40,878 nucleotides of DNA from a virus (lineage: Duplodnaviria > Heunggongvirae > Uroviricota > Caudoviricetes). A model generated the notes under the pieces. It searched no databases, was not told where the DNA came from, and was given only the letters and a program-made list of their open reading frames with translations. Positions within the stretch are counted from its first letter, which is position 1, and every line of letters begins with the position of its first letter. Made by a program: the position numbers and the translations under genes. Where the stretch lies: positions 1 through 40,878 of IMG/VR virus record IMGVR_UViG_2713896799_000014; one strand, given 5' to 3'. Positions 1 through 40,878 of the stretch are shown here, in pieces.

Positions 1-933
1 ATGGACAACGACAAAATTGATCAACACAGCGACGAAATTGAAGTTGAGAGCGAAGAAAAAGAGCGCGGCAAAAAAATAGAAATAGATGAAGACCGACTCC
101 CCTCCCGGGCGATGGCAATTCATGAGCATATCCGCCAGGATGGTGAAAAAGAGCTGGAACGCGACGCAATGGCGCTACTGTGGTCAGCCATTGCGGCGGG
201 TCTGTCGATGGGCGCTTCGTTACTGGCAAAAGGGATATTTCAAGTCGAACTGGAAGGTGTGCCGGGCAGCTTCTTGCTGGAGAATCTCGGTTATACCTTT
301 GGTTTTATTATCGTCATTATGGCCCGCCAGCAATTATTTACCGAAAATACCGTGACTGCGGTACTACCCGTCATGCAAAAACCGACAATGAGCAACGTCG
401 GCTTACTTATACGGTTATGGGGCGTCGTGCTGCTGGGTAATATTCTCGGGACAGGTATTGCGGCGTGGGCATTTGAATATATGCCTATCTTCAATGAAGA
501 AACTCGCGATGCATTTGTCAAAATCGGCATGGATGTGATGAAGAACACCCCCAGCGAGATGTTTGCCAACGCGATCATTTCCGGCTGGCTGATCGCCACT
601 ATGGTTTGGATGTTTCCTGCAGCGGGTGCGGCAAAGATTGTGGTGATTATATTGATGACCTGGCTTATTGCCCTGGGTGACACCACCCATATCGTGGTCG
701 GTTCTGTTGAAATCCTCTATCTGGTGTTTAACGGTACGCTGCACTGGAGCGATTTCATCTGGCCCTTCGCACTACCTACTTTAGCGGGGAACATCTGCGG
801 CGGCACCTTTATCTTCGCGTTAATGAGTCATGCACAGATTCGTAACGACATGAGCAATAAGCGTAAAGCAGAAGCACGCCAAAAAGCAGAACGTGCGGAA
901 AACATTAAGAAAAATTATAAAAACCCGGCATAA
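1..933 (+). CDS. yfdC: Inner membrane protein, formate/nitrite transporter family (YfdC-like); host gene flanking argW
   Basis: 310-aa ORF with hydrophobic segments; matches my recollection of E. coli YfdC, which sits beside argW/intS in K-12. Confidence 0.8.
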   Translation: MDNDKIDQHSDEIEVESEEKERGKKIEIDEDRLPSRAMAIHEHIRQDGEKELERDAMALLWSAIAAGLSMGASLLAKGIFQVELEGVPGSFLLENLGYTFGFIIVIMARQQLFTENTVTAVLPVMQKPTMSNVGLLIRLWGVVLLGNILGTGIAAWAFEYMPIFNEETRDAFVKIGMDVMKNTPSEMFANAIISGWLIATMVWMFPAAGAAKIVVIILMTWLIALGDTTHIVVGSVEILYLVFNGTLHWSDFIWPFALPTLAGNICGGTFIFALMSHAQIRNDMSNKRKAEARQKAERAENIKKNYKNPA

Positions 934-1008
934 ATGGCGAGGGTTTAAGCAATCGAGCGGCAGCGTACTTACCCCGCACTCCATTAGCGGGTATACTCAT
1001 GCCGCATT

Positions 1009-1083
1009 GTCCTCTTAGTTAAATGGATATAACGAGCCCCTCCTAAGGGCTAATTGCAGGTTCGATTCCTGCAGGGGACACCA
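1009..1083 (+). tRNA. argW: tRNA-Arg (anticodon CCU)
   Basis: 75-nt cloverleaf read by eye: acceptor GTCCTCT/AGGGGAC, anticodon loop CT-CCT-AA, T-arm GGTTCGATTCC, 3' CCA. Confidence 0.9.
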
Positions 1084-1244
1084 TTTATCAGTTCGCTCCC
1101 ATCCGTACCAGTCCGCAAAATCCCCTGAATATAAAGCCTTCCGTAGATTCACAGTTCGTAATGGTTCGCGTCAGATCGTTGACAGCCGCACTCCATGACG
1201 GGTAAAAAGTGGATAAAATAATTTTACCCACCGGATTTTTACCC

Positions 1245-2402
1245 ATGCTCACCGTTAAGCAGATTGAAGCAGCAAAGCCGAAAGAAAAACCATACCGCCT
1301 TCTCGATGGTAATGGCCTGTACCTTTATGTCCCTGTATCCGGGAAAAAGGTATGGCAGCTTCGCTACAAGATTGACGGTAAGGAGAAAATCATGACCGTC
1401 GGAAAATATCCGCTTATGACTTTGCAGGAGGCCAGGGATAAAGCATGGACTGCGAGGAAAGACATCTCGGTTGGCATCGATCCGGTAAAAGCGAAAAAGG
1501 CTTCGTCTAATAACAATTCCTTTAGTGCGATTTACAAGGAATGGTACGAGCACAAGAAGCAAGTCTGGTCTGTAGGGTATGCGACTGAACTTGCCAAAAT
1601 GTTTGATGACGACATTTTACCCATCATCGGCGGTCTTGAAATTCAGGATATTGAGCCGATGCAACTGCTGGAAGTAATCCGCAGATTTGAAGATCGCGGC
1701 GCAATGGAGCGAGCCAACAAAGCACGCAGAAGATGCGGCGAGGTTTTCCGTTACGCTATTGTCACCGGAAGGGCTAAATATAACCCGGCACCTGACCTTG
1801 CTGACGCCATGAAGGGATACCGCAAGAAGAACTTCCCGTTTCTTCCTGCAGACCAGATCCCGGAATTCAACAAAGCACTGGCAACATTTTCAGGAAGTAT
1901 CGTATCGCTCATTGCCACCAAGGTTTTACGCTACACAGCCCTAAGAACGAAAGAGCTTCGTTCCATGCAATGGAAGAACGTCGATTTTGAAAACAGGATT
2001 ATCACCATCGACGCCAATGTGATGAAGGGACGCAAAATTCATGTGGTTCCTATGTCAGACCAGGTAGTTGAACTTCTCACTACGCTAAGCTCAATCACCA
2101 AACCAGTATCAGAGTTTGTTTTTGCCGGGCGCAACGATAAGAAGAAGCCAATTTGCGAGAACGCTGTACTGCTTGTGATCAAACAAATCGGCTATGAAGG
2201 TCTGGAAAGCGGTCACGGATTCAGGCATGAATTCAGCACGATTATGAACGAGCACGAATGGCCTGCTGATGCTATTGAAGTGCAACTGGCACATGCCAAC
2301 GGCGGATCTGTGCGCGGAATTTACAACCATGCTCAGTATCTCGATAAGCGCAGAGAAATGATGCAGTGGTGGGCGGATTGGATTGATGAAAAGGTGGAGT
2401 GA
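1245..2402 (+). CDS. intS: Tyrosine integrase, P4-type (IntS-like)
   Basis: 385 aa from internal Met MLTVKQIEAAKP; transcribed away from adjacent tRNA; matches recollection of K-12 IntS. Confidence 0.9.
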   Translation: MLTVKQIEAAKPKEKPYRLLDGNGLYLYVPVSGKKVWQLRYKIDGKEKIMTVGKYPLMTLQEARDKAWTARKDISVGIDPVKAKKASSNNNSFSAIYKEWYEHKKQVWSVGYATELAKMFDDDILPIIGGLEIQDIEPMQLLEVIRRFEDRGAMERANKARRRCGEVFRYAIVTGRAKYNPAPDLADAMKGYRKKNFPFLPADQIPEFNKALATFSGSIVSLIATKVLRYTALRTKELRSMQWKNVDFENRIITIDANVMKGRKIHVVPMSDQVVELLTTLSSITKPVSEFVFAGRNDKKKPICENAVLLVIKQIGYEGLESGHGFRHEFSTIMNEHEWPADAIEVQLAHANGGSVRGIYNHAQYLDKRREMMQWWADWIDEKVE

Positions 2403-2544
2403 TCCACCTTAACCACTATCGAAGAGCGCAAAGCCTTGCAATACAGTGCAAAGCTTTGTGTTTCTCATTTTTTCTCACCAGCAACAGAGATAACCGCCCT
2501 ATGTCTACTTAACGAACTAAATAACGTAGATAGTTCAAAATATA

Positions 2545-4503
2545 TTAACCTATTTTTGTGTAGGTCCAATTAAAAGTGCCTGTGCCCTGGCTTGTAATGG
2601 TTACAATTCTCCCTGTTGCTGAAAAACTAAGAAATGCTGCTATTTTTAACGCAACAAGAATTAGCTTATCTCCATCATACATTGCCAGTTGTGTAGATGC
2701 GTAATTTTCTCCGCTTCCAGCCCCCCATACGCTAATAATGTAAGTACCTTGCGAATCTGGTATAGAGAAAAGTGTTGTCGGAGTATTTTCAGCCACAGCA
2801 GTAGAGCCTTTACTGGTAGAGAAGCATGATGTTTGCAATCCTTCCTTAGATGTTATTTGTGAATAACCATCTACGATAAGTCCTGTTTTTTTAGGGCAGT
2901 CATACCATGATACATCACCAGTACTTAGCGTACTTAAAACAGGAGTTCCTGTAGTGGTTGCTCTGAACCGGCTATTAAAGACACTTATTTTAGCTGTGTC
3001 TATTGCATGTAACATAATGGGATACCCAGACCCAGTATATGCAACTGTGTTGTTGTCAGATAAATCATCTTCTGATGACTCAATTTTAACATCGCTGCTA
3101 CCTGACGCCCTGATGTAGGAAACTACACCAGCATCACTTGGCGCAACACTTCGCATGCTGTTCTGATGTGCAGTCAGGCCAGAAATGCCACCACTACTAT
3201 TTTCGAAATGGAATAGTGCTGCCTCTCCATAACCATCTGTAGAGATGGTGTTACCCTCCGCATCAAAACCAATAATGTTAAAACTATGTGTGTTAAGAAC
3301 ATGAACGCCAGCCCCACCAAGCGAACCTGCGTTTAACGAAATATTTGATCCATCCATGGCACAGTTAATCATTGTAGCTGCAAAGACAGAACCAAACTGA
3401 TATGGTGATATACATCCAGATGTATAACATCTTTCCATCAGAATGGTAGTGCCAGTTCCTTTTGTAAAACCATTATGGCAGTTTCTGGCCCACACATTCG
3501 TAAGTTTTGTCAAGTATGTGCCAGTCTGATCATTAAAGCATGACCATGCACCATGAACTGTACAGTTTTTAATTTCAGACATTTCCAAGCTTGTTGAATT
3601 TGGAATTGTCGAGTAGAAATTAAATGCAATTTTCCCACCATCATTTTCAGGATTCGTTGGTGTGGTTCCTGGATCATAGAAAATATAAAGACCATCAATA
3701 AAAATCTGAATCATTTTTGTCGATAGGGAATCACCTTGATCTAAAGCAAAGGCTGAAATATTACCAATAATAGACATAAATGATTGCGCTCTATTTATTG
3801 TATCAGTTCCCTCTCCAACAATCCTAACGGAGTTTTTCAGAAAAATAGTTGAATTATAGTAACCAGTTCCCTTTGGAATAAGCACTGTTTTCCCCGTGTT
3901 ACATGCGGACTGAAGCGCAGCATAATCAACAGATTGAGATAGAGATGAAACAAATGGATATACCATCTGAGCGGCTGATAGTGTTGAAAATATCTCGCTT
4001 AAAGGGTGAAGCGTTCCGTCAATTGTAGCGCCAAAATCAATAACACTTATAGCCTGTGAATTTTTAATGTGCTGTGAAATAGAAGTAGCACCAGTGTACG
4101 GTTGTTTAACTGTAACTAATGCATCCCCCATTCCATCAGCATCGCTTTCTAACTGCTGCTTAAACTGATCAGGGTCATACTTCAGCACATTAGGGAAATA
4201 GAACTGCTGCGCACCATACGCATCGTACACAGCCATAGAATGACCTTGCACAGTTACGAACTTGGCAATCTGTCCATTATATACCGGGTAACCAGCAGCG
4301 TTAATGATGATTGGTTGCGATACAGGAACGTGAGAACCGTCTTCATTCTCCACATAAACCTGAATCCGGTTTTCAGGATTTACCGGGTCAGTGTCAATTT
4401 TTCCGATATAAATTTCTCCATTGGCTACGGCTTTAAAAGAACGCGCCATAGTGAAAAGTTGCGAAGGCATCGATACGATCACATTGGCTGTAATGTCTGT
4501 CAT
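2545..4503 (-). CDS. Tailspike protein (P22 gp9-like N-terminal head-binding domain, divergent receptor-binding domain)
   Basis: N-terminus [29 protein letters not shown] matches P22 gp9 head-binding domain; remainder differs from P22 endorhamnosidase. Confidence 0.85.
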
Positions 4504-4561
4504 TTAATTTGCTCCAGATACAATGAATCGCCGCAGCGTGGCCACGGTGAATTTTGGGCAT

Positions 4562-4584
4562 AAAAAAACCCAGCCGAAGCTGGG
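4562..4584 (-). terminator. Rho-independent terminator between ant and tailspike gene
   Basis: Minus strand CCCAGC-TTCG-GCTGGG followed by TTTTTTT. Confidence 0.65.
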
Positions 4585-4603
4585 TCGTTGCGTTGGTTAT
4601 CTG

Positions 4604-5506
4604 TCAGTAGTTATGTACTGAAGGAGGTAATTCTTTATTCTTAAGTCTCATCCATGCGGAAAGATTCGTTGGTCCGTCTGGCTCATTAATATCAACATCT
4701 CGTGTGTGATTGATTAAAACGTCTCTCGCCATTCCGATAACATACGAGAATTCATGACCGTAGTCGTAGCATCTGCCGGAATAGTTCGATTGAATTTGTT
4801 TTAATGCCGGATACAGTTCGCGGAATAATGCCTGTGAACGGTTAGCATAATCCCATAGCCATACAAGGCTGTTTGCTTCTTTTGCAGAAAGCTCGTTGGT
4901 TTTCTTCTCTTGTTTGCCAATGAACTCACCTTCAAGCACCACCCTGTGGATGTACTCTACGGCTTGCGGTATCTGAGATGCATCAAGCTCTTCAATACTT
5001 TCCACATTGAAACGCTGATGAATCATTGCATAAGCTTCTGGGTACATTAGATGCTTTTTGCTGACCAGCATATTTACAGCATCACGAAGCGGAGTCCTGT
5101 CATCAACAGATGTTTTCTTACGTGCATTTTCTGCCTTTCCCTTTGTCCAGTAGTCATGCAGCACAGTAAAGCATTCTTCCTGGTACTGAATCAGTTTATC
5201 GCGGATGTCAGCACGAACTTTCTCAGGGTTGATGCTGAACAGCCATCCATTTAACTTCTTCAAAGGAAGGCAGAGTAGCTTACGAAGCTTTCCATCAGCA
5301 GCAACCATATTCATATGAATACAGTTGAACTTATCTAGTTGTTTCATAAGTTTTTGTTGCTGAGTACCCCAGCTCATTCCGAGGTTTTCAACGATTGGCT
5401 TCATCGCAACATATGCAACTCCGGCAGCCATGGCGGTGATAATTTGCTGACCGTTGAATGGCACGTAAGAGGTGTTCACTGCTTCTAAAATTGCTATACT
5501 ATTCAT
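4604..5506 (-). CDS. ant: Antirepressor Ant (P22 immI)
   Basis: 300 aa from [12 protein letters not shown] with GGAGA 6 nt upstream; positional and sequence similarity to P22 Ant. Confidence 0.8.
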
Positions 5507-5568
5507 GTTGGTTTTTCTCCAAGGATTTACCGACAACCGAAGCCCTGACTGTTACCGCAGTTGGGGCT

Positions 5569-5793
5569 TCAACTTTTCACTTCTTTAAAGTGCCTACCTT
5601 CTACAGTTGCTCTGAGATAAAAATTCTTATCTTTACCGTTTAGTGCTTCCCAAGCATCAACAATGCACTTATTACAGATGTGGACTTCTCGATAACCAAT
5701 AGCTTTCCTGTCAATATTAGTGAACATAACAGCTTCTTTATCTGTCAATGTGGATGCATGACAGAAGTCGCAATCTATATAAGATACCTTCAT
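5569..5793 (-). CDS. Small Cys4 zinc-ribbon protein, unknown function, inserted between arc and ant
   Basis: 74-aa ORF with CDFC...CNKC; start ATG overlaps arc stop (ATGA); not part of canonical P22 immI. Confidence 0.45.
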   Translation of the reverse strand: MKVSYIDCDFCHASTLTDKEAVMFTNIDRKAIGYREVHICNKCIVDAWEALNGKDKNFYLRATVEGRHFKEVKS

Positions 5794-5948
5794 ACCGTTA
5801 TCCCCTCTCTCTTCAGGCTGTCCATCACTCGCTTGTAAATCTCAGAGTTAACAGATCGCCCGTTCTCTTCCGCCACCTTACGCACCAAATCCAATACTTC
5901 TTTAGGCCACCGCAAATTGAACTGCGGCATTTTGCTCATTCCTTTCAT
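5790..5948 (-). CDS. arc: Arc repressor (ribbon-helix-helix)
   Basis: MKGMSKMPQFNLRWPKEVLDLVRKVAEENGRSVNSEIY matches P22 Arc from memory. Confidence 0.9.
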   Translation of the reverse strand: MKGMSKMPQFNLRWPKEVLDLVRKVAEENGRSVNSEIYKRVMDSLKREGITV

Positions 5949-6038
5949 ATTCACCTCACAATATAGGTCCACCGTGGACCTATTGAGAATATAGTAGAGT
6001 GCTTCTATCATGTCAATACACTAACTTGGGGTGATGGC

Positions 6039-6293
6039 ATGGCTAGAGACGATCCGCACTTTAACTTCCGTATGCCTTTGGAAGTAAGAGAAAAATTGAA
6101 ATTAAGAGCAGAGGCTAACGGAAGGTCAATGAACTCTGAGTTATTACAAATCGTTCAGGATGCTCTCTCAAAGCCATCATCAATTGTAGGCTATCGAGAC
6201 GAAGCTGAGCGAGTCGCGGATGAGCAATCTGACGTTGTTAAGAAGATGGTCTTTGAAACGCTGAAAAATATTTATAGCAAAAGTAAGTTATAG
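6039..6293 (+). CDS. mnt: Mnt repressor (ribbon-helix-helix), divergent from arc-ant
   Basis: MARDDPHFNFRMPLEVREKLKLRAEANGRSMNSELLQIVQDAL matches P22 Mnt from memory. Confidence 0.9.
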   Translation: MARDDPHFNFRMPLEVREKLKLRAEANGRSMNSELLQIVQDALSKPSSIVGYRDEAERVADEQSDVVKKMVFETLKNIYSKSKL

Positions 6294-6342
6294 GCTTATG
6301 ACGTACAGTTAACCATATCGATATTGGCTCGCGTGATGACAA

Positions 6343-7062
6343 ATGAAAAAAAGCAATGGACTCACATTAAAACTTGACGGAACCACCCCTGGCCAGCTGT
6401 CAATGGCTAAGTTGGTCAAGTATATGTCTGCTCTCGTAGATCTATACGGTTCTGCAGATTCTGTTCACTTCGACTGTGTAAGTGAAGGATCGGCTGACTT
6501 AAATGCATGGGTCGATAATGATATTTGTTATAACGCTGTCATAGCAAGGGCCTCTCTCTCAGCCAAAGAGAAATCACCCGCGTATCAAAAAATTGTTAAT
6601 TTACTGGAACATGATGGTTTTTCAGCGAAACTACTCGGACGAAACCACTCAACCATTATCGCATTCCCGCGAGTAAAAAAGGAGCCAATCCCTTTACTCA
6701 TAACAAAAACGTCAGAAGTTCAAGGAAGGCTATACAGTGTTGGTGGAAAAGACAACTCAATACCTGTGCGTATTGAGGGAGCCAACGGTGAAACATTCAA
6801 GTGCGAGGCAACCCCTGATTTGGCGGCAGCTCTTGGGTCCCATCTATTCAAATATATTAGGGTTAAAGGAGATGGGTGCTGGGAAAAAAAGAACAACAAA
6901 TGGGAGCTAAAGAAACTAAAAATAACTTCATTTGTATTGCTCAAAAAATCATCACTCAAGGATGCTATTAATGCTATCAAGCAAGTTCCTGGAGATCAGT
7001 GGTCCGAGGAACGCGATGTTGATTCAATCCTTAGGACTCTGAGGAAGATAAATTGCGAGTAA
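6343..7062 (+). CDS. Hypothetical protein, 239 aa; first gene of mnt-linked moron cassette
   Basis: Long ORF on mnt strand in an AT-rich stretch; no family recognised by eye; stop overlaps next ORF start. Confidence 0.6.
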   Translation: MKKSNGLTLKLDGTTPGQLSMAKLVKYMSALVDLYGSADSVHFDCVSEGSADLNAWVDNDICYNAVIARASLSAKEKSPAYQKIVNLLEHDGFSAKLLGRNHSTIIAFPRVKKEPIPLLITKTSEVQGRLYSVGGKDNSIPVRIEGANGETFKCEATPDLAAALGSHLFKYIRVKGDGCWEKKNNKWELKKLKITSFVLLKKSSLKDAINAIKQVPGDQWSEERDVDSILRTLRKINCE

Positions 7063-7601
7063 TTTTAGATACCAATATTCTGGTATACCTACTATCAGAT
7101 ATAGAACACGATTATAGATTATCTGACCCTATACTTGGTTCTGAGATTCCAGATGCCAAAAGAAGAGCAGAAGCTCTTGTTGATCGAATAGATAACAAGA
7201 ACGGGACAATCATCGTTCCAACTCCTGTATTGGCGGAGTTTTTAGTTGGAATCCATAAAGATTACCAACAAGAAAAACTAAATGTTATCAAATCGTTATC
7301 GTGCTTCGAGACTGTATCATTTGATGAGTTGGCTGCTATTGAATGCGCATCGATACCAACATTAAAAGAATTAAGGAAAATTAGCACAGAAGGTACAGCA
7401 AATAAAATTAAGTTTGACAGACAAATAATAGCAATTGCAAGAGCAATTAATGCTGACGAGGTATGGACTCATGATAAGGGAGTGTTTGAGCGTTGCAAAA
7501 GTCTCAATATTCCTGTGTTCACATTGTCATCAATAGAACCAATTCCGGTTCAAAGTCTCATGGAGTTCTTACACGATTCAGACGATCAGAGATTACACTA
7601 A
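7053..7601 (+). CDS. PIN-domain nuclease-like protein (TTG start)
   Basis: N-terminal ILDTNIL motif with acidic residues at about 6, 62, 122, 141; GAGGAAG 5 nt before TTG; 10-nt overlap with upstream ORF. Confidence 0.6.
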   Translation: MRVILDTNILVYLLSDIEHDYRLSDPILGSEIPDAKRRAEALVDRIDNKNGTIIVPTPVLAEFLVGIHKDYQQEKLNVIKSLSCFETVSFDELAAIECASIPTLKELRKISTEGTANKIKFDRQIIAIARAINADEVWTHDKGVFERCKSLNIPVFTLSSIEPIPVQSLMEFLHDSDDQRLH

Positions 7602-7728
7602 AATATAATTTTTATGCATCCGTGATAATTACATCCGTCACGGATACATAAAGCTATAGCCAAAAGTGGACAAACCTTTATCTCACTCCAAACCATCTGG
7701 TATCCTGCGTAAAACTAAGGAGGTTGGT

Positions 7729-8118
7729 GTGAAGCAATTTCTTGCTGCTATGTTCTTATTCATATCTTTTGGGGCTACAGCAGAGTGCTGGGTCGTTGGA
7801 GATATGCGCGGAATAAGCTATTCAGAACGAAATAATTTCCATCCGGAAGAAGATGGTTTTAGTGGAACATTCATCATTAAGACAAGCGGTGAAGATGCCA
7901 GCATCACATATTCTGGGACAGATGCGGGCGGCATGGCTTACAAAGCATTGTCTAAAAACTCCATCATAGGAATCGGCGCGAATGGCGAAACTCAACGCGT
8001 TATCGACTCATGGGTAATACATCCTACTGGAACAGTTTTAATGTCAAAAACCATTTCCGGTTATGGAAATATGGATTCAACCAAAGCTTTTGTTGGAAAA
8101 GTAAAAAGAAAATGTTAG
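7729..8118 (+). CDS. Small secreted/periplasmic protein, unknown function
   Basis: GTG start preceded by AAGGAGG; N-terminal signal peptide KQFLAAMFLFISFGATA then mature ECWVVGD; the track's upstream start has no RBS. Confidence 0.5.
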   Translation: MKQFLAAMFLFISFGATAECWVVGDMRGISYSERNNFHPEEDGFSGTFIIKTSGEDASITYSGTDAGGMAYKALSKNSIIGIGANGETQRVIDSWVIHPTGTVLMSKTISGYGNMDSTKAFVGKVKRKC

Positions 8119-8142
8119 CGATTGAATCCAATTTCCCATACG

Positions 8143-9984
8143 TTACTGCTGTGTTGCCTCAGTAGCAAACAGCGGTCTGATGGCATTCGCAGCGTTATTT
8201 AGCGCTCTTTCATAGGCTGGTGTTCCTGCTTTGGTGTTTGCCAAACGAAGAAGCATATTCCTTGCGGCTTTGGACTCATACAAACGCATCATTGCACCAA
8301 AGCCAGCCTCAAGCCCCATTGATACTCCAAGAGTCGCAGTTGCGCCAATCGTCCTTATCCTGTTGGCTTGTGATTGCCCCGTCTGAGTTACTACATTTGC
8401 GGTGTCTGACCTTGCTGTTTGCTGTAGAACTTCATGAAGAGCATCAAGCTCTTTCATGTGCTTTCCAGAAAAAATAGTGTTGTAAATTTCACCGCCTGAC
8501 TGAGATTTAAGCTTATTAACTTCAGTGATGAACTTGGCTGGAGAGTCACCGGCCTTTTCCGCTATTTTGCTGACGTAAGCTGCACGCATAGCATCTTTCC
8601 CTTTATCATCCAATGCGCTCCAGATTCGTTTCACGTCAGATGGCTTTCTGCTTAATACAACGGTATTTATAAGTTCAGGACTGGCTTCACTGCTTGCCTT
8701 GTTGAGCTTGTTAGCAATGTTTTTATTAAGCACCTTATTATAAACGTTTGCATAATCGGAGTTTGCTTTAAGGTATTTTGCTGCGTCTGATGCACCGAGG
8801 TTTTTTGCAACTGCGTTACGAAGATCTTTTGACATTGCATTCTCTACCATATTGGTAGCTGCTTTTGCCTGGTTGGGGAAGACCATAGCATCTCCCTGAA
8901 CATTGGATCTAAATACTGTTCTGTGCTGACGCAAGAGATCAAACGTAACATCCAAATCAGTTGCAGGGTTTGCTAATTCTTCACGTAGGTTACGCAAGGA
9001 TGTAAGCAGGCTTTGATTGGCAGACGTCCCAAGCCGTTCCTGTCTTGCGATCGCTGTATTCAGAGCATTCATGGTATTTGTGGTATCAACTGCGGCATTA
9101 CCCATTTTATTGGTGACGTCATTGATAACAGCGCCAGCGGCATCCTTCCGTCCCCTTAACGTGGTGGTCAGAGATTTCACCACATCATCAGGGTTGTACT
9201 CACCAAAACGGTCAAAATAATTGCTTACCAGCTTACTACGCGTTGCATATTGCTCCGCTCGCTTTGAGCCTGTCCCGAGCAAAGCCCCCTCAGCATCCTG
9301 AGTAAGTCCGCGAGTGAAAGCATTTTTCGGCGGGATAACATCAGATGTCATTGGTGTCACGCCCATCGATTCTGATGTGGCAATTTTCTTCGCCACTTCT
9401 GGCGCAATATCACCTTTTATAGCCGTTATTCCACGCCCTATTCCCTTTGCTGCTGCGGAAAGAACACCCTGAGCGGCAAGGTTAACTCCGGCATTTTTAG
9501 CTGCATTTTGTGCGAAATCACCTTTCTGATTTGCGGCCTCTGCCAGTGATCCAATAGCCATGCTTCCTGCCGTTCCAACTCCTGGAACTAAATACCCGCC
9601 AATTGTTTCTCCAGCTTGAGCGTAGGGGTCTGTCGGTCTGTCTACTGGACGATAGACATCATCCAATACTTTTGGCCCACCAAGCCCCTGACTGATTGCA
9701 TTAATCAGACTTGCGCCACCCTGCAATACGTCAAATGGTATGTTTACCAGACCACGACCAGCCTGTTCTGCAATTTGCCCTGCACTTTGACCACCAGTGA
9801 GCCAATCGCCAGCTTGTTGCATCAATGATGGTTCTTCCCGTGTTGGTGCATTATTGTCCTGATTAACTGTTTTTTGCTGAACAGCCTGACCAGCAAAATA
9901 CTCATCAATGGCGGTGCCAATATCTTCCGTGCTCGTACCATCAGGGAAGGTAAATGTCTTACCGTTTGCAGTTACTTTCATCAT
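8143..9984 (-). CDS. DNA ejection/injection protein (P22 gp16-like)
   Basis: 613 aa, position and size match P22 gene 16; overlaps gp20 stop. Confidence 0.8.
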
Positions 9985-11387
9985 TCCACCGTAAATTGAA
10001 TGCCTGATTTTGAGGTATATGATCCAACCTGATTCCGTGGTTCTCCTGAAGGCGTCGAATCTTGTGCTGGCGCTGCGTCAGTATTCATTGACATATACCG
10101 CTTAACGGCACTCCCCAATGATTCACCTTTTTTAACATCCAACCCCAATATCTGACCGCCATTACGCGATTGTCCAGGGTTGCCATTCGCGCTCATCCAC
10201 TCGGCTTTAAACTCATTAAACTGCGCGTTTCGTCGCTCAAGGTTTGCCATTGCATCAAGCCATCTTGCGACCGTCTCAGGGTTATCCATGTCAGTTGGCG
10301 CACCCTGTCGAACGATCTCAACGTCTTTATCCGTTGCTGGGCCGGGAGGTAGGAATTTAAGAACCTGACTGTTAACAAGGGCATTTTGGCGAATGCGCAA
10401 ATCACGCAATGTCGTATCACTTCCGGTAAGTTTTGCGAACATGTTCTGTGCGTTACCGAACAAACCTGTCGTTGGTTTTTCTGCTCTGAACTGTTGAGCA
10501 AGCGCACTCATAGAATTGGCTGAGTTTGATGATGCTGTGGCATTGTTTACAGCCGTCTCGATGCCTTTTTCCATGTTTACTGACAGCTTAGGTGCTTCGC
10601 TAATCAACTGCTGAGCCTTTTCCTGCGCTTGCTGCATCTTAAACCCGAACTCTTGCTGATCTAGAGCCAAGCGTTGTGCTGCGATATTGTGCCCAGTCAT
10701 TGCTGACTGATAGGAAAGGTTTTGCCCTCTCGCCTGAAGCGCCTCGCCAGCCTGATTGCTGCGGATTGTCTCTGCAAGTTTTCCGCGATCAATCTCACGC
10801 CCAACGATTCTGTCTTGCGCCTGAAAATATTGTTCTGGACCAAGAGCAGCCATCCCAAGGTGATCAACAAACTCACCAAATCCTGAAGGGTTCTGCTGAT
10901 ACATCTGAGCAACGCTGTTAGGGTCAACACCGACGCGAGTCAGTTCCTTGGCGTTGTTTTGCAGCCATGATTGCATCGCTTCTGGAGATGATGACGCAAG
11001 GCGAGCGCCAGCCGCTAATGTGCCGATAGAACTGCGCTGGTCTTCATCAATGAATCCCATGCCTTTACGAACGGATTCAATCTGGTCTGGATATTGAGTA
11101 GCCAACTGACGCAAAGCACCGCGATCACCAGACGCATAAGCATTAGCGTATGCCTGCTGAAATTCTTTCTGCCGCTGAGCCTGCTTTTCCTGCTGAAACA
11201 CCCCCGCAATACCTGAAAGGCCTTGCAAAGCAGTCAGCCCAACATTGTTAGCGCCTGAACGCTCAATATCATTGTTCTGCCTGATAAGCTGAAGCGTATT
11301 GCCGATGTCATTTACGCTCGGAGCGTTTGAGTTGACGCCGCCGATACCAGCCAACAATCCGCCGTTTGTTCCTTGCCAAGTAGCCAT
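9981..11387 (-). CDS. DNA ejection protein (P22 gp20-like)
   Basis: 468 aa, position and size match P22 gene 20. Confidence 0.8.
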
Positions 11388-11396
11388 GATTACCCC

Positions 11397-12089
11397 TTAA
11401 AACAACGAGCCAAGCAATCCGATACCAGCACCAATGCCAGCGCCCCAAGGCGTTGATGTTCCCAAAAGGCTGGCAAGACCTGCACCGGCAATCGCACCAG
11501 ACGTGCCACCGCTAATTGCAGTCTGAAGACTTGATGGTTTATTGGCATTAGCAGCGGCAAGTGCTGCGCTTTGCTGTGCAATGCTGCTCATGTTGTTGGC
11601 GTACGTCTGCCCGGCGTTTGCCTGACCTTGCAGCGCACCAAGCCCAACGTTTGCCAGATTGTTGTAATTGCTCATCTGGTTTGATAACCAAGACTGACCG
11701 AGTGTCGGCGCGATCGTAGCCAGTTGATTGCTTGTGGCTGTCGAACCAAGTCCACCCGTCGCCTCCGCAGCAGCAAGACTCTGGTAACGCGCCTGACCTG
11801 CAAGGTCTTTATACTGCTGAGAGTTGTAATACTGATTAAGTGCCTGCCCCTGACCTTCTAAACTGGAAAGATTCTGCAACTGGTTAACATACTGCTCCGC
11901 AAGAGGCGTGAACGGAGCAAGGTTTTTCATGATCGTCTGCCACTGCTGATTTTGCAGGTCTGCGGCATACTTCTGAGCTTCTGCGGCATACTTTGCACTT
12001 TTATCAGAACTGCCACCTTTCCCGCCTTTTTCAGGGCAATAAGGTTCCTCGCCGCGCAGTTTTCTGCCCAGCTTAAATGCATATAACAT
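11397..12089 (-). CDS. DNA ejection protein (P22 gp7-like)
   Basis: 230 aa, Gly/Ala/Gln-rich C-terminus, position matches P22 gene 7. Confidence 0.7.
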   Translation of the reverse strand: MLYAFKLGRKLRGEEPYCPEKGGKGGSSDKSAKYAAEAQKYAADLQNQQWQTIMKNLAPFTPLAEQYVNQLQNLSSLEGQGQALNQYYNSQQYKDLAGQARYQSLAAAEATGGLGSTATSNQLATIAPTLGQSWLSNQMSNYNNLANVGLGALQGQANAGQTYANNMSSIAQQSAALAAANANKPSSLQTAISGGTSGAIAGAGLASLLGTSTPWGAGIGAGIGLLGSLF

Positions 12090-12091
12090 GG

Positions 12092-12547
12092 CTATCTCCC
12101 GTAATTCAGGAAGTCGATTAGTTCTTCGCGTGTAGCACTGTAAAATGTCACGTCATCCACGCCTTTGAAGTATTTCTTGATGGTTCCTACACGCTTAAGG
12201 CCAATCATTGCGCAGTACATCTGCCCGTGGCGGAATTTGCGTGCAGCGAACGATGTGACGCACTGAACGGTGGTGTTAGTCAGAATGTATCGCCAGAACG
12301 CCAGCCCGATTTCCTTGCTGAAGCCGCGAATCTCTGGCAGGTACATGGCGTGGCAATCGAATGTCAGCGGCTGAATCTCCTGATAGTAAACAATTCCGCC
12401 AAACTGACCGTGCACGTTAACCTCAAAGTAACGGCATTCAGGCTTGTAGTCGTATCCATCACCATTGTTGCTTCCGGCAATAATGTCAGGGTGATTTCCG
12501 ACTGCTTCGATCAGGTCGATGTTTCGCGTTGGTTTGAACTGAATCAT
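12092..12547 (-). CDS. Virion assembly/ejection-associated protein at P22 gene 14 position
   Basis: 151-aa ORF between tail needle and gp7 genes; positional call only. Confidence 0.5.
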   Translation of the reverse strand: MIQFKPTRNIDLIEAVGNHPDIIAGSNNGDGYDYKPECRYFEVNVHGQFGGIVYYQEIQPLTFDCHAMYLPEIRGFSKEIGLAFWRYILTNTTVQCVTSFAARKFRHGQMYCAMIGLKRVGTIKKYFKGVDDVTFYSATREELIDFLNYGR

Positions 12548-13395
12548 TACTGCTCCGCAATGATTTTGATGGTTGTGGCAGTAAACGCCGCACCATTCGA
12601 CTGAATGGTTAACGCGCTGCCATTTGTGGCAAGAAAGCCGTCTTTATCCACGCTGAAGAACGTAGCTAACAGGATGTTATCGGTTGTTGTCGCAGAGTTA
12701 CGACTGCTTACCAGTGTGTCAGGAACAGAACCGGAAAATGTTAGCTGCATTGACCTGTTGGCGGTTCCGCTGGGCCACGTCCCGACGATCGACAGCTTGA
12801 AGAACAAGGTTTTGTTCTCGTTGAACACAACCATCTTGTTGTTAACGGTGTCGAAGAATGGTGCCAACGTGCCGGATGACGGCGTGAGAGTTTTCAGTAG
12901 GCTAACAAGGTTGGTCGGCGCTGTCGGGATGGTTACAGATACGCCAGAGTAAACAACCTCCGACTTCTTGCGAGTAGTGGCATACTCCAGAGCATCGATG
13001 CGCGTTTCATGGTCTGAAACCTGCGACTCCAGCGACTGAACTCTTGTGTCAAGCGACGAAATATCGCTTTCATTCTGAGCTATTCGTGTTTCATGGTCCT
13101 GAAGAGTTGATTCTGCCTGGCTGATTCGCTCCTCATGATTAACAAGCGTTGCTTCCGCAGCAGAAATTCGCTGCTCATGGTCAGCGAGAATCACATCCTG
13201 CTCATCGTTCCTGACTTGTGCGTCATAAGCGCCCTGTCCGGCCTCGTTGGCCTTGTTAGCCACATTACCAACATCAGTACCCTGTGCAATAACGTACAGC
13301 AGATATGACTGCGAGAAGATATTGCGTGGAAGGACTGATGTATCGAGTCGTGTAGCCTGAATGATTACCGGCACATTGAGATTCGAATCCGCCAT
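12547..13395 (-). CDS. Tail needle protein (P22 gp26-like) with non-P22 C-terminal knob
   Basis: N-terminus [43 protein letters not shown] matches P22 gp26; heptad-like coiled-coil repeats; C-terminal domain differs. Confidence 0.85.
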
Positions 13396-14813
13396 TACTC
13401 AATCCTTATCTGGCAGCCAGACAGAGTGACAGGTGACTTCGTGATAACGCGCAATTTGAAGCCAATGTTTTTCCTGATGCGCCCTACTCGCTTCCACAAA
13501 ACGCGTTTGTCGTAAACGAACGGTTCATTCTGCTCAATCATCTTTTCACGCCCGTAATTTATGCCGTCAGTGGTTGCAGAGAGAAAAAGGCGGTCAGCGT
13601 ACTGCGCAACGCCAGTGGATGATTCCACCTCCAGATCGAAGCATCTGGCGTTATCCGCTTTGAACAACGGAGTAAACAGCAGGTGTTCCTGCTGCTTGTC
13701 GTACTGGCTGCTGATGTCGAATTGCAATTTCCCGGTCACGGACTCCAGCTTATCGCCGCACGTTATCTGATTGCCTTCATAAATGAAGTCGATAGCGCGG
13801 TACACATCGTCATACAGGCCTGTTTTCAACACACACCATTGCGGACCATTGGCGCTTGAAGATGCGTCGTAAACAAGAACATGGCGCGGCAGGTGAATAA
13901 TCAGCAACTCATGAGCATCAAACCGCAACGATTCCATCACGCCATCAGCCAGTTCATCAGCAGTGTAGGAGCGGAGGATTTTCTCAATGCTCGCGCTGGC
14001 GATTGGTGATACCTGACCGGAGCCGATGATGTATACAGACGGTGCACCTGTTGCCGGATTGCTGATGAACGCATAAGAATCAGCGAATGGCGTTTTGCAG
14101 TAAGTCCCGGCAATACCTTTCTGCACCATCAGCGATGGCTGTGCGACATACAAAGCAGCACCAACGGTGGTTGCACCAGTCAGGGAGAAATATTCAATCG
14201 TCGATGAACCAAAGCAGACGATGAAGTCTCGCCATGTTCCGATGCCGAGGATACCGTCCGGCTGAGACTCGGCACGATATTGTGCGCTGTAACGGTCAGG
14301 ATGCGATTCGTCTTCAAGATCAGTGATAAACCATGAATCTGTACCGTCTTTTGACCACGCATAACGCCCGCGTAAGCGCGTAATGTCACGAACAGAACCT
14401 AACTCATACTGCGTGAATCCGCTGTCTGTAGGCCAGTTTGAGACTGTTTTAACCGTGCCATCATAGCGATACTCGACCAGTTGACCATTAACGCCTACCG
14501 CCTGAGATGTTCGACCATGCGCCATTGATACGCGACCACTTCCGGCGACGTCACCGACTTCACTTTCGCCCTTATACAGCTTGCCACCACATACGCGATA
14601 AACAGCATTCTGCGCCATGTTGTACTCAACGCCGCGAGATACACCGTTCACATCGGAACGTTTGGCAATGCCCGGGAATGAGCGAAGATATCCGCTGCTG
14701 TTGAGGATTTCTTTGGGTGTAGCCAGCATATTCACTGGCAGATAGTCGATATAGTCCGCGTTTCGAAAGTCTTTGCCGACACCTTTCATAAGCGGAAGTT
14801 GCTGAATCGGCAT
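13395..14813 (-). CDS. Tail hub protein (P22 gp10-like)
   Basis: 472 aa, same length and position as P22 gp10. Confidence 0.85.
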
Positions 14814-15290
14814 TATTCGCTCCCGTTATCGCAAGGTTCCTTTCGCTGGAAGTAATTCCAACCGTTCCACTTCGCCAACTGATTACCGCTACCAACAGGC
14901 ATACGGTTTGGATAACCGGACTTACATTTAGCGGCTTTTGCTCTGTCCATTGCAGACAGTTTGACGAGTCGCTCTTTCCCGTATCTGGCAGTGGTTATAA
15001 GTTTTGCTGACGCTTCCAGCGCATAATCTGGAGCAATGCGGCAGGCAAGGTTGAAAATGACGGCATTGATAGCGTTATTTGATAAACCGTGCTCATCGCC
15101 CGGATCCGGAGCAACATCTGCATCAGCAAAAATGTAGCCAACGTTGATACCAGGTGACGCATCACCGCCAAGCCATTCAGCCATCATCATTTCAAGGTCG
15201 TTGACGCCGTCTTCCATAGACTGCGGTTCGACATCGGTTAACGTGGCATTTGATGCCACACCGAGCTTACGTAATGCCGCAAGAACTAAA

Positions 15291-15313
<23 letters not shown>
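14813..15313 (-). CDS. Tail adaptor protein (P22 gp4-like)
   Basis: 166 aa from internal Met [20 protein letters not shown], aligning with P22 gp4 N-terminus; the longer SQ-repeat start was rejected. Confidence 0.8.
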
Positions 15314-15587
<274 letters not shown>

Positions 15588-15601
15588 GCTTGTCTCCAGA
15601 T

Positions 15602-15623
15602 AAAAAAGGGAGCCGAAGCTCCC
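15602..15623 (-). terminator. Rho-independent terminator downstream of coat gene
   Basis: Minus strand GGGAGC-TTCG-GCTCCC followed by TTTTTT, immediately after coat stop. Confidence 0.7.
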
Positions 15624-15631
15624 TCTGGTTA

Positions 15632-16927
15632 TCACGCGGTCTGGTTAGGCAGACCAACACCAATTGCCTCTGGTCGTACAGCACATGCTGAATACCACAC
15701 AGCAATACGGCACTTACCAGACAGAGTGTTGATATCACCCTGCGTTGCGAAGATGCCGTTAACACCAATACCAGGAATGCTGAAGGAAGACGTTTTCATG
15801 CCAGCAAACAGTTCATGGGTTACCGGGATCGGCTGAGACAGCAGACGGATTGAGTCATCAGCCCAGAACACGTTAGCGGTGGTTGTTGCCACGTTCAGAA
15901 CGTTTACCGGAGTGGTATCAGCAAGAGAGGTGTTTACGTTAGCGTAAGCCTTCTCTTCTTTTGTCAGTGACGCGTCATCAAGCGCAATCGGCTTCGGCGT
16001 GATTTCGATGTGAGTACCATCGATCACACGGGTGATTGAGAAAGTAGCATCATCAGTCAGCACGTTCTTCGCCATCTGAGACAGGAATTTCACACCAGTG
16101 AAGCTGATTTTGTCGCCGCGCTTAAATCCGGTGGTGGAGGATACGGTCACCGTTGCAACACGGTTGTCGACGTTCTCTTTGTTACCATCGGTATCAAGAG
16201 TGTATGCCTGCGGCTTAAACTTCTGCGCACCAGAAACAGTTACACCAGTAGCGGTTGACTTGGTAACTGCCGGAAGTTTCGGTGAGCGAAGAATTTCATC
16301 AAAGCCAGCAATCTGACGCTGAATAGTACCGTTGCGATACGCTTCTTCATGAACGCGCCCGAAGATGTCACCATCTACAAGATTGCGGCCTGCTTTGCGG
16401 TAATCGTCAGGGTTCAGGAAGTAACTGATACCCATGTCGCGGTTGAGTTCGCGGGAGAACATCAGTCGCTCTGCATCAGACACAAAATCCCAGCCAGACA
16501 GGCCAGTAGATGGACCAATTGCGCGGGTATCGTGAACAACAAGCGAGCCCATTTCAGTTGCCTGTTTGGCAATCGCTGACTCAATGTTATTCGCCAGTTT
16601 TTTGGCGGATGCCTGGATGCGGCGACGGTAAGAACGCTCATCACGCAGGTCATCTGCACGAAGCTCGAAGAAATCGTTATCCGGATCGCCCATGTTGCAT
16701 TTCACGGACAGCTCCAGAATCCCGGTTGCGTTGCCAGTTAAATCCCAGCCAGTCTGAGTTGGCGCTTCCTGCTCAACAGGCATCCACACGGTGTTGCTTG
16801 AACGTTGCATGGATTCTGCCGGAGGGGTGTATTTTGTCACTTTGGATGCCATTGGCGTCAGGTTCTGGACGGTTTCGATGATTTCATCCAGAGCATACGT
16901 GACCAGTTGACCTTCATTTAATGCCAT
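15632..16927 (-). CDS. Major coat protein (P22 gp5-like)
   Basis: 431 aa, size and position match P22 coat. Confidence 0.9.
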
Positions 16928-17838
16928 TATCGAATTCCTTTATTCAGTTGCGCCTTGAGCTTGCGGTACGTCTCTACATCCCCTTTGTTTGCTGCCGCTT
17001 CCATCTGCTTTTCAATCGCAGAGATATTTGCAGCAACAGCGTGCCCCTGAATGGGTTCATCAGGTAACGGGGCTTCTGAAACAGGCTTGGCTCGAGGCTT
17101 GAGAGTTAAACGTTCTGACAGTCGAGTGAGTTCAATCAGCGCGGATTGCCCGTCCATCGCCAGCAACTGGCGTGTTTTCTCAGGATTAGCACCAAGGTGA
17201 TACATGAGTGCAGCGGATTTCTCCGGGAAGAGGCGCATGATGTCGGCGCCGACTGCTGGCGGCACCAGTTGCATGAATGCATCCTCTTTCTCCTGATAGT
17301 CAGGGATATTGAGCTTTTCCGCTGCGTCGTAGTGCTTACGGGCTGCCTCGACGTATTGCGCTGATTGCTGGGTGAACTCCTGAGTTTTGCGACCCTGCTC
17401 GGCGACAGCCTGGCTTCGTGCGTCCATAGCCTTGATCTGCCATTCACTGTTTGCCTGCTGGAAGGCAGCCAGTGCGCGGCTCTGGTCATAGTCGTACTTA
17501 GCCAGTGCATCTTCGGAAAGATAATCGTTAGGGTCTGGTTGTTTTGGTAACTCAGGGTTCACCCGCAGGTGCTCCGGCAACTCTCCACGCTTAACCGCTT
17601 CCATCTGCTGCTCAAGCTCACGCTGGCGTTTGCGTTCGATGCGGCGACGGGCAAATTCAGCATTAGTTGCCGGGTCTTGTTTTGGTTTCTCATCGTCTTT
17701 CAGGACAATCTCAAAGCCTTCTTCCTGACCTGCGCTGTCGTTGGCATTATCGACAACTAAGCCATCAGCAGATGCCGCTGCATGATTGCCGGGCAGGGTT
17801 AATTCTTCAGAAGCCTGAATGTCGGTGGTTTGGTCCAT
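16927..17838 (-). CDS. Scaffolding protein (P22 gp8-like)
   Basis: 303 aa; sequence closely matches my recollection of P22 gp8. Confidence 0.9.
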
Positions 17839-17851
17839 GATTAACTCTCTC

Positions 17852-20017
17852 TTATTGAGGTGTCTCGGCTACTCCGCCGGAGGGGATTTGAACTTGACGC
17901 ATAAGATTCGCGAAATCCATGCGTTGTGAATGAGTCTGGTCTGCATCTTTAAGAAGCAGCTCAGCGTTAGCACGAGCATCTTTGCTGCGCTGTTGCTGGA
18001 ATTGACCTACGAGCTTGAGGTACTCACGCAGTTCTGCCTGCTTGTCGAGGTCCATATTGTTGAAGATCTCTGCGATCTTCGCGGCGTTGAGTTGGTTTTG
18101 GGCTTCAACCTTGGCGGCTTCAACCTGAATCTGCGCCTGTTGGTTCTCTGCCTTGAGCAATTCAGCCTGACCTTGCAGAAGGATACCCTGCGCCTGAATT
18201 TGCTCTGCTGATGGCTGCTGCGGCTGTTGTTGTGCCTGCTGCACCATCTCCATCTCTTCAGGTGTTTCTGGTTTCTTCAGCCCCATCATCACCAGTTGCT
18301 TGTTCGCGTACTCTCGCATCATCTCGACGCCTTTACCGTCAAGCATCGTGAAGTATTGCAGCATCAGCATCTGGAACTCTGGAGTGCCTTGCGGAACCTT
18401 GGTGAGCAACTCCTGAATCTCTGCGCGGTTCTGTTCCTTCATACTCTGGAAGGATGGTCCGACGTCTGTATAGCACTCATAGCGACCGCGAATGTCGTTG
18501 AGTGTGACCACATTGCCGGACTGGTAATCGACAACTTGCGCATAGAGTTGAACGTCTTTCTCGCTTCCATCTTCAAGTGTCAGCGTTACATGACGAGGAA
18601 CGTCATAAATATCGTTGACCATTGAGGCATAAATCTCGCCATCACGTCGCATTGCGGTAGCCAGGTTATCCTGAAACACGTATGTCTCAAGGTCTGCCCG
18701 CATGTTCAGTTGATTGACGGTATCGAAAGCGACCTGAGAGTTTGCTGCCTGCGCATCCACACCAAGACTAGCCACCTCTTTCACTGCGTTGGTGGCAGCC
18801 TCAAGCATATAAGCGTTGGCTTGCGGCACTTCAGGGTTTTCCATGTAGGAGATTGGACCAATCGGCAGGTCGTTACCGTTTTCATCGGTCCTGTTCTGCA
18901 GATAGTACGGATAGTCATCATTTCCACCGTACATGTATTCGTAGCCTTCGATTTGCTCAGGGAAGAAGGTCGGTTTCTTCTTCGGTGAGCGAGCAACAAT
19001 ATCGGCGTTGAATGACATGATCATGTTACGAAGGCGTTGACCGTCTTTCGTCAGCCTTACCACTCCTTCGTAGCACTCCTTGTCACCAGCGAATGACCAT
19101 TCGCCATACACTGGAACGATTGGAATATGCTCTCCAGCTATCTTCTCGCGGTCTTTCAGTATCTGCGTGCAGGTGATGATCGACTTATACACACGCCGAC
19201 GCTTCACCTTGCGCTCTGCTACCTTAATGAATCCACGATTAGCCAGGTCGTCGATGACGTCTTTGATATCCTGCTGGTAATAGCTGACCGGCTCACCTGT
19301 CAGCGGGTCGCGGTAGATGAAGACCTTCTCCTTCTTCTCTTCTACCTCGTAATACTCAGCGACATAGACGACATCATTCGATACCCACGGGAACAGCCAT
19401 GTATCGTTCGGATTCTGGAAAGATGGCAAGGTGTCCGGATCAATACCGTAATCCTCTGCGAACTCTTTCCAGCCATTGCGCGACAAGGCGTTAATCACCG
19501 TGCAGTGCTTAGCGTCGCTCTTATCCATCTGCTTGCTGTTGGCGTCCCATATGACGTGTGAGCAGGCTTCATGAATTGGCAGGCGTCGAATTACCTGATT
19601 GTTGCTTGTTGGGTCGTTGTCTTCGTACTGGGTGACCAGACGCCATGCACCAACGCCGGACTCTATCTGCTCACGAACGCCAACGTTAACGGCAATCTTT
19701 GCCGTGTTATGGCGCATATCAGTACGATACATCCCCATCAACACATCGGCTGCATCAGGATTAGCGCCGTCTTTTGGTCTGAATAGAACGTCGATAGGGT
19801 TCCGGCGCATCTCTGCGACCAGTTTCCTGACCACCGGGCGAACAACATCGAATTGTCCGCGATATTGCAGGGTGGTGTAGTTTGATAGCCAGTCATCCCA
19901 TTGCGACACTCGGCTAAAATACAGGTCATTTGTTGCCTCGGTTCTGGCTTCATCGCTCGCCATCCAGTCCGCGTCAAACTTACACAGAATGGAATTGAGT
20001 CTGTTTTCGTCGGCCAT
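17852..20017 (-). CDS. Portal protein (P22 gp1-like)
   Basis: 721 aa with Gln-rich C-terminal barrel region; position after large terminase. Confidence 0.9.
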
Positions 20018-21517
20018 TTAAGTTCTCCGTGCGATGGGCCTGATTGGGGCTGGTATCTTTTTCTCTTTTGGTTTTTTGATGTCGCGCATCATTTTGGCGA
20101 AGCGGCGCATCATGTATGCATAGCGAACGGCTGAGAGAACGTCGTCGTTAAGCTTGACGATCTTCCCGTTTTCATCACGGTGATAGAGGCGGAACTCCTC
20201 AAAGAATGGCTCACAGGTGTTGAATACTTTGAAGCGACCATCGAGCATCATGTCGCGCAATTCAGTGATGCCAGGCTCAACAGCATTACCGCCATCAGGC
20301 CATGTCGCATGCTCCTGTAACATCATAAATCCAGCGTCTGCATACTGCCCTTTGAGCTGCTCACCGCCGCCCTTCTCATGCTGGTTTCCGTCATGAGGCC
20401 ATGCGGTTGGCACTTTATGCGCCCATGATTTAACGGCTCCCCATGCCTGAACGGCTGTCTTTTCTTTCGCCTTCCACACGCGTGAAACGTAGATTGTGTC
20501 TGCGTCCTTATCCCACCAAAGCTGAACCTGCGCCTGCGGGTGATCCCATCCGAAATCCATCCCGCCAATTACGTAGAAGTGATCAGGACACTCGAACGGC
20601 TGACACTTAATCGTTTCTTCCGGTATCTGGAAGATTCGACCACTACCCATCGTAGGAATACCGCGAGCACGCGCCTCTCTCTCATGCTCAGGATAGGATG
20701 CGATGATTTGCTCTTTCTGCTCGTCGGTGTAGTGCTCAGCGTCATAGATGGTCATGTTGACCACTTTCTGCGACTTGCTGGGATTCTTCAGGAACTTGGT
20801 AACAACGTCAGACATCCCCATCAGCGGGGTAAACGTCAGAATTGAGAATTGACCGTATTTGTTGGTACGGGTAAGACCTTCGCCATAAATGCTGTATGGT
20901 GGCTCTTCGTCAAACCACACACCGTGGATTGTGTCACCCTGCCAGCGAGCGCGGCCTTGCGAGTATGGTTTGAAGTAGCAGATTGAAATGCCATCTTCAA
21001 CGCCATCAGCCGTGTGATGCTTAACCAGAAGATGATCAACAAGGTTCGGAAAGAAAGGAGACTTCTTCCAGCTAATGATGTCCTCTTTCGGTATTGAACC
21101 GTAGCCCGGCTCATCATTCTCTTCAATACGACCGCACAGGATGCGTTGAGTCGTTTTGGTTACAGTCTCGTTTGTCTCGCCGCCAATCCAGAAGACAACA
21201 GGCTCATAGAAACGCTTACCTTTCCACTCACCGCCATATTTACCATCAGCAGGATAGCCTTTTGTGCCAGGATAACGCCCTGTAAGGTGAAACGCGACTT
21301 CAGCAGCACCAGTAAATGACTTACCAAGCTGGTTACCAGCCATAAAACAGCGCTCTGGATAGTCATGACCGGCGTCGATGAACTCACGCTGTTTGCTGTA
21401 TGGCGTAAATTCATATAGCAGGTGTGTGTTACGATAGTTCTCTTCTTCTTCGAGTAGCTCGAGCAATTCTATTTGCTCTTCGTCGCTCAGGTTATCAAGA
21501 ATCGCGTCCAGTTCCAC
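20018..21517 (-). CDS. Terminase large subunit (P22 gp2-like)
   Basis: 499 aa, same length as P22 gp2; overlaps small terminase 3' end. Confidence 0.9.
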
Positions 21518-21983
21518 GGTTGAATAGCTCCTTGATACGAGAGCGCCGCTTATCGCGATCTCCCTTATCAGGTGTCACGTCTTCAACTTGCGACTGCTCT
21601 TTGAGGCCCAAATCACGGGCGATGATGTTAGCGTTGAGAAGGTCAGCGGCTGCGCCAGAGAATTTCTGGTCGTAGATGATGTCTTCCGCTCGTGATGTGA
21701 CGTCAGAAAAACCTTCCATTGACCGGAAGGTTCCCCATGTTTGTCTGGTGATATCAAGGAAGGTACACAATCCTGAAATAGTCATGGCTCGCATCTTAGG
21801 GACATTAGCCTTAATTATTTCTCCCTGATATGAAAATACCTTACCCTCCCATAGCGGGTTATCATCAGCCCACTCGAAGTATTCACAACAAGCAGCCCAC
21901 AGCGCCTCAGGCGATTCGAATTTAGGGTTTCGCCCATGACTACTGCGGGCCTCCCAAAATCGGTTGCCCTTTGGTGCTGCCAT
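21495..21983 (-). CDS. Terminase small subunit (P22 gp3-like)
   Basis: 162 aa from [38 protein letters not shown], matching P22 gp3 N-terminus. Confidence 0.85.
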
Positions 21984-22015
21984 ATTCATCTCACTTATTT
22001 GTTATTTCAGGCTGA

Positions 22016-22186
22016 TGACTCTTTCGCGCTTTCAATCAGTGACTGCTTCAGCAATTCGAGTGTTCCAATCTCCTCGCATAAACTGATTTCACCATCGTAA
22101 TCATGAATGACGCTTTCCAGTCGCTCGTATAGCTCTTGAGTAATTGGGAATTTCTTCTCCTTACCCAAATTGATTACGCGGCTCAC
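22016..22186 (-). CDS. Small hypothetical protein (GTG start)
   Basis: 56-aa ORF below the track length cut-off; GGAG 6 nt upstream of GTG; sits between the 80-aa ORF and small terminase. Confidence 0.25.
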
Positions 22187-22187
22187 A

Positions 22188-22430
22188 TCATGCTCCGGTA
22201 GTGAACAGGTCTAACGCTTCCTTAGATTTACGCACCGCTTCGATAGTGCGGGTCGTGATATCCGAATTAGCGCCGCCTGACTGGAAGTGAATTTTGAATA
22301 GCTCAAGCTTCAGCTCGTCAGTGCCAATAAACTGAAATGCTTCTTCTGCGGCTGCGTTCTGGTTCATGACCAGTTTATAAATCTCTAACTGGAATTTCTG
22401 TTCTTCAGTCATGGGAATAATCTCTGCCAT
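22188..22430 (-). CDS. Hypothetical protein, 80 aa, between lysis cassette and terminase
   Basis: ORF on late-operon strand; no family recognised. Confidence 0.5.
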   Translation of the reverse strand: MAEIIPMTEEQKFQLEIYKLVMNQNAAAEEAFQFIGTDELKLELFKIHFQSGGANSDITTRTIEAVRKSKEALDLFTTGA

Positions 22431-22877
22431 TGTTGGCTCCGTTTATCCGTTAAAAGGGATATCAGTTAAGTTATCCCGTGTAGGGTATAAGCCATTGTCG
22501 AGACCACTCATTGAATGGCCTCTGCAATAACCGATGTCTTTCCATCAGTCCGCCACCACAAAGAATCTTTTTTGCCATAAGGCAGGAGGTTCATCTTTCA
22601 GTGGCTGCCAGTGTTATTTTCCCACTTTCTGGCTTGGGTTGTTTCGCTGTACTGCCGTAACTGGTTACCCAGAATAAATTCCGGTTTCATTATCAAGCCC
22701 ACCCGTAGATGGGCTTTGTAATGAACTGGCTCTTATCTCAACGCAGCCCCTTACCGCGCGCCAGATGCTCAACTTCAAGCATCAGCAATGAGATGTTTAA
22801 TCTGGATTCACTCCAGAAGTGATCACCACCCTGTCTACAGAGCCAGATGTGAAGGATGATGAGTAAAATTATCGCTA

Positions 22878-23315
22878 TCATCGAAGGCATTGCGTCCTGA
22901 TGTATTCCTGCAAGTAGTTAACCTGCGCGGTTATCCTGTCGATTCCACTTCGGAGACGGTAATAATTGAGTTCAGCATCTGCTGTAAGTCCTGGGCTTTC
23001 TCCATCGCCCATGCTGCTGGCTCCGGTCGTTGACTTTGCACAGGTGGCGGCGACTTGCAGGCGCTTACGACCAGCAGAAACATCAGCACGGAGACTTTCG
23101 ATAGTCGCGTTAGCATCAGCAAGTTCCTTTGTATATCTTGCGTCGAGTTCTGCTACATCACGTTGACGCTTCTGCATATCAGCGATGATGGATGTGGCTT
23201 TATCGCGCTGTTCTTTGTAGGCGATGGCGTTATCACGGTAATGATTAACAGCCCATGACAGGCAGACGATGATGCAGATAACCAGAGCAGAGATAATCGC
23301 GGTGACTCTGCTCAT
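22878..23315 (-). CDS. Rz: Spanin inner-membrane subunit Rz
   Basis: N-terminus [31 protein letters not shown] matches lambda Rz; single N-terminal TM segment. Confidence 0.85.
22931..23122 (-). CDS. Rz1: Spanin outer-membrane lipoprotein subunit Rz1, embedded in Rz in +1 frame
   Basis: Embedded ORF with lipobox LVVSAC and Pro-rich mature region. Confidence 0.7.
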
Positions 23316-23788
23316 ACCTCAATCTCTCTGACCGTTCCGCCAGCCTCTTTGAATTTTGCAATCAGGTTGTCAGCCTTATGCTCGAACTGACCATAACCAG
23401 CGCCCGGCAGTGAAGCCCAGATATTGCTGCAACGGTCGATTGCCTGACGAATATCACCGCGGTCAATCATCGGTAAAGCGCCACGCTCTTTAATCTGCTG
23501 CAATGCCACTGCGTCCTGGCTTTTGGGAGAGAAGTCTTTCAGGCCAAGTTGCTTGCGGTAGGCATCCCACCAACGTGAAAGAAGCTGGTAACGTCCGGCG
23601 GCTGTTGATTTGAGCTTTGGGTTTAGCGTGACAAGTTTGCGAGGGTGATCGGAGTAATCAGTGAATAGCTCTCCGCCAACAATGACGTCATAACCATGAT
23701 TTCTGGTTTTCTGACGTCCGTTATCAGTTCCCTCTGACCACGCCAGCATATCGAGGAACGCCTTACGTTGATTATTGATTTCCACCAT
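23312..23788 (-). CDS. R: Endolysin R (lytic transglycosylase)
   Basis: 158 aa; [42 protein letters not shown] matches lambda R from memory. Confidence 0.95.
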
Positions 23789-24095
23789 CTTCTACTCCGG
23801 CTTTTTTAGCAGCGAAGCGTTTGATAAGCGAACCAATCGAGTCAGTACCGATGTAGCCGATGAACACGCTCGTTATATAAGCGAGATTGCTACTTAGTCC
23901 GGCGAAGTCGAGAAGGTCACGAATGAACCAGGCGATAATGGCGCACATCGTTGCGTCGATTACTGTTTTTGTAAACGCACCGCCATTATATCTGCCGCGA
24001 AGGTACGCCATTGCAAACGCAAGGATTGCCCCGATGCCTTGTTCCTTTGCCGCGAGAATGGCGGCTAACAGGTCATGTTTTTCTGGCATCTTCAT
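23772..24095 (-). CDS. S: Holin S (S107/S105 dual start)
   Basis: 107 aa [39 protein letters not shown] matches lambda S. Confidence 0.95.
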
Positions 24096-24337
24096 GTCTT
24101 ACCCCCAATAAGGGGATTTGCTCTATTTAATTAGGAATATGGTCGGTTACTGATAGAACAAATCCAGGCTACTGTGTTTAGTAATCAGATTTGTTCGTGA
24201 CCGATATGCACGGGCAAAACGGCAGGAGGTTGTTAGCGCAACCCCTTGCCACCCGCTTTCACGAAGATCATGTGTAGAAGGCCGCAGCGTAACTATCACT
24301 GATGAATTCAGAATAGCCAGTGGCTACGGCTCAGTTA

Positions 24338-24413
24338 TGGTGCTGGTTAACGGACTTGAACCGCTACCCATTCGCTTACAAGGCGACTGCTCTACCATTA
24401 GAGCTAAACCAGC
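24338..24413 (-). tRNA. Phage-encoded tRNA-Thr (anticodon UGU), hand-folded
   Basis: Minus strand: 7-bp acceptor GCTGGTT/AACCAGC, D-stem GCTC/GAGC, anticodon loop CT-TGT-AA, T-loop TTCAAGT, 3' ACCA. Confidence 0.55.
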
Positions 24414-24418
24414 ATGTT

Positions 24419-24493
24419 TGGCGGGACAGCGTGGACTCGAACCACGATAAGAAGGTTAACAGCCTTCCGTAATGACCTTTATACGACTGACCC
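24419..24493 (-). tRNA. tRNA-like gene, probable tRNA-Asn (anticodon GUU), one acceptor-stem mismatch
   Basis: Minus strand: anticodon stem GAAGG/CCTTC perfect, loop CT-GTT-AA, T-arm CGTGG-TTCGAGT-CCACG, 3' GCCA; acceptor 6 of 7 pairs. Confidence 0.45.
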
Positions 24494-24553
24494 AAATAAA
24501 AAATCCCGAAACCGTTATGCAGGCTCCTATTACCTGCGAACTGTTTCGGGATT
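24494..24553 (-). terminator. tR' terminator ending the short 6S-like late leader transcript
   Basis: Minus strand AATCCCGAAAC...GTTTCGGGATT followed by TTTTTATTT; matches lambda tR' from memory. Confidence 0.8.
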
Positions 24554-24685
24554 GCATTTGCAGACCTCTCAGCCTGCGATGGTTGGAGTTCCAGACGATA
24601 CGTCGAAGTGACCAACTAGGCGGAATCGGTAGTAAGCGCCGCCTCTTTTTATCTCACTACCACAACGAGCGAATTAACCCATCGT

Positions 24686-24721
24686 TGGGTCAAATTTACC
24701 CAACTTTATTCAAAAAGTCAA
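24686..24721 (-). promoter_or_regulatory. Late promoter pR' with Q-utilisation region
   Basis: Minus strand TTGACT, 17-bp spacer, TAAATT, downstream of Q stop; near-identical to lambda pR' as I recall it. Confidence 0.8.
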
Positions 24722-24763
24722 TATCATGCCGTTAATATGTTGCCATCCGTGGCAATCATGCTG

Positions 24764-25387
24764 CTAACGTGTGACCGCATTCAAAATGTTGTCTGCGATT
24801 GACTCTTCTTTGTGGCATTGCACCACCAGAGCGTCATACAGCGGCTTAACAGTGCGTGACCAGGTGGGTTGAGTAAGGTTTGGGATTAGCATCGTTACAG
24901 CGCGATATGCGGCGCTTGCTGGCATTCTTGAATAGCCGACACCTTTGCATCTTCCGCATTCTTTCTCAACAACTCTCCCCCACAGCTCTGTTTTTGATAT
25001 ATCAACCGCACGGCCTGTACCGTGACAATCTCTGCATCTTGCGCCCGGCGTCGCGGCACTACGGCAATAATCCGCATAAGCGAATGTTGCGAGCACTTGC
25101 AGTACCTTTGCCTTAGTATTTCCTTCAAGCTTTGCCACACCACGGTATTTCCCCGATACCTTGTGTGCAAATTGCATCAGATAGTTGATAGCCTTTTGTT
25201 TGTCGTTCTGGCTGAGTTCGTGCTTACCACAGAATGCAGCCATTCCGAATCCGGCTTGTGATTGCGCCATCCCCATAGCAGCCATCACATCAGTACCGGA
25301 AAGAGAGTCAGAAGCCGTGGCCCGTGGTGAGTCACTCATCATCGGGCTTTTTGGCGAATGAAATTTAGCTACGCTTTCGAGTCTCAT
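24764..25387 (-). CDS. Q: Late antiterminator Q
   Basis: 207 aa; [31 protein letters not shown] and zinc-finger CRDCHGTGR...CGRCKG match lambda Q. Confidence 0.95.
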
Positions 25388-26049
25388 GCGCCTTCTCCCT
25401 GTACCTGAATCAATGTGAGGTTTCCGCAGAACACTGCGCCGGTATCGATATACATCTGGTTGGCAAATTTGAGCGGTTTCACTGCTGGCGTATGACCAAA
25501 GATGAACGTGTCCGCTCCTTTGATTTCTTTCACGATCCCGTCTTGTGAGTTGCTGATTCGTTCGCGGTTCCAGATTACCTGCTGATGATCAACTGGCTTT
25601 CCGAACTCGTATTCATCACAAGGATAATCGGCGTGGCAGATGATATATTTTTTATCTTTGCTCACCAGTTCGATGATTAACGGAAGTTCATCTGCTTTAT
25701 GGGCAAGAGCTTTAGCCAGAATTTCTTTGTCGTAATCGAGATTAAAGAACCAGCCACCGCCATTAAGCAGCCAGTGATTGACGTTTCCACGCTCTGATAA
25801 GCCATCAATCATCATTTGCTCATGGTTTCCACGTACAGCTCTGAACCAGGGGAATGTGATTAATTCCAGGCATTCGACGTTCTCTGTACCGCGATCAACC
25901 AAATCGCCAACCGAGATAAGCAGGTCTTTTTTGGTGTCGAATCCTATCGTCTCCAGTTTTTTCATCAGGTTCGTGTAGCATCCGTGCAGATCGCCAACTA
26001 CCCAAATATTTCGGTATTTGCTGCCATCAATTCTTTCGTAATAGCGCAT
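25384..26049 (-). CDS. ninI: Ser/Thr protein phosphatase NinI
   Basis: 221 aa from [25 protein letters not shown]; metallophosphatase motifs GDLHG, GDLVDRG, GNHE. Confidence 0.9.
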
Positions 26050-26233
26050 CTCTTTCACTCCATCCGCGATGAACCATGAGAACGTCGTTGACGATGGCGT
26101 GCATTTTCCCGTCTTTATCATCAACGTATTTTCTGACCGTACCGCGACTACATTTCAGTCTGCGTGCTACTTCTGTCTGGTTTCCGTATGCTTCAACGAG
26201 CATGTCTGGAATGGTTTTTACTGAGAACGTCAT
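26027..26233 (-). CDS. ninH: NinH
   Basis: 68 aa [37 protein letters not shown] matches lambda NinH. Confidence 0.9.
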
Positions 26234-26832
26234 GCGGCCTCACTTCTGCTATTTCGCAGGTCTTTGAGTTTCTGTTGGTACTCTGCCTTGATCGCCTTGC
26301 ACTCTTCGATAGTCCAGCGATGGCGGTTATGGTTTGATTCGATTTCGTCTACTGCTTCCTGCCCGATTCGGTTAATAAGTTCGACGCGATACGGAACGAG
26401 ATTTCCGCTTTTATGCTGGTTGCACACCACGCATTGCTTGTGAATATTGCGTTCATCAAATCGGAGTTGAGGTGCCGCAGAAGTTGTCCGGTAATGTCCG
26501 GCATCCCACTGAGCAGACGTGAGCGTTCCGCACGAGATACATGGTAAGTCGCGGTCTCTTTCTCTGATGAAGGCGTTTACGGCTTGTTGGGCTTGTTTAA
26601 TCCAGTAACTGCGGGGCTTTAAGGCGAGTTTTCGAATCTTCAGTTTATCTTTCTGTTTCTGCTCCTCTCGTCGTAGTTTCTTCTCTGCTGCTTTTTCCGC
26701 TTTTTCGCGTTCTTTACTTCGTCGTTCGAGTGCTATCTTTGTTCCACAAATCTCATTACACCAATATTGATTTTGATATTTTGGTATAAACCATTCATTG
26801 CAACATTTACATTTCCTTCGATAGATTCGCAT
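26230..26832 (-). CDS. ninG: NinG (Rap-like recombination-associated endonuclease), variant N-terminus
   Basis: 200 aa from [15 protein letters not shown] with AAAGGAG upstream; C-terminal 170 aa match lambda NinG. Confidence 0.85.
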
Positions 26833-27373
26833 AAGTGCTCCTTTCGTTGCCGGAAAAATCACCGTAATACTTATCTCGGGCTTCTTCAGCAACTAGTACC
26901 GCTAACTCCAGATCATCAAAGCATCCGAAGTGTTTACTCTTGCCATGGAAACCTAGCCTAACATTCCATTTTTTCTGTCGTTTGTGCCAAGTAACTCCTC
27001 TGCAACCTGATTTGCTATTCTTTCGGATCCTTATATTTCTTGAATTTTCTATTGGCAGGCATTCTCTTAAATTTTCTGGCCTATTGTCGGTCCTAATTCC
27101 ATTAACGTGGTCAATTTGACCAGCAGGCCAACGATTATGAGTTATGTAAAAAACTAAGACGTGAGTTTTATATCTACGCCCATCTATCATGATCATTGAA
27201 TAACCGTTGGAATCAAAAGTTCCAGCAACACTATTTAATGCTATCCTTCCCTGAGTGGGAACTTTCCATCTAAATACCCCGGTAGATTTATCGAAACTTA
27301 GTAACTCAAATATCCTTTTAACAGTTAAATCTTCTCTTTTACGGTTACATCGTCTTCGCGCTGGTTTAGCCAT
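26807..27373 (-). CDS. HNH homing endonuclease with AP2-type DNA-binding domain
   Basis: HNH motif [33 protein letters not shown] and AP2-like [20 protein letters not shown]; first 9 codons MAKPARRRC copy the ninG start. Confidence 0.7.
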
Positions 27374-27542
27374 CGTCTTCTTCCTCGTGCATCGAGCTAT
27401 TCGGATCGCTCATCAGTTCTGCGCAGCAATCGGAGCACACGTGAACTTCCAGCACATGCAGCTTCTTACCGCAGTTAGCGCACGTTAAAGCCCGCTCGAC
27501 GCTTTCTTTCTGGTATTGAAGGGATTGGGATGGGCTAAGCAT
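27366..27542 (-). CDS. ninF: NinF
   Basis: 58-aa ORF hand-translated as [40 protein letters not shown]; matches lambda NinF. Confidence 0.85.
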   Translation of the reverse strand: MLSPSQSLQYQKESVERALTCANCGKKLHVLEVHVCSDCCAELMSDPNSSMHEEEDDG

Positions 27543-27909
27543 TATTGGCGTCCTGCATCATGAGAAAGACAATCATGGCAGCGCGGAGTGGGTTATTGTC
27601 TATGGTAATAAATTCACAAAATCTATCCGCCTCCCACCAATATTCATTCTTCATTCCATGATTATTTCTTTCGTATGCACATATGCTGATCTGATGTTTT
27701 GCGATTACAGGCCATGCAGCTCTCGGATCATTGCAGTAGTCAGGTAAAGGGTTTAATGGCTCAAGACTTGTATCAGCATTTCCGTAATACCATTTATTGG
27801 TATTATTCCCTGATGTTTCAGGCTTACATGCCCAAAGGCCCTTAAAAATTATGTCTCCTACCATTCTGTTAATTTCAAAATCACTTAACTGTGAATAATC
27901 CATTGTCAT
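27535..27909 (-). CDS. Hypothetical nin-region protein (NinX-like position)
   Basis: ORF between ninE and ninF; start at Met13 overlaps ninE stop (ATGA). Confidence 0.5.
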
Positions 27910-28082
27910 TTCCTCGCACGATATCTTAGCCACCGGATATCCCACAGGTGAGCCGTGTAATTGAAGGTTTTTACGTCAGATTCTTTTGGGATTGGCTTGC
28001 GTTTATTTCTGGAGCGTTTCGTTGGAAGGTATTTGCAGTTTTCGCAGATGATGTCGGTGAAACTTCGTCGCTGTCGTCTCAT
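27906..28082 (-). CDS. ninE: NinE
   Basis: 58 aa from [30 protein letters not shown]; start overlaps ninB stop. Confidence 0.7.
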
Positions 28083-28525
28083 GCCGCCCTCCCTTTTCGT
28101 TGTGACCATTCATACTCTCGCCGGGAGTCATCACTCCACCGCACGTTGCGCTCTGAGCCGAACCAAAACATGATTTCGATAAGCTCAGTCATGCTGGCCT
28201 TTCGCATTTTGCTGGTACGCACGCCAAGCATGACAACGCCACCGTCGATACCAGGAACACTTCGTTGCTCCAGTTTTTTGGTCTTAAGCCACAGGGCAGT
28301 GAACAGGTCTTTCCAGTCTTCCGGTGCCAGCCGTTGACCATGCCATAGCACCTGACGCGAAACATCGTTCAGCATCGGCCACATACGGTCATTCTGCGCT
28401 TTGCTGCGTTTTGGTTCTTTAAGGTGGACTTCGTGGGGTGACTTGTCGTCGATGGGAAGTGAGAGTATTGCGTCTATGGCGTTATTTCTGATTGCTTCGT
28501 TGCGAAGCATGTATATTTGCTTCAT
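28079..28525 (-). CDS. ninB: NinB (Orf-family recombination mediator)
   Basis: 148 aa with LWACL/DVSRQV...WHG-like core resembling lambda NinB. Confidence 0.8.
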
Positions 28526-28826
28526 CGAAATTCTTCTCTTTAATTCCAGCAGCTCTGATAGCTTTCATCACTGCAATTACCGTTTTGTCCTTCCCATCCT
28601 CATGCCCCATCGCATAAGCACCTTCTTCACCATCTTTCCAAAAGTCGTCATTCGATTCGGGCCAGTCGATATCCAGTTCAATAGCTGCTCGCGATGCCTG
28701 CCATGCCTCCCATGCAATCTCGACCTTGATGTGCATAATCTTCATCACGTCACTTGAAACGTGATATTTGTTTTTAAACCATTCTTCAAACTGCTTTCTT
28801 GATTCGTCCATATTCCTCTCCATCAC
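28482..28826 (-). CDS. Hypothetical protein, 114 aa
   Basis: ORF in the nin operon upstream of ninB; no family recognised. Confidence 0.5.
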   Translation of the reverse strand: MMERNMDESRKQFEEWFKNKYHVSSDVMKIMHIKVEIAWEAWQASRAAIELDIDWPESNDDFWKDGEEGAYAMGHEDGKDKTVIAVMKAIRAAGIKEKNFDEANIHASQRSNQK

Positions 28827-29089
28827 CGCTTGAACCAGGTGAAATTAGTAAACTGTGACATGCTTATGCCCATCAGACGCTTAAGCACCCTGTCTCGCGG
28901 GCTTCTCTTTGGCTTAGGCCTGCGATTGTATCGCTCTATAATCGGAAGTCTTGAGGCTTTCCAGTAGCGATAATGCCGTGCGCCTGACTCTTCCAGGTCT
29001 GCATTAATCAATTGAGCCAATGTACTCATCATTCCTCTCCAACAGCGTGCTGGGTTGTTAGTTAAGTGGCGTAAACGTGTAATCTTCAT
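28823..29089 (-). CDS. Hypothetical protein, 88 aa
   Basis: ORF in operon orientation with overlapping stop/start. Confidence 0.45.
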   Translation of the reverse strand: MKITRLRHLTNNPARCWRGMMSTLAQLINADLEESGARHYRYWKASRLPIIERYNRRPKPKRSPRDRVLKRLMGISMSQFTNFTWFKR

Positions 29090-29096
29090 CGTTACC

Positions 29097-29303
29097 TCAA
29101 CTCACAAAACGCCACGCCATTTTTGCTACAGCGACAGGCGCAACACCGATAATCACCCACATGAGAATGCTACCGAAAAGCACACCCACCATGTCTTTAC
29201 CTTCACCTACCAACCGGATAAAACTGCTGGCCACCACAATGAACGTCGCCACCATCCACATAGCACCGAGAATCCTCAATGCAGAGAAAACCAACTCAGC
29301 CAC
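29097..29303 (-). CDS. Small hydrophobic membrane protein, 68 aa
   Basis: Two predicted hydrophobic helices; located between ren and the nin genes. Confidence 0.45.
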   Translation of the reverse strand: MAELVFSALRILGAMWMVATFIVVASSFIRLVGEGKDMVGVLFGSILMWVIIGVAPVAVAKMAWRFVS

Positions 29304-29375
29304 GATTTACTCTCCCCCAAATAAAAAGGCCTGCGATTACCAGCAGGCCTGTTATTAGCTCAGTGATGTAGATGG

Positions 29376-29666
29376 TCATCTTTTAACTCCATATACCGCC
29401 AATACCCGTTTCATCGCGGCACTCTGGCGACACTCCTTAAAAATCAGGTTCGTGCTCATCTTTCCTTCCCGTTCTTCCCTGGTAGCAAACCGGTAATACA
29501 CCGTTCGCCAGACCTTACCTTCGATAACCAGAAGACCTGCCCGTGCCATTTTAGCCGCGGCCTGATTTATGCTGGTTACTGTTGCGCCTGTTAGCGCGGC
29601 AACGTCCGGCGCACAGAAGCTATTATGCGTCCCCAGGTAATGAATAATTGCCTCTTTGCCCGTCAT
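29376..29666 (-). CDS. ren: Ren (protects against Rex exclusion)
   Basis: 96 aa MTGKEAIIHYLGTHNSFCAPDVAALTGATVTSINQAAAKMARAG matches lambda Ren. Confidence 0.9.
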   Translation of the reverse strand: MTGKEAIIHYLGTHNSFCAPDVAALTGATVTSINQAAAKMARAGLLVIEGKVWRTVYYRFATREEREGKMSTNLIFKECRQSAAMKRVLAVYGVKR

Positions 29667-30364
29667 ACACTTGCTCCTTTCAGTCCGAACTTAGCTTTGA
29701 TTTCTGCGATCTTCGCCAGAGCCTGTGCACGATTTAGAGGTCTACCGCCCATGACAGGAAGTTGTTTTACTGGTTCAGGGATCGCCTCACCACGGTTAAT
29801 TCTCGCAGTCATATGGACAAGCTCATCTGCGGCCTTACGGCGTAATTCCGCATCAGTAAGCGCATTGGCCCGCATGTTCTGATACAGGTTGGTAACCAGC
29901 CAGTAGTGCGCGTTTGATTTCCACGGATAAGACTCCGCATCCGGATACAGGCCTCGCTTCCGGCAATACTCGTAAACCATATCAACCAGCTCGCTGACGT
30001 TTGGCAGTCCGGCGATAACGGATGCTTCTTCCCGGCACCATGCAACAAACTGCCCGGGTGATGGCAGAAATGGTCGATTCTGCCGACGGGCTACGCGCAT
30101 TCCTGCGTTAACCTGTTCCATTGTGGTGATCCCGTTTTCCCGGAAAGCCAGCACCCACTGGCGGCGGATTTCGTTCAGTTCGTTCTGGTCCCGGTTAGCC
30201 AGGCTCGCCGGGAAAGTTGCCAGTAACTGGCTGAACACACCATTGATGATCTGCGCTACCTGTTGTACCTGCGGCTTTTCGTCGTACTGTTCCGGCATGT
30301 TGTTGGCGATCCGACGCATCTGCTCACGGTCAAAGTTAACCATCTGTGCGGCGATGTTTTTCAT
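29663..30364 (-). CDS. P: Replication protein P (DnaB helicase loader)
   Basis: 233 aa matching lambda P. Confidence 0.95.
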   Translation of the reverse strand: MKNIAAQMVNFDREQMRRIANNMPEQYDEKPQVQQVAQIINGVFSQLLATFPASLANRDQNELNEIRRQWVLAFRENGITTMEQVNAGMRVARRQNRPFLPSPGQFVAWCREEASVIAGLPNVSELVDMVYEYCRKRGLYPDAESYPWKSNAHYWLVTNLYQNMRANALTDAELRRKAADELVHMTARINRGEAIPEPVKQLPVMGGRPLNRAQALAKIAEIKAKFGLKGASV

Positions 30365-31260
30365 AAATCCACCCCGTAAATCCAGTCAGTGTTTGTCAGG
30401 TCGAGTTTTGGTTTGCTGGCTGTCACGCCTGCCTGTTGCTTGTTACGGTTGATTTCGAGCTGGGTCCACTTGTCGCGGAGTTTGGCCGGACTCAGCACGT
30501 TACCGGACCAGAAGTTGTCCTGGCAGGCCCAGCGGAAAAGCACACACATATCGCGGTGGTTACGTCCGTCACGTTCACGCATCAGGCGGATATCGTTAGC
30601 CCACCCAGCAAAATTCGGTTTTCTGGCTGATGGCGCGATGGTCTTCACCATGTCAAACATCCACTCTGCGGCGGTCAGGTCTTCTGCTGTTCCCCACTTG
30701 CTGCCGCTCTGAATTGCAGCATCCGGTTTAACCACAGAAAGATCGTTTTCTGGCTGGTCAGAGGATTCGCCAGAATTCTCGGACGAATAATCTTTTCTTT
30801 TTTCTTTTGTAATAGTGTCTTTTGTGTCCCCCTGTTTTGAGGGATAGCAATCCCCCAATTTGAGGGATGTTTTATCCCTCGTTTTAGGGGATTTTCCCTC
30901 GTTTTGAGGGATACACCATTCTGAGATGTTTTTATTTGGTCCAAACATGCCGCCTTGCTGCTTGATAATATTCATTCTGACGAGTTCTAACTTGGCTTCA
31001 TTGCACCGTTTGACAGGTAACTTTGTAATCTCGCTAAGTTGAGAATCGGTGATTCTGTCCATTGGTTTATTCCACCCATAGGTTTTACGCAGAATGGCAA
31101 GCAGCACTTTAAACTGTCGCTTGGTCAGATCTGCGCCCGAATAAGCCTCAAGCAGCATATTTGATAGTCTGGCGTAACCATCATCGAGATCTGCCACATT
31201 ACGCTCCTGTCCGGCAAAGTTACCTCTGCCGAAGTTGAGTATTTTTGCTGTATTTGTCAT
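30361..31260 (-). CDS. O: Replication initiator protein O
   Basis: 299 aa matching lambda O; contains ori iterons internally. Confidence 0.95.
   Translation of the reverse strand: MTNTAKILNFGRGNFAGQERNVADLDDGYARLSNMLLEAYSGADLTKRQFKVLLAILRKTYGWNKPMDRITDSQLSEITKLPVKRCNEAKLELVRMNIIKQQGGMFGPNKNISEWCIPQNEGKSPKTRDKTSLKLGDCYPSKQGDTKDTITKEKRKDYSSENSGESSDQPENDLSVVKPDAAIQSGSKWGTAEDLTAAEWMFDMVKTIAPSARKPNFAGWANDIRLMRERDGRNHRDMCVLFRWACQDNFWSGNVLSPAKLRDKWTQLEINRNKQQAGVTASKPKLDLTNTDWIYGVDL
30825..30950. other. Replication origin: four ~19-bp iterons plus adjacent AT-rich tract, inside O
   Basis: Direct repeats of TCCCTC-N-TTTGAGGGA type at about 30827, 30850, 30872, 30893, then AT-rich GATGTTTTTATTTGG. 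Confidence 0.8.
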
Positions 31261-31292
31261 AATGACTCCTGTTGATAGATCCAGTAATGACC

Positions 31293-31586
31293 TCAGAACT
31301 CCATCTGGATTTGTTCAGAACGCTCGGTTGCCGCCGGGCGTTTTTTATTGGTGAGAATCGCAGCAACTTGTCGCGCCAATCGAGCCATGTCGTCGTCAAC
31401 GACCCCCCATTCAAGAACAGCAAGCAGCATTGAGAACTTTGGAATCCAGTCTCTCTTCCACCTGCTTATCTGCGACTTATCAACTCCCACAGCTTCCGCT
31501 GTCTTCTCAGTTCCAAGCATTGCGATTTTGTTAAGCAACGCACTCTCGATTCGTAGAGCCTCGTTGCGTTTGTTTGCACGAACCAT
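31293..31586 (-). CDS. cII: Transcriptional activator cII
   Basis: 97 aa MVRANKRNEALRIESALLNKIAMLGTEKTAEAVGVDKSQISRWKRDWIPK matches lambda cII. Confidence 0.95.
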   Translation of the reverse strand: MVRANKRNEALRIESALLNKIAMLGTEKTAEAVGVDKSQISRWKRDWIPKFSMLLAVLEWGVVDDDMARLARQVAAILTNKKRPAATERSEQIQMEF

Positions 31587-31665
31587 ATGTAAGTATTTCC
31601 TTAGATAACAATTGATTGAATGTATGCAAATAAATGCATACACCATAGGTGTGGTTTAATTTGAT

Positions 31666-31697
31666 GCCCTTTTTCAGGGCTGGAATGTGTAAGAGCG
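31666..31697 (-). promoter_or_regulatory. nutR (boxA plus boxB hairpin)
   Basis: Minus strand CGCTCTTAC and GCCCTGAAAAAGGGC between cro and cII. Confidence 0.8.
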
Positions 31698-31705
31698 GGA
31701 ATGTC

Positions 31706-31921
31706 TTAAGCGGCTTTGTGTTCCGGAGGGAACACGTCATCAAGACTGACTTTTGCGCCTAACTTGTTTAGGCATGCAACAAGAGCGCGGCATGTTTTAA
31801 GGTCTGGGAAGCGACGACCAGATTCCCAATGCCCAATAGCTCCCTGTGTGCATCCAACCGCCTTAGCAAGTGTTGTTTGAGAGATATTCAGTGACTCTCG
31901 ATATTTTCGTAGGTTGCTCAT
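31706..31921 (-). CDS. cro: Cro-like HTH repressor (non-lambda immunity)
   Basis: 71 aa from MSNLRKYRESLNISQTTLAKAVGCTQGAIGHWESG (XRE-type HTH); GGAGGG RBS; divergent from cI. Confidence 0.75.
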   Translation of the reverse strand: MSNLRKYRESLNISQTTLAKAVGCTQGAIGHWESGRRFPDLKTCRALVACLNKLGAKVSLDDVFPPEHKAA

Positions 31922-32032
31922 ATGCCCTCCATAGTAACCATGAGACAATAATACGATATGTACTTTTGGAATGCAAACAAAAAATACATCTTGTGCATGG
32001 ATGGTTTTAGTACAGAGCGTAATAATAAGGAT
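31922..32032. promoter_or_regulatory. Divergent pR/pRM promoter and operator region
   Basis: 111-bp AT-rich spacer between divergent cro and cI starts; CGATA-N-GTAC-like motifs shared with the pL region; operators not resolved. Confidence 0.5.
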
Positions 32033-32692
32033 ATGAAAATGAAATGGTATGAACTGGCTAGATCCAGAATGAAAGAGCTCGGCATAACTCAAGAGAAGTT
32101 GGCTGAAGAGCTTGGTATGACGCAGGGTGGAATTGGTCACTGGTTGCGCGGATCTCGTCATCCATCTCTTGACGAGATTGGTGTGGTGTTTAAATACCTT
32201 GGTATTGATAACGTCTCATTCAACCACGACGGTACATTTTCACCTGTTGGCGAATACTCATCTGCCCCCGTTAAAAAACAATATGAGTACCCTGTTTTTT
32301 CTCATGTTCAGGCCGGGATGTTCTCGCCTGAGCTTAGAACCTTTACCAAAGGTGATGCGGAGAGATGGGTCAGCACAACCAAAAAAGCCAGTGATTGTGC
32401 GTTTTGGCTTGAAGTTGAAGGTAATTCCATGACCGCGCCAACAGGATCGAAGCCAAGCTTTCCTGACGGGATGTTAATTCTCGTTGACCCCGAGCAGGCT
32501 GTTGAGCCAGGTGATTTCTGCATAGCCAGACTTGGTGGTGACGAGTTTACCTTCAAGAAACTGATCAGGGATAGCGGTCAGGTGTTCCTACAGCCACTAA
32601 ACCCGCAATATCCAATGATTCCATGCAATGATAGCTGTTCCGTAGTAGGGAAAGTTATCGCCAGCCAGTGGCCTGAAGAGACATTTAGTTAA
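32033..32692 (+). CDS. cI: CI repressor with LexA-like S24 autocleavage domain (non-lambda immunity)
   Basis: 219 aa from [28 protein letters not shown] with AAGGA RBS; C-terminal S24 motifs GNSM and FKKL. Confidence 0.85.
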
Positions 32693-32723
32693 CAGCCTCA
32701 CCACTCTAAAACACACAACAATA

Positions 32724-32752
32724 ACCCGACCTTAGCGTCGGGTTTTCTTTTT
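32724..32752 (+). terminator. Rho-independent terminator downstream of cI
   Basis: ACCCGAC-CTTAGC-GTCGGGT followed by TTTTCTTTTT. Confidence 0.7.
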
Positions 32753-32817
32753 CCAAAATATAAACCCATTAAATACAAAGCGTTATAAAAAACTAATTAT
32801 ATTTAGAACATTTTGTA

Positions 32818-32853
32818 TTGACTCGATAAAGTACAAATCGTACTATTTAGCCA
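32818..32853 (+). promoter_or_regulatory. Early leftward promoter pL with putative OL
   Basis: TTGACT, 17-bp spacer containing GTACAAATCGTAC, TACTAT; transcript start region ATCAGCAGGACGCACTGACC as in lambda pL. Confidence 0.75.
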
Positions 32854-32885
32854 TCAGCAGGACGCACTGACCACCATGAAGGTGA

Positions 32886-32916
32886 GGCTCTTAAAAATTA
32901 AGCCCTGAAGAAGGGC
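32886..32916 (+). promoter_or_regulatory. nutL (boxA plus boxB hairpin)
   Basis: GCTCTTAAAAATTAA then GCCCTGAAGAAGGGC, as in lambda nutL. Confidence 0.85.
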
Positions 32917-33114
32917 AGCCTTCAAAGCAGAAGGCTTTGGGATTGGATGAATGAGCAGGCTGATGCTCGACCAATGTATAAACAGCGCTCATGGCAAGCA
33001 GTAACCAATCTGCGCCTCAAGACAGCGTCACTGGTAGTGCGGGCGCTCTAACCAGTAAGCCGGGGTTCAGCGCCGGCCATCCAATCACCAAAGCTAACTG
33101 ACAGGAGAATCCAG

Positions 33115-33447
33115 ATGGATGCACAAACACGCCGCCGCGAACGTCGCGCAGAGAAACAGGCTCAATGGAAAGCAGCAAATCCCCTGTTGGTTGGGGTAAG
33201 CGCAAAACCAGTTAACCGCCCTATTCTCTCGCTGAATCGCAAACCGAAATCACGAGTAGAAAGCGCACTGAATCCGATAGACCTTACAGTGCTGGCTGAA
33301 TACCACGAACAGATTGAAAGCAACCTGCAACGTATTGAACGCAAGAATCAGCGCACATGGTACAGCAAGCCACGCAGTGAAATGGGTGTGACATGCTCAG
33401 GCCGCCAGAAGCAACGCGGAAAATCAATTCCGGCTTATTACGATTGA
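33115..33447 (+). CDS. N: Antiterminator N
   Basis: MDAQTRRRERRAEKQAQWKAANPLLVGVSAKPVNRPILSLNRKPKSRVESALNPIDL matches lambda N incl. arginine-rich motif. Confidence 0.9.
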   Translation: MDAQTRRRERRAEKQAQWKAANPLLVGVSAKPVNRPILSLNRKPKSRVESALNPIDLTVLAEYHEQIESNLQRIERKNQRTWYSKPRSEMGVTCSGRQKQRGKSIPAYYD

Positions 33448-33649
33448 GGTAGTCATGCTCAAGAAAGTCAAACGCCGACTTTACAAAGAAGGTAGATATT
33501 CATGCCAATTGCCAAAATGCGACACAGCAAAATGGAGTGTCGACGATTGGTGTAACTGGATAGATAGATACGGAACTTGGTGGGATAAATAACAGGTAAC
33601 TTAAGCGGATTTATTTTCGCAGCAAACCACTTATTTGAGAGGAATTAAT

Positions 33650-34273
33650 ATGTCATCAATTCGCTTAACTACGAGAATGAAAGAGGAAATCGCTCGTAAC
33701 GCTTTAATTAAGTCTGGGGTTTTCACTGAACTTGAAGAAGTAACAAAGTTAAAGAACCAGCTTGCACTTGACGCCAGAGTTATTGCGTTTGGCGGTAAAA
33801 AGAAAACTGAGGAAGTGGATCAGTTATCATCCAAGTTGGTAGCTATAAGTGAAGAACTTGAAAAGATGGGATGTTCATTTTACTCATACGATTTTCGTTC
33901 TACTTCAATTTATCTGACTGTATCTGGAAGAAGGGTTGGATGGCATTCATATGGGAAAGACGGCAACGGCGAAGATATATTGCTTCCTACTCCGACAAAA
34001 GATAAATGCATGTTTGACGCAGAACACAAAATAACAAAAAGGTTTGATGAAATCTGCGCATTGCAACAAAACCTTGAAGCCTTGAAAAAGGATATCGAAT
34101 CAAATGTATGGGCTGCTTTGAACTCAGTCACAACAGTTAAGCGACTTATTGAAGTTTGGCCTGAAAGCAAAGAATTGCTACCAAAAGAAGCAGATAAAGC
34201 AAGTACAGCACTTCCTGCTTTACGGGTAGAAGATTTGAATAAGATGATTGGACTTCCTTCCGAGGCCGCATAG
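33650..34273 (+). CDS. Hypothetical protein, 207 aa; pL-proximal moron
   Basis: ATG with GAGAGGAA RBS; AT-rich; followed by its own terminator; no family recognised. Confidence 0.55.
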   Translation: MSSIRLTTRMKEEIARNALIKSGVFTELEEVTKLKNQLALDARVIAFGGKKKTEEVDQLSSKLVAISEELEKMGCSFYSYDFRSTSIYLTVSGRRVGWHSYGKDGNGEDILLPTPTKDKCMFDAEHKITKRFDEICALQQNLEALKKDIESNVWAALNSVTTVKRLIEVWPESKELLPKEADKASTALPALRVEDLNKMIGLPSEAA

Positions 34274-34288
34274 TCGGCCTTTATTTTT
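34263..34288 (+). terminator. Rho-independent terminator overlapping stop of the 207-aa gene
   Basis: AGGCCG-CATAGT-CGGCCT followed by TTATTTTT. Confidence 0.6.
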
Positions 34289-34407
34289 GGCATAAACAAC
34301 AGAATAAACACTGCACTGTGTATTCATTCCAACGAGTGAATACACGGAGCAATGTCGCTCGTAACTAAACAGGAGTCGACTTGTTCTGATTATTGGAAAT
34401 CTTCTTT

Positions 34408-34433
34408 GCCCTCCAGTGTGAGGGCATTTTTTT
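34408..34433 (+). terminator. Rho-independent terminator upstream of the 138-aa gene
   Basis: GCCCTC-CAGTGT-GAGGGC followed by ATTTTTTT. Confidence 0.7.
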
Positions 34434-34445
34434 GACGGAGGAATT

Positions 34446-34862
34446 ATGGAAATTACAGATATTCTGGTTAATCCAGATAATTACGACCAATTCAATATCT
34501 CTACTCAATCAGTTGATTTGGGATGTGCAACTGTCAGCGCATGGCTACTTAATGGTAAACAGTTGGATAAATGCCTTGATGCACATATGACGGTTAACAG
34601 CTTCCTTGCAGAAAAAACACACTGGCAAGATGCTGGAGGGAAATATGCTGGATGGCTTGAAAGCATGGGATTTGAATATCAATCTGATGAAGGTTGGTGG
34701 AGCCTTATAGCTGTAACGCCTGAGACAATAGAGTGCTTCGTTAAATACTCAAACGACGATGACTATAAACACCAGGTAGATTCTGCGATAGAAAGATATA
34801 AAAGAAAATCATTCAGCCACGAAATATCATCAGTTCTTGATTTCATAGAAGTCTTCAAATAA
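34446..34862 (+). CDS. Hypothetical acidic protein, 138 aa
   Basis: ORF with GACGGAGGAA RBS; no family recognised. Confidence 0.55.
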   Translation: MEITDILVNPDNYDQFNISTQSVDLGCATVSAWLLNGKQLDKCLDAHMTVNSFLAEKTHWQDAGGKYAGWLESMGFEYQSDEGWWSLIAVTPETIECFVKYSNDDDYKHQVDSAIERYKRKSFSHEISSVLDFIEVFK

Positions 34863-34946
34863 GCCGCCTAAGCGCGGCTTTACCGCATACCAATAACGCT
34901 TCACTCGAGGCGTTTTCGTTATGCAATCAAACAGAAGGAGCATCCT

Positions 34947-35117
34947 ATGCAACAGTTCGCTATTGCAGGGGCGGCATCGGTTCGCCCTTTCAACCCGATT
35001 TTATCGGTGCAGCATTCACGAAAAAATATTTTAACCGGAGCAGACTTTAAACAACCAAGAATGAAAAGTTTGCTCGAAAAGCTTTGGGATATTTTGAAAC
35101 AACAAGGCCGTCCATGA
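34947..35117 (+). CDS. cIII: CIII-like protein (protease inhibitor)
   Basis: 56-aa ORF with AAGGAG RBS; MQQFAIAG...LLEKLWDILKQQGRP resembles lambda CIII. Confidence 0.55.
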   Translation: MQQFAIAGAASVRPFNPILSVQHSRKNILTGADFKQPRMKSLLEKLWDILKQQGRP

Positions 35118-35284
35118 GTTTTACAGATAACTGGTCAGACGAAGAATTCATTCGTCAGATGAAAGAATTAATCGGTAACGAAGGAGATATTCATGTCACT
35201 TGCAACCACAGTGAAGGAGAGCAAGTTACAGAGACGCATGTACACGCAGCAGGCGTTAATGTATCGCCAGAATGGAGATCGTGA
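35114..35284 (+). CDS. Small hypothetical protein at kil-like position
   Basis: 56-aa ORF whose ATG overlaps cIII stop (ATGA); positional only. Confidence 0.35.
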   Translation: MSFTDNWSDEEFIRQMKELIGNEGDIHVTCNHSEGEQVTETHVHAAGVNVSPEWRS

Positions 35285-35371
35285 AGGTGTTCGCGTCTTT
35301 TTAAATGCGGCAAAGACTGAAGTATTAAATCAGCGTTATTTCCTTGGGCCATGTCCATTCTGAGGTGAATT

Positions 35372-36079
35372 ATGGATTTGAACAAATTCGATGAGCCATT
35401 CAGCCCTGAAGATATCGAATGGCGAATACAGCAAAGCGGTAAAACACGCGATGGCAAGGTGTGGGCTATGGTGCTGGCTTATGTCACGAACAGGGCAATC
35501 ATGAAACGCCTGGACGATGTTTGCGGCAAAGCAGGATGGCGCAATGAATACCGCGATATTCCCAACAACGGAGGCGTTGAATGCGGCATATCAATAAAGA
35601 TTGATTCCGAATGGGTAACCAAATGGGATGCAGCTGAAAACACGCAGGTAGAAGCCGTAAAAGGTGGTCGTTCCGGTGCAATGAAGCGCGCTGCCGTTCA
35701 GTGGGGAATCGGTCGGTATCTGTATAACCTTGAGGAAGGTTTCGCACAAACATCTCTCGACAAAAAGCAGGGATGGCACAGGGCAAAACTCAAGGATGGA
35801 ACAGGATTTTACTGGCTCCCTCCATCGCTGCCGGGCTGGGCAATCCCAGCATCAGATAACAAACCATCACCAGAAAATACCAACCAGAAATCTCCATCGG
35901 TTGACTGCGAACAAATCCTGAAAGACTTCAGCGATTATGCATCAACAGAAACTGACAAGAAAAAACTCATCGAGCGTTATCAGCGTGACTGGCAATTAAT
36001 GGCTGGCAACGAGGAGGCGCAGGCTAAATGCGTTCAGGTAATGAACATCAGAGTTAACGAACTAAAACAGGCGGCATAA
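35372..36079 (+). CDS. Rad52/Sak-family single-strand annealing protein
   Basis: 235 aa with WGIGRYLY motif typical of Rad52-like recombinases; GAGGTGA RBS; immediately precedes ssb. Confidence 0.7.
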   Translation: MDLNKFDEPFSPEDIEWRIQQSGKTRDGKVWAMVLAYVTNRAIMKRLDDVCGKAGWRNEYRDIPNNGGVECGISIKIDSEWVTKWDAAENTQVEAVKGGRSGAMKRAAVQWGIGRYLYNLEEGFAQTSLDKKQGWHRAKLKDGTGFYWLPPSLPGWAIPASDNKPSPENTNQKSPSVDCEQILKDFSDYASTETDKKKLIERYQRDWQLMAGNEEAQAKCVQVMNIRVNELKQAA

Positions 36080-36553
36080 ATGGCAAGCAGAGGCGTAAAT
36101 AAGGTGATCATTATTGGTCGCCTTGGGCATGATCCAGAAATCAGATATTCACCATCAGGAACGGCATTTGCAAACCTTACAGTTGCTACGTCAGAACAAT
36201 GGCGTGATAAGCAAACTGGAGAGCAAAAGGAGCAGACGGAGTGGCACCGCGTGGTAATGAGCGGGAAACTGGCAGAAATTGCCAGCGAATATCTGCGAAA
36301 AGGCTCTGAGGTTTATCTTGAAGGCAAATTGCGGACAAGAAAATGGCAGGATCAAAGCGGACAGGATCGGTTCACTACCGAAGTTATCGTAGGCGTTGGT
36401 GGAACCATGCAAATGCTTGGTGGAAAGCAAGGAAGCAATGAACAGTCTTCACCTCAGCGAAATAACGGCCAGCAACAAAGACAGCAATCTCAGCAGCATG
36501 GGAATCACAGCGAACCACCTATGAACTTCGACGATTCGGATATTCCGTTCTAG
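36080..36553 (+). CDS. ssb: Single-stranded DNA-binding protein SSB
   Basis: OB-fold N-terminus [23 protein letters not shown], Gly/Gln-rich linker, acidic tail ending DDSDIPF. Confidence 0.9.
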
Positions 36554-36562
36554 GAGCTGAAT

Positions 36563-37042
36563 ATGAAAATCTGCTCAAGATGCCATCAATAGAAGGAAGA
36601 AAGGGACTTTCAAATCAGAAGAGCATCCAGAGATGGATTAACTGCCGCTTGCCGGGCTTGCCTGGCTGAATACGACAAAGAACGCGCTGGATTGCCACAT
36701 CGAGTATCAGCAAGGAGAGAATATCAATCATCGGAACGCGGAAGAGAACGGTGTAACGCAGCCAAAAAGCGGTTCATTCAGAGCAACCCATGGAAAAGAA
36801 AAGCCCACATCATTGTGGGTAATTTTTTGCGCGACGGTAAGCTAATCCGACCACCAAAATGTGAGTGCTGCGGATCAGAATGTAAACCACAGGCGCACCA
36901 CTGCGACTACAGCAAACCAACCGATGTGATGTGGCTCTGCAAGTCATGTCATGTCGAGTGGCACAAACATAACAAACCTATCTACCCAGACGAGGAGCCA
37001 GTAACCCTCCCCTTCCCTCGTCACGCTATTCACGCAATTTAA
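36563..37042 (+). pseudogene. HNH-like zinc-finger nuclease gene interrupted by in-frame amber codon at codon 10
   Basis: ATG with AGGAG 7 nt upstream, then MKICSRCHQ, TAG at 36590-36592, same frame open to 37042; C-terminal HHCD...CKSCHVEWH. Confidence 0.45.
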
Positions 37043-37055
37043 TCAGGAGAAAATC

Positions 37056-37352
37056 ATGCCAGCGCCTCTGTATGGTGCGGACGACGCGCGCCGCTGTTCC
37101 GGCAATTCCGTATTGGAGGTGCTGGAAAATATCAAAAACAATTTCGATGCATTTCTTACTCTGCCACCAGAAACAAAAGCGGAACGGATGTACCGACGCG
37201 ATATACAACTCGCGCTAAAACAGGAGAAGGACCGAACAAACGAAACAGCAATGAGACCGTTGCGAAAAGCGACAATAGACAAATTCCCTGAATATATCGA
37301 CCCACGCCTGCGTAATTACCGCTCACGCTATGGCGCTATCAGTAATGACTGA
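37056..37352 (+). CDS. Hypothetical protein, 98 aa
   Basis: ORF with CAGGAGAAAA RBS in the early-left operon. Confidence 0.5.
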
Positions 37353-37362
37353 GGAATTTACC

Positions 37363-37530
37363 ATGAGAGGACTTGCATACAATCCCGGCATTCTTCCGGC
37401 AGAAATGATTATTCGCCAACGCGTAAAGACAATGCCATCGAGAGAGGAATCACTTAAGCGAAACTCGTTTCCATCAGTGAATCAGAACAAATATCTGAAT
37501 GCGATGTGGCGTAAAGGAGGCAACCAGTGA
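37363..37530 (+). CDS. Small hypothetical protein
   Basis: 55-aa ORF from MRGLAYNPG with GAGGAA RBS; stop overlaps next GTG start. Confidence 0.4.
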
Positions 37531-38171
37531 GCAACCGTTTTTACATGATGTGTTTGCGTGAAACTGTGGGTAATAACGCCTCATTCCATTGCCATAACGG
37601 CAATGGTTACAGTTCTGATATCGATCGCGCTCATGTTTACACGCTGGAAGAAGCCCTAAAAGCCTGGAATTGTGGGCGAGATATCGATCAGCCTGTTTGT
37701 GCCGATAGTGTGGATGCAATGGCTGTGTGGCACGTTGATTGCCAGTACATCCCTACAGAAAGCCTGATTGAGTCAGATTGCACTGCGTATGTAGCCTACA
37801 AAAAAGGTAGCTGGAACGGCAACGATGTTTACTGGCTTCAACACGGTGGATTGCCAACAGATGACTTCAGTAAAGCGACCATCTTTAGCGTCGCCAACAA
37901 AAACGAACCAGGAATAGTTTGGTTGCCATTTTCCATCGCCGATGCAGCAAAGCGCCGGACGTTCAATATCAATAACTTTAACCGCAGAACAATGGTTCAG
38001 GGCGCAGGTTTGGTCATGCCTGACTGGTTGAAAGAGCAGAACAGAAGAAAGAAGTCGCGAAGCGGGAAGGTGCGTTGGAATTGTCCGCATTGCGGAAAAA
38101 TCACCTGGCAGTACAGCCCATATGATTTTGAAGGCTGTAGTGATTACAACTGTGAAGGATGGCGAGAATGA
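37527..38171 (+). CDS. Hypothetical Cys-rich protein, 214 aa
   Basis: GTG start after AAAGGAGG; several Cys/His clusters incl. C-terminal CPHCG...CEGW. Confidence 0.55.
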
Positions 38172-38635
38172 CAATTGACTATCAGGCACTGCGTGAGGCG
38201 GCAGAACGTGCAACTCCAGCAATGGAACGCCTGTTAATGTTGCCAGTTGATGATGATTTGTTAAGTGAACAGGAGCTTAAAGATTACGGTGTGGATATTG
38301 ATGCGCTCAACGCCTTCAAATTTCTGACCGGACCAGAAACCGTGCTGGCGCTGCTGGATGAACGGGAAAGAAACCAGCAATACATCAAACGCCGCGACCA
38401 GGAGAACGAGGATATTGCGCTAACGGTAGGGAAACTGCGTGTTGAGCTGGAAGCCGCAGAGAAGCGGATTGCTGACATGGAGGCGCGGGAGGTTGTACTG
38501 CCGCGTGCGCACGATGTTCACCCATTAGGGCCGCAGTCGGCGAAAATTTTTTGTGAGTTTCACCGGAGTATCGTGAACAGATGCGCCGATGAGATTCGCA
38601 AGGTTGGCGTCAAAGTCAGCATCAAGGGGAATTAG
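38168..38635 (+). CDS. Ead/Ea22-like protein
   Basis: ATG overlaps upstream stop (ATGA); coiled-coil-rich sequence resembling prophage Ead/Ea22-family proteins. Confidence 0.5.
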   Translation: MTIDYQALREAAERATPAMERLLMLPVDDDLLSEQELKDYGVDIDALNAFKFLTGPETVLALLDERERNQQYIKRRDQENEDIALTVGKLRVELEAAEKRIADMEAREVVLPRAHDVHPLGPQSAKIFCEFHRSIVNRCADEIRKVGVKVSIKGN

Positions 38636-38639
38636 GGAT

Positions 38640-39422
38640 ATGGCTGAACTAACCAAAGAATGGCTGAAGCAAACTATCGCTGAATACGAAGCCAATCGTG
38701 ATGAATTACCGTTTGGACTGGATACCAACAGTGCCATTGAGCTTCAGGCGTTCAAGTTGGCGCTGGCATCGCTGGAAGCAGAACCAGTTGCTTATATTTT
38801 CAAACATCCGGCTGGAAAATTATTCTGGGCTTTAACGGATGAAAGCAATAAAGAGCAATCGGACGTTATTCCTGTTTATGCCGCCCCTCCAGTGCCAGTA
38901 GTACCTGAAGAAAAACCAATGCCTAACCCTCTTAAAATGTACGCGGTTGATGCTGTTGCCGCTATTGCAGAGGTGAGAGGCTGGAACGCCTGCCGCGCCG
39001 CCATGCTTCAGGGTAGCCAACCTGTAAGCCAAACTTACAACTTGCCAGAATTAATCGAAGGCATGGAAGTTTCCATTGATGTAAGCACTTGTGATGCTGA
39101 TTTAGGTAATCGCTATTTCGGCACCGTCACCGAGGCGTTAGAACTTGATACAGCCAAGAATGGTTACATCCTCCTGGTTCAGGACGCAGAGCCAAACTTC
39201 GATGTAAATGGCAACTCTCCGGGAACTCCGGATAGTTGGATTCCGCTAAGCGAAAGGATGCCGGAACCTTATGAATACGTTCTTGTAACTGATGGTTTTG
39301 ATGGCTGTGAGGTTATGCGTGTTAATACAGATGGCTACTGGGGGCCAGCAAAGAGTTTATATCCAGGTAGTATTACCCACTGGATGCCACTGCCAGCAGC
39401 ACCGCAGCAGGAGGTGAAGTGA
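38640..39422 (+). CDS. DUF551-like prophage protein
   Basis: C-terminal WIPLSERMPE...YVLVTDG...HWMPLP resembles the DUF551 module common in enterobacterial prophages. Confidence 0.5.
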   Translation: MAELTKEWLKQTIAEYEANRDELPFGLDTNSAIELQAFKLALASLEAEPVAYIFKHPAGKLFWALTDESNKEQSDVIPVYAAPPVPVVPEEKPMPNPLKMYAVDAVAAIAEVRGWNACRAAMLQGSQPVSQTYNLPELIEGMEVSIDVSTCDADLGNRYFGTVTEALELDTAKNGYILLVQDAEPNFDVNGNSPGTPDSWIPLSERMPEPYEYVLVTDGFDGCEVMRVNTDGYWGPAKSLYPGSITHWMPLPAAPQQEVK

Positions 39423-39424
39423 GT

Positions 39425-39610
39425 ATGAGTGCATCACTAATAACCGCCTTCAATCAAAGTGCAAATCCAAGCAATGAGCAGGTTGTTGTGTTCGGCTGGA
39501 TTGCTGAGTATTTCGAAAGCATTTTCGACGATGAATCCGCTAGGTATTGCAGGAATATTTCTGAATCACTCAAAAATCAGGTTTCTGCTCAACAGGAGGT
39601 GAAGTCGTGA
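39425..39610 (+). CDS. Small hypothetical protein
   Basis: ORF starting just after a conserved CAGGAGGTGAAGTGA junction. Confidence 0.45.
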   Translation: MSASLITAFNQSANPSNEQVVVFGWIAEYFESIFDDESARYCRNISESLKNQVSAQQEVKS

Positions 39611-39819
39611 GCAAGCACATCATCAAATATGACTATCGAGAGGGAGTTAAACTCCCTAAGCACGAGATTGAGACATGGTGCGGTCATCGGCCAGGGTCAT
39701 TCGAATGGCTTTTTCAGGATGCTCAGCATGCGCTATTGAGCATTGAGCAGGGAACGCTGCTTGTTCCTTGCAAGAATTGTCTGGCAGCAATCATCAAAAC
39801 GGCGCAGGAGGTGAAGTGA
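39607..39819 (+). CDS. Small hypothetical protein
   Basis: GTG start within the second junction motif; 70 aa. Confidence 0.45.
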   Translation: MSKHIIKYDYREGVKLPKHEIETWCGHRPGSFEWLFQDAQHALLSIEQGTLLVPCKNCLAAIIKTAQEVK

Positions 39820-40103
39820 TGGACCCCTTCGCGAAATATACGATTATTGACTGGATAGCCTTCCTTCAGGTTTTGCTCATCTGGTTTTATATGGCTTACA
39901 GGAGTGGACAGTGGATTGTCAGTGTAGCCTGTAGCAAGGGATGGCGTTGGTGGAACCGAAAGAATAAAAAAGCACTGGCATTGGATTCGTTTTACGAAGC
40001 ATTCAATCTTAACAGTCTTCGGCCTGGTTCTGTCGTTGTAGTCACCACTCAAAGCGGCATGACGATACAAATTCACAAGCCAAAGGAGGAAGGTCGTGGC
40101 TAA
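39819..40103 (+). CDS. Small hydrophobic protein
   Basis: 94 aa from MDPFAKYTIIDWIAFLQVLLIWFYMAY (one TM helix); ATG within the third junction motif. Confidence 0.45.
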   Translation: MDPFAKYTIIDWIAFLQVLLIWFYMAYRSGQWIVSVACSKGWRWWNRKNKKALALDSFYEAFNLNSLRPGSVVVVTTQSGMTIQIHKPKEEGRG

Positions 40104-40380
40104 CCTGCAACTTGCCGTCAAAGGTGAATACTTCGATGCCATGATTCGCGGGGAGAAAACGGAAGAGTATCGCCTGTGCAATGACTACTGGAATAAGCGA
40201 ATTATGTTCCGGGAATATGACCGTCTGATTATCACAAAGGGATATCCGAAGCGCGACGATTCCAGCCGTAGAATTGACGTCCCGTATGACGGGTATGAAA
40301 TCAAGACAATCACACATCCGCACTTCGGCGATAAACCGGTAAAGGTGTTCGCGATAAAGGTAAATATCGGCACTGAATAA
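40096..40380 (+). CDS. Hypothetical protein, 94 aa
   Basis: GTG start after AAAGGAGGAAGG; followed by tandem terminators. Confidence 0.5.
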   Translation: MANLQLAVKGEYFDAMIRGEKTEEYRLCNDYWNKRIMFREYDRLIITKGYPKRDDSSRRIDVPYDGYEIKTITHPHFGDKPVKVFAIKVNIGTE

Positions 40381-40384
40381 CAAT

Positions 40385-40439
40385 CCTCGCACTCGCGGGG
40401 ATTTCTTTTATCTGAACTCGCTACGGCGAGTTTTGTTTT
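40385..40439 (+). terminator. Two tandem rho-independent terminators
   Basis: CCTCGC-ACTC-GCGGGG + ATTTCTTTT and ACTCGC-TACG-GCGAGT + TTTGTTTT. Confidence 0.6.
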
Positions 40440-40452
40440 ATGGAGATGATAA

Positions 40453-40620
40453 ATGCACTTCCGAGTCACAGGTGAATGGAATGGAGAACCATTCAACAGA
40501 GTTATCGAAGCAGAGGACATCAACGACTGCTATAACCACTGGATGATATGGGCGCAGATAGCACATGCAGACGTAACCAATATTCGAATTGAAGAACTGA
40601 AAGAACACAAAAACGCCTGA
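40453..40620 (+). CDS. Small hypothetical protein, 55 aa
   Basis: ATG with GGAGA RBS; ORF below track cut-off; weak hairpin plus T-run at its 3' end. Confidence 0.35.
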   Translation: MHFRVTGEWNGEPFNRVIEAEDINDCYNHWMIWAQIAHADVTNIRIEELKEHKNA

Positions 40621-40677
40621 TGGCGGTTTTTTATTGCCTGATTTGCAGGTTCGATTCCCTATTCGGAGATAGCACTC

Positions 40678-40878
40678 ATGCAACACGAACTACAACCTGA
40701 TTCACTGGTTGATTTGAAATTCATCATGGCCGATACTGGCTTCGGTAAGACCTTCATCTACGACCGGATTAAGTCCGGCGACCTGCCTAAAGCCAAAGTT
40801 ATCCACGGACGAGCAAGATGGTTATATCGTGACCATTGTGAATTCAAAAATAAGCTCTTAAGCCGCGCCAATGGGTAA
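40678..40878 (+). CDS. torI: Excisionase / recombination directionality factor, AlpA family (TorI-like)
   Basis: 66 aa MQHELQPDSLVDLKFIMADTGFGKTFIYDRIKSGDLPKAKVIHGRARWLYR; matches my recollection of E. coli TorI, the KplE1 excisionase. Confidence 0.85.
   Translation: MQHELQPDSLVDLKFIMADTGFGKTFIYDRIKSGDLPKAKVIHGRARWLYRDHCEFKNKLLSRANG

Follow-up and report, generated by a model that had tools for sequence, protein, structure and literature searches.

A short sequence repeated at successive gene boundaries in an Escherichia coli prophage probably acts as a portable linker between genes in the lambdoid and P22-like prophages of enterobacteria, one that combines a ribosome site with a short stretch of homology for the exchange of gene cassettes; we put the probability of this reading at roughly 65%. 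The linker would have its home in the early-left (exo-xis or 'ea') accessory region of these prophages, where it would supply the ribosome-binding site of the downstream gene and allow ribosomes that finish one small gene to move straight on to the following one. The presence of the same sequence at many junctions in co-resident or co-infecting prophages would provide short homology, which a 15-nt upstream arm, often present, would extend to ~30 nt. Homologous or microhomology-guided recombination at such sites could then insert, delete or swap single-gene cassettes, and an exchange at the linker would leave reading frames and translation signals undisturbed. The likely enzymes would be the phage Rad52-type annealing protein and/or host RecA. 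In the DNA analyzed here (the window, the whole stretch of 40,878 nt), two such cassettes, the 63-aa and 70-aa genes, lie between a DUF551 and a DUF4752 gene.

The window is an HK620-type (P22-like) E. coli prophage integrated at tRNA-Arg(CCT)/argW. Its left end holds a host transporter gene, argW and an IntS-like integrase gene (1209-2402), which is the prophage's tRNA-site integrase, and its right end holds a TorI-like excisionase gene. The motif lies on the + strand of the early-left operon, in the accessory 'ea'/exo-xis region, downstream of the genes for a Rad52-family annealing protein, SSB and Abc2, all in the prophage (Table 1). The gene order is Ead/Ea22, DUF551, 63-aa ORFan, 70-aa ORFan, DUF4752 and an ASCH-like gene, followed by two terminator-like hairpins. 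No promoter-like sites were found in 37000-40878, and terminators were found solely after 40380. A Pfam search with the product of the ASCH-like gene gave no match; its homologues carry an ASCH-domain annotation. The operon also contains a second and a third conserved junction family, ...RKGGNQ-stop/GTGA at ~37510-37535 and ...IKG(N/E)-stop at ~38612-38642, both common to HK620, P22, HK022 and lambda.

Table 1. Genes, junctions (J1 to J4) and hairpins of the early-left operon, in positions of the window.
Feature	Position	Strand	Remarks
Rad52-family single-strand annealing protein gene	35372-36079	+	Same operon as the motif
SSB gene	36080-36553	+	Same operon as the motif
Ead/Ea22 gene	38159-38635	+	
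DUF551-domain gene (EaA-like), left partner of J1	38640-39422	+	ATG 38640 chosen from profile alignments
J1, full-length linker	39393-39427	+	Arm CCAGCAGCACCGCAG (1 mismatch to the family consensus), core CAGGAGGTGAAGTGA at 39408-39422, stop TGA 39420-39422, likely ATG 39425
63-aa ORFan cassette (phrog_23654), between J1 and J2	39425-39610	+	61 aa counted from the ATG
J2	39593-39610	+	Core CAGGAGGTGAAGT and extra codon TCG; GTG 39607 of the 70-aa gene overlaps TGA 39608-39610 of the 63-aa gene as GTGA
70-aa ORFan cassette (phrog_4090), between J2 and J3	39607-39819	+	
J3	39805-39821	+	Core CAGGAGGTGAAGTGA at 39805-39819; TGA 39817-39819 of the 70-aa gene overlaps ATG 39819-39821 of the DUF4752 gene as TGATG
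DUF4752 gene, right partner of J3	39819-40103	+	
J4, degenerate fourth copy (AAAGGAGGAAGGTCGTGGCTAA), DUF4752 to ASCH-like gene	40082-40103	+	GTG 40096 of the ASCH-like gene lies within the last DUF4752 codons (stop 40101-40103)
94-aa ASCH-like gene (phrog_625), closes the tightly packed run	40096-40380	+	
Two tandem terminator-like hairpins ending the gene run	40382-40433	+	

A pattern search of the window finds the 15-nt sequence exactly at J1 and J3 and a third copy, CAGGAGGTGAAGTCG, at 39593-39607. With up to two mismatches allowed there are 3 matches against 0.07 expected, and none of 100 shuffles (0/100) gave three, which bears out the observation of the earlier note that the motif recurs at three consecutive junctions. 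A repeat finder recovered the family as 16-mers (GCAGGAGGTGAAGTGA) at spacings of 185 and 212 nt, and GGAGGTGA is confined to the three junction copies across the 40.9-kb window. The details of that first description need some correction. The sequence was said to be the same at all three places apart from one base in the middle copy; it is identical at J1 and J3, but the middle copy with its extra codon, CAGGAGGTGAAGTcgTGA (39593-39610), consists of a 13-nt core followed by TCG and then the TGA stop. Likewise, the tail QQEVK-stop given for all three upstream genes describes J1 (...PQQEVK-stop), while J2 encodes ...AQQEVKS-stop and J3 ...TAQEVK-stop. The ASCH-like gene, which in the window follows the degenerate J4, is preceded in other phages by CAGGAGGTTAACCGTGGCTAA or by the canonical core.

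The core has the layout AGGAGGTGA-AG-TGA(TG) and holds the last four upstream codons (Q-E-V-K) with the stop, a Shine-Dalgarno (SD) sequence and the stop/start overlap. AGGAGGTGA is a 9-nt perfect complement of the 16S rRNA 3' end. The distance from GGAGG to the start is 10 nt at J1 and 7 nt at both J2 and J3. The motif had been proposed to supply the SD and the start codon of the next gene; the SD is supplied at every junction and the start is held or touched at J2 and J3, but at J1 the downstream start is most likely the ATG 2 nt past the stop, which we prefer because the PHROG profile starts at residue 3 of the GTG-started ORF. The geometry of a coupled junction, with stop and start overlapping or a few nt apart and the SD within the upstream ORF 5-10 nt from the start, is present at J1-J3. 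The 90-nt folds at J1-J4 were no stabler than shuffles (z -0.44 to +0.36) and the SD was not stably paired in them; an SD hidden in structure, our structural proxy for dependence of downstream on upstream translation, was therefore not seen at these junctions. Translation across the junctions may be coupled, and independent initiation is equally possible because the SD is a perfect 9-nt match and is unburied in RNA structure. The proposal that these linkers 'enforce' translational coupling thus goes too far, as the geometry only allows it, and the wording that the sequence supports is a strong ribosome site that plausibly permits termination-reinitiation coupling. SD-stimulated frameshifting of the prfB/dnaX type was also considered and was rejected on inspection: no slippery sequence precedes the stop, and the downstream frame would require a -1 shift on G-GTG-AAG-T.

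In ~200 related loci, this one junction sequence links many different genes. Among viral contigs anchored on DUF4752 (n=80), all motif copies (73/73) are on the coding strand, and the motif precedes DUF4752 in 79 junction contexts, counting the window, which fall into 19 left-flank clusters. In the set anchored on the 70-aa gene (49 contigs), 36/36 loci with at least 79% amino-acid identity carry the motif at both ends of the gene, and in those loci the gene has ~12 left and ~9 right partners. A pooled graph built from 219 unique junction contexts forms a single connected network of 40 left and 23 right flank clusters in 67 combinations, in which the two ends of the 70-aa gene have 12 (start) and 10 (3' end) partners and the start of DUF4752 has 18. 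The genes downstream of motif copies are diverse and include an Rv2179c-like exoribonuclease, an HNH/LexA-DBD protein, NinX-like proteins and many ORFans. The same direct repeat flanks different cassettes in related prophages, as the earlier note had suggested checking. It had also asked whether relatives lack the motif at equivalent junctions, and here absence is confined to distant relatives: close relatives keep the motif, but it is lost in 70-aa homologues at 46-60% identity, and the canonical form is absent from the ea regions of P22, HK620 and lambda, all of which are equally mosaic. A single variant copy, CAGGAGGTTAACCGTGGCTAA, is present in HK022, between DUF551 and the ASCH-like gene, and in six loci the 70-aa gene is joined straight to the ASCH-like gene via a hybrid junction.

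The places where similarity to the window begins or ends coincide with the motif. In 67 loci with DUF4752 but a different left gene, ungapped homology to the window stops just left of the core, at a distance of 1-3 nt. The region 38589-40700 is highly mosaic: phage records each cover less than 80% of it, and phage homology blocks begin at window positions 39391-39394 (J1) or 39797-39803 (J3). Complete E. coli genomes match 39250-39950 in 571/5426 cases, with the whole arrangement in 20/571, and in an evenly spaced E. coli sample 10/12 matches start at 39797-39804. The most direct comparison comes from two contigs (L184 and L196) with ~99% identity extending leftward for at least 390 nt and rightward for at least 300 nt; apart from a small SNP cluster in the 12 nt left of the motif, their sole difference is a 212-bp cassette encoding the 70-aa protein, lying exactly between two motif copies. 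Three natural arrangements coexist. DUF551 and DUF4752 are directly adjacent, with one motif copy between them, in most relatives; other loci have the 70-aa gene between the two, with a motif copy on either side; and the window, HF4s and mEp213/mEp043 have the 63-aa and 70-aa genes in that order, with motif copies at all three joints. The 63-aa and 70-aa cassettes each also occur alone, with other neighbours, in other phages. A relaxed listing of motif-to-motif cassettes was noisy and was used only for these two and two further cassettes. From these patterns we infer that recombination is targeted to the motif, and the comparison of natural sequences gives good support to cassette exchange there.

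Whether the sequence is long enough to serve as homology depends on which form of it is considered. In a motif-anchored scan of viral contigs many copies, among the matches listed, carry a longer arm, giving a ~32-nt consensus, GCAGCAGCACCGCAGCAGGAGGTGAAGTGATG; many of the listed matches are unrelated strong ribosome sites, and the scan gives no enrichment figure. The consensus of the long form consists of GCAGCAGCACCGCAG, CAGGAGGTGAAG and TGATG in succession and encodes ...AAAPQQEVK-stop. Among the matches listed, it occurs on unrelated proteins and ahead of at least 16 downstream families, and in 21 left contexts other than DUF551 the arm GCAGCAGCACCGCAG shows 60-80% conservation. Within the window the long arm is present at J1 only, and J2 and J3 share just the core. 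The minimal efficient pairing segment reported for Red-beta is 23-27 bp, and a figure of 31-34 bp is cited for RecA pairing (PMC3945230). The ~30-nt long form reaches the cited Red-beta minimum; the 13-16-nt core falls below it. The idea that the repeats could serve as short homology patches is thus favoured by the variety of partners, the breaks at the motif edge and the precise indel, all of them correlative, but the core by itself is under the published pairing minimum. The Rad52-family annealing protein, with SSB, and/or host RecA would be the enzymes able to recombine short or diverged homologies here.

A bolder version of the linker reading would treat the ~30-nt sequence as a selected adaptor and the ea region as a homologous-recombination cassette array, an integron analogue without a site-specific recombinase. 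Phage single-strand annealing proteins would service the exchange, any linker-bearing small ORF would be pluggable in frame with its translation signals supplied, and cassettes could be released from the direct repeats as mini-circles, in the manner of T4 PeSLs. We consider this version rather unlikely. Signs of a classical integron or transposon, namely attC sites or terminal inverted repeats together with a dedicated recombinase, were not found.

A different kind of explanation is convergence alone, in which each junction was optimized independently towards a perfect SD complement, 7-nt spacing and a TGATG or GTGA overlap, and illegitimate joints were filtered to gene boundaries (the Hendrix model), the sequence itself being idle in recombination. 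The core can indeed arise repeatedly. An 18-mer, C[AC]GCAGGAGGTGAAGTGA, scanned in one genome per species (185,579 species), gave 60 matches against ~35 by chance (a rough estimate). Seven of the 60 are in Enterobacteriaceae (Kosakonia, Citrobacter, Klebsiella twice, Raoultella, Enterobacter and Scandinavium), and six of the seven lie at an ORF-to-ORF junction, five of those six having the phage-type arms. The remaining 53 matches include 14 junctions at which two ORFs of 40 codons or more overlap (TGATG), in Actinomycetota, Myxococcota, Armatimonadota and others. Genomes of at least 14 unrelated species outside the enterobacteria have the 20-mer C[AC]GCAGGAGGTGAAGTGATG as a genuine overlapping ORF-to-ORF junction, and the occurrence of an identical 20-mer in unrelated phyla means that selection for an optimal coupled junction can create the core independently. 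SD pairing and the stop/start overlap between them account for all but ~3 of the 15 positions in the core. In the 70-aa family, third-codon conservation averages 0.87 in the motif against 0.79 in the gene body, a modest excess, and is concentrated on GGAGG, the invariant part of the motif in that family. Moreover, phages without the motif are just as mosaic, and mosaic breakpoints also occur inside genes, for example in DUF551 at ~39241.

As the origin of the core itself, convergence is possible. As an account of the junctions as a whole it seems to us unlikely. Dozens of recent joints, with flanks 95-99% identical, carry the same phased sequence and would need repeated independent evolution. 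SD selection does not explain the 15-nt arm, yet the arm is common to unrelated left genes, and GGAGGTGA stands at no other gene start in the window. The non-canonical J4 has far fewer partners, with 2 right partners only in the same 80 DUF4752 loci. Finally, the precise 212-bp indel is hard to explain by convergence combined with illegitimate recombination.

The remaining explanations fare much worse. Selection on the encoded C-terminal tail, ...(A)APQQEVK, for example as a degradation or interaction tag, would make the DNA identity a by-product, and many unrelated ea-region proteins do end in ...AAPQQEVK or ...PEPPQEVK. However, non-synonymous variants are frequent (QEMK, QEVN, QEAK, QEVKS and QEVNRG are common) and they retain GGAG(G/A) and its phase. 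Because these common variants change the peptide, the constraint appears to be on the nucleotides and not on the tail, which in addition is invariably paired with a downstream start at one fixed distance; we regard a peptide function as very improbable. We judge just as poor the chances of a cis-regulatory site bound by RNA or protein, a structured element, or a cassette site resembling attC or a PeSL. The motif is repeated and oriented within one operon, and the ASCH-like gene (putatively RNA-binding) is immediately downstream, but the motif is also present where that gene is absent and RNA structure is no greater than in shuffled controls. Neither inverted repeats at the cassette ends, nor promoters or terminators at the junctions, nor a dedicated recombinase gene adjoining the cassettes were found. 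Local origin, in which one junction or gene was duplicated in tandem and the copies then diverged, with the cassettes as paralogues or de novo genes, would fit consecutive copies in the same orientation 185 and 212 nt apart, but is scarcely credible given that the 63-aa and 70-aa proteins give no BLASTP alignment, belong to different PHROG families and each occur alone with other neighbours elsewhere.

In its behaviour the portable linker that we favour fits the boundary-sequence model of lambdoid phages; it is a functional analogue of T4 PeSL cassettes and a positional analogue of mycobacteriophage Start-Associated Sequences (SAS), and belongs to neither of these two families. Short conserved boundary sequences between lambdoid modules were reportedly described by Susskind and Botstein in 1978 and by Clark et al. 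in 2001 (J Mol Biol 311:657), the latter in HK620. As far as the summaries of this model go (PMC3233612; PMC2327257), boundary sequences are, like the motif, short, conserved among dissimilar genomes and located at gene or module borders and mosaic joints, and they too were proposed as a focus of homologous recombination. Measured against those summaries, the motif differs in working at the level of single genes and not of functional modules, and in lying inside coding sequence, where it doubles as a ribosome-binding site and stop/start overlap. It is conserved amid unrelated flanks, as such a sequence should be (67 flank combinations, with the arm on unrelated left genes), and breakpoints coincide with it (67 loci, the E. 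coli and phage matches, and the 212-bp indel). Because HK620 lacks the motif, the seven HK620 boundary sequences of Clark et al., as these are summarized, probably do not include it.

In T4-type phages, PeSLs are cassettes of a promoter and a terminator stem-loop (Arbiol et al., 2010, PMC2839356; Comeau et al., 2014, PMC4122927). There, too, repeated and oriented expression signals flank small non-essential ORFs in plastic regions, and recombination between copies inserts, deletes and replaces genes. PeSLs are transcription signals, whereas the motif is translational and much shorter, and neither a sigma-70 early promoter nor a terminator stem-loop accompanies the repeats; no hairpin was found at the junctions. 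The SAS of Cluster K mycobacteriophages is a 13-bp asymmetric repeat with the consensus GGGATAGGAGCCC, 3-7 bp upstream of starts (Pope et al., 2011, PMC3203893). It shares with the motif a single orientation, a position upstream of the starts of non-structural genes, an SD core, a sometimes overlapping upstream stop and association with genes of different families. It differs in sequence and host, has conserved positions unable to pair with 16S rRNA and is often accompanied by an extended inverted repeat, and no cassette-exchange role has been proposed for it; compared with GGGATAGGAGCCC in Cluster K genomes, the motif is alike only in position and SD content. Ordinary coupled operon junctions (TGATG, ATGA or GTGA with the SD inside the upstream gene) have geometry identical to that of the motif. 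What sets the motif apart from them is that one exact sequence is reused consecutively and across gene pairs, together with the ~15-nt arm. A search for the exact motif string found no paper in the searchable literature.

The origin of phage mosaicism has been disputed since 1978: recombination may be directed to short conserved linkers, or joints may form illegitimately at random and then be filtered by selection. To our knowledge clear examples of linkers are few. The junction described here is a clear example of a linker shaping mosaic phage genomes, although the kind of feature is already known. As a test case for the linker model it is compact, abundant and experimentally tractable, with 13-32 nt of sequence and dozens of partner combinations, to which are added precise single-gene indels and a Rad52-type recombinase encoded in the same operon. 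For annotation, it is worth noting that starts inside the motif get missed, for example in phage HF4s. The exo-xis/ea region influences the lysis-lysogeny decision in lambda and in Shiga-toxin phages, as far as one published account goes (PMC10834534), and the rapid shuffling of cassettes in that region may therefore change prophage behaviour.

At least 14 species outside the enterobacteria carry the identical 20-mer C[AC]GCAGGAGGTGAAGTGATG as a junction at which one ORF overlaps the next; the genome-contig loci concerned are L282, L287, L301 and 11 others. Upstream of the 20-mer, the sequence '...GACCCGAAGATG' is common to three Actinomycetota contigs in this set. The occurrence of the 20-mer in these species points to a convergent, 'optimal' coupled junction.

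Two further families of conserved junctions were observed in the window. The first, at 37510-37535, reads ...RKGGNQ-stop with a GTGA overlap (CGTAAAGGAGGCAACCAGTGAGCAAC); it is near-identical to the hkaH/hkaG junction of HK620, where the genes alongside differ, and related junctions between different genes are present in P22 (eaE/orf45) and at the end of EaE in phage HF4s. In the second, at 38612-38642, the Ead/Ea22-type C-terminus ...SIKGN-stop is followed 4 nt on by the next start, and a related C-terminus, ...GI(R/K)(I/V)KGE-stop, is seen in lambda Ea22, HK022 gp37, HK620 HkaG and P22 EaD. The 70-aa gene bounded by junctions J2 and J3 is annotated in the HF4s deposit (L263, MT833387; 3219-3441) as a 37-aa fragment (3328-3441), an annotation that overlooks the GTG start lying inside the J2-type motif.

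In its layout (1-2402 and 40678-40878) the prophage resembles HK620. Since the integrase and the TorI-like excisionase lie at opposite ends of the window, the attachment site is placed between int and xis, which differs from its placement in lambda and P22. The 55-aa gene is homologous to the unnamed lambdap35 of lambda and to HK022 gp33. Elsewhere, close to where the early-left operon begins, the gene at 33635-34273 codes for an Nmad5-domain protein (nucleotide modification associated domain 5, E = 1.4e-70), and adjoining phage-borne tRNA-Thr(TGT) and tRNA-Asn(GTT) genes occupy 24338-24493 (- strand).

Features at the prophage ends and terminator-like hairpins
Feature	Position	Location
Formate/nitrite-transporter-family gene, host	1-933	
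tRNA-Arg(CCT)	1009-1083	same end as host transporter gene
Integrase, IntS-like	1209-2402	same end as tRNA-Arg(CCT)
Tandem terminator-like hairpins	40382-40433	3' of ASCH-like gene
Further hairpin/T-run	~40607-40635	3' of 55-aa gene
Excisionase, TorI-like	within 40678-40878	end opposite integrase

The DUF551 gene is itself mosaic (39000-39241). Most of 45 matches sampled evenly from 512 matching E. coli genomes, some of them on plasmids, cover this central segment alone and end at ~39241, just 5' of the DUF551 domain. In other phages a 'CRAAML' segment (~38990-39010 in the window) immediately precedes the ...AAAPQQEVK-stop linker, which suggests that the linkers may also mediate in-frame domain fusions.

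Follow-up and report, generated by a model that had tools for sequence, protein, structure and literature searches.

The window, that is, the whole stretch of DNA that was analyzed (40,878 bp), is an argW prophage with an IntS/TorI recombination module of the KplE1/HK620 type. At its left end, the attachment core is located at the 3' end of argW and is followed by intS in the same orientation. At its right end, torI, which encodes the RDF (excisionase), is the last prophage gene, and in relatives the attR core lies shortly 3' of it. The IntS protein of the window is 97.9% identical to IntS of HK620, and matches to the module were found in 3011 of 5426 complete E. coli genomes. The features at the two ends of the window are as follows:

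1009–1083, plus strand: argW, gene of tRNA-Arg(CCT), the integration target (ARAGORN).
1054–1069, plus strand: source copy of the 16-mer in argW (exact-match search).
1057–1069, plus strand: CAGGTTCGATTCC, 13 nt, the putative left (B) core half-site of attB/attL, deduced from the attP dyad.
1069–1084, plus strand: attL core CTGCAGGGGACACCAT, 16 nt, published as the duplicated core of KplE1 (sequence; PMC2951348).
1091–1178, plus strand: TorI pentamers I1–I5 of the P' arm (GTTCG at 1091, GTCCG at 1111, GTTCG at 1154, GTTCG at 1164, GATCG at 1174).
1179–1184, plus strand: −35 element TTGACA of PintS (promoter according to PMC2951348).
1200–1244, plus strand: IntS arm-type sites (GGGTAAAA at 1200, GGATAAAA at 1211, TTTTACCC at 1222 and 1237).
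1245–2402, plus strand: intS, a P4-type tyrosine integrase gene (open reading frame).
40609–40632, plus strand: weak hairpin between an A-run and a T-run, bidirectional in appearance (sequence; homology breakpoints).
40634–40646, plus strand: TTGCCTGATTTGC, the 'cII protein binding' position of the HK620 record (HK620 annotation mapped onto the window).
40643–40658, plus strand: second copy of the 16-mer TTGCAGGTTCGATTCC (exact-match search).
40646–40659, plus strand: conserved leader element CAGGTTCGATTCC(C), common to the family of argW-specific IntS/TorI modules.
40665–40668, plus strand: Shine–Dalgarno (SD) sequence GGAG of torI (sequence; conserved column block).
40678–40878, plus strand: torI (RDF/excisionase), 66 aa, 100% identical to HkaC of HK620 and gp18 of Sf6.
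40873–40878, plus strand: beginning of GGGTAAAAT, the first IntS arm-type site of the P arm, which is truncated by the window end.

The identities of the pentamers I1–I5 in the window and their layout in two blocks agree with the published description (PMC2951348). Another GTTCG is located in the T-loop of argW (position 1060), 31 nt from I1, and the spacings that follow are 20, 43, 10 and 10 nt; therefore, all six pentamers lie roughly on one face of the helix. Judging by these spacings, the argW pentamer might be an unrecognised sixth TorI site of attL, at the edge of the published attL fragment. Its helical phase with I1–I5 could easily be a chance coincidence, for which the expectation is about 30%. 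In the interior of the prophage, adjacent genes of tRNA-Thr(TGT) and tRNA-Asn(GTT) were found (window 24338–24493, minus strand); the same pair has been described in the phage Kapi1, directly before the lysis module.

The sequence TTGCAGGTTCGATTCC has two exact matches in the window, at 1054–1069 and 40643–40658, both on the plus strand, and no further match with up to two mismatches was found there. The expected number of chance matches is 0.04, and none of 100 dinucleotide shuffles of the window contained two or more. The copy in argW spans the end of the variable loop, the 5' strand of the T-stem, the T-loop and 2 nt of the 3' strand of the T-stem. The second copy follows the hairpin at 40609–40632, the stem of which has 4 bp and falls under the 5-bp cut-off of the scan, and ends 19 nt 5' of the torI start codon (ATG at 40678). 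The sequence 3' of this copy is CTATTCGG / CTATTCGGAG and not a tRNA 3' end. The leader copy of the T-arm lacks an acceptor sequence and a dyad and does not form a junction with host DNA, and a tRNA gene was not found at the torI leader using ARAGORN. Note that the identical 16-mer occupies the same place before torI in KplE1 of K-12 (L002), in L011, in HK620 (L004), in Sf6 and in a further locus (L001). These data bear out the preliminary description, which had reported a 16-bp identity with argW beyond chance, located after a weak terminator and about 20 bp before a TorI-like gene, without the tRNA 3' acceptor sequence and different from a displaced attR core.

The window ends at the stop codon of torI. 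The arm-type site GGGTAAAAT overlaps this stop codon, and the rest of the site is present in L001, L002 and L004. In L001, where this stretch continues at 2994–3020, a second P-arm copy, GGGTAAAATAGCGGGTAAAAT, comes 5 nt after the first. The attR/attP core was found 75 nt past the torI stop codon in L001, in the K-12-type KplE1 (L002) and in HK620 (L004). The L001 locus is 98.8% identical to the window and its core reads CTGCAGGGGACACCA, which confirms the earlier suggestion that the true right junction is located outside the window. It was reported that in vitro excision proceeds with a 135-bp attR, the left primer of which, CTCTTAAGCCGCGCCAATGG, corresponds to the last 20 nt of torI (PMC3509656). 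The 16-mer is located approximately 200 nt to the left of this fragment (L002 2515–2530 versus a primer site at about 2727) and approximately 295 nt from the attR core. The leader 16-mer is not the crossover site, and it lies outside the attR fragment that is sufficient for in vitro excision. The preliminary description had proposed that it may be part of the attP arm; this does not hold for the experimentally defined functional arm, which begins about 200 nt further right (PMC3509656), and the published core CTGCAGGGGACACCAT does not include the 16-mer (PMC2951348), which is half of what that description had named as evidence against its reading. In addition, an inverted copy of the core, CCCCTGC, was observed approximately 17 nt to the left of TGCAGGGG in HK620 (L004 2452–2483). 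It is kept near the core in nearly every lineage, at the same position in attR and attP loci, and it may serve as an additional core-type site or as an IHF-flanking element.

Comparison with complete E. coli genomes by megablast showed that matches break at approximately 40628–40646, and the hairpin at 40609–40632 is the left boundary of the torI module, i.e., a mosaic joint. Among 79 E. coli-type loci of metagenomic and viral origin, all encoding an identical TorI, at least three different hairpins are joined to one unit composed of the T-run, TTATTGCCTGAT, the 16-mer, the SD sequence and torI. In E. coli BL21 (L003 2574–2780 compared with window 40453–40632), the same 55-codon ORF and terminator stand before a lambda-type xis-int pair beside ybhC, so that recombination modules have been swapped at the hairpin. 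Mosaic exchange of leaders was also found when L157 and L018 were compared, and the lineages are therefore not independent.

In order to evaluate the conservation of the leader, about 270 loci encoding TorI relatives were collected (63 distinct RDF proteins, identity down to 36%). The sources were Escherichia, Enterobacter, Citrobacter, Serratia, Pantoea and Edwardsiella, as well as Erwinia phages and Salmonella phages. The argW core TGCAGGGGAC was present in every one of the loci that extended far enough, which indicates that the whole family is argW-specific. The block (C)AGGTTCGATTCC(C) was found in more than half of the RDF variants, about 5 nt upstream of the SD sequence in most lineages and 3–12 nt overall, and all of the genera and phage groups named include carriers of it. 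When leaders were picked by SD class alone, 41 of 45 contained the block with no more than one mismatch, and two were visibly decayed. In the non-redundant alignment, the columns of the block are 90–100% conserved, which is similar to the SD sequence and the ATG; the 5-nt spacer is 50–70% conserved and the upstream flank 20–70%. The block persists between modules whose RDFs share only 36–49% identity, and its only common variant is the change of GATTCC to GATTTC. In the 79 E. coli-type loci, variants of the 16-mer were singletons only, and both flanks carried common polymorphisms.

The run of identity to argW has a median length of 12–13 nt across the variants and a maximum of 16 nt. Of 21 variants, 15 have a run that stops precisely at ...TTCC, the left border of the core; in Serratia and one Pantoea lineage the run extends two bases further right (TTCCTG). 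The leftward extension by three bases occurs in the E. coli type only, and only 12–13 nt of the 16-mer, CAGGTTCGATTCC, are shared across lineages. The left TTG of the E. coli-type leaders could be due to chance or be part of the annotated TTGC box. The conserved 13 nt are contiguous, have no dyad symmetry and are about as long as one recombinase half-site. The leader of the RDF gene contains a conserved 13-nt cis-element, CAGGTTCGATTCC, of which the 16-mer represents the version found in the E. coli lineage, and the alignment indicates that this element is under purifying selection. The preliminary description had also considered a relic of an earlier recombination event. This may fit the origin of the sequence, but not its present state, since a neutral relic would not be conserved like the SD sequence.

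The block is absent from Chronis, EhrS49, Dryocola, Tatumella and several further groups, among them L113–125, and is decaying in L153, L156 and L179; because several lineages do without it, the element is accessory or dispensable. In L019 (Dryocola) and L189, the terminator and TTATTGCCTG run directly into the SD sequence, and a segment of about 27 nt with the element is precisely absent, which makes these loci useful natural deletion controls. In the Erwinia phage Midgardsormr38 (L007), CAGGTTCGATTCCC occurs in tandem (2156–2169 and 2172–2185) with a 16-nt period, and part of a second copy, TCGATTC, is present in Enterobacter sp. R1 (L015). No T-loop-like motif was found within 2.5 kb on either side in five distant P4-type integrase modules, namely those of Pseudomonas BR228a, Pseudomonas VW-6S, Yersinia YeP4, Klebsiella Kp4866-6 and Acidovorax Acica.

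The flanks of the attP core form the dyad GATGTC-TGCAGGG-GACACC, from which we infer a putative 7-bp overlap, TGCAGGG, with a half-site on each side. The leader block is identical to argW 1057–1069 at 13 of 13 positions and ends at the core edge. By its sequence alone, the block would represent the left (B) half-site of attB (T-loop/T-stem, ...CAGGTTCGATTCC) up to this putative overlap. The attP region has its own degenerate T-loop beside the core, e.g., TTCGATGTA abutting TGCAGGG, so the leader copy is an additional one. These characteristics allow us to propose, tentatively and with less than even confidence, that the leader element may be a docking site for recombination proteins through which torI expression is controlled. 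The main candidate for binding would be the core-binding/catalytic domain of IntS, which may recognise a lone attB-type half-site, and TorI is a possible second binder via the embedded GTTCG. The preliminary description had likewise suggested an integrase or excisionase binding site, and this reading is the one favored here, since docking would account for most of the features observed: an asymmetric, contiguous run of 13 conserved nt, an identity to the attB half-site that stops at the core edge, retention with argW as the target, and a place beside the torI RBS. Since there is neither an overlap region nor a partner half-site, such a half-site could not recombine. The element adjoins the torI ribosome-binding site (RBS), at approximately 225 bp from the arm-type sites past the torI stop codon. 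Docked there, TorI and/or IntS, the latter by looping, could damp torI expression. TorI and IntS are known to repress the intS promoter, and damping of torI would mirror this. As to its origin, capture of a copy of the argW T-arm would be the simplest explanation. A narrower version is that IntS on the P-arm loops back approximately 225 bp to the lone half-site and represses or gates the RDF gene; combined with the repression of PintS, the result would be a reciprocal Int/RDF switch deciding in which direction recombination proceeds in phages with transcriptionally uncoupled int and xis. We consider this version unlikely.

Since the argW core is present in all relatives, the element is retained wherever the target, attB, is conserved. 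It is kept despite differences in the arm-type sites (GGGTAAAA versus GGGCATAA) and in the P'-arm RDF repeats. The variant GATTTC shifts the block toward the core-type consensus GRTGTC, which would be in favor of docking, and the GTTCG pentamer is the determinant that was mutated in the mapped TorI sites (PMC2951348). On the other hand, the conserved sequence is GATTCC, with no drift to the stronger GATGTC that pure Int binding would allow. The binding of IntS to attL was reported to be unchanged upon mutation of the core site (PMC2951348), which suggests that core-type binding is weak and that a lone half-site may bind poorly. An arm-type motif of the GGGTAAAA type with no more than one mismatch was not found from 39500 to the window end, such sites being located only around intS. 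The lack of an arm-type site near the leader, the low score of the leader against a TorI-site profile (−1.4 bits, see below) and the many lineages that do without the element also argue against docking.

Several other explanations were compared with the docking site. The element could be a non-functional scar: a fragment of argW would have been captured once, in an aberrant Int-mediated or illegitimate event with a break at the Int cleavage site, and would since have travelled along with the torI leader, mosaic recombination distributing it as a 'boundary sequence'. The exact coincidence of the homology break with the core edge is in agreement with this, as are the label of the stretch in the Sf6 record ('bsq2; boundary sequence'), the identical leaders on different RDF genes, the different terminators on the same leader, and the natural presence/absence variants (Dryocola L019, L189) and decayed copies. 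However, in the same leaders at least eight variants occur in the 5-nt spacer versus one polymorphic site in the 11–13-nt block. Together with the singleton-only variation of the 16-mer between commonly polymorphic flanks in the 79 E. coli-type loci and the 12-nt identity retained between modules with RDFs 36–49% identical, this makes a scar quite improbable. Another idea, the insertion of torI into an ancestral 31-nt block of tRNA identity, is attractive in that 1054–1069 and the core at 1069–1084 are contiguous in argW, but it is weakened by the degenerate T-loop that attP itself has beside TGCAGGG in most lineages. The element could also be a sixth site of the TorI type serving RDF autoregulation, with a likeness to the tRNA that would arise because the TorI pentamer equals the T-loop GTTCG. 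GTTCG, GATCG and GTCCG are the pentamers that define the mapped TorI sites, and GTTCG is present in all intact variants of the element (window 40649–40653). The argW T-loop pentamer at 1060 is in helical phase with I1–I5 (+31, +20, +43, +10, +10), although this coincidence has a chance expectation of about 30%, and Midgardsormr38 has two tandem copies. A TorI profile was built from 25 P'-arm sites at strictly conserved offsets from five sources (the window and four phage modules), and its consensus is AACAGTTCGCAAA. The leader 13-mer scores −1.4 bits against this profile, whereas all 25 real sites score 4.2–15.6 bits; the common part is limited to the pentamer, and in none of the real sites is GTTCG followed by an A. 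The leader site is also single, while TorI sites otherwise stand in phased blocks, and the conserved ATTCC half is left unexplained. In addition, the phage phiEt88 retains the motif though its P'-arm repeats are of the GATGTAAC/GCGTTAC-like type. A TorI operator is therefore improbable as well, about as much as the scar.

A further explanation is the cII-dependent integration promoter pI, in which one half of a cII box would be supplied by the TTGC at the 5' end of the 16-mer, with the other bases of the 16-mer as promoter spacer. The consensus of the cII box in lambda is TTGC-N6-TTGC around a −35 region, followed by a −10 hexamer. In the window, TTGCCTGATTTGC has the form TTGC-N5-TTGC, i.e., its spacing is N5 where lambda has N6, and the first 4 nt of the 16-mer make up the last TTGC of this box. 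The HK620 record (NC_002730) contains a 'promoter, phage integration' and a 'cII protein' feature corresponding to window 40633–40671 and 40634–40646, respectively, and the Sf6 record has the label 'pI; possible integrase expression promoter'. Nevertheless, the first TTGC varies (K-12 and many E. coli-type loci have ATTACC), both halves are absent from other lineages that retain the 13-mer, and the conserved block differs from the TTGC repeat. A pair of sigma-70-like hexamers was looked for in the leader on the plus and minus strands and none was found, so a sigma-70 promoter was rejected there. KplE1 keeps the element without having a cII gene, and the annotation seems to be a prediction, an experiment supporting it not having been found; a function as pI is thus very unlikely. 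It is somewhat less doubtful than the other alternatives to docking, but still unlikely, that the element works as RNA, in the leader of the pL read-through transcript, and tunes torI translation or the processing or stability of the mRNA. The RNA could fold into a mini T-loop, GG-UUCGAUU-CC, or the 3' half AUUYCC could pair with the SD sequence GGAGAU. The fixed place of the block 3–7 nt 5' of the SD sequence in most lineages agrees with this, as do the predicted pairing probability of the SD sequence with the motif (mean 0.61 over 54 leaders), the perfect 6-bp match of the GATTTCC variant to GGAGAU and the full hairpins of some lineages (ACAGG...CCTGT in Edwardsiella, CAGG...CCTG in Serratia). 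However, the SD sequence remains nearly as paired when the motif is shuffled (0.74 versus 0.79); the effect is thus not specific, and anti-SD pairing was rejected as a specific function. The T-stem is not maintained (median of 2 contiguous pairs in 21 variants) and ARAGORN finds nothing at the leader, so a T-arm hairpin or tRNA mimic was rejected too. The C and A at the 5' edge are conserved without conserved partners, which does not fit a hairpin, the SD sequence is 12 nt away in Serratia, and no Rfam family covers the motif.

Two sub-threshold Rfam matches were observed around the leader. STnc130 (RF02084) scored 29.5 bits against a gathering threshold of 55 bits on the minus strand at 40601–40728, over the full length of the model and in antisense orientation to the start and leader of torI; STnc420 matched the plus strand at 40581–40636. 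Both were rejected as sub-threshold and driven by the terminator; the STnc130 consensus does not contain the motif. The A-run and T-run of the hairpin possibly allow termination in both directions, which makes an antisense RNA over the torI RBS conceivable; no promoter for it was found in a scan of both strands. Small ORFs were also seen. An ATG at 40620, located in the terminator loop and forming TGATG with the TGA of the upstream gene, opens a 26-codon frame (window 40620–40700) that reads the T-arm copy as Cys-Arg(AGG)-Phe, AGG being the codon decoded by argW. In Edwardsiella, an ATG...TGA mini-ORF overlaps the xis ATG. Small leader ORFs were dropped, as neither their frame nor their presence is conserved between lineages, and for the same reason the 26-codon frame with its AGG codon is probably fortuitous.

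In this module, int and xis are transcriptionally uncoupled, and it was stated that the excision switch depends on expression from the RDF gene and that its understanding requires the study of how RDF genes are expressed (PMC2951348). The leader element bears on this acknowledged question for argW phages with the module (PMC2951348): a 13-nt sequence next to the RBS, conserved like the RBS and equal to one half of the bacterial att site, is an easily mutated candidate for RDF control. If the element binds IntS or TorI, it would directly link the recombination machinery to RDF expression, and if it binds neither, it would be a clean case of a leader element that derives from a tRNA and is under selection. 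In both cases, the practical impact is modest and limited to phage integration biology. The module itself and the predicted-promoter annotation of the region in two phage records (HK620 and Sf6) were already known. In the accessible literature, which did not include the primary mapping papers, nothing was described upstream of torI, and neither the likeness of the leader to the T-arm of the target tRNA nor its family-wide conservation was mentioned.

A comparison with known systems indicated that the module of the window corresponds to that of KplE1 (CPS-53), HK620 and Sf6 in the attL core, the TorI pentamers, the layout of arm-type sites, TorI (100%), IntS (about 98%) and the 16-mer before torI, whereas the published maps that were consulted place binding sites only in attL and the 135-bp attR. 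Like the TorI sites I1–I5 of attL, the leader contains GTTCG in the same orientation, but its flanks are off-profile (−1.4 versus at least 4.2 bits), the site is single and there is an additional conserved ATTCC. With the lambda pI it shares the position just before or at xis and a direct repeat of TTGC, which led to the pI call by the annotators of HK620 and Sf6; it differs from pI in the N5 spacing, in a box that is not conserved while the 13-mer is, and in the lack of a −10/−35 match. Its closest counterpart by sequence may be the left (B) core half-site of attB, since its 13 nt are the argW sequence that abuts the strand-exchange region and have the length of one half-site; however, the leader has no overlap region and no inverted partner and is located approximately 295 bp from the core, and it is not an att site. 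Elements that integrate into tRNA genes usually have in attP a block of identity that extends through the tRNA 3' end and adjoins the crossover. The leader resembles the partial tRNA copies of such elements in being a phage-borne tRNA-derived sequence, but it is a second and better-conserved copy, located across the RDF gene from the T-loop of attP itself.
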